The position numbers and the translations under genes are program-made. Under the pieces are notes generated by a model. That model saw only the letters and a program-made list of their open reading frames with translations. It did not search any database and was not told the origin of the DNA. From Amphiscolops sp. MND2022 (taxonomy: Eukaryota), in assembly GCA_964187785.1 (NCBI GenBank), contig OZ076409.1, forward strand, positions 19,656,001-19,720,000: a stretch of DNA of 64,000 nt. The letters are read 5' to 3'. This document shows, one piece after another, positions 1 to 64,000 of this stretch (positions within the stretch are counted from its first letter, which is position 1; each line of letters begins with the position of its first letter).

Positions 1-1190
1 GTCGGCTGGCGATAGAGCGCTATGTTCAGCGGGAACGGCGGTCAAGAATGATTCATTGGAGGGAACCTATTTAGTGAGGTTGAAACCACCTTTTTGTTGC
101 ACACAGCGTTTATTGTCCTTGTGCTGGATGGCTTCTGAGATGGTGTCTGTAGATAGGTAGAAGTCGTCCATATAGAAATTTTCGTAAACGAGGCGCTGAA
201 CGGACGGGTAGTCAGATGCGTGATTCGTGGAGCATGTCTGAAGAGCGTGATTAGCACTTGTAGGCAAACATTTTGCTCCGAAGACATGGCGGACGAACTC
301 GCACATTTCGGGATCATCCTTTCCTCAGAGGAAACGAAGAAATTTTCGATCTTGTGGGCGGACCGAAACTTGCATGTACATTCCTTCGATGTCGGCGGAG
401 ATTGGGAACATCATCTGACGAAAGCGTAAAATGACCCAAACAAGGTTTGCGAGGAGGTCGGGACCTTTGAGGAGCATGTCATTGAGACACGGTCCTTTAT
501 ATTTTGCGGCGGCGTTACATACTCGGCGGAGTTTTGCTTTGGCATGACTATAATCACCATGTCCGGGTATGATCCATCAGTCGGGTAGGAATTTCATGAG
601 ATTCCAGTTTACGAATGTATACTTTTAAATGTCTTTATCAATGGTGTCTTGGTACATGGCGTGTAGGTCGGGTTGTTGCGAGAGGCGATGTTTCATTTTC
701 TTGAACTGTTGGATTGCAGCTGCGAAGTTATTCGGTAGCGAGGCAATGGGGTGCCAGAGAAGATCAACTTCGTGTCGACCATCCTTGAAGGTAGTTGTTT
801 TCTGTAGCGTTGACATAGCGTGTCGTTCTTCTTTAGACATGGTGATTTCAGGCGAAGTGACATAGTTTTCGTTCTTCCAAAAACTTGCGAGGAGATCGCA
901 GAGTTGATCATCGGATGTCGCGGGGGCGTTAATGATTGTGGCACGAAAAGTGAAATGTGATGATGTTTGATTAGGACCGGCGATGGTCCACCCAAGCTTT
1001 GTTTGGATGGCTCGAGGTGAGTTGTTATGTCCTTTGATCACCAGTTCCGGTGTGATGAGGTCGAAGTTGTCTTGACCGAGGATCACTGTATTTGAGTTGT
1101 CGGGTAGAATTGGAAAGCTGACGTCTTCAAGATGTTGATGTTGTTGACAAATTTAGTTTAGTGCTTGTGGTTCAGATGAATTGAGATTAA
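1..1190 (-). mobile_element. BEL/Pao LTR retrotransposon fragment (protease-linker-RT), degenerate, runs off the window edge
   Basis: ORF 625-1086 has the Pao-type motifs ILGQDNFDLI...AIQTKLGWTIAGP and 'DGRHEVDLLW...LPNNFAAA'. ORF 67-306 has the RT motif NFYMDDFYLS followed by GGFNLTK. Frameshifts and deletions separate them. Confidence 0.85.
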
Positions 1191-2727
1191 GGTGATCCAT
1201 AACAAAAATGTTATGGAGGTTGAAATACCCCCCGTAACACCTATGCCCTCCTTGTGTGTTTCGAGAGCTCACCAGTTTCAGAATCGAACGAACTGCCAAA
1301 GAAACAATCATCTGATGCAACCTAACCTTCTGATATTGGCGCCACTTTTCAGAATCAAAACGCGATTAGTCCTTATATTATGTTTAAGAATGGCTACTGA
1401 CAAAGTTTTGAAAAATTCTCGGTTTGGAAAAATCCGAAGAGGTCCTTCAGGTTCTTAAACCTAATTCTCTAATTCAAAACATTATATAACAAAACGTTAA
1501 TGAAGAGTGCTAAACAACCCTAAGATCGACCAATTGCCTTCTTCTACCTTCGCAGGCGTAAAAACTGTCAGCAACTCATGTTACCGGACATCGTGAACAA
1601 AGTCTGTACAAAGTGGACAACTCAGATGCATTCTGTGATCTGGCGAAAAAAAACTGACAAGTCGTTTCCTGCATTAACTGCCAAAGTGTTTGGTGTTCCT
1701 TCAGTATAGAAACGCCGCTTTTTGCAGTGTATACAAAAATTCGTATTTTGGTAATACAAATAGTCACCAAGCCGAGAACGGCCCCAATTGGCACCTCACT
1801 CAAGTGAGGAAAACACAAAGTCCTTCAATTTATTTCAGAATCTTCTTTTGAGAAATGTTTAAACTAATGCACTGTCCCGAAGAAATTGCAAGGGGACCTC
1901 ATAGGGTCATCTTTGCTTCCTCGTGGTTCCTCTGGACCCTTTCTAATTTCGTAAAATAAAAACAGGTTTCGATGGGACCGTTTGAATTTGTTTTCGCTCA
2001 GTGCAAAATATATTGTCTCTTATCTCAGTTTTAAAACTACACAATGTATTGAGATTCAGGATGTGATAGCTTGGTTGATATAATATGCTGTGACATAATA
2101 GGTGCGCTGATTGAGCCGCAGTTGACGACGGTTTTTTTTGTTTTTATCTACATTTCTTCGCTTTTTCCTTGAAATTTTTGGCAAGATCTTGCAAGGCCGT
2201 TCATATTCTTGCCGCTCTCGATAAGAATCTTGCCAAGATTCTTACCAAGGGTTTCATGAAAATGCAAGATTTTTGTCACAAGCTTCAAGAATTTTCACAC
2301 TGGTCGGCTTCTATTTGACAGAACATGACGTACCAAGAAGCTGAACAATTCGAACAAAATATGGATTTTTTGTGAGGCTAAAAAAACAAGCTGGGAGTAG
2401 CGCAAATGGATGGCGCGCTTAAGGTTCAAAAAGGCGCAATACTTTTAAATAAGTACTTAAAAAAACCATCGTACTTTAAAACGAATTTTCAAATCAAAAC
2501 AATGAACTTCAGTGAAATGAAAACTTTTTGAAACAATTCAAAACCACAACGAGAATTATACTCTACTGTCTAGCAAAGTACAATAGTCTGATCTACATTC
2601 AGCTTCACGACGACATGAAACCATTGACGAAGTTGAAGAAATTGAATAAAAAAGCGGACACTTCGATGTGATCCTGAAAAAAATAAGTCAGTGTAATAGT
2701 CTGCTCTTTTTCTTCAAAATGTTGTTT

Positions 2728-3511
2728 TGTAGCGACAAGCTCTCACCATTGTCGCCGTAGCCATAAGAGTAGGAGGAACACATGGCATGGGTATTTGCCC
2801 GGGACAGGCGCCCATGGCCATGAGTCCATTTTGCCTCCTTCGGGTAAAAACTGTCCCGTCAGAGGAGGATTCCGCTTCTTATGAAGTGCTCGCCGGCCTG
2901 TTCCAGTCTGTAATTGCTATCAGTAACGCGAATTACGCTTTTTCTTCGAAACCAACGCTTAGACAGCCTTTAAAAACGTTCCAAAAGGAAATTATGTTAA
3001 ATGTTCGTTTTTCAGGGTGACTTGGGGAATAATATCTAAAATTGCGGAATAAGATCTAAAGTTATCAAAGTAGCCATAAACTTACAACAATGTACAGCAA
3101 TCTACAGCAATCTCGTCCACAACAGCAATTTGGCAACATCCACATCCAGCCCGGAAGCTAGGGCACCACCGGCACAGATTTGTGAATTCGACGGAAAGAC
3201 TCATTTTCACGGTCCTCGCTACTTAAGGTAGCATACTGCTGAAATCAAGGTTAGCACCTTCAAAAGAGTCTCATTTCAGAGGTTTTTGCAGTCTCTGGCG
3301 TCTGTTCGGGCGGCTAGCCTTATGTTTTTTTTCGATCTTCGCTCTTTGTTGTCGAAGTACCTGCCAATTTTGTTGAAACAGCGAAAAGAGCAATCACATG
3401 CTCAGTGCCACGTCAAACATCGAATTAGAATTTTTCAGAAATTTTCTGAACATGTTCAAATCCAAAATTCCAATATCGACTAATTTTGCTGTCTCAGAGG
3501 GTGCCATTACA
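2728..3511 (-). repeat. 3' LTR (~780 bp)
   Basis: Near-identical (roughly 97% by eye, one short indel) to 10501-11278. Starts TGTAGCGACAAG and ends CCATTACA on +. The left boundary may extend to TGTTG at 2720. Confidence 0.85.
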
Positions 3512-3519
3512 TACTCCCC
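3512..3519 (-). promoter_or_regulatory. Polypurine tract
   Basis: The - strand reads GGGGAGTA|TGTAATGG into the LTR (translates 'GEYV'), a junction typical of BEL/Pao-type elements. Confidence 0.65.
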
Positions 3520-4608
3520 GGACTTTATGCATGACGTCCCTGTCATGCGGGGTGGTTGGCATTGAAGACATCTCCACATCAACTTTGCTATCCATTGGGA
3601 GTTAAAACTGGTGATTTTGTATCGGTCTTGTGGCATAATCATCTTTTGCTGTTTGGGCAACATTGAGATTATGTTTCTTGCCATGTATTGAGCCTGCATC
3701 ATCTACTGGTTACTGTTACTGGAGCAAACCCTGGGGCTAGAAAACGAGCACTCAAAAATGCACCTTCAAACAAATCAAAACCAATACTCTATATATCAAT
3801 CTCAGAGCATCATTTGGTTGGCAAACGTTTTCTGCACTAAGTTCAAATAGGATCTTGATAGCACTGATGTTTATGTGGTTTAGGAATTTTTTTGGAGCCC
3901 CGGGGCTCTGTGGCGCGGTTTCTTTCAAAAACTTCTTTTCTACGCCAGTAAAAAATCAGTCTGCAGAACAGTTAAAAATTGTTTTCGGAAAAACTTATTT
4001 CAGCGGAAAGACCACTGTTTAAAAGGAAAACAAGCTGTTTTTTGATACCTTTTTTTACAGTTCGGCTTGGTCTGGGCAACACGCACTGATGTGTAGCTCC
4101 ATCCCTGTATAAAGTTCAGTAGCATCTGTCGAGGAGCGCAACAAAAGCAAACTACGAACTGCTCATAAGCGTAAGCACTGGAGTAAAGTAGGCAAAAATA
4201 GACGGTATCCTGCAATTCAGATATCTGGAGCGCGCGAGCGCTGTATTTTTTGAATATTATATCACACCCTTGATGAAAAACACTGAAAACTTAGAGGAAA
4301 AATACGCGAAAACAAAAAAATATATCACCATTGGGCAAACCAATGCATGTAGAGTTTTTTTACGTATTACATTTTTGTTGAAGTTTTCTGAAAGACAACT
4401 TCTCGAAGAGGCACAAAAACAAAAAAATTGATGACGTTTACATGACAAAAACTAAAAACTTGGCGTCAAGTTTGAGAACTAGCTACTTGAAGAAGAGCAT
4501 CACGCTGTCAAGTATCCATCACCGAAAGTAGTGATGCCCTCAGGGCGTTTTCCGCTTGAATTGAGGTTGAAGGAGGTGTTACTATTCTCCACTGGTGCTC
4601 CCCAGGCC

Positions 4609-5853
4609 TTAGTCAACTCCACGGACCTTAATCATTGAGCATCCTCTTTCACATGAGGATAGATAAGAATGGACGAATTTGAATGCCCAACACAAAATTT
4701 GCAGAATGATAAGTTGATCTTTGACGACACATCCTCCCCCCTTGAAAAGAAAAGAAGTGTAAGTCGGGTTGTGGATAGGCATCTTTTTTTGATAGCAGCA
4801 GGACATGCAAAAGGCATGAGACATCAGGAAATCCAAAAGAGATGAATATGGGTATCTGTCTGTCTCAAAATTGGGATAGATGTTCGGAGGACGGCCACGT
4901 CTACGCCCCTTCGGTCGGTGTGACCATGGTAGTAGAAGGACCAAGCGTGGTGGACGGCCACGGCGGCGTCCGTCATAAAATGAAAGCAGAACTTCTTGCC
5001 ATGAGTGTTCACCAGAAGTTCGCGGTGGTCGACCACGTCTATGTCCAGCTGGCCAAGATTTGGTTGAGCCACTATGCAACTATTTGAGAAAGATTGGCTG
5101 GTCCACCTGAATATAATCCTGTAGACCACGTTTAGCAGAAGGTGGCTCAAAAGAAGATTTTAACAAATTCGGCAGCAACTGCGAAGTTAATAATAGGGAC
5201 TTTGTTCCATGGAAGTGAGAGTTGCTTACAGAATCTGTTGGATCTGTCGATAGTTGGTCTTCAAGGTTTGGTGTTGAGGCTGTTTTAGCTTCCAACACTG
5301 CTTTGGCAGGAAGAATCCTCGTTCCACAATTTGTTTCAGAGCGAGCATTTGGAAATGGGGGCACATCCAAAGATAGTGGGTCTGCCACCATGTCTTTTGC
5401 AGGCGATGTCATTGTTTCTGTTTCTGCGTCGTTCGGAGTATTGATAATGGCAGTTTTGAGGTGAATCGGGCCTTGCAAATCTGCGTTTATCGTCTGCATT
5501 TGTGCTAGCACTCGTGCTAACACTTTTTCCCTACGTATATCACTTTGTGCCAGCCAGACTGATACCTCATTCATTTGCTGTTCTAGGGCCTCCCATTTCA
5601 GGTCCTGTGTCTTTTCGATCAGAATACTGGTTCTATGGAGAAAACATATGTTCGCCGACGATACTGAACTAGGACTGGAAGCCCTTTTGTCATTCTCCTG
5701 CTCGGTACACTGAGAGTTACATGGCATGGTGTTTAAGAAATCGGAGACAAGTTTGAAACTATCCTCCAAAGGCCAGTCTTCCAAGGTCAGATCCTCTAAC
5801 GTCATTGATCGGTCAAGCTCATCTGATATTTGGTTTCCATTCTCCACCTTCAC
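4609..5853 (-). pseudogene. Internal ORF of the LTR element: ~415 codons in one frame, split by one TAG, with three AT-hook-like motifs
   Basis: ORFs 5853-5080 and 5079-4609 abut in the same frame. The C-terminal part has HRRGRPPR, GRRRGRPPR and KGRRRGRPPN. The N-terminal part has a helical/coiled-coil-like stretch (LKWEALEQQMNEV...RREKVLARVLAQMQ). Confidence 0.5.
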
Positions 5854-6799
5854 AACTGGTTTATCATTTGGTTGTGTTGCATTGGCACGGGTCCCCCTTT
5901 AAAAAAGGAACGTAGACGGTGGAAGACCTTCCAACGTTTCATCTCAGCTTTAGAGTCTCCCAACTGCTGTACTAGAACTACCTGTGCTCCCAAGTTCAGT
6001 GTCAGGGTCAAAGTCAAGAAAAGTTCTAGCAATCACAGCGTGCTGAAAACCACGCAACACTTTGCACACTGCTCTATGGGCTGGAAGCTGTTTCTTTTGA
6101 GCAAATTGCTGCAGCAATGTTGGATAGTCTGCACCAAACAAATTGTCGAGCTGTCTGTTCACCTCCCAATCTCAATGAAGTTTTGTAGGTTGCAATTACC
6201 AAAATTTGTTCTCTGCACTACTGACGTGATATTCGGTGTTGATGCTACTTGATACTGCGGAATAACACCAAATCGGGGCAAAAAAGCGATAACCAAGGTT
6301 TTACACTGGAGCAGTCCCGCAAAACTTTCGTCGCGAGGAGGCCATTCTTCTCAAAATCACGTGATTTTGGTTGAGTATGTTCCCCCAGGGTCCTTTTTTG
6401 CCGTTCAAAACCCTGTGCAGTCTTCTAGGGTGACGTATAAAGGGCGTTTATTGGCAAAATGTATCCCAGGGTGCCCTTAGGTTCTTAATGATTTCCGATT
6501 TGAGCTCTGCAAAAATCAAAATTCGATGTTTCAGGGTTGTCGAAAAATTATGACCCCTGCCGGCAATTTTTTTGAACCGTGAAATTCGCCTCGTTTGCTC
6601 ACGGGGAGGCCTACTAGGTCCGTACTGTTGAAAAATGAGCGCTTTTTGTCCCTGCCTTTGGTAGAGCGGGAGAATTACTGGTTTACAATGTCAGTTTTTT
6701 GATGGTTTTTCAGGGGTCCTTACTGAAGGGCGTTTCTGAAAATAGTCAAAAACGGTACCAGCAGTCGTAGCTTGCCAAAAATCACACAACACGTTCTGT

Positions 6800-8900
6800 C
6801 AGACACACAAGATGGAAAATGAACCTCCGGAAGCAAAAATGTACTTCCAGAGTCGCGATAGGGGCTTTTTCAAGGGTTTTTTTGAAATTTCACATTTTTT
6901 TGAAAAACACTCAAGTGGTTCGCAAAAACACTGGAAATGTAGGATCGGGTTCAAAATTGGTCACACAGTCCCACAAACAGCTAGGTACACTGCATCAATC
7001 ACCAATTGGAGCTCGAACTACTAGGTGAGAAATAGATCTGTTCCTGATATTACGTATCACTGTGTCTCAATTGACAAGGTTTTTCAAATACAATCAAAGA
7101 CTCTGAGCTCGCTGCCCCACTTTTTCAGCAACGAGGCACTAGCAGACACTGATACCAATAGTCCCGACTTTCCAATAGGGGGCGTCAACAGTTCCAAAAA
7201 TGTTCCAACTCGTCACAATACCCAGGATGTCTCAACAAAGAGTAGCAAAAAATATGATTCAACGTAGCAACACACTCAATATTGACCAAAATACACACAA
7301 AGAGCAACAGGTTCACGACAAGCAGTTCACAGTAGGGGTATCCAATAGGTTTCCAACACGTATCCCAGGCTTTTAACCCACTTTCCCAATTTTCGTCTCG
7401 GTGAAACTTTAAACTGAAGCAATGAATATGCACGTCCGAGAAGTGTCGAAATTGCTTCCAAGAGTCGTATGATGTTGAAAAGTATACAGCAGTTCAGGTT
7501 TGATGCACCGTTCTAAAAAGAGTGTCCAGAATTGGGATATTAGGCTCCAGTGATAGGTCAGAGAGATTTTTCTTAATTTTTTGATTTTTCAAATTCTCTT
7601 GAAACGAACGTAAGTGACTAGCGCTCGCGCTAGAAACGTACGATCAACTTTAAAATCTGTCACACAATCCCACGTATAATGAGGTACACCGGAATAATCG
7701 TCGATTTGAGCTAGGGTGACTAGGTGAGATTTCAACACAGTACAGACGTTCGGTTTCATTGTGTTCCAAGATACACTGTTTTTCACGTGTCAACCAAGAT
7801 CCCGGTCCACTGCGAAGAGTTCTCAAGCTTGTTCTTTCGGCACGGATACAACAATTTGCACTGATTGTGATAGAGAGCAGCGATTTGGCCCCACTTTTTG
7901 ACTAGGGTGTCCAGACAATCCCACAAAACTTCAAAACAATTGCCTTCTTGCGCCTTTTTGAACAGTTTGTTTTCGTCAACTTCTCAACGAATACTGTATC
8001 AACCGACATCAACCTTAGCAGGCGCTGCCAAAAGGCACCCACAAGGGTGTTCCAGGAGTCAGATAAAAGTTGGTTGACTCACGGGGGTCTCCTCGAAAAT
8101 TTAGTCCTCTGCTCATCTCGGTGAGGACTTAAGCAAAATGACACCTTTTAGTGTCCCAGATTTTCAGAAACACGTTTTAAGGCTCGTAGGCCGTTCGTAC
8201 TTGCACAGCGCCTTCTCACGAGTACACTGGGCCAGAAAATCAACCTGGTTTGAGATGTTTTATCTCCAGGCACTAACAGGACACTTTTACAAGAATTTTG
8301 AATTTTTTCTGAAATTCCGTGAAAACACTCAAGTGGCTCGTGTATGCACCAGATGCGTCGGATCGAGCCCAAAATAGACCAGTAGATCTAAGATACACGT
8401 AGGTTTACGGCAATGAACACAGTTTTGAGCTGCGCTTCCTCTACACAACTTCACTTAGGTACGGACGTGCGGTATCACTATGTGCCAAATTACACTGTTT
8501 TTCACGCCTATTTCAAGATTGCGATCCACTGGAGAAAGCTAGCGAGCCTAAGACTTCTGCGACAAGGTGAAAACTAGCACACGTTACGATGGTGGGTAGC
8601 AATTTGACCCCACCCTTCGGCTAAGGTGCCTGGGTTACTCGGAAAAAATTCGAAAAAACAGGCTTTTTGCACTCCTTTTTGTTTGCAACGTTTTTGCTAT
8701 TTTCTCCACAAGTACCGCACAGATTGACACAAAACTTGGTAGTCTATGCCAGTGAGCGTCCACAATGCCAATGAAGTGCTCAAATTGAAGCGCGGACGCT
8801 TATTTGAGGTTTCGACTTTGTTTGGACACTGCTCACGAAAAAACACTGTTTTTGACTACTTTTTTCACAAATTGACTAAGAGGATCATCTCAGAAAGCAA
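6800..8900. repeat. Three highly diverged ~720-bp tandem units inside the LTR element
   Basis: Anchors recur at ~720-bp spacing: aaaacactcaagtgg (~6904, ~8322; variant ~7605), ctaggtgaga (~7021, ~7720), tacactgtttttcacg (~7772, ~8491), tctcggtga (~7396, ~8116), cccc(a/g)acttt/ccccaccctt (~7163, ~7889, ~8608). Confidence 0.7.
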
Positions 8901-10466
8901 TACGGCAGGCAGAACGGGACCAAAGTGTTGCCTAACTATCCGTAGCACTGGGATAAACCTTCAATTAGCTGTGCCCGTTAGGTATAAGGCAGCGACAGTT
9001 CTGCAGTTTTGGATGTTTTTTGCCTTTTTTTGCTTTCTGAGGTCGAGACGTCAGAGAGCTTTTCTCAACCTTGGTGAACGTTACGCTCACCAAATTTTCG
9101 GCACTAGCGTTTATTTTAGTGGTGATTACGGAAATGTAACCAATTTTTGGCTAGGGTTCAGGATTCAATGGCCCGACCCTCAGAGGCAGTCCGGATTAAC
9201 AAAAAATTAGGGGTTTTCAGTGCGTTTTTCAGCTAGTTTTTTGACGCGGTTTTCGCTCTCACACGTTATTTTTACTATAAAAACAGGAAATGAGAGTTCG
9301 GAAGCTCCTAGCTAACAAAAAGACAGAGTGCCCAGGGGGTTTTGATTGTGTACCCAGACACTCCTGAAACTGACCAAAAATCAAGGTTTTTCAAATTTTG
9401 TCTTTTACGAAGACGAAAAAATCCTGTTCAAACGTTATTTTCTGTGCCGTGGAAGGTGCCCCAAGTTTTTAGCAGCACGGGGGAGGCAAATACAATGCTA
9501 GACGGTACTCCCCCAGTGACATTTCTAAGTGGTTTTTTGCCAAAATCACAAACAAACGGGTTTTTCCATACAAAATGCGTCTGAAAAAGTGCTCCAACGG
9601 CTATTTTGGTTATCACAGCACTATGTATGAAACGTCTCAAGGTCTTGAGCTACTTTTCATTCATTTTTGCAACTGCTGTGGTTGATACCCAGAGCGCTCG
9701 CGCTCGTACCAAGAAAAGTGTCAAAAAAGCCTAAATTGACGTTTTTTTTGCTACTTTTGCTCGAAAAATCGCTCTTTTTCCATGAAAACAGGCTCAAAAA
9801 CACACCCTGAGTTGCAATAGGGGACAACTTACATGGCCAAACGATTCCCCACGAAAAAATAAGCAATCAAAAAAAAATTATACCATACTCCAAAAAACCG
9901 AGTCTTCGGGCATCAGGAGTGGTACCTTCGCCGTCTTTTTTCTCTACACCCAGACCAGCCAGAGACAAACAGTTTGGACCCTCGAAAACGTCAACACTTG
10001 CTCTACGTTTCCACCAAAAACCATCCCTCTAGGACGTCTCGAGGAGAAATGGGAAGGGAGAGTCGGGAACACTCGTTTCGCCTCTTCTATCGGGCGGGTG
10101 GAGTATGGCGCATTCTCTCGTACATAAGCGCAAATCACTGAAAACAGCTAGAAAAACCGGTTAAACACCAGTAGCGACGTGCTACTGTCTTCTGCGTTTT
10201 GTCAGAGGACCCGTTGATGGGAACCGTGCTATTTTAGACAGTGCCTGTCAACAAATACCTGTTACAATAACTATCACCATCGTATTTGGAAAAGTCACCT
10301 GAAAAACGGACAAAAAACCTGTCACAGAAAACCTGTCAGTACATCAAACTCTAAAAATGAAAGAAAAACTCTGCGTAAACATCTCCAACCAGAGCCAGGT
10401 CGTACTTGGCATCAATCACCAGAGGGTCGGCTGTTTTAAAACCAATAAAGGAAGCACTTCGAAGCG

Positions 10467-10484
10467 ATCCCTCTGTGATCGCCA
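10467..10484 (-). promoter_or_regulatory. Primer binding site (tRNA 3' end complement, probably tRNA-Arg-like)
   Basis: The + strand reads atccctctgtgatcgCCA, resembling a tRNA T-arm/acceptor 3' end. The - strand reads TGGCGATCACAGAGGGAT, 5-16 nt past the 5' LTR depending on the boundary chosen. Confidence 0.6.
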
Positions 10485-10500
10485 AAAAATGATGTCTCTA

Positions 10501-11278
10501 TGTAGCGACAAGCTCTCACCATTGTCGCCGTAGCCATAAGAGTAGGAGGAACACATGGCATGGGTATTTGCCCGGGACAGGCGCCCATGGCCATGAGTCC
10601 ATTTTGCCTCCTCCGGGTAAAAACTGTCCCGTCAGAGGAGGATTCCGCTTCTTATGAATTGCTCGCCGGCCTGTTCCAGTCTGTAATTGCTATCAGTAAC
10701 GCGAATTACGCTTTTTCTTCGAAACCAACGCTTAGACAGCCTTTGAAAACGTTAGGAAATTATGGTAAATTTTCGTTATTCAGGGTGACTTGGGGAATAA
10801 TATCTAAAATTGCGGAATAAGATCTAAAGTTATCAAAGTAGCCATAAACTTACAACAATGTACAGCAATCTACAGCAATCTCATCCACAACAGCGATTTG
10901 GCAACATCCACATCCAGCTCGGAAGCTGGGGCACCACCGGCACAGATTTGTGAATTAGACGAAAAGACTCATTTTTACGGTCTTCGCTACTTAAGGTAGC
11001 ATACTGCTGAAATCAAGGTTAGCACCTTCAAAAGAGTCTAAATTCAGAGGTTTTTGCAGTCTCTGGCGTCTGTTCGGGCGGCTGGCCTTATGTTTTTTTC
11101 AATCTTCGCTCTTTGTTGTCGCAGTACCTGCCAATTTCGTTGAAACAGCGAAAAAAGCAATCACATGCTCAGTGCCACGTCAAACATCGAATTAGAATTT
11201 TTCAGAAATTTTCTGAACATGTTCAAATCCAAAATTCCAATATCGACTAATTTTGCTGTCTCAGAGGGTGCCATTACA
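10501..11278 (-). repeat. 5' LTR (~780 bp)
   Basis: Partner of 2728-3511 with the same termini. The boundary may extend to TGATG at 10490. Confidence 0.85.
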
Positions 11279-12341
11279 TATCCTTTTATTTTTCTCGTCG
11301 TATAAACTGTTTGTTGTCCCTGTAAATAGCTCAGAACAACTGTCAAAGTACTTTCGTGCATTTGTTGATCTTTTCTGCCAATATAGACTTTGTCGATTTA
11401 CCTGCAAAAAAGGGATTTCTTTCTCCTTCATTCGGTTCAAATGGATGCTAAATGATAGAAATCAATAGTTCACTCTTTCCTGAATCTTATAGTTTATCCT
11501 GTGTTTAGCGATAAATTGATCATATTTTCCTAATTTCCTGAAATGTTAGATAATGTCAATTGGAAACGGAACAACTATTTCCGGCTTGAAGAATCTTGAA
11601 AAAAACGAGCTTTTGTAATTTCCTTTCGAAAATGCAATTATTTTAACATAAATAGCCATGTTTCTTTTCCCTAAAAGGTAATACAAGTTTGGAAGAAATT
11701 AATTTCATGTGGCAATTAAAAACAGCAGCATTCAGAAGGTTAGTCTCATCAGATATTAAAAAAAGCATACATTCTTACTGGTAGTATTTTTAATAGCGAG
11801 TAATTTTTAGTACAGTAACTTAGCTTGATATTCATCTACACATGCAGGAAAAAACAACAGAATGTACGGGAATTTTGAAAGGATACCAGCGGGGAATAGA
11901 CAATGGGAAAAAGGGGGAAAGATGAGAGGGAAAACCAGAGTCTGTATCTTGTACTTATTCAGTTGTGAACCAATTGTTCTTTGTTTTTTTTGCAGCCACC
12001 GCTGCTTCAGCCAGTCATTGTGCCAGTTTCCTTGCCCTTTGCGGTGTTCGTTCGTTTGTTCTACATTACCTCCGCATCTAACTTGTTTTATATCCCTCTG
12101 TAACCCCCATATCCCCTTATATCCCCCTACCAGACAGCGGCAGACAGGCGCTGATTGGTACGAATTTCACATCAGGTGTGCGTCGGAGAGCTTCGTCACA
12201 ATTTTCATTCCAATTCTCTGCTTCCTTGCTCAATTCAGTTGCATTAACGCACATCTTGCACGAATGTATACGGCACAGTAGTCATTAAAAGCATTTCAAG
12301 AATGTATCAAAAGGCGTGAAGACATTTCGTTACAGGTAGAT

Positions 12342-12570
12342 TATCCCCGTTAGATTATCACCTTTTACATTAGTCTTCGTGGGTTATCGTCTTCTATCAT
12401 TAACCTAGTAAGCTGCCTTTTTATTGAACAGCACTTTAAGATTCCACCAAGTCAATATCCCCGTTAGATTATCACCTTTTACATTAGTCTTCGTGGGTTA
12501 TCGTCATCTATCATTAACCTAGTAAGCTGCCTTTTTATTGAACAGCGCTTTAAGATTCCACCAAGTCAAT
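12342..12570. repeat. Tandem duplication, 2 x 114 bp
   Basis: tatccccgttagattatcacc...ccaccaagtcaat occurs at 12342 and 12456 with 2 visible mismatches. Confidence 0.92.
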
Positions 12571-13596
12571 GTTCTCTGTTCTCTTGTGTGAAAAAATAGA
12601 AATGACCTCACTCTCAAAATATTCAGCAGGTCTAAATAGAAGCCTGGAATGATGCGACGACATTAAAAGCGACTTTTTTCCGAAACAATATCTTTGTATC
12701 ATGGTGTTGTTTTCTTTGACTTCTTTGATCACTTCAGTTAACAAAAAGTCTCTATGAATCTGCGGGTTTTCCGCACTTCATGATTTCTTGATTAAATTTT
12801 CATGTAATTGGAGATCAAGTAATCCAAGAAGTTTTGAAAAAATTCTGAAAAAAAGTTCATCTGAGCTTGTGTATCTTCTCAACGTCATCTCATCAACAAC
12901 AGACAAGTCTAATGTTGTAATACTTTTACCGGCTTCATTTCCAGCAGGATTAAAAAGAAAATGAAATTTCGGAATTTTTAAAAAGTTTCTCAAAAGCTCA
13001 AAATTTTCTCAAAACTTCTCACAAAAAGAAACAAAAATGGATGGAATTTTTGTTCAATTTGCATTCGTCTGGTTTTTGGAGATCCGCCACCGATATTGGA
13101 CATGTTTTTTGGTTCCTGGAGCCAACCAACGCGCATCAAAATGCGATTTTATAATTTGTCAATATGACCCAAAGGCTTCCAAGACGTAGCCTTTACTATA
13201 AAACGGATATTGTCTAGAATTGTTTCAACCCATTTTTATTACGTTATATTAGAAAATAAAATCATAAGAACAAATTGACGTGGGCAGAATTCGACCTGAA
13301 CTAAGCTAAGCGACCGTCCTACTCGTCTTCTAAATAGAACTCAAAAACCCACCAGCTAAGATTAGTAGATATTGCTTTCAGGTTTTTTCATAAATAATTT
13401 CCCTACAGAAGTAGAGATTTTCCAAACGAAAGAATTTGCATACATCAGTTTCAAGGCCTAATAGGCGTGTTAAGGCTGTTGCTTACTTTTCTCCGATTTT
13501 GTTTGGAGGTCCCTTTCAAACATTTCATTATGATTGCCTTCGGGCATCAGTTCCGTACAATTTATCTTAAAGTAGAAAAATTTCCAGAGAGATTCA

Positions 13597-13972
13597 TGAA
13601 ACGGTTGATTTATCGTGAAATCATTTACTGTAGCTCATCAACTTTGTAGCAACAATGGTTCATCTCATGTACGTATCACTGTTATAGACTTGCAGTAACA
13701 GAATTGGAAGTGAAGAGAATGGCTGCGTGAAACTGTATTGTACGGCGTATGAAAAAGTTATGGCCAATTGTTTGATATTGCCATTTTGGCTAATTTTGAC
13801 AGGTTGATATTAATCATTGAAAATGATTATTTTCTCACAATAGTTTTATCTAAATGTACAAGAGCGCTCTACCACACTCCCTCATTGTTAGGAGGTGAAG
13901 GGGGAACAAATTTTTACAAAAGAAATTCACCAGGGAAATTAATTGTATCGCCATAATTTGTTTATGGGTATA
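13597..13972 (-). repeat. Probable 3' LTR of the Gypsy element
   Basis: Preceded on the - strand by a GGGGGA tract (13974-13979), ends ...TTTCA, and its end matches the remnant at 19419-19500. Confidence 0.55.
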
Positions 13973-16900
13973 ATCCCCCATTAGAATTAACATAAATACA
14001 AATATAACAACTAGCTCCAGATATAATACATCATAAGCTAGATCAACTAAAAGGCAATTTAGGATTCGGGTTAAGTATTTCGATCACACTTGGCAGACTT
14101 TCTTCAGTACGTAACTGTTGCCCAGCTGCTCGGCTTCTTTTCCCGTTTCACAGATCCGTGTAATGGTACGTTCATAGCATATTTATTTTCGTTGCCCAGT
14201 TCTTCAGTTACTTCAACACTCCTGTTCTCTTCCGGCTGTTGTTGCTCAGGGGTTTCAGTGCTGCTTTGTTCTTCTTCCTTTTTATTTGAGTTTCCATCTT
14301 GCTGGCTTCTTAACTTTGGTTAATTTTTTTCTTATTCTTCACATTTTTGGCTCAATTTCTGTTTTCGTACCTCCGGGTGAGTTTGGCGATGTGGGGTATT
14401 TGATGAAAGTTTCGTATGTTACGTTTGCCTCCCCAGTTGTTGGTTTTTGTCCATATATAACAGTTTTTGTCCCCTCACTGTCCTCCTGTGGACTGGTTTG
14501 GCTTTCCTGTAATATATCATGATTTGATTTGGTTTTCTTTTTATCGCTTTTTGTATAGTATGGGACACCCCTACTTTTTGGTATGTTTTGCTAATGATAT
14601 CCATTTTGATTTCTTTATTAATATAGTTGTTTCAGTTAGTGTTTGACCGCATTTTTTACCTGTTGCCGGTGTAAGATTGGTTTTCTTCGGATGGATTTGT
14701 AGTTCGCCCTCAATGTTGGCGTGAATTGGTTTTCCTTCGCTTGTATTGTAACAATTTGAAGTCTTTATCCGAGATGATGCTTAGATCCAGTTCCGCTGAC
14801 TTGTCAGTGGCTTTTTCGGGACGTGAAAGTTCCCTTTTCATTTCGTGACTGTTCTTTTTGTCTCACCCAGTCCTCGCTCTTCACACACTTTTCGGGTGTC
14901 GGCGGTTCGTTCCGTCTGTAACCGCATGATCCATGGTTTTGGAGCACGAGGATTGATGAGTGGCTGTTATTTGACTGGTGCCGATCCGTTTTGCCGGCGT
15001 TGTAATGTTCTGAAATGGTAACGGGTTGTATATTCGTTGTCTGTGAACAACTTTGCTCTTATCGGTGAATACCGTGTGGTCGGGTCCCGAAACTGCCACT
15101 TGCGGTTTATTGTCAAATTCACTGCTGCCCAGGAAACTCTTTTTTCATAAACTTTTTCAAAAAAAGTGAAAAAGTAAGTTTTTGTACTTATCGTACTGGG
15201 TGGTTTCTTTGCCTGGGTAAAAGTTATCCCCGTTTGTATTTCGGATCATTGGTTTTCTACTTCGACATCACCAAGTTATCCATGATCTCGCCGGTAGAAC
15301 TTCGGGTTATATAGACCGAGATTTCTTTGGAATCGACTGAAATAACATTTTTAAACTTAATTAGTTTTGTTCTGGGTTTTCGTCCAAAATGACGTTCAAA
15401 AAGTGCCTTTTTAGTTTCTGAATAGGTCGTGATTAAAAGTAAATGTAGTGCTTCATTTAGACTGTCACGCAGATTTTGGCTCCTTCCAGATTCGCTTTCA
15501 GTAAATTCGTCAGTGATTGGATGGTTATTTCGACCAATCTCGTGCTGGTATGTAAATTCGCTGTGCCGTGATCACGGGTTAACTTGTTTTCATGGCAGGA
15601 AAAATCATATTCTTTTGATTTGAATGCGCTGCATCTAACGGTTTCAGTAGATTTCGGTACGTTGTAGATATTGATATTTTCTTGCACGAATGTTATTACG
15701 ATTTCGCGATTGATATTTTTACAGAATTTTGCTACCGGCCAACTGCTATTACTGTCAACGGCAATTAGTGTAAAGGGGATGATTCAAAATGTTTACTAGG
15801 AAGGTGTCCGGTGAAACCCAGTTGGATTTCCCCGCCTGGAGTTTCTGTCGGTTACATTTTGGTTTTTTGTCTGTCCTGGGAGTTTTAAATTTTAGGTTTC
15901 TACCGGCGTTGAGGCAAGCGGAGCAGGTTTTGACCTTATTTTCGATGCCTACTGGCATATTGGGGCATCAGAAAACAGCAGCATCGCAGCACAACTTGTT
16001 TAGCAGGCATTTGGTTTAGTTTGTTATCCTCGAGACAGCCTTGCAGTTCAATAAAGTCCGGATGGGCGGCGGTTTCTTTGATTAATGTTTCTAGGTTGAG
16101 CATGAAGTCCAGCTCCGCCGATCTGACGTTGTCTTCTTGCTTCTTGTTCCTCAGTGCATTATTTTTTTCGACTCGGTTAATACGGACGTAGTGCAGTGCG
16201 ATTGCTTCCATTGGCCCGTCACAGAAGTCTTCTACCGGAATTGACGGGCATGCCCCGGGTTCATGGGTAGGTATTGACTCTTTGGGGTTGGATGAGGCCG
16301 TTGATTCGGAGTGTTTGCTGGTTTTCATCGGTGTGTCTGTAGGTGTAGTGGGTTTTCGCTAAAATGCGTCTTCAAAGTCTTTGAAATACCCGCCTTGGAG
16401 ATGCGTGTCCCGGCATTCTTAGAGAACGCAAATCGATGAGTTTATTTGTTCAGTGTTCGTCCTCGGTCTGGCTTTCTAGGAATGATCATTTTTCTTCTCC
16501 AGTTTTTGTAATACTGGTGCCTCATAATTCCGGTTTGGATACTTCAGTTCTCCTGTCCACCAAATGTTGGGTTTCCTGTATATTGTCCTTCCGTTTGACT
16601 ATTCTCATTAGAATATCCTACCATCTCAATGGAGTTTATCCGGAGTTTGACAACAGAGATTTGTTTGACGGAGTGTAATTCGCTTTAGGCGGTCATGTGA
16701 AAATTAGTATGGCCGTTCTTTGGTTTGTAGCGGCGCGTTCCAGCTTTTATGCGTCGAATATCAAACATGTCTATGCGCCGTGGTGGTGGGGGTGTTTGAT
16801 TAGCTAAAAAAGCGTCCGATGCTGCTATTCACCGTCGCTAGTTGGGCGATGGCGTAGATTATGAAATCTTCTCCGAATTTGTTTCCAGTTCCCCGTTTTT

Positions 16901-19500
16901 GGTACGAGTTTTGCTGATAAATTCCGTGAATTCATTTTTTTCCGGCTGTGCACATGAGAGTAATATCAACGTGGTTTGATATATCAAGCCACCGTGTTAA
17001 TCGGGCGCTATATTGTTTGTTGGTTTTCCTTTTTTATCAGGAGTGGTTCTAGAGCATGATTGTCAGAAAATATTTGGACCTGTGTTCCGTATAGGTGAAA
17101 TCCAAACCGTTCCAAAGCCCAACCTAGGGCTAGTAGTTCCAATTCGCCGACCAATTACTCTATTTTGCATCATTTGAGTATCGGCTTGCAAAAGCGATAG
17201 GTTTTAAATTGCCATTTTGTTATTTCTGCCAGAGCGCTATTCTGAGGCCAGTTTGCAGGCTTCGGTGTAACACTATTTTCTTCGTTACCGTTGCATTGCG
17301 CGAGGCATGGTTGCGATATTAGGTCTCTGTCGTTTTTGAAATCGGTGTTTCGTTCTTCGGTTCATTCCCACTTTGTTCCCAACTTCAGTAGTCGTCCCAA
17401 GTTGTCAGTTGTTTTCCGGATAGATTTGGTATGAATTTTGTGAAGTATTGGATTGCCCCCAGAAAGAATTTTAATGTCTTGGTATTTGTTGGGGGGTTTT
17501 GTCTACTTTGATTTTTTTCGGTCTGATGCCGTCTTGTGAGATCGTATAGCCCAGCCAAACCGTTTGTTTTAATGAAAATTTCGATGTTTTGTTGCTGGCT
17601 TTCTACCATTCTTTTCCCAGTTTTGTGAGTACTGGTTCCAGTTTCCAGATATGTTTTTCTTTCGCGCAGCGTGTAACGACATTTATGTCGTCTAACCAGA
17701 CTGGTACTTGGTGTCCAGGGGTGCGGTCTACTTCTGACTGGACTATCGTGGGTATGTCTGCTGGACTGTAAAATCCCTTCGAGAATTGGTAGTATCCATT
17801 AGTTTTTTTGTCCGGTAAGAGCGAAGTTATAGTGTCTGCTAGTTTCGGGTGCTAGTTTCATTTGTCCGTAGTCTAGATTTATTACAGATATCCAGATGGG
17901 ATTGGTGTTGTTTTTTGATAGTTATGAAGATATGTGGTGAGTAGTTCATCCAAATTTGGTAGGTGTGGTCTCTTTTTCAAAAAACTTTCGTTCCGTTTTC
18001 GGGCATTTAATGCACTTTTGACAGATTTGTCCTTTTTTACCATATTTACTTCGACGTGGGATATAAAACAGTCTTATTCGATGGTGTATAGTCTATTTAG
18101 ATGTCCTGATATGATTAGATCGGTTTAGTTCATGCTTTACGTCAACTTGTAGATGGTAAGGTACGGGTCGCAGTTTCTGTTGTATTGGGTCACATCCCGT
18201 TTTATTTGTACTTTCCCTTAGGGATTTCGTTCGTCGTGAAAAGTTCGTGAAATTTTCTGTGGACTTGTTCTGATTGGTCCGTTTCGTTGTCCAGTCACTG
18301 TGAAACTCCACTGATATTTTGTATTAGTAATTGGTATGTGTTTTAACCAGTTCACGCCAATTAACGGTGTAATGTCATGTTTTGGTACCTAATACCGGTA
18401 CTTTCTTTTATCGGTTGTTATGTGTGTTCACCGATATCTTCCCGATATCTTCCCCAGGGATTCGATCTCGGTGTTTGCATCTGGATATCTCTCCTTCAAC
18501 GGTTGTAAATTTTTGGTATTATGTAGTTTTTTGTTGGTATGGCATGATGTTAACCGGACGGCCGGTGTCAATGATGAATTTCTTCTTTTTCATTTTCGTT
18601 TCTTTTTATTTCGACACTGTAATGGTCGGTATTGTCAAGCCTTATTCGCTTTATTTGTGTTATATGGCGGATTTCGTCGAATTCACTTTCACCCTCTTCT
18701 TCTTGCCTTTTCCATATAGTTTACCGATCTTGGTTCGTTGTTTTCTTGTTTGATGCGGCATACCCTGGAAATGTGTCCAATTTTCTAACAGTTGTTGCAT
18801 GTCTTGGAGTTTGGGGGCATTTATGCTGGGTTCAGTTCTGTTCTCCACAGCACCCGCAGTTCACAGACTTTTTTGTGTCATGTACGTTTTGTATTTTGTT
18901 TTAGTGTAGTCTCGGTCTTGTCTTGTTTGTATTTTCTTGATTGGTTCCTGCAACGGGTATTGTGAATTGTTTATGCCGTCGGTCGTAGCTGTTTTATGTT
19001 TCAATTCTGTCGTTGTTTTGATATTCAATGTTCTCTCGCGTAGTAGTTTTTCGTGTTATTTTTTGTCTGTGATGTTGGTTACGAATTTTGATATCAGCGA
19101 GTCGTCTTGTTTTATTTCTTTGAGTTCGCTGTTCTGCTCCAGTGTTACTAACTTATTTCAAACTTCCTCCATTGTTTTGTTTTCTTCTTGCTTTGCCCAG
19201 AAAAAAATGCCACATTCTTTTGGTCCAATCTTGCGGTGTATATAGTTTCTTGCCATCTAGTCCGGTTTCTTCTATGTACGGTTATCGAATGTGCTTCACG
19301 GTTGTCATTATTGGTTGTTTTGTTGGTGAATAGATTTATTGTAGAATAAAGTTGGGATAAGGGCTAAAAATTGTATCTTAATGATTGAAGAAGTGTTAAG
19401 AACGCTAAGATCTACATTTAAAACGGTTGATGTATTTTGAAATCTTGAATTAGCTCATCAACTTTGTAACAACAATGGTTCTTCTCACGTACGTATCACT
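13597..19500 (-). mobile_element. Decayed Ty3/Gypsy LTR retrotransposon (gag-pol remnants)
   Basis: Minus-strand peptides: PIQQKLRPVPYHLQVDVKHELNR (RT N-terminus, ~18200), LKFFLGAIQYFTKFIPNLS (RT thumb, ~17450), ELELLALGWALERFGFHLYG...IFSDNHALEPL (RNase H, ~17100), IENKVKTCSACLNAGRNLK (integrase Zn finger, ~15930). The order is RT-RH-INT, with many frameshifts. An ~85-bp LTR remnant is shared between 13597-13680 and 19419-19500. Confidence 0.88.
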
Positions 19501-20579
19501 AAGTTTGACAAAAAATTTATAACATAATTGCGGCAATCTAATTAGCACGTTTTAGAGTTTGTTCATCAAAAACTCTGTTGTGCTGGTATTTGTAATGAAA
19601 ACCTTGCAGCGATATTGGAATTTTTGAATTGATTGCACGGTTTCGAAATTGTTCAGTGCAGTGTGTAAACAAAAAAGGCTTGGAAGTTGGAGAAAACGCC
19701 TTTTGATATAAATTTCATTGTGCTCAAAGATCAAAAACGTTTCAGCAAGATAGTGTGTTATGCAAAGTTCTTCTTTTCCTGTCTTAGAAGCTTCCAGGAA
19801 CAGTGCATATCACCTGGAAAAGATTTCCACAGGCATTTGCTAAGATGAAAACGAGTTTAGATACACGTACTTAAACTGGAAAAAAGTTTCATTTTCAAAG
19901 AATATTCACTGAGCGATAGTAAACTCTAAAATTGATTTGAGCACAGCTACATGAAACGCATGCACTTAAGTTTGTTTTCGTCATATTACAGCGTCTGTGC
20001 TTAAGAAATTCGCGGTTTTGCACGCAAAAATCTGAATCTTGCGGGAGTTTTGTTTTTAATTTCCTTGAATTGTAGAGAAATCAAATACTGAAGAATTAAT
20101 GATTCACCATAAAAATTTCTGTAAGCAGCGCGCGAAAACCTTACAAATTTGCCTCGCAACTTATAAAAACATGCAAAAGTTTCGACCACTTTCAACTAGG
20201 CCTTTTCTTGAAAACAAAGATAAAGTAGAAGGGAGTACCATGAAAAACACCGAAGGTACAGGAGAAAAACCTGAGAAATTCAGTGAGTACCTCATTAGAT
20301 ATACCTGAGGTTTTCAGGCAAAAACCAAATCTTACTGTTTTATTGTCTTTGTGCCTGTAGTTACATTGAGAAATGAATTAAACTTGAATATTTGATGTAA
20401 ACTAAACATCAAGCAATGATACGTATAACGTCGGGGCAAAAATGTTAGAAACAAAGTCAAATTTGTTTCAGAAAATAGAAGCCTTTTAATCTAGACACTT
20501 TTTGTAAATAGGAAAATTTCAAACCCCAAAGAATAATTCTTTGTTCCCGAAAAAAAACCATTTGAAGCTTCGTTTACAG

Positions 20580-21066
20580 AACAAGACGAGAACGTCTAAA
20601 GTCGGCGCCATATCTAAGGCTCAAAAAGCGCAAAACATTTTTTTTTGGAAAAAAAACTTGTAATTTTTGAAAAAAAATTCTTTCAAAAAAGTCGCATAGT
20701 ACCGAAAAATGTAGAAGGGGGGACCCTTTGGGATTGATTAACATACATTCAGTTGCAAAATTTGAGAAAACTCGAAGGGGGGACCCTTTTGAGACATTAA
20801 AAAATTTTTCTAAAAAAAGTCTCACAGAGCCGAAAATACTGTAAGGAGGGCGTACCCTTTGGTCCCGTTGAGTTTCTTAGATGATGTAAAAATACTACTT
20901 CGCAAGCTTTTGCGCCAGTATTTTAAATTTGCTAAGTAAGAATTGTAAGATTTCAAGATTGTAAGAATTGTAAGAAAAGTGGACCTTTCAGTGTGAGGCT
21001 GAATAAAAAAAAGGTCACTGCTATAGTCGGGCATTTTTCCTTAAAAGGATAAAGCGCCGACTAAAA
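20580..21066 (-). mobile_element. Helentron-associated (HINE/DINE-1-like) non-autonomous element
   Basis: Asymmetric subterminal IRs AGTCGGCGC / GCGCCGACT, an internal CCCGACT partner near one end, a terminal stem-loop AGACG-agaa-CGTCT and T-rich ends. Close relative at 54082-54558. Confidence 0.75.
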
Positions 21067-24000
21067 ATCAGGATAAAATGTCAGTTTGCAGTTTGACGTA
21101 CAATTTGGCATTTTCGGTCAGGATTACGCAGTGAGTTTATAACGTGTCTACGTTAGTTGACAACGTTATGCTAATTGCCAGCTTGTGTTTGATTAGCCTG
21201 ATATTCACCGAAGCTGGGGTTTTGCCGGAGGAACTTCAGTTAATCCTTTCACCCCAGATGTCATACAATTGTTTCCCGCTGTTTTTACAGTTCAGGGCTC
21301 AGGGACACTAAACATTTGTGATACAGTTTACGAGTGAAGTTTTTTGGGGCGATCTTGTGGAGACTTTTCCAATGTTTTGCATACGTGGCGGTTGCTACTA
21401 GCGATGTGCATTAGCCAATCAAAATCAACCTCTAAACAACGTATCAGAAGGAAATCTCAGGTCTGAGTTAGGTATTTGGGTACTTGATCAGATCAGTTAG
21501 ATCAAAGGCTATAGTTCTCTATTAACGATAACCAATGCTACAAGGAATACAAGAAAACAAGAATCAGCATGCGCTTCGAAAAGAAAGCTCGAAAAAAAAC
21601 ACTCGTAACCCCATCATGAATGCACAGATACCAAATAAAAAATGCTGGCTTTTGATTTCTAGAAGAATGGTGATCCAGATAATTTTCCATGCTTTTTCCA
21701 TTTGAGTTCTCTGTTTTGAACGTACACTTTTCCACAACCGTACTCTGTGGATTCTTAAATGGCGACTTTGTGATACATACCAATGCCGTCGGGTTACCAG
21801 CGTGGAAAGATTGGTTTCTTCAAATATATCTGCTATGTTTGTGAAACTTACAAACGCCTGAATGGGCTAATTTTTCACAAATTTGGATCATGAAAACTAG
21901 TGATTTTATCAAAGGTTTGTTTCGCATTAATGCACTGACGTGAAATCGAAACCAGCTTACGGGAAATGACATAAAATGAAATGGTGTGGTTTATAATATT
22001 ATCACCCAAAATTTCACGAAGCGGAGATAATGCCAAACATACTTGATAATGAATTTTTTGCCTTACTGAGAAATTGCACCGGATTGCCAGCAAATGATTT
22101 TCAAGTGGTATTTTCAGAATAACTTTAACAGGGATATTCGTATGTTATTCGACTAATAGTTCCAAAGTTTCAAGTGAAACATGTCATTGCAGTTGCAAAA
22201 AAATGAATTTTTAATTTTTCGAGAAAGAATTTATAACATTTTCGTTATCTGTCAGTTACTCTCGTCAAAAAACATGCTTGAAATTTTCACGAAAAACTTT
22301 CAACACGAATGGAGGTTAAAGCAAGTTTTCAAGTCGAAGTGGTCAAACAAATTCTACGAAATGCCAAGATGATTCAAAAAGTCCTCCATTCCTTTTTTGA
22401 ACATATGCATTTGAGATTAAAAGCAATATGTCGGTTCATTTTTGGCACTGTGCGACATTTGTTTTGAAAATTGCTCATTTCACAATGGAGTCCTCTTTCG
22501 ATTTCCTTGATGTTTTCTGTTAGAAGGAAGCCTTTTTCAGCCCGAAGGTTACTTTTCGAAGAGACTTCTCAGGATTCAGGATTCATACAGAACAGCTTTT
22601 TAGCATATTTGAGTCAGAAAAAAGCTTCTTTCAAGCCCAAAGAGACTCCATTCTGTTTTTCCACACTGTGAGATTGAAAAATTTTCAAAAACATTCGTTA
22701 ACGCTTTGAAGTACTTTGCGGTTTTTGAGCCTTAAGCGGGGAGCCCCACTTTAGACGTTCCCGTCTTATTCTTGTCTTGTTTTAACTGTGGAAAAGAAGA
22801 TTTTTTTCTGTGATTAAATCCGTAAAACGTAAAAACCTTCATTTGTGTTTTTTTTTCACGGAAGGCAAGTATAACGTGTAAAGGTTTTATTGGCATGTAA
22901 ATACGGTAGTTGAGACCTTATAGCTGAAAAAACGCTGGAAGAGTCTGACTTGAGAAGTTCTTTGAAAATTCAAGCTGATAAACAAAGAATTACAATTGAT
23001 GAGTTCAATATTCCATATATGTTAAGGAGCTTTTCCATAAATAATTCTCATACTAATATATAATTGGAATATTTTTTCGTCTGGTTAAAGAAACGAAAAA
23101 TACGCCCGACTATGACAGTGACTAATTTTATTTCACATCACCTAGCTCACATTGAAAGACCCACCTTTCAGACTCCTCGCCTACGATCTGAAGCGTACTC
23201 AAAAAGTCCAAAGGGTCCCTTGGACTTTTAAACAGTCAAATTTTAGCTTTCGAGTAAAATATGTCCTCCCCGTTAGCACTTTTCACAGTAAGGTGCTGCT
23301 TATTTCCGAAACCATTCATGTTCCACAAAAGGGTCCTTTATTGTTCTTTGAGCCCGAAAGGTCCTCTTTTGGTTATCTTTTGGCAGTGTGTACTTGTAAA
23401 CCTTTTAGGTCTTAAACAATTAAAGTAGCCCCAGTTCAGACTGCCAGACTTTTCTACATGCTGCAGGCCTACATGCAGGGTGGTTTGTTCAGTAACTTTG
23501 CGGCAGTAGATTTTGAAGGATCACACTGCAATCCACTTCGTTATCGACACCATCACGATGTTACAGTTTGGTTTAAAGCTAAAAATTTGACGTAATTGAC
23601 GTAATCGCCGCTTCTCAACTAGCACCCTGAAAATGACGCTAGGTGGAACTTTGTCCCCTGGATGAAAATACTTTGCATGAGAATGGCGGTAAAAATGACA
23701 TCATCACTGCCGCATTCAAAACAGATCTGATGCAAAGTAAATCATGCAAAACTTCACGCTTTGCTGCCAAATTTTAAATGCATATTCCGAACAGCTTGAT
23801 AAAAAGGAAAATAATCAATAAAAATATTTCGAATGAAAATTTCAGAAAGTTGTAGAAAATCCTTTTTGAGAAAGTTCTAGAAAATGAACTGAAAGTTCAT
23901 CAGCTTGTTTAGAACACTTTGCCTTCTAAGATTTTAACGGCACGACGACTTTGCGTTCACTATTAACGGGTGGATGCGTTTTCTGGCTTTATTGCTGTCC

Positions 24001-24615
24001 ATTATTTCAGCCCGATATTGAATCATTCCTTAGTAGCGATCCTTCAGCATTTTCGTAACAATATTATCCCAATGGTAACAATATTTGTTCATTCTATTAG
24101 GTTTTTGTTGCAATCCATTTGAAATCAGATTCCTTTTGGACAAAACGAGTTCTCTGTCTGAGTTGAGAAAGCCGATGCCAGAAAAACTTCTTTTCCAACG
24201 CATTTTTTTCATTAACATTAAGTTCCAATATGTAGTGAAAGGTGAGCTTGTTCTTGCTTCTTACGAGCTCTCGAATTTTTCAGAACTTTGTATTGAATTC
24301 TGTCACTGTTCTCAAAAAAAATTCCTGAAAATACTTTCATGATGTTTTATCAATCAGCTATGACAACGTTTTCGAAGTGTTGAAGGTATCGTTTACCAGA
24401 GCCTTTTTTGCTAGAATGCACTTGTTGAAAGTTTTATTTGTTTCATTTACTTTGTTGCTTCTTGAATGGTTTCGCAGAAAAATTGTAAGCTTTCACAGAA
24501 TTTTTAAAGAGTTTCCCGCAACTTCGACTATCACATGCAAAAAACTAATCTGGTCTTGCTGCCTTCTCAAACCGATCATTTAGCTTTCGATTTTTGTTTC
24601 TGAATGTTGATATAA

Positions 24616-24641
24616 GTCTCTTTCTCTCTCTCTCTCTCTCT

Positions 24642-24681
<40 letters not shown>

Positions 24682-24692
24682 ATCTCTCTCTC
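24616..24692. repeat. (CT)n microsatellite
   Basis: Interrupted run of tc dinucleotides. Confidence 0.95.
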
Positions 24693-26591
24693 TTTTCGAC
24701 TCTATCACTAGGCATGAAACGAAGCCACTTTTTTGTTTGTATATAATTTGACTGAAAATGCTTTGATTCAACACTTGGTAGTCAATTCAAAATGGTGATA
24801 ATTTTCGCGAAAAACAATTGTAATTCATGTTCCTCGAAAATGGTACATAATTCCAGACGACCTGATGAAAAAAGGAATTCGTGCTTCAAATTTTTGCTTA
24901 CGTTAATTAAATTTGATGGGAAGTGCTGGGCTACCTACAAAATATCAAGAAAGAAAGCAAGCAAGTTAAACTATTGTGGAATCGTGAATTATCCCAAATT
25001 AGACCTTTGAAAGACCAAAGGCAGTTTTCCTCAACTGAACACATCAAAAACCTGAATTTTTGACAAGAACATTTTTTCAAATGAGGGAATTTTTGACAAA
25101 AAAACGCACACGTGTGAAACCCAGAAACGGTTACTTTTACGCTTGAGGAACGCTTTTTTCAAAGTAAAATAGTAAAATCATTTAAAAAAACGAAAAGGAC
25201 AGTTAGGACTCGCATCTCAGTGTTTGTGAAGAAGCACTTTAGTGTTCTGATTTGCTGATTTGCATAGGACGATGAACTGATAGCAATTTCTGAAGCCATA
25301 TTCTCTGTACATTGACAGAATCCAAAATATCAAATTTTTGTCATTCAGTTGTTAATTTTTCTTGTCAAATTTTCCATCTCAATTTTCTGTCTCATTCTTG
25401 AGAGCTTATTTCCGTCCAAAGTTTCTCATTTCAATAAAAGCCTCTGTTGACTAATTGGGTTTATTCATTATTCTGGCCTAGTCCATCTGCCCCAGTCGTC
25501 AAGTTGTCTAATTCTTGTCCTATACGATTCAGATTACAGTTTCCGCTCATTACGTCCATGTTTCCAAAATAGTACATGATATCATATAAAAATGAACTCT
25601 TTGCTTCGCGATTCTGCCTCTTAGTTGGAGGGGATTGGCTTTAAAAGTTTTTCAGATATGCTTGTACCTTTTTTCTAGGACTTTAATTTGTATGTTTTGT
25701 TTTCCTGGTCAAACTTACTAAAAACTGCATGACAAGCAGGAAACTGTGTTTCATTATGCTACTTTTGAGTGAGAGGTCAGAATACACTGGGTTAGCAAAA
25801 AGCTAAAGGCACTCGATTTCGCTGAGAAAAAATTCAAACCGCAATGATTTTTTGACAATCAATTGATACAAAAGTCGAAATTGCAAAACATTTCAAAGTT
25901 TGATTAAAATGACAGGAGTATTTTTTATGTTTTAAAATCAAACCTAATAACTTATGACTCTTCGCTTCTTTTTGACCTTTGGCCGAAATTTATAATGCAA
26001 TATATCGAAACAATGTTCGTAGCTATTGTTCGTAGCAAAAATACCAGTAAAAAACTTTGTACAGTTTAGATCTTTAACTTTTAACTTTATTACTTTTTCG
26101 AAAACGACCCATTAAGAATTTACACCATAAATTGATCAAAAAAATTTTTTTTTCAACTTTTACTCCCTGAAAAAATGTTTCAGAGGAGTTACAACTATTT
26201 TTGGCTGTTCAATATTCAAGTAAGCATTTCCAGAAAAAATCTTCAGAATACCGTGTGATATAACTTTCCCAGTTTCCTCCCTTTTGGATAATTTTAAAGG
26301 TTAGTACCCTTTGAAAATTGTCGTTAGCGAAATTGAGCGTCTTTAGCTTTTGGTACCCTAGTGCAGCATTATGATGGAATTAAAATGGAGCAGGTGTTTT
26401 GTATATTTTTTCATGTCATTGGGTCGAATTGTCACATGTGGGTGAGTGACACATCTGTATATAATGACAATGAAGATCAAACTACAACAGCAACTTCACA
26501 AGTTTTGTGTTCGGGCCATGATGACGTACTCTTCACATGTTTCAACGTTCCATGCATAACTGACAAAAACTAGAACAAAACTTTATACTGT

Positions 26592-26856
26592 AAACAAGCC
26601 GAGAACGGCCCAAGCCGGCGGCTCCGCTCACCGAAATGGGGCCGTTGGTCTCGTTTATACCTACATTGGTTAGTATTGATCCGCCACATCCAAGAGATAA
26701 GCCCACGAGCGGTAAACACAAGACTATCGCTTCTTCCCAACCGGCGTTGTTAGGTGACAATTATAAAAAGTTACAAAATTTGACGTTTCAGGGTGACCGA
26801 AGAAAATTTGCCACTTTAAGAGTCTTGTACTTTTCACTGAAAAGCGCCGACTAAAA
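26592..26856 (-). mobile_element. Short HINE-like element (related subfamily)
   Basis: End hairpin aacaaGCCGagaaCGGCccaagccggcg and opposite end aaaaGCGCCGACTaaaa. Confidence 0.6.
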
Positions 26857-28244
26857 CAGGTCAAGAGGAGGCATATTGTATTTTTAATTTAATTGGTACA
26901 CGAAGTGAAAAATAATTGGGATGCTTGTTCACTTCTATGGAAATTACTAGCACGTCCTAGATGAGCTAAACCCACGGTACAAGTTGTCAACTGCTAGCTG
27001 ATTGGATTATTGAAACGCCGCAAATGTGACGTAAAATTGACACATCTGCTCATTTGAACACGTTTCCTTTAAGCTACTTCCCTTTACTTCTTTCCAAAGT
27101 GCTTCTGCATTTTGCGACTTTTTGTCTTAATGATCATTTAAATGTATCTAAATTAAGAATATACTAGGAAATGAATCAAAAACCGGGGTGAGAATTTTGT
27201 TCATTGAAACAAGATGTAAAGCCCTTCCGTGAAGCCAAGCTTTCTCTAACCAAAGGAGAGGTGTTAGGCAAGGAGCTGGTAATCATTGAGCTGCCCGGAA
27301 CCATTGCAGATTGCCGTCACGAGCGGGAGCCAGTAATAAGGACCATACAATGATTTTTTTAACGTCAAAAATATTGTATTGTGTCAAAAACCTCTTCGAT
27401 CTGGTTTACCTTTGCGAAGTTGAAAATAGCGCAGATGAGAATTGAGGTTTCGATTTCCTGCTTTTCAGTCACAAAATTCATCCACCAGACCAAGTGGACG
27501 GTATGAACAAAAAGTGGCCATTGAATGACAGTTGGGCGAAAAAATTGCCAGCACGATCTTCTTGCACTATTTAAAAAACCTAGCTAAAATGTTTTTTACA
27601 ATGGATATGATACCGCTAAGTTATTCGTGAAGTTTTGAAAGTACATTTCGGGTTTTTTATGTGATTGTTTTCATGGTTGGTTAGAATTATTTGGACTCGT
27701 TCACAGTTTTACTATGGAGACCCTAGTCAAGATTGCTGGAACTTTTTGCATGCCGCAGACCTGCATGCAGGAAAATTTTTCATAAAACCTAAATATTTCA
27801 TTAAGCTTCCGGTGGTAAATCTTGTAGAATTACACTGCAGCTTACACGATTGCAATTAAATTTGAAAATGTTTTCCACTTCGTTAGTGACACGATCACTT
27901 TGTATTTCACTTCAACTTCTCTACTACTCATCTTAGGTAAACACCGCTTCTCATCATTACGAAATGTCATGGCAACTTTGAAAATTTAATATTCCGGCAA
28001 ATGTTTCGAAAATAATCAAAAGAAAAATGAAGTTTTGAACAATTTTTGGGAAGTAATGCCTAGCGCTTAGATATTGGGGTAATTCAGTGATGTTTCACTT
28101 CTCGAGTAACTTCGTGTTCTTTCTTAGAAAGTTGTAATAATTTTGACCTTTTTCAAAAGGCAAAGTTTACATGCGATTATCTTTCAAAAAATTCAGTCAA
28201 ATATGCTGCACCGCGTAGCAAATCTGAATTCTTTTTCCGATTAC

Positions 28245-28891
28245 CAGAAATTTCGTCGGCGGAAATTTCATCCTCAGAAATTTCGTCGCAAGAAATTTCG
28301 TCGTCGGAAATTTCGTCGTCAGAATTTTCGTCGTCGGTGATTACGTTCTATAAAACGTCGCATTTTAAAAATCTATTAGGAATCGCCTTAACACTGAATC
28401 TTAACAGTTATCGATAATTGTGCAATTATTACTATCATTGACTACTTTTAGTTATGGTTTTGAGAGAAACAGTTTCAGACCTTATCCCCCGGATTCACCT
28501 TGTTTCTTATTCCCCAACACGAAGTTGTTTCGACACTTAAAGCAAAAATTACCAGGATTTTTTGATAATTTTCTGACGAAAAAGCAAAAATTCCCCCTGG
28601 AACATGCTTGAATTGTGTTTCACCGGTAGGACTGAAAATATACCATTGCTCAATAAGCGTCTTGATGAGTTGATTGAATGCAATTAACTTTTTGACTCAA
28701 TTTTGGTGTCAAACTAACTTGTTCTTAAGATCTCATTGTAATAATTAAATAATTGAATAAATCAAAAGATGTCTTTTCGTTAACGCCGTTAACTCTAATC
28801 AATACGACGAAACTTCTGACGACGAATTTTCTGACGACGAAATTTTTGGATTTGCTAATACGACGAAATTTCTGGCGACGAAATTTCCGCC
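28245..28891. mobile_element. Foldback-type MITE with TIRs built from 15-bp subrepeats
   Basis: Six copies of gaaatttcgtcgNNN at 28247-28336 face five reverse-complement copies (cgacgaaatttctga) at 28805-28891. Confidence 0.75.
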
Positions 28892-30903
28892 TCCCCTTTC
28901 TTCAAATGTAGTAGACTAACAGGAAATTCATCAAAAGCTCAGAAGATTCTTGGCAATAGCGTTTCAATACTTGTACGAAAAATGAAGGAAATTCATAATT
29001 AGAGGGCTATGTTGATAAAAGGGCTTTTTCTTCATTCCGCTGAAAATCGGAATTTGTTTTTTTTACTCTAGTAGATTAACAGGAGGAAATTATTGAAAAG
29101 GTTAAAAAGATTCTTGGGCCGTAAAATTGCGAGATTTTATCGAAATTCAAAGGAAGTTCATAATTGGGAAATGTTGATAAAGTGGCATTTGTGCCACTTC
29201 TGTTGAAATCTAGCAGTACGTTGAAACGTCAGTTCATGCATGAAATGCAGTTTTTGCTGTCATATTGGTTGGTAGGCACTTTTTATTATCTCTCCTCATT
29301 CAGAAGCCTCGAGCCAACACAACATGGCAAATTGGATTAAATTCAATTAAAAAATGACGGGTTTCTTGTCTTTTCCTTCTGTTTGTTTTGTTAAAGCCTT
29401 TTGTTTATCTGACTGCAATTTTTAGTCTACCAGTGGTCGGAAATTTAGTCGTTAGTAAACAACAGACGTGGTGGTCAATTTGGTGATTGTTTGAGCGAAA
29501 AATAGCTTTTTTCCTCAAATGCCTAACCTTGCACAGGTTATTTGCATTGCCTTAGGACGTCGAAGGTCCATTTGCGCATTTTCAAGCTGAGCACTCACTT
29601 TATACATGCAAGCGTTCAACAGTTTCTCCTTTTTTATTAATTTGCAAGCGCAGCTGAAAATAATGACCATGATCTTCTCTGGGTTACTGAATAAACAGAA
29701 AAGAGGTTCAGCTAATAGCTTAACAGTCTCCTGCGGGCTTAACACTTTCCACCCTCGCGGCTGACGAACAATCAAGCAAGCGTGTAATTTAAACTGCACC
29801 GTTCACAGAAGTACTAATTCCTGCGCTTTTCCCCTTCTTTCGTGTCATTTCCTGACTAAATTTTTGACTTGACTTCCTTCTTTTTCATTAAGCTTCTGTT
29901 TTCGCCCGAAGAAAATTTGCGGCTCCATTTGCTGAGGGATCAGCCTATACACGCAGAAGCGGTTCGCAGACAACATTCTCTATCCTCGTCAGTCATTTTC
30001 TTTTCATCCTTTCGAATTTCTTGTCTTTTTGCATCTCCAGCAGAAAAAGAAGCAAAGCTGTGGAAGACACAGCAGCCGTAGCAGAAAAGTAGAAAAGAGA
30101 AAAGAAGAAGCGAAGCCTTTCTACCTTCTGTTGTTACGTAACAATTGCTGCGGCTGGTGGCTCTTCGCCTCCATGTGAACAAAATTCCTTTCTTTTTTTC
30201 ATCACCAACCTTCTCGCTTTTTTGTCGTTTCTCCCTTCCCCTCGCCTCGCTTTTCCTCGCCTTTCCTCGCCTGGTCCGAGCACGTCTTTCAATCCATTCT
30301 ACTGCAGCGTGACGGCGCCGTTTCGAATTTGGTTGGCGCTACGTGTGTTCCTGTATACGAGCTGCGTTGGTCTTCTATTTTGCTGACTGGACAGTTACAA
30401 ACCACGGCGGTAGTAGCACAGCAGCGCAACTAACATACCCCACTTCTATTAAAGCTTAACATTCCTCACCCTAAGACAGGTTAGCATCGCCAAGTTACCT
30501 TCATTGAAGTTACCAACAAATCCATTTCCGCCGCCGTCTGTTTCCTCCCAACATTCCCGCTTTCCTCGCTGCGCGGGAAAATCCACAAATCTTCACTCAT
30601 ATGACATCCTCGGAGGATGTTGAGAGTCTTTTGTTGCATGGAATGAATAGAGGAGGTTACTGGTTAATTGGAAAATAGTCAAATCTACGACGAGTTGTCT
30701 CCCAACCAAATTCCTTCAACAGCAGCTGAAATAACAACCAACGGCTTCCCAGTTAAAGCTGCTTTTACGCCTCTTAACCTCCAGAGGTATCTCTTGTTTT
30801 TTGATAAGCACAGAGAGTGAATTATTAATAACATGAATTTCAATTTACCACCACTTGACTACTTTCACGCCATTTGATAACACTGCTGTGCATTTGATTA
30901 GAC

Positions 30904-31079
30904 ATGGCAGCGGAACAGGCCAAGAGTTTGTTCAACAGAATCACCAGAGCCCATTACTCCGAGTTCCAGAACCCCACAACCGGCAACAGTCCAGCTTCTG
31001 CCCAAAATCAAGGAGGTCCCACGTCTTACTACCAAGACGATGAAGATCAGTTCAACGAAGACGACCAATACCATAACAG
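30904..31079 (+). CDS. SVOP: SVOP-like MFS transporter, probable coding exon 1 (MAAEQAKSLFNRITRAHYSEFQNP...DDQYHN)
   Basis: ATG at 30904, open frame to a strong AG|GTGAGT donor. The phase-2 end joins in frame with the exon at 40978. No homology motif in this exon itself. Confidence 0.65.
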
Positions 31080-31562
31080 GTGAGTTTACTCTTTTACATA
31101 CAGTCGTCACGTGAAATTACATAGTTATGCTGTCGTATTGAAGCTAGACTACCAAAAAACTAAAGATCTTCAGTTTTTTGATCGACCGCTGATCACCAAA
31201 AAACAAAGACAGTTGATTACAAAAAAGTTGGGAGCTCCACATACATCCCACTATTCTAAGTGGGACTGAAAGTTCCAAATTTGAACTCGTATATAAATAG
31301 TCATTTGCAAAACTGCATTGATATATTAGCAAATTGATAATTTTTTTTTCAAATTCTGCCAAGGACTGCTGCAGAACTGGCAAATGTTTGACACTTCGAA
31401 AACTGTAGTTAGCTTTAGCAGTCCATGAGTCCACTGGAGTGTCAGTACCAGCTCTCAAGATCATCTTTAAATGCTTTGTTTCAACGGTTTCACTCAAATA
31501 TTTGCAGCATATCGAGAAGTAGTTTTAACGTAACGTTTCTAAACTACTGCAATATATAATCA

Positions 31563-31624
31563 AAGATTGTTTGAATATTCATCTATAGTAGTATACTACT
31601 ATAGATGAATATTCAAACAATCTT
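31563..31624. repeat. 62-bp perfect palindrome with no spacer
   Basis: aagattgtttgaatattcatctatagtagta|tactactatagatgaatattcaaacaatctt. Confidence 0.95.
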
Positions 31625-31637
31625 CAAACAAAACTAC

Positions 31638-32573
31638 GAGTAATAACGTCAATAGAAAATCCGAGAACGTATTCAGCTATGTTCACATACCTCTAGTGTC
31701 CTAAATGCAGAAACGAAGCGGAGCGGAGCGACGTGTCATTACCAGTCGAGCGGCTGATTTTGAAGAAGGCCGACCCGGAGCGGCGCGTAGTACCTCCCAA
31801 GGACGAACGCCGAGTCATACAATCAATATAAAAATTATGACTGTATGAGAATTAATTCTNNNNNNNNNNNNNNNNNNNNNNNNNNNNNNNNNNNNNNNNN
31901 NNNNNNNNNNNNNNNNNNNNNNNNNNNNNNNNNNNNNNNNNNNNNNNNNNNNNNNNNNNNNNNNNNNNNNNNNNNNNNNNNNNNNNNNNNNNNNNNNNNN
32001 NNNNNNNNNNNNNNNNNNNNNNNNNNNNNNNNNNNNNNNNNNNNNNNNNNNNNNNNNNNTTTTCTGCAAATAAAAATTTAATCAACTCTCATCTCGCAAC
32101 TTAAATCTCCGTTTTTACGGGAAATATGCAATAACTGAAAGTTCTATTAAAAAAAACTATCTGAATATCTCCGCCAAAGAGTGGAGACTAGAATATATTC
32201 TAGTCTCCACTCTTTGGCGGAGATATTCAGATAGTTTTTTTTAATAGAACTTTCAGTTATTGCATATTTCCCGTAAAAAACGGAGATTTAAGTTGCGAGA
32301 TGAGAGTTGATTAAATTTTTATTTGCAGAAAAAAGTCGCATTTTATAATGAAGAATTAATTCTCATACAGTCATAATTTTTATATTGATTGTATGACTCG
32401 GCGTTCGTCCTTGGGAGGTACTACGCGCCGCTCCGGGTCGGCCTTCTTCAAAATCAGCCGCTCGACTGGTAATGACACGTCGCTCCGCTCCGCTTCGTTT
32501 CTGCATTTAGGACACTAGAGGTATGTGAACATAGCTGAATACGTTCTCGGATTTTCTATTGACGTTATTACTC
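31638..32573. repeat. ~378-bp-arm near-perfect palindrome spanning the N gap
   Basis: Centre at 32195/32196 (ctagaata|tattctag). 32060-32195 mirrors 32196-~32332 (one 1-nt indel), and 31638-31859 mirrors ~32352-32573. Confidence 0.92.
31860..32059. other. Assembly gap (200 N)
   Basis: Run of N. Confidence 1.
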
Positions 32574-32712
32574 TTTGTGCGTTTTTCCTAGGGCGTTATA
32601 TCTGGACACTGACTATTATACATTTTGTACTTTTGCTGCGAATTTGAATTATAATTGGACTTTAAATCACTGAAAGAAATTTCTAGTGAAAGAAGTTTAG
32701 AAAGAAATTTCA

Positions 32713-32831
32713 AAAAAAGAGAAAAGAGGTTCACGAATTGTCTGTGATGTATATTACTTTTTTCTTTTTTTTGTGAGAAAGAAAAAAGTAATAAACATCA
32801 CAGACATTTTGTGAACCTCCTTTCTCTTTTT
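32713..32831. repeat. Imperfect ~55-bp-arm inverted repeat (hairpin)
   Basis: agaaaagaggttcac...tgtctgtgatgt...tattactttttt pairs with aaaaaagtaata...acatcacagaca...gtgaacctcctttctc. Confidence 0.8.
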
Positions 32832-33603
32832 GATCAAGTTCTTCAGTAAATGACAGCAAAATTTGACGGCTAATCATCCAAACGGTTCTGCAAACAAATT
32901 ACACTTTTTGGAAATTCACATTATAGTTCACACCATTCGAAAAAAGCACTCGTGGCTATTTTTAGTGCTGCCTTTATGCTATACAGAGCTTTTTGAAGTC
33001 AGCGCTTTACTGTAAGAGCTGAAAATCTTGTCTACTAAGAGGCTTTCATTGCCTTTCTTTCAAATCTCGCCCAAGAGGCTTTAAACGGCAAGAAGGATAA
33101 AAGTGCAATATTCATGCGACAACACTTCTGTAGAAAGGAAGTAAATATTAGAGTTATTTCAGACATCAAAATGTTTTCGGTATCCTGTGATTATTGAAAA
33201 GGCTTAGAGTTACTTCGAAGTTCAATTTCAAGGTGTAAAGTTCTCAAGAATTTTGTATTTGAATGAAATTGGATTTTTCTAACTTTTAAACGGGTTCTTT
33301 CAATCATTGAGATACGAAAGTTATTTGAACAATAATCAGCACTTCGAAAAATACTCTGGGGGAAGTTTTGTTATTCGAAGTTCCGAATCGCTGAGACCGA
33401 AAAGTGGCTGGGATTTATCCGAGCAGCTCAAAAAAATTAGAAGACAGATAAAACATTTGTTGTGATTAGCGTTGTTTTCGTTGTTTAGATAGATATTGAA
33501 TCTGTTAGATTGTTGACTTCAGGAATAAGATATATACAATGTCTTTCAGCAAAATAGTTTTGCGGAATTTTGTAGGTAAAATCACCAACCTCCATAATTG
33601 TCT

Positions 33604-34202
33604 TTTTAGTCGGCGTTTTCGAAGAAAATGCACGACTCTTACAGTGGCTAGTTTTTTTTCGTCAGTTCGACGCGATCGGTCCACTTTTTCTGTTCATTCA
33701 GACTTTTTCTGTTCAGACTATCAGAAGCTTCAGACTTTCAGAAGGAGAAAATAGGGTTCGAGTCTCGCACTAAACCACAAGTTTTATCCAAAAGTAGAGG
33801 GTAGACCAAAGGGTCCCTCCCGCTTTAGTTTTTTTCGGCACTATGCGATTTTTTCCGAAAATTTTTGAATTCTAGCAAAGGGTACCCCTCTTAAATTTTT
33901 TCAAGTTGTCGGTTTGTAGAAAACGTTTAATGAGCCTAAAGTGTCTCTTTTTAGGTTTCTCGGCATTATGCTACTTTTTTTATCAAATACTTTTTTGAAA
34001 AATTTTAATTTTTCTCAAAGCCAAATTAGTTTTTCTGTTGTTTCCAGTGCAGAAAAAACAGTTTTTGAATTTCGGGAAAAACACTTTCGGGATTTTTTGG
34101 TACTGTGTGATAAATGAAAAATTTCACAATAGGCTGAGTTTTTCCTTGAATATTATTGAGCCTTAAATATGACGCCGACTTGGGCCGTTCCCGGCTTGTT
34201 TA
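33604..34202 (+). mobile_element. HINE-like element
   Basis: 5' tttttAGTCGGCGttttc...cacgact; 3' aCGCCGACTtggGCCGttccCGGCttgttt; shared internal aaagggtccc/ttcggcact motifs. Confidence 0.7.
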
Positions 34203-35387
34203 AAGTTTTGGAGGACATGTATGGAATATCACTCCAGAGCTCTAAAATGCACAGTCTCTTCGACACGTGAAAAGTATTTCGTGGAGACATTTTTGGAAGT
34301 ACATTTGTTTCCTTGGATAACAAGCCATTGGCCTCCTGCATAGGTGTTCTGAAACGGTTCTCTGACATTATGCCAAAGAACAATGCGCCCAGAGACATTA
34401 CGTCCAAAACGGGCAATGCGCTCATTGATTTGAAAGTTTGTTGTATGTATAAATATTGGACGTAATGTCCGCTTTGGGCCTAGTGTCCGGTCACCGTCGA
34501 AAACACTTATCCAGTTGTAGATGGCGCTCTTTTAGTAGTGGTTACAAGATAATATCGCAGCCACTTTTGTCTTCCAACGTTTACCATGTTCCATGTTTAT
34601 ACCGAAAGCATGAGGGTTCTTACGAAGAAATAAACTACTATAAATGTTTGTAGCTTAGTATTTTTGGAGATGATTCATAATTTTTTTGAAATATTTGAAA
34701 AAAGAGTTTGTCAGAAAGACTTGGGTCCTCTTAAGAAGGAAGAATGTTAGAGAAAATCTTTTCTGTGACAGTTTTGACTAAGCTTGTTGGCTCCCCAATC
34801 TGACGATTTATATCAATAAACTGTTGTTCTACACGAACTTTTTCATGATTTCGTTTTTAGTTCGACAAGTTTTCGTTGTTAAGCATGTTATTTTGACCAT
34901 TCGAGTAAATTTTAGGAAAACTAGCGTTGTTTTCATTATCGTTAAAGCCGTCCATATTCGCTCGTTCAGTTCGGTGATTCTTTAGACTCTGAGGTCTAGT
35001 GATTACCATTAAGACAAAATGATGAGTTTTGAATGACGAAATATGAAGGGAGTTTCATCAGGTAGCAAAATGCAGTATGATTACATTGTTACTACAGGTT
35101 TAACAGTAGATGACTAGTACGTCTGGTCGTTTTGGTATGAATTTTGTTCGTATGTTTCACCTATTGCGCTATAGTTGCCTCAATTATAATTGCGCTTCGA
35201 AGTCACGTGATCGAAAACTGCACTGTGGTTAGTCGGTGATTTACGTGCTAATTGTTGCGCAATGATGTTATCAACGACTATGACTACTCTCACACTTGTT
35301 ACCGCACGAATGGACTAATGTAAATGGTTGATGAATAATTCACCAAGCTAATTAAAATGATGACTAGCAATCACAGTCGTTACCATG

Positions 35388-36220
35388 GGTGTCCGTTCAC
35401 TAAACAGAAAGCGTTGCATGCAGAAATCAAATAGTAGTGTGCACTAAGCAGAATCATCACTGATTGGTTGGAATTCAAAACTAGACTCTTTTTTCAGAAA
35501 AGTTGTACTGATTACTTGCGTGATATACTGTCAACTTTTGAACCCCTCACCACAAAAACAGTTAGTTCAAACATAACAAAATTAAAAAAATGAAAAAATT
35601 AAAAAACGAAGAACTATTCGAATGAAAGCTAACTTCCTGTTTTGGAAGATTTCCAGTCAGGCCAGTTTGAAAGAATTTTTGAATTTTTTCTTTGAAAAAG
35701 TGGACCATGTCATCTATCTCCTCCCCCAGGTACACCTTGTTGGGAATTTCAAACCCCCCCTCCAACACGAAAGCACATTTTGCTCTTGAACAAAAATATC
35801 TCACTAATAAAAGAATTTTATTTGAATGCTTGGACTCAGAGGATTGTCTCTACAACTGTTTGGACAATTCAGGTAAAAAAAATGCCGTAATTTTTTAAAT
35901 ATTATTATCCAAAATAGCTTAAATCTTTTTATTGGACCAAATTTCAGCGCAAAAGATGTCGATATAATGGTATTTGAACCTTTTTTCTTATCCCCCCGCC
36001 GCAGTTTGGGGGGATAGATGACATTGTCCGAAATAACTGATGGGGGATAATAAACATGGTCCGAATTTTATATGGATATAAATACTTAAAGAGATTATGT
36101 CCATTTTTACTGGGGAAATAGAAATTTCACGGAGATAATAGAAAATAACAGTTATTCTGGTTGATGCACATATAATTCGAATTTCTGCATGCAACGCTTT
36201 CTGCTCGGAACACTAGAACC
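35388..36220. mobile_element. Mutator-like (MULE) MITE, 833 bp, 9-bp TSD
   Basis: GTTACCATG duplicated at 35379-35387 and 36221-36229. A perfect 23-bp IR (cagaaagcgttgcatgcagaaat, 35405-35427 vs 36181-36203) lies exactly 17 nt inside each end. Termini are GGT...ACC. Confidence 0.7.
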
Positions 36221-37176
36221 GTTACCATGGTATCAATATTTTGTTAAATGATGAATGAAATTTCTCAATAAATACATCGATGCTTTGATTGCTACATGAT
36301 CGGCAATATGAAATATACTGATTTGCATGTAAATTGTTATGTTTGTGACGACTGGTTTGGCCAATCGTTTTTTCTACATAATATTTGAACTGCTGAGGAA
36401 ATATAATTAGGTTTAAAATTTCTGACGACTGGAAGGTGTAGTCGGTCAATCAAAGCACGCTGCTTAGCATGACAGAGTTCCCAAATAGTGCCAAAGTGTT
36501 CCGAAAAAATCCAATATGTTTCAGAAAGGTTTGAAATTTTGATGATTTTATTCCTTTTTGGCACAATTGTTCCTTGATTTTGTTTATCAACGGAGGGTAA
36601 ATAAAAAAAACCGGAACGACCATTTTCGGGGCCCGCCTCAGGCTCAAAAAACGCGAGCAGTTTTTTTTGCAATGTTATTCGGAGTACTATTGTCCATTGC
36701 TCTTTAAACTGAAATTTACAAAAATCAAAAGGGAACTTTTGGTACCGAAGAAAAACGAAACAAAAACTCACAGTGTTAAACAACCCAAAGTTGGACACAT
36801 GCTTGTTAGACGCCTGTAATCTCTGGATCAAAAAATGATCATTTCAGTGTGAGACTGAAGAACACAATTGGTAACTGTAATAGTCGTGTCTTTTTCAGAG
36901 AGCGCTGACTACAAAATGATTAGCAACATGACATACTTTCCAAATAATGAAATCGGAAATGTTTCCAGAACAAATCCCTTGAAAGACCCGAGAGACTTCG
37001 AAAAAGTGTCTGGAATATCATTCTGAAAAAAAAACGCTTCAAAAACGCTAATTTGAATGCTATTTTTTGGTGAGTGAGCCTTATGAGTTATGGAATTAGC
37101 GGGAATAGCTTGTTCAGGACACAGCCCGCTCGATGGTTCGAAATAAATTTGTACATTACATTCTTGGACAAGTTAA

Positions 37177-40100
37177 CCCGGAATAGCATAGCGGTATGTA
37201 TTCGTACCACTGCAAGCAACGTGCCCGACAGAATAAGGCCCTCATGAAATCTCCATTTCTATTGGCTTAGGCGAGAGCCGAGCACATGAGTCGAATAATC
37301 CGTCAAATAAAATGGCTCAACTGCCAAATGCTTCGCAGCAAACCTGACATGAAATACGCAACGAAGAAATACGAAACTGCAAAAAACAATACTATTGAAC
37401 ACTCTAGAAATGGAACTGCCGAGTTGAATAGAAAATCAGAAAAATTATGTAAGTATAATTCGTTAATTGCCGAGCAAACAGCCGAGTAACCAAAGAGGTT
37501 GTAAAATGCGCTCGCTCGGAAAATGATTGTTATAAAGCGGTGCATAACTGCACCATTATGCATACAAATACTTTTTCTTTTAATGTTCTTTCAAATTAAT
37601 GATCACTTGTTACAACTAAAAAAGCTGCTTTCTTCAGATAAAAATGAGCTGTATTGCGTTGTGCAATGGGGTTATATTGCACGTGATACTGTGGCTATCA
37701 CGGATCTTATTATGGACCAGAACTTAGCTGTATCCTGAAAATACGACGACAAAGGATCGGAAGAGTACAAAATATTGAAGATACAATCATTGTGGAAATT
37801 TTATGGAAAAAAGACAAAAGTATTAACAGTGTGCACGTTCGCCATTTCAAGCTAAAATCCCCTGAGTCTTACCTGGGCAAGAGAGTATCGTGGAAAGGCT
37901 CGAGTGGTCCAGCTGAAGGAGAAATAGTTCGCAAGATCGCAATGCAAAAGGAAAAAAGGAACTCAGATTGCTTGCAAAAGGAAACTCTAGATGTTCATTT
38001 ACTGACACCAATTCGAACGTCGCAATTACCTCAATTGAGTGAATCATTCGTTACAGAAATGATAAGTCAAACAAATGATATGGAGTTCCCAGAATTTGAA
38101 GATCCATCTGGTAGTAGTTTTTCGCCCGTTCGTTTGGAAACGGAAGCTGTCGCAGAAAATGCAGACGCAGCAGACAATGAAACGAACAATAGGTATCAAA
38201 CTACCTGTCATGTATGTCGCAAAACTTTCAGAGGAAAGAATATATGCATCAATAGCAAGAAACTTTGCCATAAATATTGTTGTGCCTATGATACACAATG
38301 CAGTTTTCAGACCGTCATATGCAAAGATTGCTCTGGCAAAATGTATTCACGTAATTGCTTTGTTGAAAACTGTTTCAATAGCTGCGCTTTCTTTCGCGAT
38401 GGTTGCTGGCAGTTTTTGTGTGATCATCCTTTTGCTGAAGATCGCCAGGAGTGCCGAAAATTGACTAAAAAGTTCCGCAGTCACATCGTTCCGCGAGATA
38501 AAGTGACAACGGAAAACTCTCCAGTATGTACCTGAGACAGCGAGTGCAACGCATCCGGCAACGAGCAGGAGACACTTTCGGATAGCACCAGCGGAATTGA
38601 CCTTGATGATCCTTTGGCTGACTTGATGGGCAAGACAGGATGGAAGCGTAATTTGTACGAGACATCTAAATTCGATTTCGATCAAAACAAACGACAATAC
38701 GAAAAACAACAGAACTACGTACTCCGCTGCAATACTTCCTGGACTATTTCCGAGAACCATTTTTATCAGAGATTGTCGAGTCCAGTATTTTGTATTCGAA
38801 GCAACAAAATCCTGACTCACTGTTCAAGTTATCTACAACAGAGTTGAAACAATTTCTTGGAATAGTAGTCTTTATGACCATTGTGAAATTGGGTGCGAGT
38901 CGACGTTATTGATCAAGACAACTTCATTTGGACTTAGTGGCCGAGACTATGACGTCGGAAAAATTCGAATCCATCATCAGATATTTACACTTCAAAGAAG
39001 GACAAGCAGGTTCAAGAACTCGTAAATTTCAGAGAGTTATAGACCAATTCAACAGCGTGGGTAGTGAATACGAAATGAAAGAACATCTCAACATAGACAA
39101 ACAAATTGTTTCCTACAAAGTCATAAAATCAAGCTTGCGTCAGTACAACCCTAAAAACCCAAACAAATGGGGATATAAAGTAATTTTGCCCTGTGGCGAA
39201 GGTGGAATCATACATCAGTTTGAATTTTATGGACAAGAAGTTACAGTTGACCCTGAGTGGAACATAGTGGGACAGATTGTGCTACGATTGGCCAAGAGTA
39301 TACCTGAGCATAAAAACCATAAATTGTTCTTTGATAATTGGCTCAACTCACCAATGTTGCAAGTCTTGCTGTTTCGTAAAGGAAGTCAGTCAATTGGCAC
39401 CTTACAACTTCCGCGTGCTAAGAATTTGACTTTCCCAGAGCTGACTGAGAAAAAAATTGAAAGAGGAAAATTATTCGTGAAGAGCGCAGTGATCGAAGGT
39501 GTCAGACTATTTGCAACAAAATGGGTTGACAACAGCAGCGTGCACATTCTCAGTACCTTTCCAGCTGGGGATCCTAGTGGAATCATTACCAGATACGATA
39601 TAAAAGTTCAAAAACACGAGACAATTACTGTGCCAAGAGCAATTCTTGATTATAACTCATCTGGGATATGTTGACGAGATCAACTCATACCTCAGTCGCT
39701 TCAGAATGACTACACAAACTCGTAAGACAGCCTATATGAAAATCTTCCTGCATTTCGTGAACATAATGGCAACGAATGCTTGGCTAAAATATCGAGATGA
39801 TGCTCTAGTGCTCAAAGAGCCTAAAAAAGACATTTGGTCACTTTTCGATTTCAAATTTGAAGTCGCGTATGGCCTCAAAAAATGTGGAACAAGTCTGAAA
39901 CAAGGAGGAGGAAGACGTAGTGAGCTTCAAAAAGAATTGGACAGAAGAGCGCAAAAGAAAAGTACTACTCTGCTTCCTACTATGGATATTCGCTTGGACA
40001 ACACTGGGCACTAGCCAGCTGTTGCCACGGAAAGAGGACCCCGTTGCAAGATTCCAGCATATACGTCGCTGCCAAAAACTTACTGCGTGAAGTGTAATAC

Positions 40101-40433
40101 ATACCTTTGTATGAATCAACATAACTGTTTCTTGGCTTTCCATAGCGTTGACTTCCAGTTCTGAATTGAATTGCTTCTTATGATTTTTGTTTTCAACTTA
40201 GTGGTACGTCTCTGCTCCAGTATTGCTCATGCATGGCGCAGAGTGAAAATGTGGCGCAGATTTGCACCACTTTCGTCATATGATTTTTTGGTGCAAAAAA
40301 AACCACCTTCTTTCCGGAAGGAGGGAAAGCGGTAAATTTTTTTCGATACCCAGTGCACAGCTACTATGAGAGAACGTATTTTTCAAGAAAATCTTTGGGA
40401 TATATTCATAGTAAAAAACCATGCTATTCTGGG
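37177..40433 (+). mobile_element. Full-length piggyBac DNA transposon (3257 bp)
   Basis: TTAA on both sides; TIR CCCGGAATAGCAT / ATGCTATTCTGGG (12/13 match); internal piggyBac transposase. Confidence 0.95.
37792..40164 (+). pseudogene. piggyBac (PGBD-type) transposase, disrupted by stops and frameshifts, with an extended Cys-rich N-terminus
   Basis: Motifs ELKQFLGI, IIRYLHF, LNIDKQIV, LRQYNPKNPNKWGYK, FFDNWLNS, KWVDN...VHILST, YVDEINSY, plus a C-terminal Cys-rich domain (CKIP...YCVKCNTYLC...CFLAFH). Breaks near 38533, ~38745, ~38910, ~39655 and 40012. Confidence 0.9.
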
Positions 40434-40977
40434 TTAAGCGCTAATTGTTTTACCGATAAAGGATTACCTAGCTTTTATTCGGTTTGCAAAGTTTCGTCGG
40501 TTGATGGAAAAAGAATTGGAATCAGATTTGCGAACCCGTTTCCCAAAAAATCCAAAGAAACATTAATGAAAGCAGGGCTTTGAAATTGCATTTTTTCGAT
40601 AATCGCTAAACAGCTCATTTCAACATCGCTATTACGCTGAGAAACTTTTCCTTCAAATTATTGAAGCTTTCACCTCAAGTTTGTTTTGACTTTATATGAC
40701 TCTCCTAATTCAGATTATGCAAGACAAAAGACAAGTATTTTTCAAGGGGAAGAGTTGGAATTTTTGAAAACTCTTTATGAAACTCGTGTACACTCAGAGT
40801 AAATTTTGAATATTTGGATAAACTATTAGTTGCCGCTCACTTGAATCGTTAAAATAAAATCGTTAAAATGTTTACCGGCCGCTAACTCGCTAAGTCGCTA
40901 ATTAGTGGTGTCTAAACTCTGATTGAAAGTCAGAATATTGCATATAAACCAGTTACTTGATTTTTTTGAAATTCCAG

Positions 40978-41215
40978 CCCTGGAGGCCAAGCAAAGCCAT
41001 TGATTGGGGGAGGGTATGGCACCGCGTCAGGGAACAGCTACAGAAGTGTGAATGAGACTCCTCTGAACTACAGCAGCATCGCCAATGGAGGAATGCCCTC
41101 TGAGGGAACAGCTGGCATCCCCATGCATCAGACCCCCTCATACACCCCTGGAGTGGCAGTACCCACCCTGTCCGTAGATGACGTAGTAGAGGATCTAGGG
41201 TTCGGAATGTACCAG
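40978..41215 (+). CDS. SVOP: SVOP-like exon 2
   Basis: ttccAG acceptor; encodes ...TLSVDDVVEDLGFGMYQ, the typical SV2/SVOP N-terminal motif; phase-0 donor GTTGGT. Confidence 0.88.
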
Positions 41216-42575
41216 GTTGGTAATTGCGCTAACTCTCAGTTAGAACAACTGTTTTTCCTGCAAGGATTTTTTAAAAATATTTCAAATTCTTGCAAAATGA
41301 TGAATTTTCTTGAATTTGAAAGAATGTTGCAAGATCCTTGCAAGCGAAGCTATTCTTTCAAAGATTGCAAAAAAACTTGCAAAAAAGTTTTATTTCTGCA
41401 AAATCTTGGAAAACGTTATTTTTGAAGAGTTTCAAAAGGTTGCATTTCCTTGTGAGGAATTGTATTTTTTGAAACGGGAAAGCTTCAGTAAACAACTCGA
41501 GAACAAAGAAAGTCTCGGTTTTTAAGACTTTTTGAGATTGCCCTCAATTTTGTATCTATGTCTTCATACTTTTTGTCACTGAGTTTTATCATCAAAGTTT
41601 AGCGACAATACCAGCCGGCTTGAAATTGCGAATTAGTGACATGCTTTATGCTCAAAAAATCATCGCCGTATCAACCTTTAAAAAGCTATAGATAGTTGAG
41701 ATTTGCCAAAGGTGATAGTCAATAACCAGAACCTGGGTAAGCTAAATTCCTGCAAAAATGATAAAATCTTCAAAATAGTTGTTTGTTGCAACAATGTCTG
41801 TGTGTATCGTTACAAAGTTTTGAAATGTAGACATTTTGTTTTATAAATGCCGCACAGAAGCGTGATTTTTTTACTACGTTCTGGATAATAATAGTGACTT
41901 TATTCTGAATATTAGAAAATATCTGTTTCATTGACAGTATACGCCATCATACGCGTTTTCCTAATTAAAACTTCAGGAGCTTTTTACATGCTGCAGAAAT
42001 GCAAATCATGCTTCAGGGATGAGAATCATGCAACAAATAGTTGAGTTCTCATCTGCTAGTACTTTTTATGATCATTTCTCATCAGGTAAATTCTGAAGAT
42101 ACTTCATGAACAACCTTAGTTAGTTATTAATTCCAAGGACACTCTTACTGACCCATGTGTTGTGCCGATATCTAGGAAAATTACTCGCCGGAAACAACTG
42201 GTCAAAAATACAAGGCGGAAAGCACCAAGAATCAACAAGGGCCAAATATAAGGCTAATTTTGTCACCTTATTGTATTACGATCAATATTTTTACACTATG
42301 AACTATAAAAGTAAGACATTTCAAGCAATTATATGAGTAAAAAAGCTACATTATGCGTCAAAGTAAAAATTATACGCTTTAATTAAGGAAAATTAATTCA
42401 TAATTGGAACTCTTGTGTTTTTCTGGTGGGACTCATAATTTTTCTTGTGTGTTAATAACAGCCAGTTAGTAATCTGTAATGTTTTCGGCAAGTTTGCACC
42501 TAATTGATAATGGTCGAGTTAATTTTCAACCAGTTTTCCTCCCTTCAATTTCGACTACTGTGCCATCTGCTTCAG

Positions 42576-42933
42576 GTGAAGATCATAGCTCTGGCAGGTC
42601 TGGCGTGGATGGCGGAGAGCATGATGGTGAACGTGCTGGGCGTGTTGGGTCCGGAGATCTACTGTCGCTGGAGACTGTCGGCAGACGCAGAGGCCTCCAT
42701 ATCAATAGCCGGCTTCCTCGGCCTCATGCTGGGCTGTGTAGTGTTCGGATACATCTTCGACAGGTACGGCCGGCGATTCGGCATGCTGTTGTCTGTGGGA
42801 TGGTCCGCCGTCTTCTGTCTCATCACCGCTTTCTCCACCAGATACCTCTTCTTAGTCATTAACGTCTTCTTCATGAGCTTCGGCGCCGGGGCCAGTAGTC
42901 TGGCTGCCGTCTATTCCTGCGAATTCATTCCAG
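42576..42933 (+). CDS. SVOP: SVOP-like exon 3
   Basis: VKIIALAGLAWMAESM...CRWRLS...GYIFDRYGRR (MFS motif A)...YSCEFIP; AG/GT boundaries are phase-consistent. Confidence 0.93.
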
Positions 42934-42971
42934 GTATTTTGCACACACGGATTTGTATTGATAACAATATA

Positions 42972-43374
42972 CGGGGTCTTTCAGAAATTATGTGTCAAAA
43001 CTATCTCCAAATTGTGCGAAATTGGTCAAATTTGACAAGAATGGTATTTTTTTTAGGTTTTTTAGAGAAACATTGGTACTTTTGTATGATGTTTTTTGTT
43101 TCGCTCAATTTTGTTGTTGAGTGGAAATTTCAATTTTTCACATTTCCTCTTTCCGGCCATGAACCAACTTACTCAATATTCGGAAGCAATTACAGTTGTG
43201 CAAAGATGAGAATGGAGGTCATTTCCAGCACCTAATGTTGTGAATAAACTTTTAATGTACCAAAAACAAAAGTTACATATATTGTTGAAAATCTGTTAAA
43301 AATCGTTACATTGTGAATAGTAGTTTTTGAGATATTTGAAATTAAAGTTGACACATAATTTCTGAAAGACCCTG
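42972..43374. mobile_element. Tc1/mariner-type MITE (403 bp)
   Basis: TA TSD; ~27-bp TIR CGGGGTCTTTCAGAAATTATGTGTCAA / TTGACACATAATTTCTGAAAGACCCTG with 1 mismatch. Confidence 0.9.
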
Positions 43375-43905
43375 TAATTTATAAAAACACGACCCTCAAT
43401 TTTCAAATTCTCCAAGAACAATCTAAGAACAGAACTAGCTTCTGGTTACCTCATCTTGTAGAAAAATCTAGACTTTTCAAGAAAATTATTTTCAAACAAA
43501 ATCACTTCGCAGTCGGTAAAAAGGGAGTATCAAAAATTCCAATACAGAGGAGAGGATGTTCTCATGATGAGTATTTTCACTAAGACGTAAATAACGATCG
43601 TGATCGTTTGTCGCTTTTTGTTTGTCTGTGGTTTTTCGCAATCAATGTAGGCAAATATTGCAAACACTTCAACAACATTTAAACCCCAATTTTAGATACT
43701 GGAAGAGAACTCATGAAAAAAGTGCGCGTATAAACGAGAAGAGAAAATTTATCATACTGTGAGAAACATTGGATATTCAAAGGTTGACTTGGATACTAAA
43801 AGTTAAACGTTTCACAAGACTGTTTCAGTCCTAACTTCAATCCTTATTTTTTGCAATATATAATAATCAATTGAATAACTAATTTGAGTATATATTTATT
43901 TGTAG

Positions 43906-44262
43906 TAAAGATGCGTTCGTCGGCCATCTGCATAATGAACTTCTTTTGGGCGGGTGGGGCCTCTCTGACGTCACTGGTGGCTCTCCTATTCCTGGGTGAC
44001 AGTAGGGGGACGGCATCGATGGATGAGTCATACCCATCGACAGTAGACGCCTCCTCGGGGTGGAGATCCCTGGTTGCCTGCTGTTCCCTGCCTCTGTTCC
44101 TGTTCGTGGGTCTGGCTTACAAGTACCTGCCAGAGACCCCCCGTTTCTCTATCACCCGGGGCAACCCCATCGAGGCATCCATCGTGCTGAAAAAGTTCGC
44201 AGATGAGAACAAGAGGAACTGTCCCGTGGGAAATCTCATTGCTGATCAAACTTCTCCTCAAG
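43906..44262 (+). CDS. SVOP: SVOP-like exon 4
   Basis: KMRSSAICIMNFFWAGG...GWRSLV...LPETPRF...KKFADENK; phase 1 at both ends, matching neighbours. Confidence 0.93.
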
Positions 44263-44762
44263 GTTATTTCAAGTTATGCAAATGCAAACGTGGCGGCACA
44301 GATATTAGTGGAAAAAAGTAAAAGAGCAGCTGAAAATTACGACTTTCATGCTTTGAGGTACAAACTAATTGCTGCGTAGCAGACAGTAGTATATCGTCAG
44401 ACAAAAATACCTGCTAACTGGTAATTAGACTATGAGAAGCAAAGAGCGAAAGGAAATTTGAAAGGAAATTTGAAAGAGTAAAATTGTAGTACTAGAAACA
44501 GTGATAACAGTTACATGACATTTCATCCTATGCAATTTCAATCGTTGACAATTTCAACCTATTGCGTTTTCATCCTTCCGCAATTTCGACCCAAATTAAA
44601 AAGACAAAACCTATCAAAATTGACTTGAAAACTAAAACATTTGGTTTTAAGAATGTTTGAATGGTCATTTTTGCCCTAAACAATTTTTTCGCAAGGATCC
44701 TAATTAGTTATGTAATTGTTTTAGGTCTTTTTCATTTTCAAACATTCCTAGAACCAAGTGTG

Positions 44763-45452
44763 CTAGTTTTTAGCCACTTTTGATAGGTTTTGGCTTCTAT
44801 AGGTGTCGTAACCATTTTCGACATCACTGTGGTGAGAATCTACTGAATTCTCTCTACAGTGATTTATTCGGTCACTTCTCATCGTTACTAACCTGGGAAA
44901 ATCATTTTGAACATCCTCAGCCATGTGGCTGACATTTTCAGGATGCAGTCTATTTGACTGAAGATTTTTCTGAGGACGTACTTGACTGAAATTACCCGGA
45001 TACAGTCCGTCTGACCGAAGGTCCAAATTTGTATTTTTAGCTAAATTTCGGTTTTTGACAGCATTTTTGATGCTTGGTAACACCTTTCTCTCTATTACAG
45101 CATTGATAGCGTCCAATATTTGAGAATTTAGGTTTGTTTGCATTTCCTCAAGTTTTCTAGACATTTGCGAAGAAATCTCAGAACTAACGGCTCTGCTTGT
45201 TTCCACAGTTATTCCACTATTTTCTTTAATGTTAGAGTTCAAATAAGACCTGTAGTCATTTTCGTTATGATTCGAACTTTCTTCTCGTCTATTTGACTCT
45301 AAGTCCATCTCGTTCTCACTTGCTCTATCTTGTACATCACTATCATCTCTTTGATAACTTCCTAACATTACATCAAGGTTTTCGATATCTGACATGGCGT
45401 CAGACTGACGGGAACGTTTCTCTTTAGCTTTCTGCTTTATAGTTGAAAGCAT
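44763..45452 (-). CDS. Uninterrupted ORF starting inside the solo LTR (probable N-terminus of the element's gag-like ORF1)
   Basis: MLSTIKQKAKEKRSRQSDAMSDIENLDVMLGS..., ~216 codons open to the LTR end (…ENGYD), then 13 codons into the flank. Contains a coiled-coil-like ISSQMSRKLEEMQTNLNSQILDAI. Confidence 0.6.
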   Translation of the reverse strand: MLSTIKQKAKEKRSRQSDAMSDIENLDVMLGSYQRDDSDVQDRASENEMDLESNRREESSNHNENDYRSYLNSNIKENSGITVETSRAVSSEISSQMSRKLEEMQTNLNSQILDAINAVIERKVLPSIKNAVKNRNLAKNTNLDLRSDGLYPGNFSQVRPQKNLQSNRLHPENVSHMAEDVQNDFPRLVTMRSDRINHCRENSVDSHHSDVENGYDTYRSQNLSKVAKN

Positions 45453-46350
45453 ATTCAAAAGAGGACTTTGAGTTCAACAATGAATTGTAAGAAGAAACAA
45501 ATTGAACAAATTCGTGTATTGAGTGTATTTCGTTTCATCAATGAATGATTCCCTTTTCAACAAGTTCCGCGTATTTATAGTTATAACTGCATGACATGCA
45601 TAAATTTGTGCGTCAGGTAGCTAAATTTGGGTTGATGTCAGGATAGATTTAGCTTAAGCCCAAATATTACGTTACCAGATTCTAAAAATAGATTTCGAGT
45701 GTTGACATTACGTCACTTTAGGAGGGGAGATATAAATAGTATCAAACTAACAATATATCAGTTTCCATGTAACTAATTCTACTTCGAAAGCAACAATTCA
45801 TGAGGCGGCAACATCAATATCTAACTAAACAATAAATATGACCAAACGTCAGCATGACTGCAGTGAGTAGCTCACACTGCGTTCTGATTGGCTGAAGTAA
45901 TGTTTTGACTACACGTCAGTTTGACTGCAGTAGTTGGTCGGTCAAATACGTTTTCACACTTTCATGCCTGAATTACTGCATATTAAAACACTTTCCAATT
46001 TGTTCTATAACATAACGTTGAAATAACTGCACTAAATACATTTGATGCATCGTATGAATAACAAAAAGATTGCGGCATATTGTATAAAATGATATTAAAA
46101 TCAGCACTTGGAACAGTTAGAGTATAGAGTTGCTGTCCAGTTGACCTGTGGTCAACTTGTAAAAAATACATGTTGTATAAAATAGAGACTGCACTGGTTT
46201 TAAAGTTATAAACTTGTATTAGTTTATCATTGTAAACCTTTTAGGTAGACTAAAGGCTTTATATGGGCAAGACCCCCGGTCCTGGGTGAGTTTGTTCGGT
46301 ATCAGGCACTATCTGATAAGAAGTGCCGTCACAGGCGGCAGCCTGCGACA
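44804..46350 (-). mobile_element. Solo LTR, 1547 bp, 5-bp TSD ATAGG
   Basis: Termini TGTCGTA...TGCGACA; ATAGG at 44799-44803 and 46351-46355; TATA-like ctataaata on the - strand at ~45580. Confidence 0.85.
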
Positions 46351-46633
46351 ATAGGTTAGGTCGAAATTGCGGTTAAGAATTCGATAGGTTGAAATTGTTA
46401 GTGGTTGAATTGACGTAAGGTGAAATGTCCTGACACCGTAATAACATACAGTATCATAATGTATAATTTACTTTCATAATTTTCACCACATAATTTTTTC
46501 AAGTTCTGATGAACGTAAATTCATTTTGATGACTTTAAACTGTCCTCCAACACTTCTCAATTATTACCTATAGTTTTATAAGACGTTAAAACACTAACTA
46601 ATTAAGACTTTGAATATTCAAACTGTGTTTTAG

Positions 46634-46832
46634 GAAGCATAAAGTCTCTAATCAGTTCTTACAAGTGGAGGAAAACAACCCTGTGCATATGCATAATAGT
46701 CTTCGTGGTACGTTTCTGCTATTATGGCACCATCCTACAGACAACCGAAGTGTTCCAAGAACAGGACGTAGGTTCATTCTGTGACGTGCAAGGAGCTCTG
46801 GGGTTATACCGCTGCAACGCAATGTGCAAAAG
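46634..46832 (+). CDS. SVOP: SVOP-like exon 5
   Basis: GSIKSLISSYKWRKTTLCICIIVFVVRFCYYGTILQTTEVFQ, matching the SVOP 'RWTTL...FSYYG...TTELFQ' segment; phases consistent. Confidence 0.92.
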
Positions 46833-47504
46833 GTACATTTTTATTCATTTCATCTCTAAATTATCTCCCATCAATTCGGCTCTTCCAGCTGTGTTTCAGG
46901 AAAGTTACTGACAGATTCCCGCCCCCAAAGGAATTTCAAGAAAAAATTTCCTAAACAGCCTACGCTGGGCCTCAGCCAATTCATGCATATCCAATTTTGA
47001 ACGGATGCTTTTGACATTTGGTGCAGAAGATTTATATTGTATTTTTTGCCAAGAAAAAATTCCTTTTTCAAAAAAGATGCCAACTTTCAAGAAAAACGTG
47101 TTTCATAATTTCGCTTTTTTTTCTACCGTTTTTCATTCATTATTCATTCCACTTTTCTGTTGAAAGGAGCCTTTTTTCATATAAAGAACTCCAAACTCAG
47201 AAAATATTTAGTTGCTCTTTAACGCATTAATGAAAAAGCTCGGTTTACAGACGAAAGCCAAAATTCGCAAGTGTATTCAGCAACGTATTGTTCCATGACA
47301 TTAACATTAATGCTACTGTAACGTGACTTTCATTTTAGCTCTTTTCAGACTTTAGCAGCTAACATTTGTGTGGGGAATTTAGAGAACTTTTTCTTGGAAC
47401 AGATTTGTTTAGGAGAATGGTCAATCATGAATAATTAGGCAGACATCCTTATGATGAAATTTTTCAAGAACAATGCTGGGATGCTTATTAGTATATAATG
47501 CTAC

Positions 47505-48225
47505 TGTAACGGCAAGCAGTAGTCGCGACCGCTTAACACATTACTAGAGATGGAGGAGCCTGTAGAATGGGACTAGCTCCCATCGCCACAAGTCCATTTT
47601 GCCTCCAGAGTGAAATAAGTCCCGCGGGGCCGTGGGGATGTCCCGCTTCGGCTGAATACTTACCGACCGGCCCTAGGCTTTGACTCCTATAAGCAAAGGT
47701 CACCTTTCTGCCATTCTGAGAACCACCACTCGAATAACTTAAAAACTTCACCTAGAATGGGGTAAGTTTCCAATTACAGGCTGACAGGGGATTGTGATCT
47801 AAAATCGCCAAAAGTAGCTCTCATGCTCAAAAATAAGCATGTAAACAGTGATAATCTATACAACCATACATCGAAAGGTAGAGCTCCTAGTACCAAACGA
47901 AGATATTCAAGCTGAGGACTCATTTTTTGGTTTTCGCTACTTTAGGGAGCGTTTTGCGAAAAAAAATCATCAAAACCGTGGAGTTAGCACCTGTAAATTC
48001 ATTCCTTAAAGAGACATTTTTGTCCTCAGTCTCTGTCGGCCTTCGGGCTCTATCAGACTTCTCTCGTTTTCGTTTTTTTTAAAGAAAAATTGCGGAAACA
48101 GCGAAATGAACAATCACATGCCCAATTCCACGTCAAATTTCGGCTTATAAGTTCAAAGCAACTTCTGCAACATCATCTCAGTTATCTCCAAACGGTCGTA
48201 AACTTGCCTCACCAAAACTGTGGCT
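47505..48225 (-). repeat. Diverged relative of the 2728/10501 LTR family (probable solo LTR)
   Basis: Starts TGTAACGGCAAGC (vs TGTAGCGACAAGC) and shares agtccattttgcctcc, gactcatttt, gttagcacct and aatcacatgc...ccacgtcaaa in colinear order. Right end uncertain. Confidence 0.6.
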
Positions 48226-49749
48226 CTGAAAATGGTAGGGACTAAAGATGTCCTGGAGCAGAGAAAACAACTCTTCAGAAGAAGGAACGAGAAACTAGCT
48301 CAGGAAGAAGACCGGACACAAATAAGGTCAAGAGTGTACGTTATGATTCAATGAAAGTCCGTCAAAAAGAACTAAGCCCTAACAAAGAGCCGAATAGCCA
48401 CAACCTTGACGATGTCTCCAAAATATTGTGAACCTTGGCACAATTTTCATAATTCATACCAGCTTCTTCAATACTACCGGAAACATGAAAAGATCTTGCC
48501 AAAAATTCAATTCCCAACACAAAAGTCCTGGTTCCAATCAACATTTTACAACTTGACAGTCTGGTATTTCTCTCCCGACTATCTGAACCCACAATTTGCT
48601 CGTTTCGACTCATCTGTATTTGCTCCCCAACACTGCCAATCACCAAATTAAAAGTGTGCGGTACCTAAAATTGTCCTTAAGGTAACTCGAAATGAAGTTA
48701 TTCGTTTCAACGAGTTATTCGCTGGGTTAAGAGCTCTCAAATGAGGTGAGATTGCATCCACCAATGGAATGTCCTGGTGTGCCCTAGAGTCCTCTGGAGT
48801 GCCAGTGCCACGGAAAATTGCTGTTTTTTTCAAATTGCTAAAAAACAAGAAATTCTGAAATTGAATCAAATCCACGAGGGACGTCTTTTCTTTTTTGTTT
48901 TTCTCACCTATGTTTCCAAATCACCAAAATATCCGCTGAGGTTTTTTTTGAAAAAAAATTCTACTTTTTAAACACTCTAAAGTACTAAAATAACGTGAAA
49001 TGAAACTGCAACTAAAAACAAAGCAAATGTTTTCAGAGGATAGACATTCTATTTGTATCGACAGTTGCTCCAAAGTTTTTTTGCCGCTTGCAGGATCGAT
49101 GATTTCAACATTCATTGTCAACAGAAAATACACGTTCATTTTGGCTTCACCTTCGGCAAGAACAAATTTGTTTCTTTGCTGCTTGTTTCAATCTTGAAAT
49201 GTTCAATTCTGATTGAGATGAACTGCTGGATGAATTCATAACTTCATCTTCAACTATCAGTTTATATTTTTGCACCTATTGTTTTTGTTGGTTGAAGGTC
49301 GAAGCGAAAAGCACGCAATCCTACTTTTTGCAAAAAGTTTACCTTTCAGAGTGAGGTCTGTGTTCGGTTGTTTTCCAGGCAGGTTCTGACATCGCCAAGT
49401 TTTTTCACCAATCGCTAAATAGATAATTTCAAAATCGCTAATTCGCTGAAAAACTTTTTTCAAACTATTAAATGTATGATTTGAAATGAAATGATAACTT
49501 AATTCAGTTTTTGCAAGAGGAAAGACTGGAATTGTTCATACTGTGTGGGTTTTACTAGGGGTAAAAATTGGAATTTTTCAAAATTCGTTTCGAAACTCCG
49601 TGTATTTGCAGAAGAAACTTTGAATTTGGACGATCTATTAGTTGCCGCTAAAAAATTCTGTGCGGCGGCTAATTCGGTAAATGGCTAATTAGCAGTGTCA
49701 AAACTCCGCTTCCAAGTAAGTATATTGAAGAAGTTTGTTGTTATTGTAG

Positions 49750-50027
49750 ATTGCATTCACGAGACTACATAGATTTGTTGCTGACAACACTGGCCGAATT
49801 CCCGGGTCTGGCGGTGACCTTTTTCATAGTCGACAGGTACGGACGGAGACTAAGTCTGGCTGCAGTGCTGGCCGGGATAGCTGTGGGGTACGGGGCTCTG
49901 TTCACTTGTCCCGGCAGAAGGGTGACGGACATCGCTTTCTTCTTCTCCAGGGCTCTCGCGATATCCTCCTTCAACACAATAGTTCTCTACGGGGCGGAAA
50001 TATACCCCACCAACTTACGTGCTACCG
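49750..50027 (+). CDS. SVOP: SVOP-like exon 6
   Basis: DYIDLLLTTLAEFPG...IVDRYGRR...YGAEIYPTNLRATG; tgtAG acceptor and GTTAGT donor. The following exon(s) were not identified. Confidence 0.93.
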
Positions 50028-51656
50028 GTTAGTTACATCATCACATCTGAATGTGACAGCTCCAACTGTCATGTTACACAATCACAGCATGTAATAGCTA
50101 TCTAATTTGGAAGTATTGTAATTATAAAGCGACACAAGATAATGTGGTTATGTATCTAGCGAATATATTTCCTGGAAGGACTGTTCCTTTTTCATGTTTT
50201 TCTTGAAGGGTCACTCTGGCTTTTTCCTGAATGGAAATACCAGAAACGTTTTTCTTGCATATAAATAACCCTGCTGAAGAAAAAAGTAAAAATTGCGCAA
50301 AAAGACTTGTTTTTAGAATGACAGAAAGAACCTTTTTTCCTCTTTTGAATTCGAAACTTTTCGAACTAGAAGTAGCCGTTACAACTATGAATTAGAATAT
50401 ATTCTACCTATAAAACAGTCTGAATACTGTTTTATTCAAAAAATGTTCCAGCTTTACTTTGTAAGTTCATATATGCTACAGCTTTTATCTAGGAAGTATG
50501 GCTATGTGGAATTTAGTCTCTCTAGGGAGAGACGTTAGGACATACAATAAGATATTTTGATAAGGCCACCGATGAAGGTCTTTTATGGATCCCTAAACTT
50601 ATCTCCGGTGAGGTTTTCAATCCAATTTTCTCTCTTTCTACTTAAATTCGTATAACTCAAGCTCATATGGATTAATTTGCTCCTACAATCATTTCGGAAC
50701 TGTTTTCATCTCTCAAGTTGGGAAACAGCTGAACGAAGCAACTTTCACTAATTGTAATAAAATAAATTGACTTTGATCAACACGAAATCTAGTTCATTGA
50801 TCTTGACTCTATTCAAATTTCCAGCTGAACAAATCCAAAACCCCCTAGCAACCCGTATTGTCATTCATTTTTCGGACTTTCTTATAAAAATTTAAATCCA
50901 GTCAATTAGCATAGCCGAGGCTCCGCAAGGTTTTGTCCCTGAAAGTTAAATCAACGTACTTAGTTAGTTCTTTCATCTTCCTATACTTCGAGACATTAAT
51001 CAGAGACACTTAGTGTAGATTTTTCAGTTTATATAGCAGTGGATATATATTTCCGGAATTGTTTGTATTAAAAGCTGAGCTTTAGAAAACTAATAACCTC
51101 CATTTTCTGAGACTAATAAACATGGTAGACATTAAAGCAGCAATGTCGATAATTTTAGAACTGGAATAAATTATAGTTTTACATTACTTTTCCACATTTT
51201 TGAGTCGTACATCAAGGAAATGTCTGATTGTGCCAGAAATTTGTCAAAATGTGTTTGCAGTATCCCGCAGAATAGAAAAAACACTGCTGAACACGTTCAT
51301 CATTTTCTCTCGTCATCGGCCTTCGTGGTTAGCGGGTGAGTGCGTACATCGTGATAGTACGCTCCAATTCTGCGCTAGTTGAAAAATTATTTAAAAGCTA
51401 TTTTTACTTCAAAAGCTAGTCCAAGTCAATGGGTCTCCTCTTTGTTTTTCGGTGCAGTTCTACTTTTCTCGAATTTTTTCTGTAACGACAAGCTGACGCG
51501 TAGCTTGATTGAGTCACAAGAAAGCGAGGAACCTGAAAGAATGGGGCTCCTTGCACTGTCAACTAGTAATTAAACAGAATGACTAGTGTCGATGGTGTCC
51601 ATTACGTGTCGATGGTGATCGTAAGGTGTCCATTACTCTATGTGGCAATCAGGCAA

Positions 51657-52393
51657 CCTAGTGTTCGAAGCCATAGAACGCTTGCCATAATTATGGTTAA
51701 TCGTGCTAAATCATGGTTAACCATGGTACCCTTGTCAAGATCACGGCAAATCATGATACATGGATCGCTTGTCAAGATCATGGCAAGATAACCATGGTAA
51801 GACATGTGAGCTGTTTTTAATGGTATAATTTATTCTTTTCACAGAAATTTCGTGTCATCTCCAATTTCTGAATAAGCCGTTTTGATAACTACAGACATCA
51901 CCTTTATTTATCGAAAAAAGTTTTTTTAACTGAAAAGTATCCAACACTTCTCAATAGTTTGTACCTATTGACCGAGATTTGGTACTTGCGAGCACGGCAT
52001 TGTTACTACTATCATAATTTATCATACAAAGCAAACTCCAAATCAAGTGATAGCAACTTGTCTGTGTGAAAACCATCTTTGCTAGCTATGATTTGTTATT
52101 CTTGCTAATACCTCACCTATTGAGGTAACGTGATGAAACTACTGAAGTTCAAGAATGCAATAGAAACTAGTGCAATAAAAATGAATAGAATTAGAAAATA
52201 AGAGTTACCAAAAAACGGATTTGCTACCATGGAACCCTTGTCAAGAACATGGTTAATCTTGGCATCCTTGCCAAGATCATGGTTAGCCTTTGCACGATCT
52301 TGCATGGCCATGGTATCCTTGCCAAGATCATGGCAAGGCTAGAAGGAACTTGCCATGGATCTTGGCAAGGATACCATGGCTTCGAACACTGAG
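51657..52393. mobile_element. MITE with TIRs and internal ccatgg/cttgccaagatc subrepeats
   Basis: agtgttcgaagccat (51660) vs atggcttcgaacact (52376-52390); clusters of ccatgg and cttg(c/t)caagatca at both ends. Confidence 0.75.
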
Positions 52394-52568
52394 AATTCAA
52401 TTCACTGGGCAGTTTTACGCGTTTGCGCATGCGTTCTTCTCTCTCTCTCTCTCGGTCTTTCTTTGTCCGTTTTCTATGTTTTTCTTTGCTTTCTGCGAAG
52501 CAGGTTTTTCGGATATGCTTCTAGCTGACGTCATTTTCATTTTCGATTCTCCGAATTTGCGTTGTCAG

Positions 52569-53094
52569 TTTTTAGTCGGCGCTTTTATAAATAAAAGAGC
52601 CCGACTATTACAGTCACTCGTTTTTTTCTTTAAGACAGACTCGTAGCGAGAAACGTTAAAATTAACGTTCAACTACTAAATACAGTACTAAACTACTGGA
52701 CCCTGGACCGGCAAAGGCAAACGGGGAGCGCATTTAGGATAGTGCAAAGGGTCCCCCCTTTTAGTTACTCCATTTTTATCGTAAGATACAAAACAGGACT
52801 AGACTATAGGGTTTGAGTTTTTTTCAGCACTGTGCGACTTTTTTGTCGAATTTTTTTGTCTCCAAAGGGTCCCCCTTCAAGTTTTTTGATATTTTACAGC
52901 AAATTGAAGTTTCAAAAAGCTCAAAGGGTCTCCCCTTTCAAGTTTTTCGACACTATGAGACTGGCTCAAAATTCTTATTTTTCGATGTTTCTTTTTTTCA
53001 AAAAACCCAAAGGGTCCCCCCTTTTATAATTTCAAAAAGTTTGAGCTTTTTGAGCTTTAGATATGGCGCCGACTTGAGACGTTCCCGTCTTGTT
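52569..53094 (+). mobile_element. HINE-like element
   Basis: tttttAGTCGGCGCtttt...gCCCGACT at the 5' end; GGCGCCGACTtgAGACGttccCGTCTtgtt at the 3' end. Confidence 0.75.
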
Positions 53095-54027
53095 ATCAGT
53101 TGTAGCGGATTAAAGGGTAGCGTTACGTGCACTGAAGGGTCACTTTGACTTTTTGATGAATTAGCATGTTTTTCTGAACTTCGGTCAGTTGCTTTGAAAA
53201 AAAATGTTTTTGAGCACATTAAAAAAGGCTAAGCTCTGTTTGAGTTATAGGCGACCAGCCGACATAGGCCGTTCCTGAGTTGATTTTAAATGTAAGGGTA
53301 TTCCCCACATTTCAAATTGTGATTTTCAAGGTTGTTCAATCTCTCGTCGTAATCATTGGCAGCATTGAAACTGTCACGACTGTCATGGCTTGTATTGAAG
53401 CTAAATCCCTTGAACTCATCACTGCCACAATCTTCATTAAATTAGTAATGAGCTTCATACATAGCTATTCCAAATGAGGGATCATCCTCTCAATAAAGAC
53501 TCGGATTGAAAATCACTATCTTTGTGCGTTTACGGTTCTCTTTGGCCCACCAATTTGTTGAGACATTCAAAGTTTCATTTCTCCTTTGAAAACTTCCATC
53601 TTTTCTTCAACCTTGTTTGTCAAAGTAGGTTCAAAAGCCATCAAAGGTGAAAAAGTGTATTTTATTGAGTCATTCGAACGTTGTAAGTCAAATAAGGTGA
53701 CTGGTAGATCTGAAAACTATTCAGTTAGGAAGCTTGAGTTTAAATTATCAAGAGTATACTAAACAAAACGATGAAGCTTACAAATTTCAATGATCATTTC
53801 GCCAATATTGCTCAACTGATAAGCTCGTAGATTGAATCGGAATTTTTTTCAACATTCGGAACCTGAAACTCACTTCTCCATGTTTCTGAAACCTGTAACT
53901 GTATGGAGATTGTGGTAATACTCGAAGGTTTGAAATCATAGAAATCAGTTGAGCACATGCCCACAATGCATTGCTTGAAAGGGTTCTCTTTGAAAGTTGA
54001 CGTGTCCTTGTTTCCTTTTCTGCTTCT

Positions 54028-54558
54028 GTTTTTAGTCGCACTTTTCTTTCTAAGGAAAAATGCCCGACTATAGCAGTGACCTTTTTTAGTCGGCGCTTTA
54101 TCCTTTCAGGGAAAAATGCCCGACTATAGCAGTGACCTTTTTTTTCGTCAGACTACAATCCTCACACTGATTGGTCCACTTTTTAGAAACAATCCTGAAA
54201 CCACCAAAGGCCAATGCAAAATTAGTCCAAAGGGTCCCCTTTTCATTTTTTACTTTGTCAAGGAAACCTACAAAACCGGACGTGCCTAAAGGGTCCCCCC
54301 TTTGGATTTTTTTCGGCACTGTGCGATATTTTTTCGAAAATTTTTTATTGTCCCCAAAGGGTCGAGGTTTTTTGAAAATTTGCAACAGAATGTATGTTAA
54401 TAAATCCAAAAGGGCGCCCTTTTTACATTTTTCGGCACTGTGCGACATTTTTTGAAAGAAAATAAATTTCAAAAATTTCAAGTTTTTTTCCAAAAAAAAA
54501 ATGTTTTGCGCTTTTTGAGCCTTAGATATAGCGCCGACTTTAGACGTTCTCGTCTTTT
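54028..54558 (+). mobile_element. HINE-like element with a duplicated head (54028-54087) in front of a full copy (54082-54558)
   Basis: ggaaaaatgcccgactatagcagtgacctttttt occurs twice. The full copy is the reverse complement relative of 20580-21066. Confidence 0.78.
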
Positions 54559-56499
54559 TATTTGTTAATATCCATAATGCAGTTTTGACAGCTACGTTGT
54601 AAAAGGTATGATAGTGATATAAATATCAGTAAAACATGGTGTTGCTTTAAACGGTGTTCATAAGAACTTCTGTCTGAGAACCCCACAACCGTTCTTGGTA
54701 TATCTTGAGCTACATTAAACTCCTAACAAGCCATGAACGCCCAAGTCGGCGCCCCGCTCATGGTTCAAAAAGAGCCAAGCTGTGAGAAATACTCAAGTGA
54801 CAACAGTTGAGAAACTGTGAAACTATCATACAATGCAAAAAAATACTCGAAGGGGAATCCCTTAAGACTCAAAAACAGATTTTTCTCTGGACTGGAAACA
54901 TCATAAAAAAACGTTAAGTAGTTCGAGATATAGCGAAACAGCTAGCGAAGTTTTCCAGATTACCAACTTGTTTCGTGAAATCGAGTTTTCAAGGTAATAC
55001 CAACCAGTGACCATGACGCACTTTGGGTTGATCATGGGTCTGCCGAGGAAAACGTTAAATAGTTTGTTCTAAGTAATGCAAAAACAGTGACGGGAACCTG
55101 CATTCCATTGCTGGATAGTCAGGCATTTCACCCCTCAAATATCTCCGTTTGTAGTTTGCTTGTTTTAGTTGAGCTATAACTGCTCTGTAATACTTCCTAC
55201 AGAAGTGTTTAAAAACAAGACGCCCGCTGACCAGCAGGATAATTTCCGTCCAAACTGTTCAAGCAATGACATGTTTTTGAGACTCAAGAGTAGCCATTAC
55301 ACTATGAAAACGCTTAGAGGTTTGATGGAAAAAGGTTTGACACTTTTTGAATAATGTTAGGCCATTTCAGAAGGAAAAAATTCAAGAAGACACGAAACAC
55401 CTATTTGTTTTTTCGTCAGATTGTGTGTAACCTAAGCAATCAAATTTTCTTTAAATTTGCGTGAAGTTGCCAAAAATGCCAAAAATTGTAGATTTTTGCT
55501 TTTCGACAACTTTGCGGTCATTTGAGGAACTTTTATAAAAAAACTGTAGATGTCTTTTCAAAAACGCTTTTTGGATAACGGGTCCACTCATTCTTGAATT
55601 ACAAAATTGCTCGAAACGTTTACATAAAAGTATACCATTTCAAAAACAAAAAAAACGGATTTTCGCCAAAGTTCAAATCATTCTGACGAACTTTTTGCAA
55701 ACACAATTGTAGATTTCTTTTTTGGACATTCTGCATGCCTACTCAAAAAATTTAGACTTTTAGAATATTTCGAGATTTTGGTAACTTTCAATAGAAATTC
55801 ACTAATTTGTCAAACAACTGCCAAAACTTTTTTCGACTATTTTGGGGTCATTTTGAGGCTCTTTTCTAACGTTAAACTGCAATTCACCTGCAAAAAACCT
55901 ACTGAACAACGCATTCGTTCGCTTTTGAGGGTTTTTCTTCTTCCAACGATGGAAATTTCTCCAAAAATTCGGAACTTTGCATAAGAAACGTTGACTTTTT
56001 ATATCGGACTAATCAGGGCCATTTTTGAAGTACTTTTGAAGCTAAATACTGCAACTCTCTTCAAACTAGCATACTTCATAGCTAGTTTCATCGTTTTTGA
56101 GTGTTTTGAATTTTCTTGGTCACAGAAACTTTCAAAAATTGAACACAAATGCATGAAAAACGACAAACTTGAAAAATTTCTGATGTAAAACACTGTACTT
56201 TTCTCATCAGAAAGGAAACTACATACCTGATTCTATCACCACGGAATGTTTTGAATCATCTAATTTACCAATGTTCTCAAAAATGATACTCAAATAACAT
56301 GAAGAACCTACATAAACTATAATTTCTAGGACTTTTCGACAATTTTTGTGTCAAATTCACCATTAATTTTTTTACCAGGAACTAGCACACATCCCATCAA
56401 AAAGCCTAAAGGAGAACGCCTTCAGTTGTTGTTGAACCGTTTTAGAGTTTTGATCCATGAAAAGGTTGAAGTTTTTACAAAAGTTGCGTTGGAAAATAC

Positions 56500-57640
56500 A
56501 AAAATGTAAAAAAAAAGATTTGTTGACTCTTTCGTGGTCCTTGTTGCAAGTTTTTTTACAAAACTGCATTTATCTCCTCAAACAACCCTATTGGACAACG
56601 GAATCATTCGCGCTGTTGATCGTATTCAACGTTTTAATCCACGAAAACTCTAGAAATTTGACAAAAATTGCAAAAGAAGGTAAAAAATTGGTACATTTTG
56701 AAGTTTTCATCATTTTTGGTCGCAAATTGTGATTTTTTTCAGCAGAAAACTTTGTCTACTTCTTACCAAAAACCTCTCTGACAACGAATTTGTTCCTTGT
56801 TGAATGTCTTGAATTTTCTAAGTCACCAAGTTTTTCGAAAAGTACACAAACACCACATAAAGTTTTCAAAAACTTGAAAGTTTTGGTATTTTTGTCAATA
56901 TCGGTCTGATTTTGATGCATTTTTCCAGAACAAATTACTTTTACCTCTTCAAAAAACCCCTCGGACAACGAATTGTTTCCTTGTTGAACATTTGGGGGAT
57001 TCTAAGCCACTAAGTCTTGTGAAAAATAGACAAAAATTGCATAAAATTTTCAAAAATCTGAGTTTTCAAGTATTTTTGTCATTTGCGGTCTGATTTTGAT
57101 GCATTTTTTCTAGCAGAAGTTGCTTTTCATATCCTCGAAGAAGCCTTCCGGGCAACGAATTTTTTCCTTTTTGAACGTCTTTGACATTCTAAGCCACCAA
57201 GTCTTTCAAAAAATAGACAAAAATTGCATGAAATTTTCAAAAATCTGAAGTTTTTGGGATTTTTGTCATTTTCGGTCTAAATTTGAGGCATTTTTACAAA
57301 TCAAATTGCACTTATAACTTTAATGACGCCTCTTGGACAACAAAATCTTCCTTGTTGAATATTTGTACTTTTCTAAATTAGCAAGTGTATCAAGAACTTC
57401 TCAAAAATTGCATAAAAACGGTAATAATCCGAAATTTTTGGAAGTTTTTTCAATTTCGATCGCAATTTGAGGCATTTTTCTTCATAAAGTTGCAGTTATT
57501 TCTTTGGAAGAAGCCTCTTAGATAACGAAATTTTGCTCTTTCAACATTCAAAGCCACGAAATCTATCGAAAAGTTGACAAAAATTGCATAAAAACAGTAG
57601 AAATTGGAAAGTTTTGCTGTTTTTACTGTTTTCGGGTCAT
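56500..57640. repeat. Diverged tandem array, ~6 x ~185 bp
   Basis: The anchor ggacaacgaat...ccttgttgaa recurs at ~56592, 56778, 56962, 57149, 57333 and 57518; gacaaaaattgcat(a/g)aaa also recurs. Confidence 0.8.
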
Positions 57641-60600
57641 TTTTTGCTGATTCTGGGGTCTTCGGGGTCAACCAAAAAAGTCCAAAAATCTCCACAATTA
57701 CACACCGCATGATGCAAATTTTACATCAGCTGAAGTCTATGGGTGAAACCCTTTAGCTTTGATATAAATAAATTCTTGGCAAATTTTGTAAAAAAACCCG
57801 TTTGATTTGAATATTTTCCTTTTCCATATGAAATATGGACGGAAAATAACAAACGGTGCCGCAATGCGTCCTCAAGCTTATCCCGGTTCATCAAGGTACT
57901 TCACAGCGGCTTTTTGTGCGTTTAATAACTACAAGCCTGTAGACTTCGAATGTAATTCGAAGCTTCCAAATTTAAACAAAACCTTCGAATAAGTTAACCC
58001 AAACGAGACAAAAAATTTTCACTTGTGAGAAAGCTTTTAAGTGAGGGAAACCTGTTTCCTCCGGTAGCCATCAATAGTCAATGGGTGACCATCGTTGAAT
58101 TGCCCAGAGGTTTAGATTGTAGGTGTTTACTTTACGAGGTTTTGCTTATTCTTTAGCGCAATCGTTCGTTCTGTTTCCATCAAATCTGTCTGATTGAACT
58201 GGAAATACAAAATACTTTTGACAGATAATAAAACATCATTCATTTTGTTCATGTTTTTCTCTTATTTTATCAAAACTTAGAGCTGTTTATTGAATATTTT
58301 ACTCTTAAAGTTCTATCTCCATGAAATTCGAACAATGCCAATGGCGTTATCCATAGAAGAAAATGGATATTCAATTTTCGTTTTAAGACTACTCAGGAAA
58401 TTTTGTTCCCGCTAACAAAACACGCAGCGACTGCAAATTTTACTTGAAATTCCAGGTGTTTTCTGCTTCAAGACCTCTCGAGTCACAATGGTATTAATCG
58501 AAAGGTGGCAGCTCCACTGGAAACGTATACTTCAACACAAACCACAGGGGAATTGGAAGTATATGGAGGTGCATGCATTCAAGTGCAAACGGGCATTTTA
58601 TTGAACCGAAACAATTCATCGAAAATCAATTAAAATGTAGATATGTCCTAAAATTTTTTTTGTATATCTTTCCAAGACGAGAAGCATGAATTCATTAATT
58701 TTTATCTTTTTACCCGTCATTTTAGTTAATCAAATACTAACACTTCCAACTAGAGAAATTCTTGTTCCTTATCAAACTTTTCCCAAAAAAATTAAATAAC
58801 TGCTTTTAACTGGCAGTCAATTAGGATTATGTCGACATCAAATATTCCATTGGACCAAATTTCAAGGCAAACGATGTCGACATAATGGTATTTGAACCTT
58901 GTGTCTTATCGCCCCCCCTGCGGCTGCAGGGGGTGGAATAAGACACATGATCCAATTTTTCCCTACTCGAAACGCTCTTCGGTTTCACGCAATAATTTCA
59001 TCAAATCCAAGACTACTTTTATGTTATTGCTTTAGATATGCTTCAGAATTAACATATACTCTTTTTTTTCGAAACATCGTTTCTCCCTCGTAGGTAAGCA
59101 ACAACTAAATGCTATTGTTAAGTCTGTTGCGTGCAATGCTTTTTAATTTATCTGTAATATTGACACAAAATAACAGTATCAACGTATGACGATGGAAATA
59201 TATACAAGTTACGTACTATCTCTAGGTAATAAGCCCCTTTGTTATTCTCAAAATGTTCCTTGTCTTTTTTAACCTCGATGCAAGCCAAGTGTGAGAATTG
59301 GAAATGGAAGGTAAGACTGATAAAGAAGTGAGCGGAATTCTCAGAGGTAGATAAACGCCGAAGTCAAGTGTCACTCAGGGAAAGTTTGATTGATTTTGTG
59401 GAAATTATTCCTTCTGATCGATGGAGAAAAGTTGGATTAAAATAGTTCTCCGCTGATATAGAAATCCCCGGAGGTCGAGATTTGAAAATTAGATTTATAT
59501 CTTTTCTTTGTACTGAAAATGTACCTGAGTGGGTCGTGTAGAACTTTTGCTGAAAAATCTCAGTGTATTTTCTCATAGCAAACCGGCATGAATTTTATTA
59601 TTGAATAATTGAAAGCTTTTTCAAAAAATGTTGGAAACTATAGGCACCAGAAGCTTGGATATGTTAATATTCAAGCTACTTGTGCAATTGGCTTCGAAAT
59701 AGCAAGCTTTTAGAGTCATCTCTCTATATAACAAGCTGGGAAAAGAAAACATTTATTCTAACTATTAGAATAATTAAAAAGAAATTCATTCCTCACTTCG
59801 AACCCATTTTGTCCTACTGGTATACTCACCTTACGGCAGAAAGACGGACATTATTTGTGCATCTGATGCGCTGATGTCAGACGGACTTTTATCACAGGTT
59901 CAATCAATGAAGCGTTGCATCATGATTTTTATATGCATTTTTTCGGAAGTGGTATAATTCGAAGAAGTATAGGTTATCCATTTTTGTCGAGTAACAAAAT
60001 AAAAATATATTTTTACAAGCTTGCTTCAACACCAACCAAGACAAAGGAGAACCTTTATAGCGAAAAAAAAACATTTTTCGTTAATACTGGCATTTAATGT
60101 TTATTTATCGAGCTGTATCTCGACCCGAAATCTTGCTTTCATAAAATTTTACATGTAAGAAATCCAGTTAAATTCAGACATGCAACTTTGAAACTGTCTA
60201 CCACATTACACGGGTAGCTGCTTTTTGCTCCCAGTGTAGACAAATTGTCACAATAGCTCAGGTTTAGTTCATTCACTGTACTTCTGCAAAATTTACCGTT
60301 TTTTTTACTTTTTTGAACTGAATTGAGAAAGCAGCAATATCAGCACTAGCAATCTGAGTTGGTGATCAGATCATTTCGAATGCATGTAATTTAGTTCCAC
60401 CATAGCAAGGAAAGGAAAAGAAACGTTTATTTAATTGAATACAAAATTGATACAATATCACATATATAACTAAAAACTTCAAGTTAATGCATCCAAAAAA
60501 TCAATCTTGTGAATACCAATGTTTCAAAGCAAGTTGAGCTCATTCCAATTTTGCAGCGAAAGATACTCTGCCCAAAATGAACGAAACCAATGAGCGCGAA

Positions 60601-63600
60601 TCAAGTTAGGTATACCGTCAGTAAAATTTTACAAAGATGGAAAATTTCCCCATGGATTGAAAAAGGCGGGGTTGAAATTAAGCCCAAGTTATGGTGCATT
60701 AGGCTAATGATCAATGAAGCCATTTCCCCAACAGTTTTTATGTGCTGCAATATGGACATAGGCGAGGCACATACTATTTACGATTTATAGCTTGCTTTGA
60801 TGGATAGATGAAATAAATGGTCTTTGTTCCTTCTCTTTACCTTCTCTGAACACAATCAAATGAACGCTTTTAGAAAGTGAAAGAAGCTGAAACAAAAACT
60901 TGGTGCTGGTATAATCCAAAAAAATAATCCCTGCAAAAATTTCGAGAAACGTTCACTTGAAAGGTGAGTTTCATAAAGCAATGATGTCTATTCGTACAAT
61001 GTTGCAAGGTTCGAATGTCAGCTTATGATTGGCTTGACTTGGACACTTACAAAACAGGGGGGTTTAAGCTGTCCGCCCTCAGAGTAAGCTGCATCTCAGA
61101 GACTAACTAAACGTTACGTGATAATGATGTAACATCAACCTTTTTCTCAAAGGCGAAGCTGCTATCATCTGTCCGGAAGAGTTTCAAAAGCCGTAATTTG
61201 TATCAAAGCCTCTCCAATCGTAAGTAGTGATTACATTGTGAGACAGCGAGCAGAATGATGTCTGACAATGCAACAAAAAACTATTTTGACAGCTAAGTAC
61301 CTGCTACTGTACGAGATGAAAACAGACAGCTTTACAGTTCTGAGAAGAATTGACACATGAAGCAAAACTATTTGAATCAAAAAGCATTAAACCTGAAAAA
61401 GTACTGAAATTCGAATGAGCCACACAAAAGATTCTTCAAATTTATAGTCTAAAAGTTGTTAAAACTATGTAGTTTAAAAGGATGTTTGTCACCAAAATAA
61501 TGGGAATTTAGAACTTTTTCATTCTTTCTGAACTCTTCTCTCTGATCTCGAAAAATCACTTCCATTCTTAATTTTAATGAATCGAAAAAATTGTTACCCG
61601 CCAAAAGTATCTTTTCAACTGTAGAAACCTAAAATGGCCGCAAAAACAAAAAAACGTTTTCTGACAAACTAATTCCGAAAACTTTTGTGGATAGGAACTT
61701 CCATTGACATGATCATTGAAACAATAGGGCATTCGAAACACAATTTGCGAAAGAATGTGAAATAAAGTTCCTCGAAATTGACAACAAAGGTGCCAAAAAT
61801 CCCGAATTTTCTCAATTTTGAACAACATAGTCCCAATTTATACACTTTGCGAAATAGTCCATTAATTACAAAATCCATAGGCTCAAGATTGAAACGTGAA
61901 GCTACTGGTAGTGTTTCAAAGATGCATTGGACAAATTTATGTGCAAAATTTCCAAAAACTAAACTCGAAAACGTTAAATTCCTTTTCGACACCTTCTTTG
62001 TCAAATATTTCATATCCAATGAGCACCAAGGATAATCACCACCGATGCAGTACGCCTTCCAAAAAATGTTTCTGCAATTTCCCACATAGGAAGAAAACCT
62101 CATAGTGACCCAAAAATCAACAAATTGCTTTGTTTTTTTGCAACTTTTCTACAGTTTTCGAACTGGGTATTGATTGACGACAGAACTCGGTATGCCTTAG
62201 GCTTTTTAGAAAAAAACTGTAGGTTTTTGTTAGATAAATTCCTCAAATTGATCTCAAAGTTGTCAAAAAGATCTAAGTTTTCCAATTTTTGACATTTTTG
62301 ACGTTATATGTAAAATTATAGCATGCCGAGACCAGGACAAGTCGGAGCCCGCTCAAGTTTCCTATGTATGCTATGGACATTATTTTCAAGTTTTGTTTCA
62401 GTTTCTCGGTACCAAAAATACTTCAAGAGTTACACCTGAGACTCGGAAACCACTTTCTCCAACTGGAAATATAAAAAAATCGGAATAGTCCTATACTTTC
62501 TACACTGAATTTAGCTATGAGAACGCCCTTTGACCAAATGAAAGTTTCGGAGAGACACAGAACCAGAAAAAAGCTGAAAAAAGTCATTGTCCACAATCTT
62601 TAAGAAAACTCATCAGTTCCACAGAATCAAAAAGCAACGAAGACGTCACCCTCAAGACTGGGGAAACATATTTCCTTCACCGATATCCTCAAAAAACCAA
62701 AACTTACGTTAACCAAGAAATCCGCTTTAACCACTAGGCCAAGTGCAGTGTGAAGTTACCTGAAAGGTTGAAGATCTTTTGGTAGATATATTTTGGACTG
62801 ATCAGGTGTATAGAATAAAAAGCTGACGAAAAGCCATGACTATATTTTATCGCTAAAATCCCGTTCTGTCTCTGAATTTGGATGTTACCAATTAGACCAA
62901 GAGCCAATTGATTTGTTCCTTTGGAGTTTGCAGAGAGGTGCATTTGACGTATTGATTTCGAATGACCTGAATAAAATTCAGAACTCAGACTCGTCTTCAA
63001 AAAGCATACCATGGAATTCCATGCAACATGGTTGCAGCATGGAAATACATGGTATTTCATTTTGATAGTTTCAGTTTTGATATTTTAAGTGGACAAGTGG
63101 CTCAATGAAACACCAGTGAATAATACTTAACACTATTTCTGTACTTTCTGCTGCATTAGCATATCTCGCGAGGTTTTTTAATTACATATAAATTGATGTT
63201 ATCGCGATGTTCAAAACTGCGTGGATATGAAATATTGCCGTATATACTGGTGAGAACTTTCAACTTTGATTAAACGACTTTTCGAAAACACTTTACCTTT
63301 CTGTTCTGTGAAGTTTCATAATGCACTTTCATTGAAGTAGTTCAAAAAAATACACCGGAATCAACGACGTAGAATCACAGAAACTAAACTAACATTACCA
63401 TTCAGTAGATGATTATTTGAGCTTTCATAGTCTTATTGATTTTCTTTAGTAGCGAAGCATGACGATTTTCAACATAACTAATTTGAAAAATGAGCGACTT
63501 CAGATTTATCCGTATGAAATTTACGCCTCCACCTAGTTATAACTTTGCTTTACAGAAAAGAATGTTAAATGGTTTGAGGCATTGATCTAAATTTAAGGTC

Positions 63601-64000
63601 TCTAAACTCAAGGCATCGGGTGAACGATCGAAAGGCAGTACTTCTACGTATAAGTTGAACGTTAAAGTGGTTAAAGTATAAGATACTAGGAAAAATAACC
63701 GTTACATCGCTGACTTTATCAAGTTTTCTAGATGTTGTCGAAGGTTTTTTGGAACGTTGCCCCAAAGTTGGATATTGAAACTCTTATAACATCAATTTTG
63801 ATTAAAATGTGAAGAACTTGCAGTGGCGCGAAATGCATTCCAGCTCAACATTTAATTTAGAGGCCTTTTCTTATGTACGAACATTAAAAAAAATTGTACC
63901 AGCAAAAATGCGGGCTTCCGTATTTTCCGCCCTGGAAGTATTGAACGGTCATGTGAAACATCTAAAATAAAATCTCAGCTGGAGTTGTATTCTAATAATA

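Follow-up and report, generated by a model that had tools for sequence, protein, structure and literature searches.

A pol-less LTR retrotransposon family in Amphiscolops sp. and the giant Ty3/Gypsy elements that probably mobilise it

Introduction

Strictly defined, a LARD is an LTR element whose interior is without coding capacity. LARDs, rice Dasheng/RIRE2 and soybean SNRE, for which 'LTR swapping' was described (Du et al. 2010, as cited in PMC3701649), combine a long pol-less interior with intact LTRs, primer-binding site (PBS) and polypurine tract (PPT), and have exchanged an LTR segment with a helper. Partner pairs of non-autonomous pararetroviruses are likewise kept matched by repeated region-specific recombination, their non-coding regulatory regions evolving in concert (PMC5491270). 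Among Ty3/Gypsy elements (Metaviridae), yeast Ty3 duplicates 5 bp of its target (target site duplication, TSD; bioRxiv 10.1101/2021.07.27.453949). In 2025 Troyka was put forward as a new superfamily, with the statement that 4-6-bp duplications are made by other LTR retrotransposons (PMC12440569). Troyka elements are characterised there by a hallmark 3-bp TSD, one gag-pol ORF with the Gypsy domain order (PR-RT-RH-IN) and the existence of non-autonomous members; further published traits are CG...CG ends, LTRs of 100-400 bp, a CX2CX8-10HX4C knuckle, an I/V/LADD motif, no GPF/Y motif and an interior of at most 7.7 kb (PMC12440569, PMC11673190).

Here we analyse a 64,000-nucleotide stretch of the Amphiscolops sp. 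MND2022 genome (contig OZ076409.1, positions 19,656,001 to 19,720,000; hereafter the window) that contains a copy of a pol-less LTR family. Unlike LARDs, Dasheng and SNRE, this family inhabits an animal genome, has 3-bp TSDs, exchanges the LTR 3' end together with the PBS, and has kept a 430-codon frame open and its leader poor in AUGs. It also differs from the pararetroviral pairs, which are plant viruses (PMC5491270), in that both partners are integrating LTR elements of an animal.

Results

The two LTRs of the window copy are identical in 757 of 784 columns (K2P 0.028) and end in TGTA...TACA, in line with the ~97% likeness first judged by eye. The positions of PBS and PPT, both correctly recognised at the outset, set the reading direction on the minus strand (Table 1). 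The PBS corresponds to the 3' end of the genome's own tRNA-Arg(TCG) plus CCA (18/18 in 21 of the 23 complete family copies), which puts a name to a site previously called tRNA-like; the U5/PBS RNA fold was not significant (z -1.34). A helper capsid-to-integrase ORF gave no match in the window element (tblastn, E<=1) and matched none of the 23 complete copies (tblastn), and Pfam returned nothing above cut-off for six interior ORFs of the window element. The interior is thus free of pol, as the initial annotation held, and decayed pol throughout the interior is rejected on the tblastn result.

Table 1. Features of the window copy (positions in the window)
Feature	Position	Strand	Remark
Likely 3-bp target duplication, left copy TTT	2725..2727	+	family rule
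3' LTR, 784 bp	2728..3511	-	
Polypurine tract GGGGAGTA	3512..3519	-	adjoins 3' LTR
3' untranslated region	3520..4648	-	~72% identical to D-type helper 3' UTR over most of its length
Broken copy of 430-codon ORF	4649..5942	-	end coordinate approximate
AUG-poor distal 5' leader	5943..9178	-	homologue of D-type helper leader
Three degenerate ~720-bp leader repeats	6735..8765		57-61% identity
Block common to autonomous helpers: last 249 nt of LTR, spacer, PBS and ~85 nt of leader	10390..10749	-	92-95% identical to A/F-type helpers in window copy, 99-100% in young copies
PBS for tRNA-Arg(TCG)	10467..10484	-	17/18 match in window copy
16-nt spacer, LTR end to PBS	10485..10500	-	same letters in A-type helpers
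5' LTR, TG...CA, 778 bp	10501..11278	-	orientation set by PBS and PPT
Likely 3-bp target duplication, right copy TAT	11279..11281	+	one mismatch; family rule

The window element is a real pol-less LTR retrotransposon belonging to a young multi-copy family. LTR divergence is zero (K2P 0.000) in four of the 23 complete copies measured, and multiple independent insertions in the genome carry the same interior and TSDs. This interior recurs between LTRs and TSDs in the 23 complete copies; the family has probably been moved in trans, as first proposed, and two independent solo LTR insertions are rejected as the source of the structure. The traits of a LARD-like non-autonomous element are present (two LTRs, PBS and PPT, with neither capsid, RT, RNase H nor integrase), except that the interior is not devoid of coding capacity: a 430-codon ORF is open in young copies.

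Target duplications in this family are three bases long. An exact 3-bp TSD flanks 22 of the 23 complete copies and a 4- or 5-bp TSD none of them, a tally tilted to clean copies because 22 of the 45 loci examined were left out as incomplete by our end-finding rules. The mismatched-pair control gave 21/506. The middle base of the TSD is A or T in all 22 cases, and an unrelated control Gypsy family has a 5-bp TSD in six of seven evaluable copies. Exceptions to the rule are loci L086 and L195 and two of six solo LTRs. The initial annotation saw no TSD because the duplication is only 3 bp long; copies with the same interior do exist, as it anticipated, but with 3-bp rather than 4-6-bp duplications. 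A search of the open literature on 3-bp TSDs in LTR, Gypsy or Metaviridae elements returned, on this point, the Troyka papers only.

The autonomous partners sharing the PBS, spacer and LTR 3' end of the pol-less family are pol-carrying elements of 14.5-19.3 kb. Their gag-pol is one ORF (3255 codons in one copy) encoding, in order, zf-CCHC, protease, RT and RNase H, then integrase; the RNase H is of the active type, has no tether and forms one region directly after RT. They carry YIDD and WxGPH motifs (the GPY/F-type motif reads GPH), and a CX2CX4HX4C knuckle in types A, B, C, E and F; none was found in the D type. Among PDB chains, Ty3 RT is the best match of the helper RT (242 bits, next-best chain 154). 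An RT tree of 18 rows had no named references and a long outgroup branch and was kept out of the classification; the assignment uses motifs and PDB ranking, by which the helper lineage is of Ty3/Gypsy and not BEL/Pao type. In domain order, motifs and closest solved structure it resembles Ty3/Gypsy elements, but departs from them in its TSD (3 bp in 14/14 evaluable copies, from sets of 5 and 9, instead of the usual 4-6 bp), in a PBS 11-19 nt from the LTR, in a leader of 2.4-5 kb, in a second ORF of ~1400-1550 codons in most helpers, and in a pol tail with AT-hooks and a predicted TARG1-like macrodomain fold (single-sequence structure prediction of this tail reached a pLDDT of only 39). Literature queries on macrodomains or TARG1, and on SNRE/SARE, returned nothing. 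The 3-bp duplications of the lineage are likely due to an integrase that cuts with a 3-bp stagger. Eight of 14 chromosome-1 elements chosen by an A-like PBS junction have pol and six do not, and the genome holds at least 2902 LTR-PBS junctions of this lineage.

Comparison of the LTRs revealed a mosaic. In young family copies the last 249 nt of the LTR and the PBS are 99-100% identical to five young helpers, whereas the rest of the LTR is ~50% identical to those five, which is noise, and 72% identical to the D type. The shared block of the window copy is 92-95% identical to A/F-type helpers and holds an F-type patch. Old non-autonomous copies cluster with an old helper in a U5 comparison whose tree has few supported branches. 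This pattern suggests repeated end-swapping with helpers.

The interior proved to be mostly helper-derived. The 430-codon ORF starts with a remnant of the Gag N-terminal leader, continues through AT-hook cores and then reads into the former 3' UTR; in the window copy, three RGRP cores lie at ~4885-5045, and the frame is damaged: it has an in-frame stop and two deletions of 1 nt each, and its middle segment has been replaced. The AT-hook ORF and the triple repeat had been noticed at first and taken for captured or novel cargo. That reading largely fails: for the most part, the ORF, the repeats and the 3' region derive from the N-terminal leader of helper Gag and from the 5' leader and 3' UTR of the helpers, which carry two or more related repeat units. 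Similarity of the ORF to helper Gag is patchy (pairwise blastp E values of 1e-4 to 1e-2; for four of seven helpers it exceeds that of all 200 shuffles), and the AT-hook stretch has a weak, compositionally biased match to the helper pol tail (E 0.002). A look-up of RNA evidence for the interior listed none, a result that counts neither way.

We then compared changes private to single copies with those common to several. Stops account for 21 of 628 private ORF changes versus 1 of 277 changes common to at least three copies (P=0.004), and distal-leader ATGs number 74 private versus 5 shared, against 97 versus 55 in the antisense control (P=2e-7). The synonymous/nonsynonymous ratio of the ORF is the same for both classes of change, private and shared (P=0.57), and its pairwise dN/dS is 0.6-1.1. 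Lineages that moved have thus kept the frame and the AUG-poor leader open, with no clear constraint on the amino acids.

Discussion

From the common U5/PBS and the shared TSD we infer that the family is mobilised in trans; its copying and insertion are probably the work of enzymes from the giant Ty3/Gypsy elements of the same genome. Helper particles would package the family RNA, and tRNA-Arg would prime its reverse transcription. Template switches to a co-packaged helper RNA would then replace the R-U5-PBS end, repeatedly, with the one carried by the helper active at the time, the U3 and the interior of the pol-less family remaining of D-type origin.

We lean slightly towards the view that the 430-codon ORF is a helper gag-pol remnant that serves its RNA in cis mainly by being translated and less by its sequence. 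Translation might stabilise the RNA against nonsense decay or deliver it to assembly sites. Ty1, in which translation of genomic RNA carries it to particle assembly sites without cis-preference, offers a possible model for why a pol-less RNA stays translated, although Ty1 is a Copia-type yeast element (PMC3945221). The 15-20 ATGs in the first ~1 kb downstream of the LTR are a point against this view, as they leave no evident route for ribosomes to the ORF. It is unlikely, though worth weighing, that the ORF instead encodes a working trans-acting protein (DNA-binding, a coiled-coil accessory or a dominant-negative Gag fragment) whose disorder lets it evolve fast. Retention of the frame, of the start codon (43/46 copies) and of the RGRP cores (38-40/46) would fit such a protein, as would a slight synonymous excess hinting at constraint in the coiled-coil and AT-hook regions (P 0.07 and 0.09); however, there is no overall amino-acid constraint, the equally low-complexity helper Gag leader has a dN/dS of 0.11, and selection would not be expected to act, in each non-autonomous lineage, on a protein that is shared in trans.

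The initial annotation had favoured a BEL/Pao partner and a captured host or novel gene, an explanation to which we now give almost no credence. A Pao-like fragment does lie at ~67-1152 of the window (weak RVT_1 match, E 0.074), and the intact 430-aa ORF has no Pfam match above cut-off and no usable ESM Atlas match, but the fragment has no DNA similarity to the element, every pol-carrying element examined with the family PBS junction is Gypsy-type, and the ORF ends match the helper Gag leader and 3' UTR. That the helpers are aberrant Troyka elements (Kuafuortervirus) whose ends changed to TG...CA would account for the 3-bp TSD without a second origin, and gag-pol organisation is alike in both. 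This is very improbable in view of the TG...CA ends and 713-784-bp LTRs of helpers and family, the knuckle, the YIDD and GPH motifs and the size of the helpers, all unlike the published Troyka states (PMC12440569, PMC11673190). The window copy itself had been suspected to be a recombinant of two separate insertions, and its flanks are indeed unequal, with a small left repeat that does not continue on the right. Such an origin is not needed, because ~8% of copies this old should have one mismatched base in a 3-bp TSD (estimated from K2P 0.028), and we consider it improbable: two of the three flank bases agree, and the middle one is A/T, the family pattern; both LTRs carry the same subfamily-specific changes, and each is the other's best match (97%, versus at most 93% elsewhere); and the left repeat ends 8 bp before the LTR. 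A search for the empty site found none, the right flank being single-copy and the left a repeat without a span across the site.

A TG...CA-ended, Gypsy-type lineage with 3-bp duplications means that the 3-bp TSD is not confined to Troyka, and its active Ty3-like integrase lends itself to the question of what determines the stagger. We put at about even the chances of the fuller reading, in which an undescribed giant animal Ty3/Gypsy clade acquired the 3-bp stagger separately from Troyka, along with a PBS set off from the LTR that would need unusual end processing, and its pol-less parasites remain mobile by taking over, time after time, the active helper's R-U5-PBS and by keeping a decoy frame under selection for translation and not for its content. 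The family records helper tracking over time and gives, at the population level, a sign that translation is selected for while selection on the protein sequence is not clear. LTR finders whose defaults demand a TSD of at least 4 bp would miss elements of this lineage, and in standard annotation both the family and its helpers would probably be overlooked or wrongly filed.

RT relatives at 54-59% identity are present in public assemblies; they probably come from another host, since one of them has no match above 59% in this genome. A metagenome scan for related RTs returned only seven contigs, of 1.3-3.1 kb.

A pol-less LTR family with 3-bp target duplications

The two LTRs of the pol-less element in the window are identical at 757 of 784 alignment columns (K2P 0.028), close to the likeness of roughly 97% that the initial annotation had judged by eye, and the PPT and tRNA-like PBS that it had noted are likewise real. 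We searched the genome by pattern for the complementary tRNA end and obtained 254 matches; on an inspected subset, ARAGORN assigned most to tRNA-Arg(TCG). The end of that gene with CCA appended agrees with the PBS at 17 of 18 positions in the window copy and at all 18 in 21 of the 23 complete family copies. Some of the 254 matches read with a TCA anticodon. No similarity to capsid, RT, RNase H or integrase was found in the window copy or the 23 complete copies, in keeping with the earlier impression of an interior lacking recognisable pol.

These complete copies, which among 45 family loci examined passed a rule of four clean LTR ends, are 7.2–9.4 kb long with LTR divergence of 0.000–0.086, and the proposal of a young non-autonomous family was right; first-look candidates numbered at least 4046 for the LTR and at least 1079 for the interior, lower bounds rather than copy numbers. 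The initial annotation had found no target duplication (TSD) and recommended looking for copies with 4–6-bp TSDs. Multiple copies do exist, but their duplications are of 3 bp, exact in 22/23 and of 4 or 5 bp in 0/23, with one copy matching at 6 bp as well; the window copy, flanked by TTT and TAT, is an ordinary, slightly decayed family member. A or T occupies the central position of 22/22 duplications, and mismatched flank pairs agree at 3 bp in 21/506 cases. Among extra loci, L036 and L069 match at 3 bp and L195 does not; solo LTRs match in 4/6. An unrelated control Gypsy family whose PBS abuts the LTR shows 5-bp duplications in 6/7 evaluable copies (2/9 pairs were not evaluable), which shows that the 3-bp length is a trait of the lineage and no artefact of assembly.

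Gypsy-type elements share the priming junction

An LTR end followed within 25 nt by the PBS occurs 2902 times in the genome, with several spacer types, and the family's exact spacer occurs 255 times. Examples retrieved at that junction include pol-carrying elements of 14.5–19.3 kb with a single gag-pol ORF (helpers, sorted into lettered types), so an autonomous element with the same LTR end and PBS was found where the initial annotation had advised looking for one; it is Gypsy-type, not the BEL/Pao partner envisaged. Of 14 chromosome-1 elements picked by an A-like junction, eight carry pol and six are of the window element's kind. A 3-bp duplication is present in 14/14 pol-carrying copies with both ends readable, the others being tandem, truncated or incomplete in the retrieved stretch.

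Most helpers have a second ORF without a Pfam match, in which an SGNH-like stretch is visible by eye; another pol-less family (L147, 3-bp TSD) retains this ORF in place of the Gag leader. The C-terminal tail of helper pol holds a predicted TARG1-like macrodomain (Foldseek E 1e-10 to TARG1, from a model of pLDDT 68) and perhaps, ahead of it, another macro-like unit; a literature search on macrodomains and TARG1 gave no match.

Duplications of 3 bp, with CG...CG ends, are described for Troyka (Kuafuorterviruses), against 4–6 bp for other LTR retrotransposons (PMC12440569); the same source gives Troyka 100–400-bp LTRs, a CX2CX8-10HX4C motif and no GPF/Y motif, and PMC11673190 an I/V/LADD RT motif. 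Among the Troyka features published in these accounts, the helper lineage shares the duplication length only, and its motifs and ranking, rather than a tree with Troyka sequences, suggest Gypsy. The literature searched, with Repbase outside that search, yielded no Gypsy element with 3-bp duplications. The interest lies in the lineage rather than in the window copy: a 3-bp footprint of a Gypsy-type integrase, LTR ends that track helpers, and apparent selection for an open frame.

Mosaic LTRs

Young non-autonomous copies and five young helpers are 99–100% identical over the final 249 bases of the LTR, an identity with a sharp left edge that continues across the spacer and PBS and into the leader for about 85 nt. 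The remainder of the LTR is about 50% identical to these helpers (alignment noise) and 72% to helpers of the D type; the latter also match the greater part of the non-autonomous leader and 3' UTR, at 62–88%. Older non-autonomous copies have diagnostic bases in common with an older helper. One stretch of bases in the window copy is otherwise confined to F-type helpers. Repeated template switching between co-packaged RNAs probably exchanged LTR ends with helpers in this way; the argument is carried by the table of shared bases, the LTR-end tree being weakly supported. Exchange of LTR parts, as described for soybean LTR swapping, and non-autonomous pararetroviruses (PMC5491270) offer parallels.

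Origin of the interior and selection on its frame

The interior appears to be mostly of helper origin rather than the captured or novel cargo at first suspected. Young copies have an intact 430-codon sense ORF; it is broken in the window copy, and it is also open in a non-autonomous relative of D type that is about 16% diverged. Over its first ~230 residues, as far as the capsid start, the ORF matches parts of the N-terminal leaders of helper Gag; pairwise E values are 1e-4 to 1e-2, and for 4/7 helpers the match exceeds every one of 200 shuffles. With E 0.002 and a biased composition, the AT-hook part of the ORF weakly resembles an AT-hook stretch of the helper pol tail, and its last ~40–70 codons match the D-type 3' UTR. 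As for the ~720-bp repeats, they are units of the leader and occur in helpers too.

We tallied ORF changes in 46 copies as private or common to at least three copies. Stop codons account for 21/628 private changes versus 1/277 common ones (P=0.004). Of the shared indels within the first 380 codons, 6/8 preserve the frame, versus 18/65 private indels over the whole ORF (P=0.013); the synonymous share is alike (159:448 private, 78:198 shared; P=0.57). Pairwise dN/dS is 0.6–1.1 for the ORF, 0.11 for the helpers' Gag leader and 0.01–0.04 for capsid. On the leader's sense strand, no triplet is more depleted than ATG (22 observed vs 62 expected; antisense, 51 vs 49), nearly all of the depletion lying beyond the ATG-rich first kilobase, and distal-leader ATGs in 24 copies are 74 private vs 5 widely shared (antisense control 97 vs 55, P=2e-7).

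Together, the stop, indel and leader-ATG patterns and the unchanged synonymous share indicate that lineages that moved retained a translatable message, the protein sequence not being clearly retained. The best reading, on these sequence patterns, would be a cis benefit of translation, which might stabilise the RNA or bring it to assembly sites; such delivery is shown for Ty1 in PMC3945221. A fast-evolving protein role of the ORF is a less likely alternative, since amino-acid constraint reaches P 0.07–0.09 in two of its regions.

Features of the window (plain positions), of loci retrieved from the same genome (L numbers) and of its contigs (G000:C1, G000:C9)
Feature	Position	Strand	Remarks
Pol-less element	2728-11278	minus	
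LTRs	2728-3511; 10501-11278	minus	
PPT GGGGAGTA		minus	adjoins 3' LTR
PBS	10467-10484	minus	16 nt from 5' LTR
Second helper ORF	L158:2725-7014; L164:4073-8281; L201:3381-7814		about 1400-1550 codons
Helper pol tail, predicted macrodomain	L177:1650-2729		matching tails in L158, L162, L164, L165, L198, L201
Non-autonomous ORF joined to gag-pol	L197:5477-8468		first ~270 codons run into D-type gag-pol; 16.2-kb D-type copy, 3-bp TSD; likely a recombinant or ancestral arrangement
D-type tandem array	G000:C1:34035025-34113600 (L149, L163, L176, L177)		about five 14-kb elements, LTRs shared
Control Gypsy element (L038/L100)	G000:C1:25950500-25966499		~16 kb, 1740-bp LTRs, 5-bp TSDs; inside a stretch rich in copies of the window element's family
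tRNA-Arg(TCG) genes, the lineage's primer	G000:C9, from 57537788 to past 57576392 (L103-L107)		large tandem cluster
Broken pol fragment	67-1152	minus	DNA unrelated to the window element; presumably BEL/Pao-like, by its motifs
Short dispersed repeat	2602-2719		40 other matches at 73-88%; ends 8 bp before the element
ORF	37687-39671	plus	by eye, presumably a piggyBac-like transposase remnant
ORF	42504-43232	plus	by eye, presumably a membrane transporter exon
ORF	44766-45473	minus	by eye, presumably the beginning of a further Gypsy gag
LTR-like sequence, diverged, of the window element's lineage	47504-48220		begins with TGTAAC; 81% identical to the LTR of the window element over 59 bp; far end approximate
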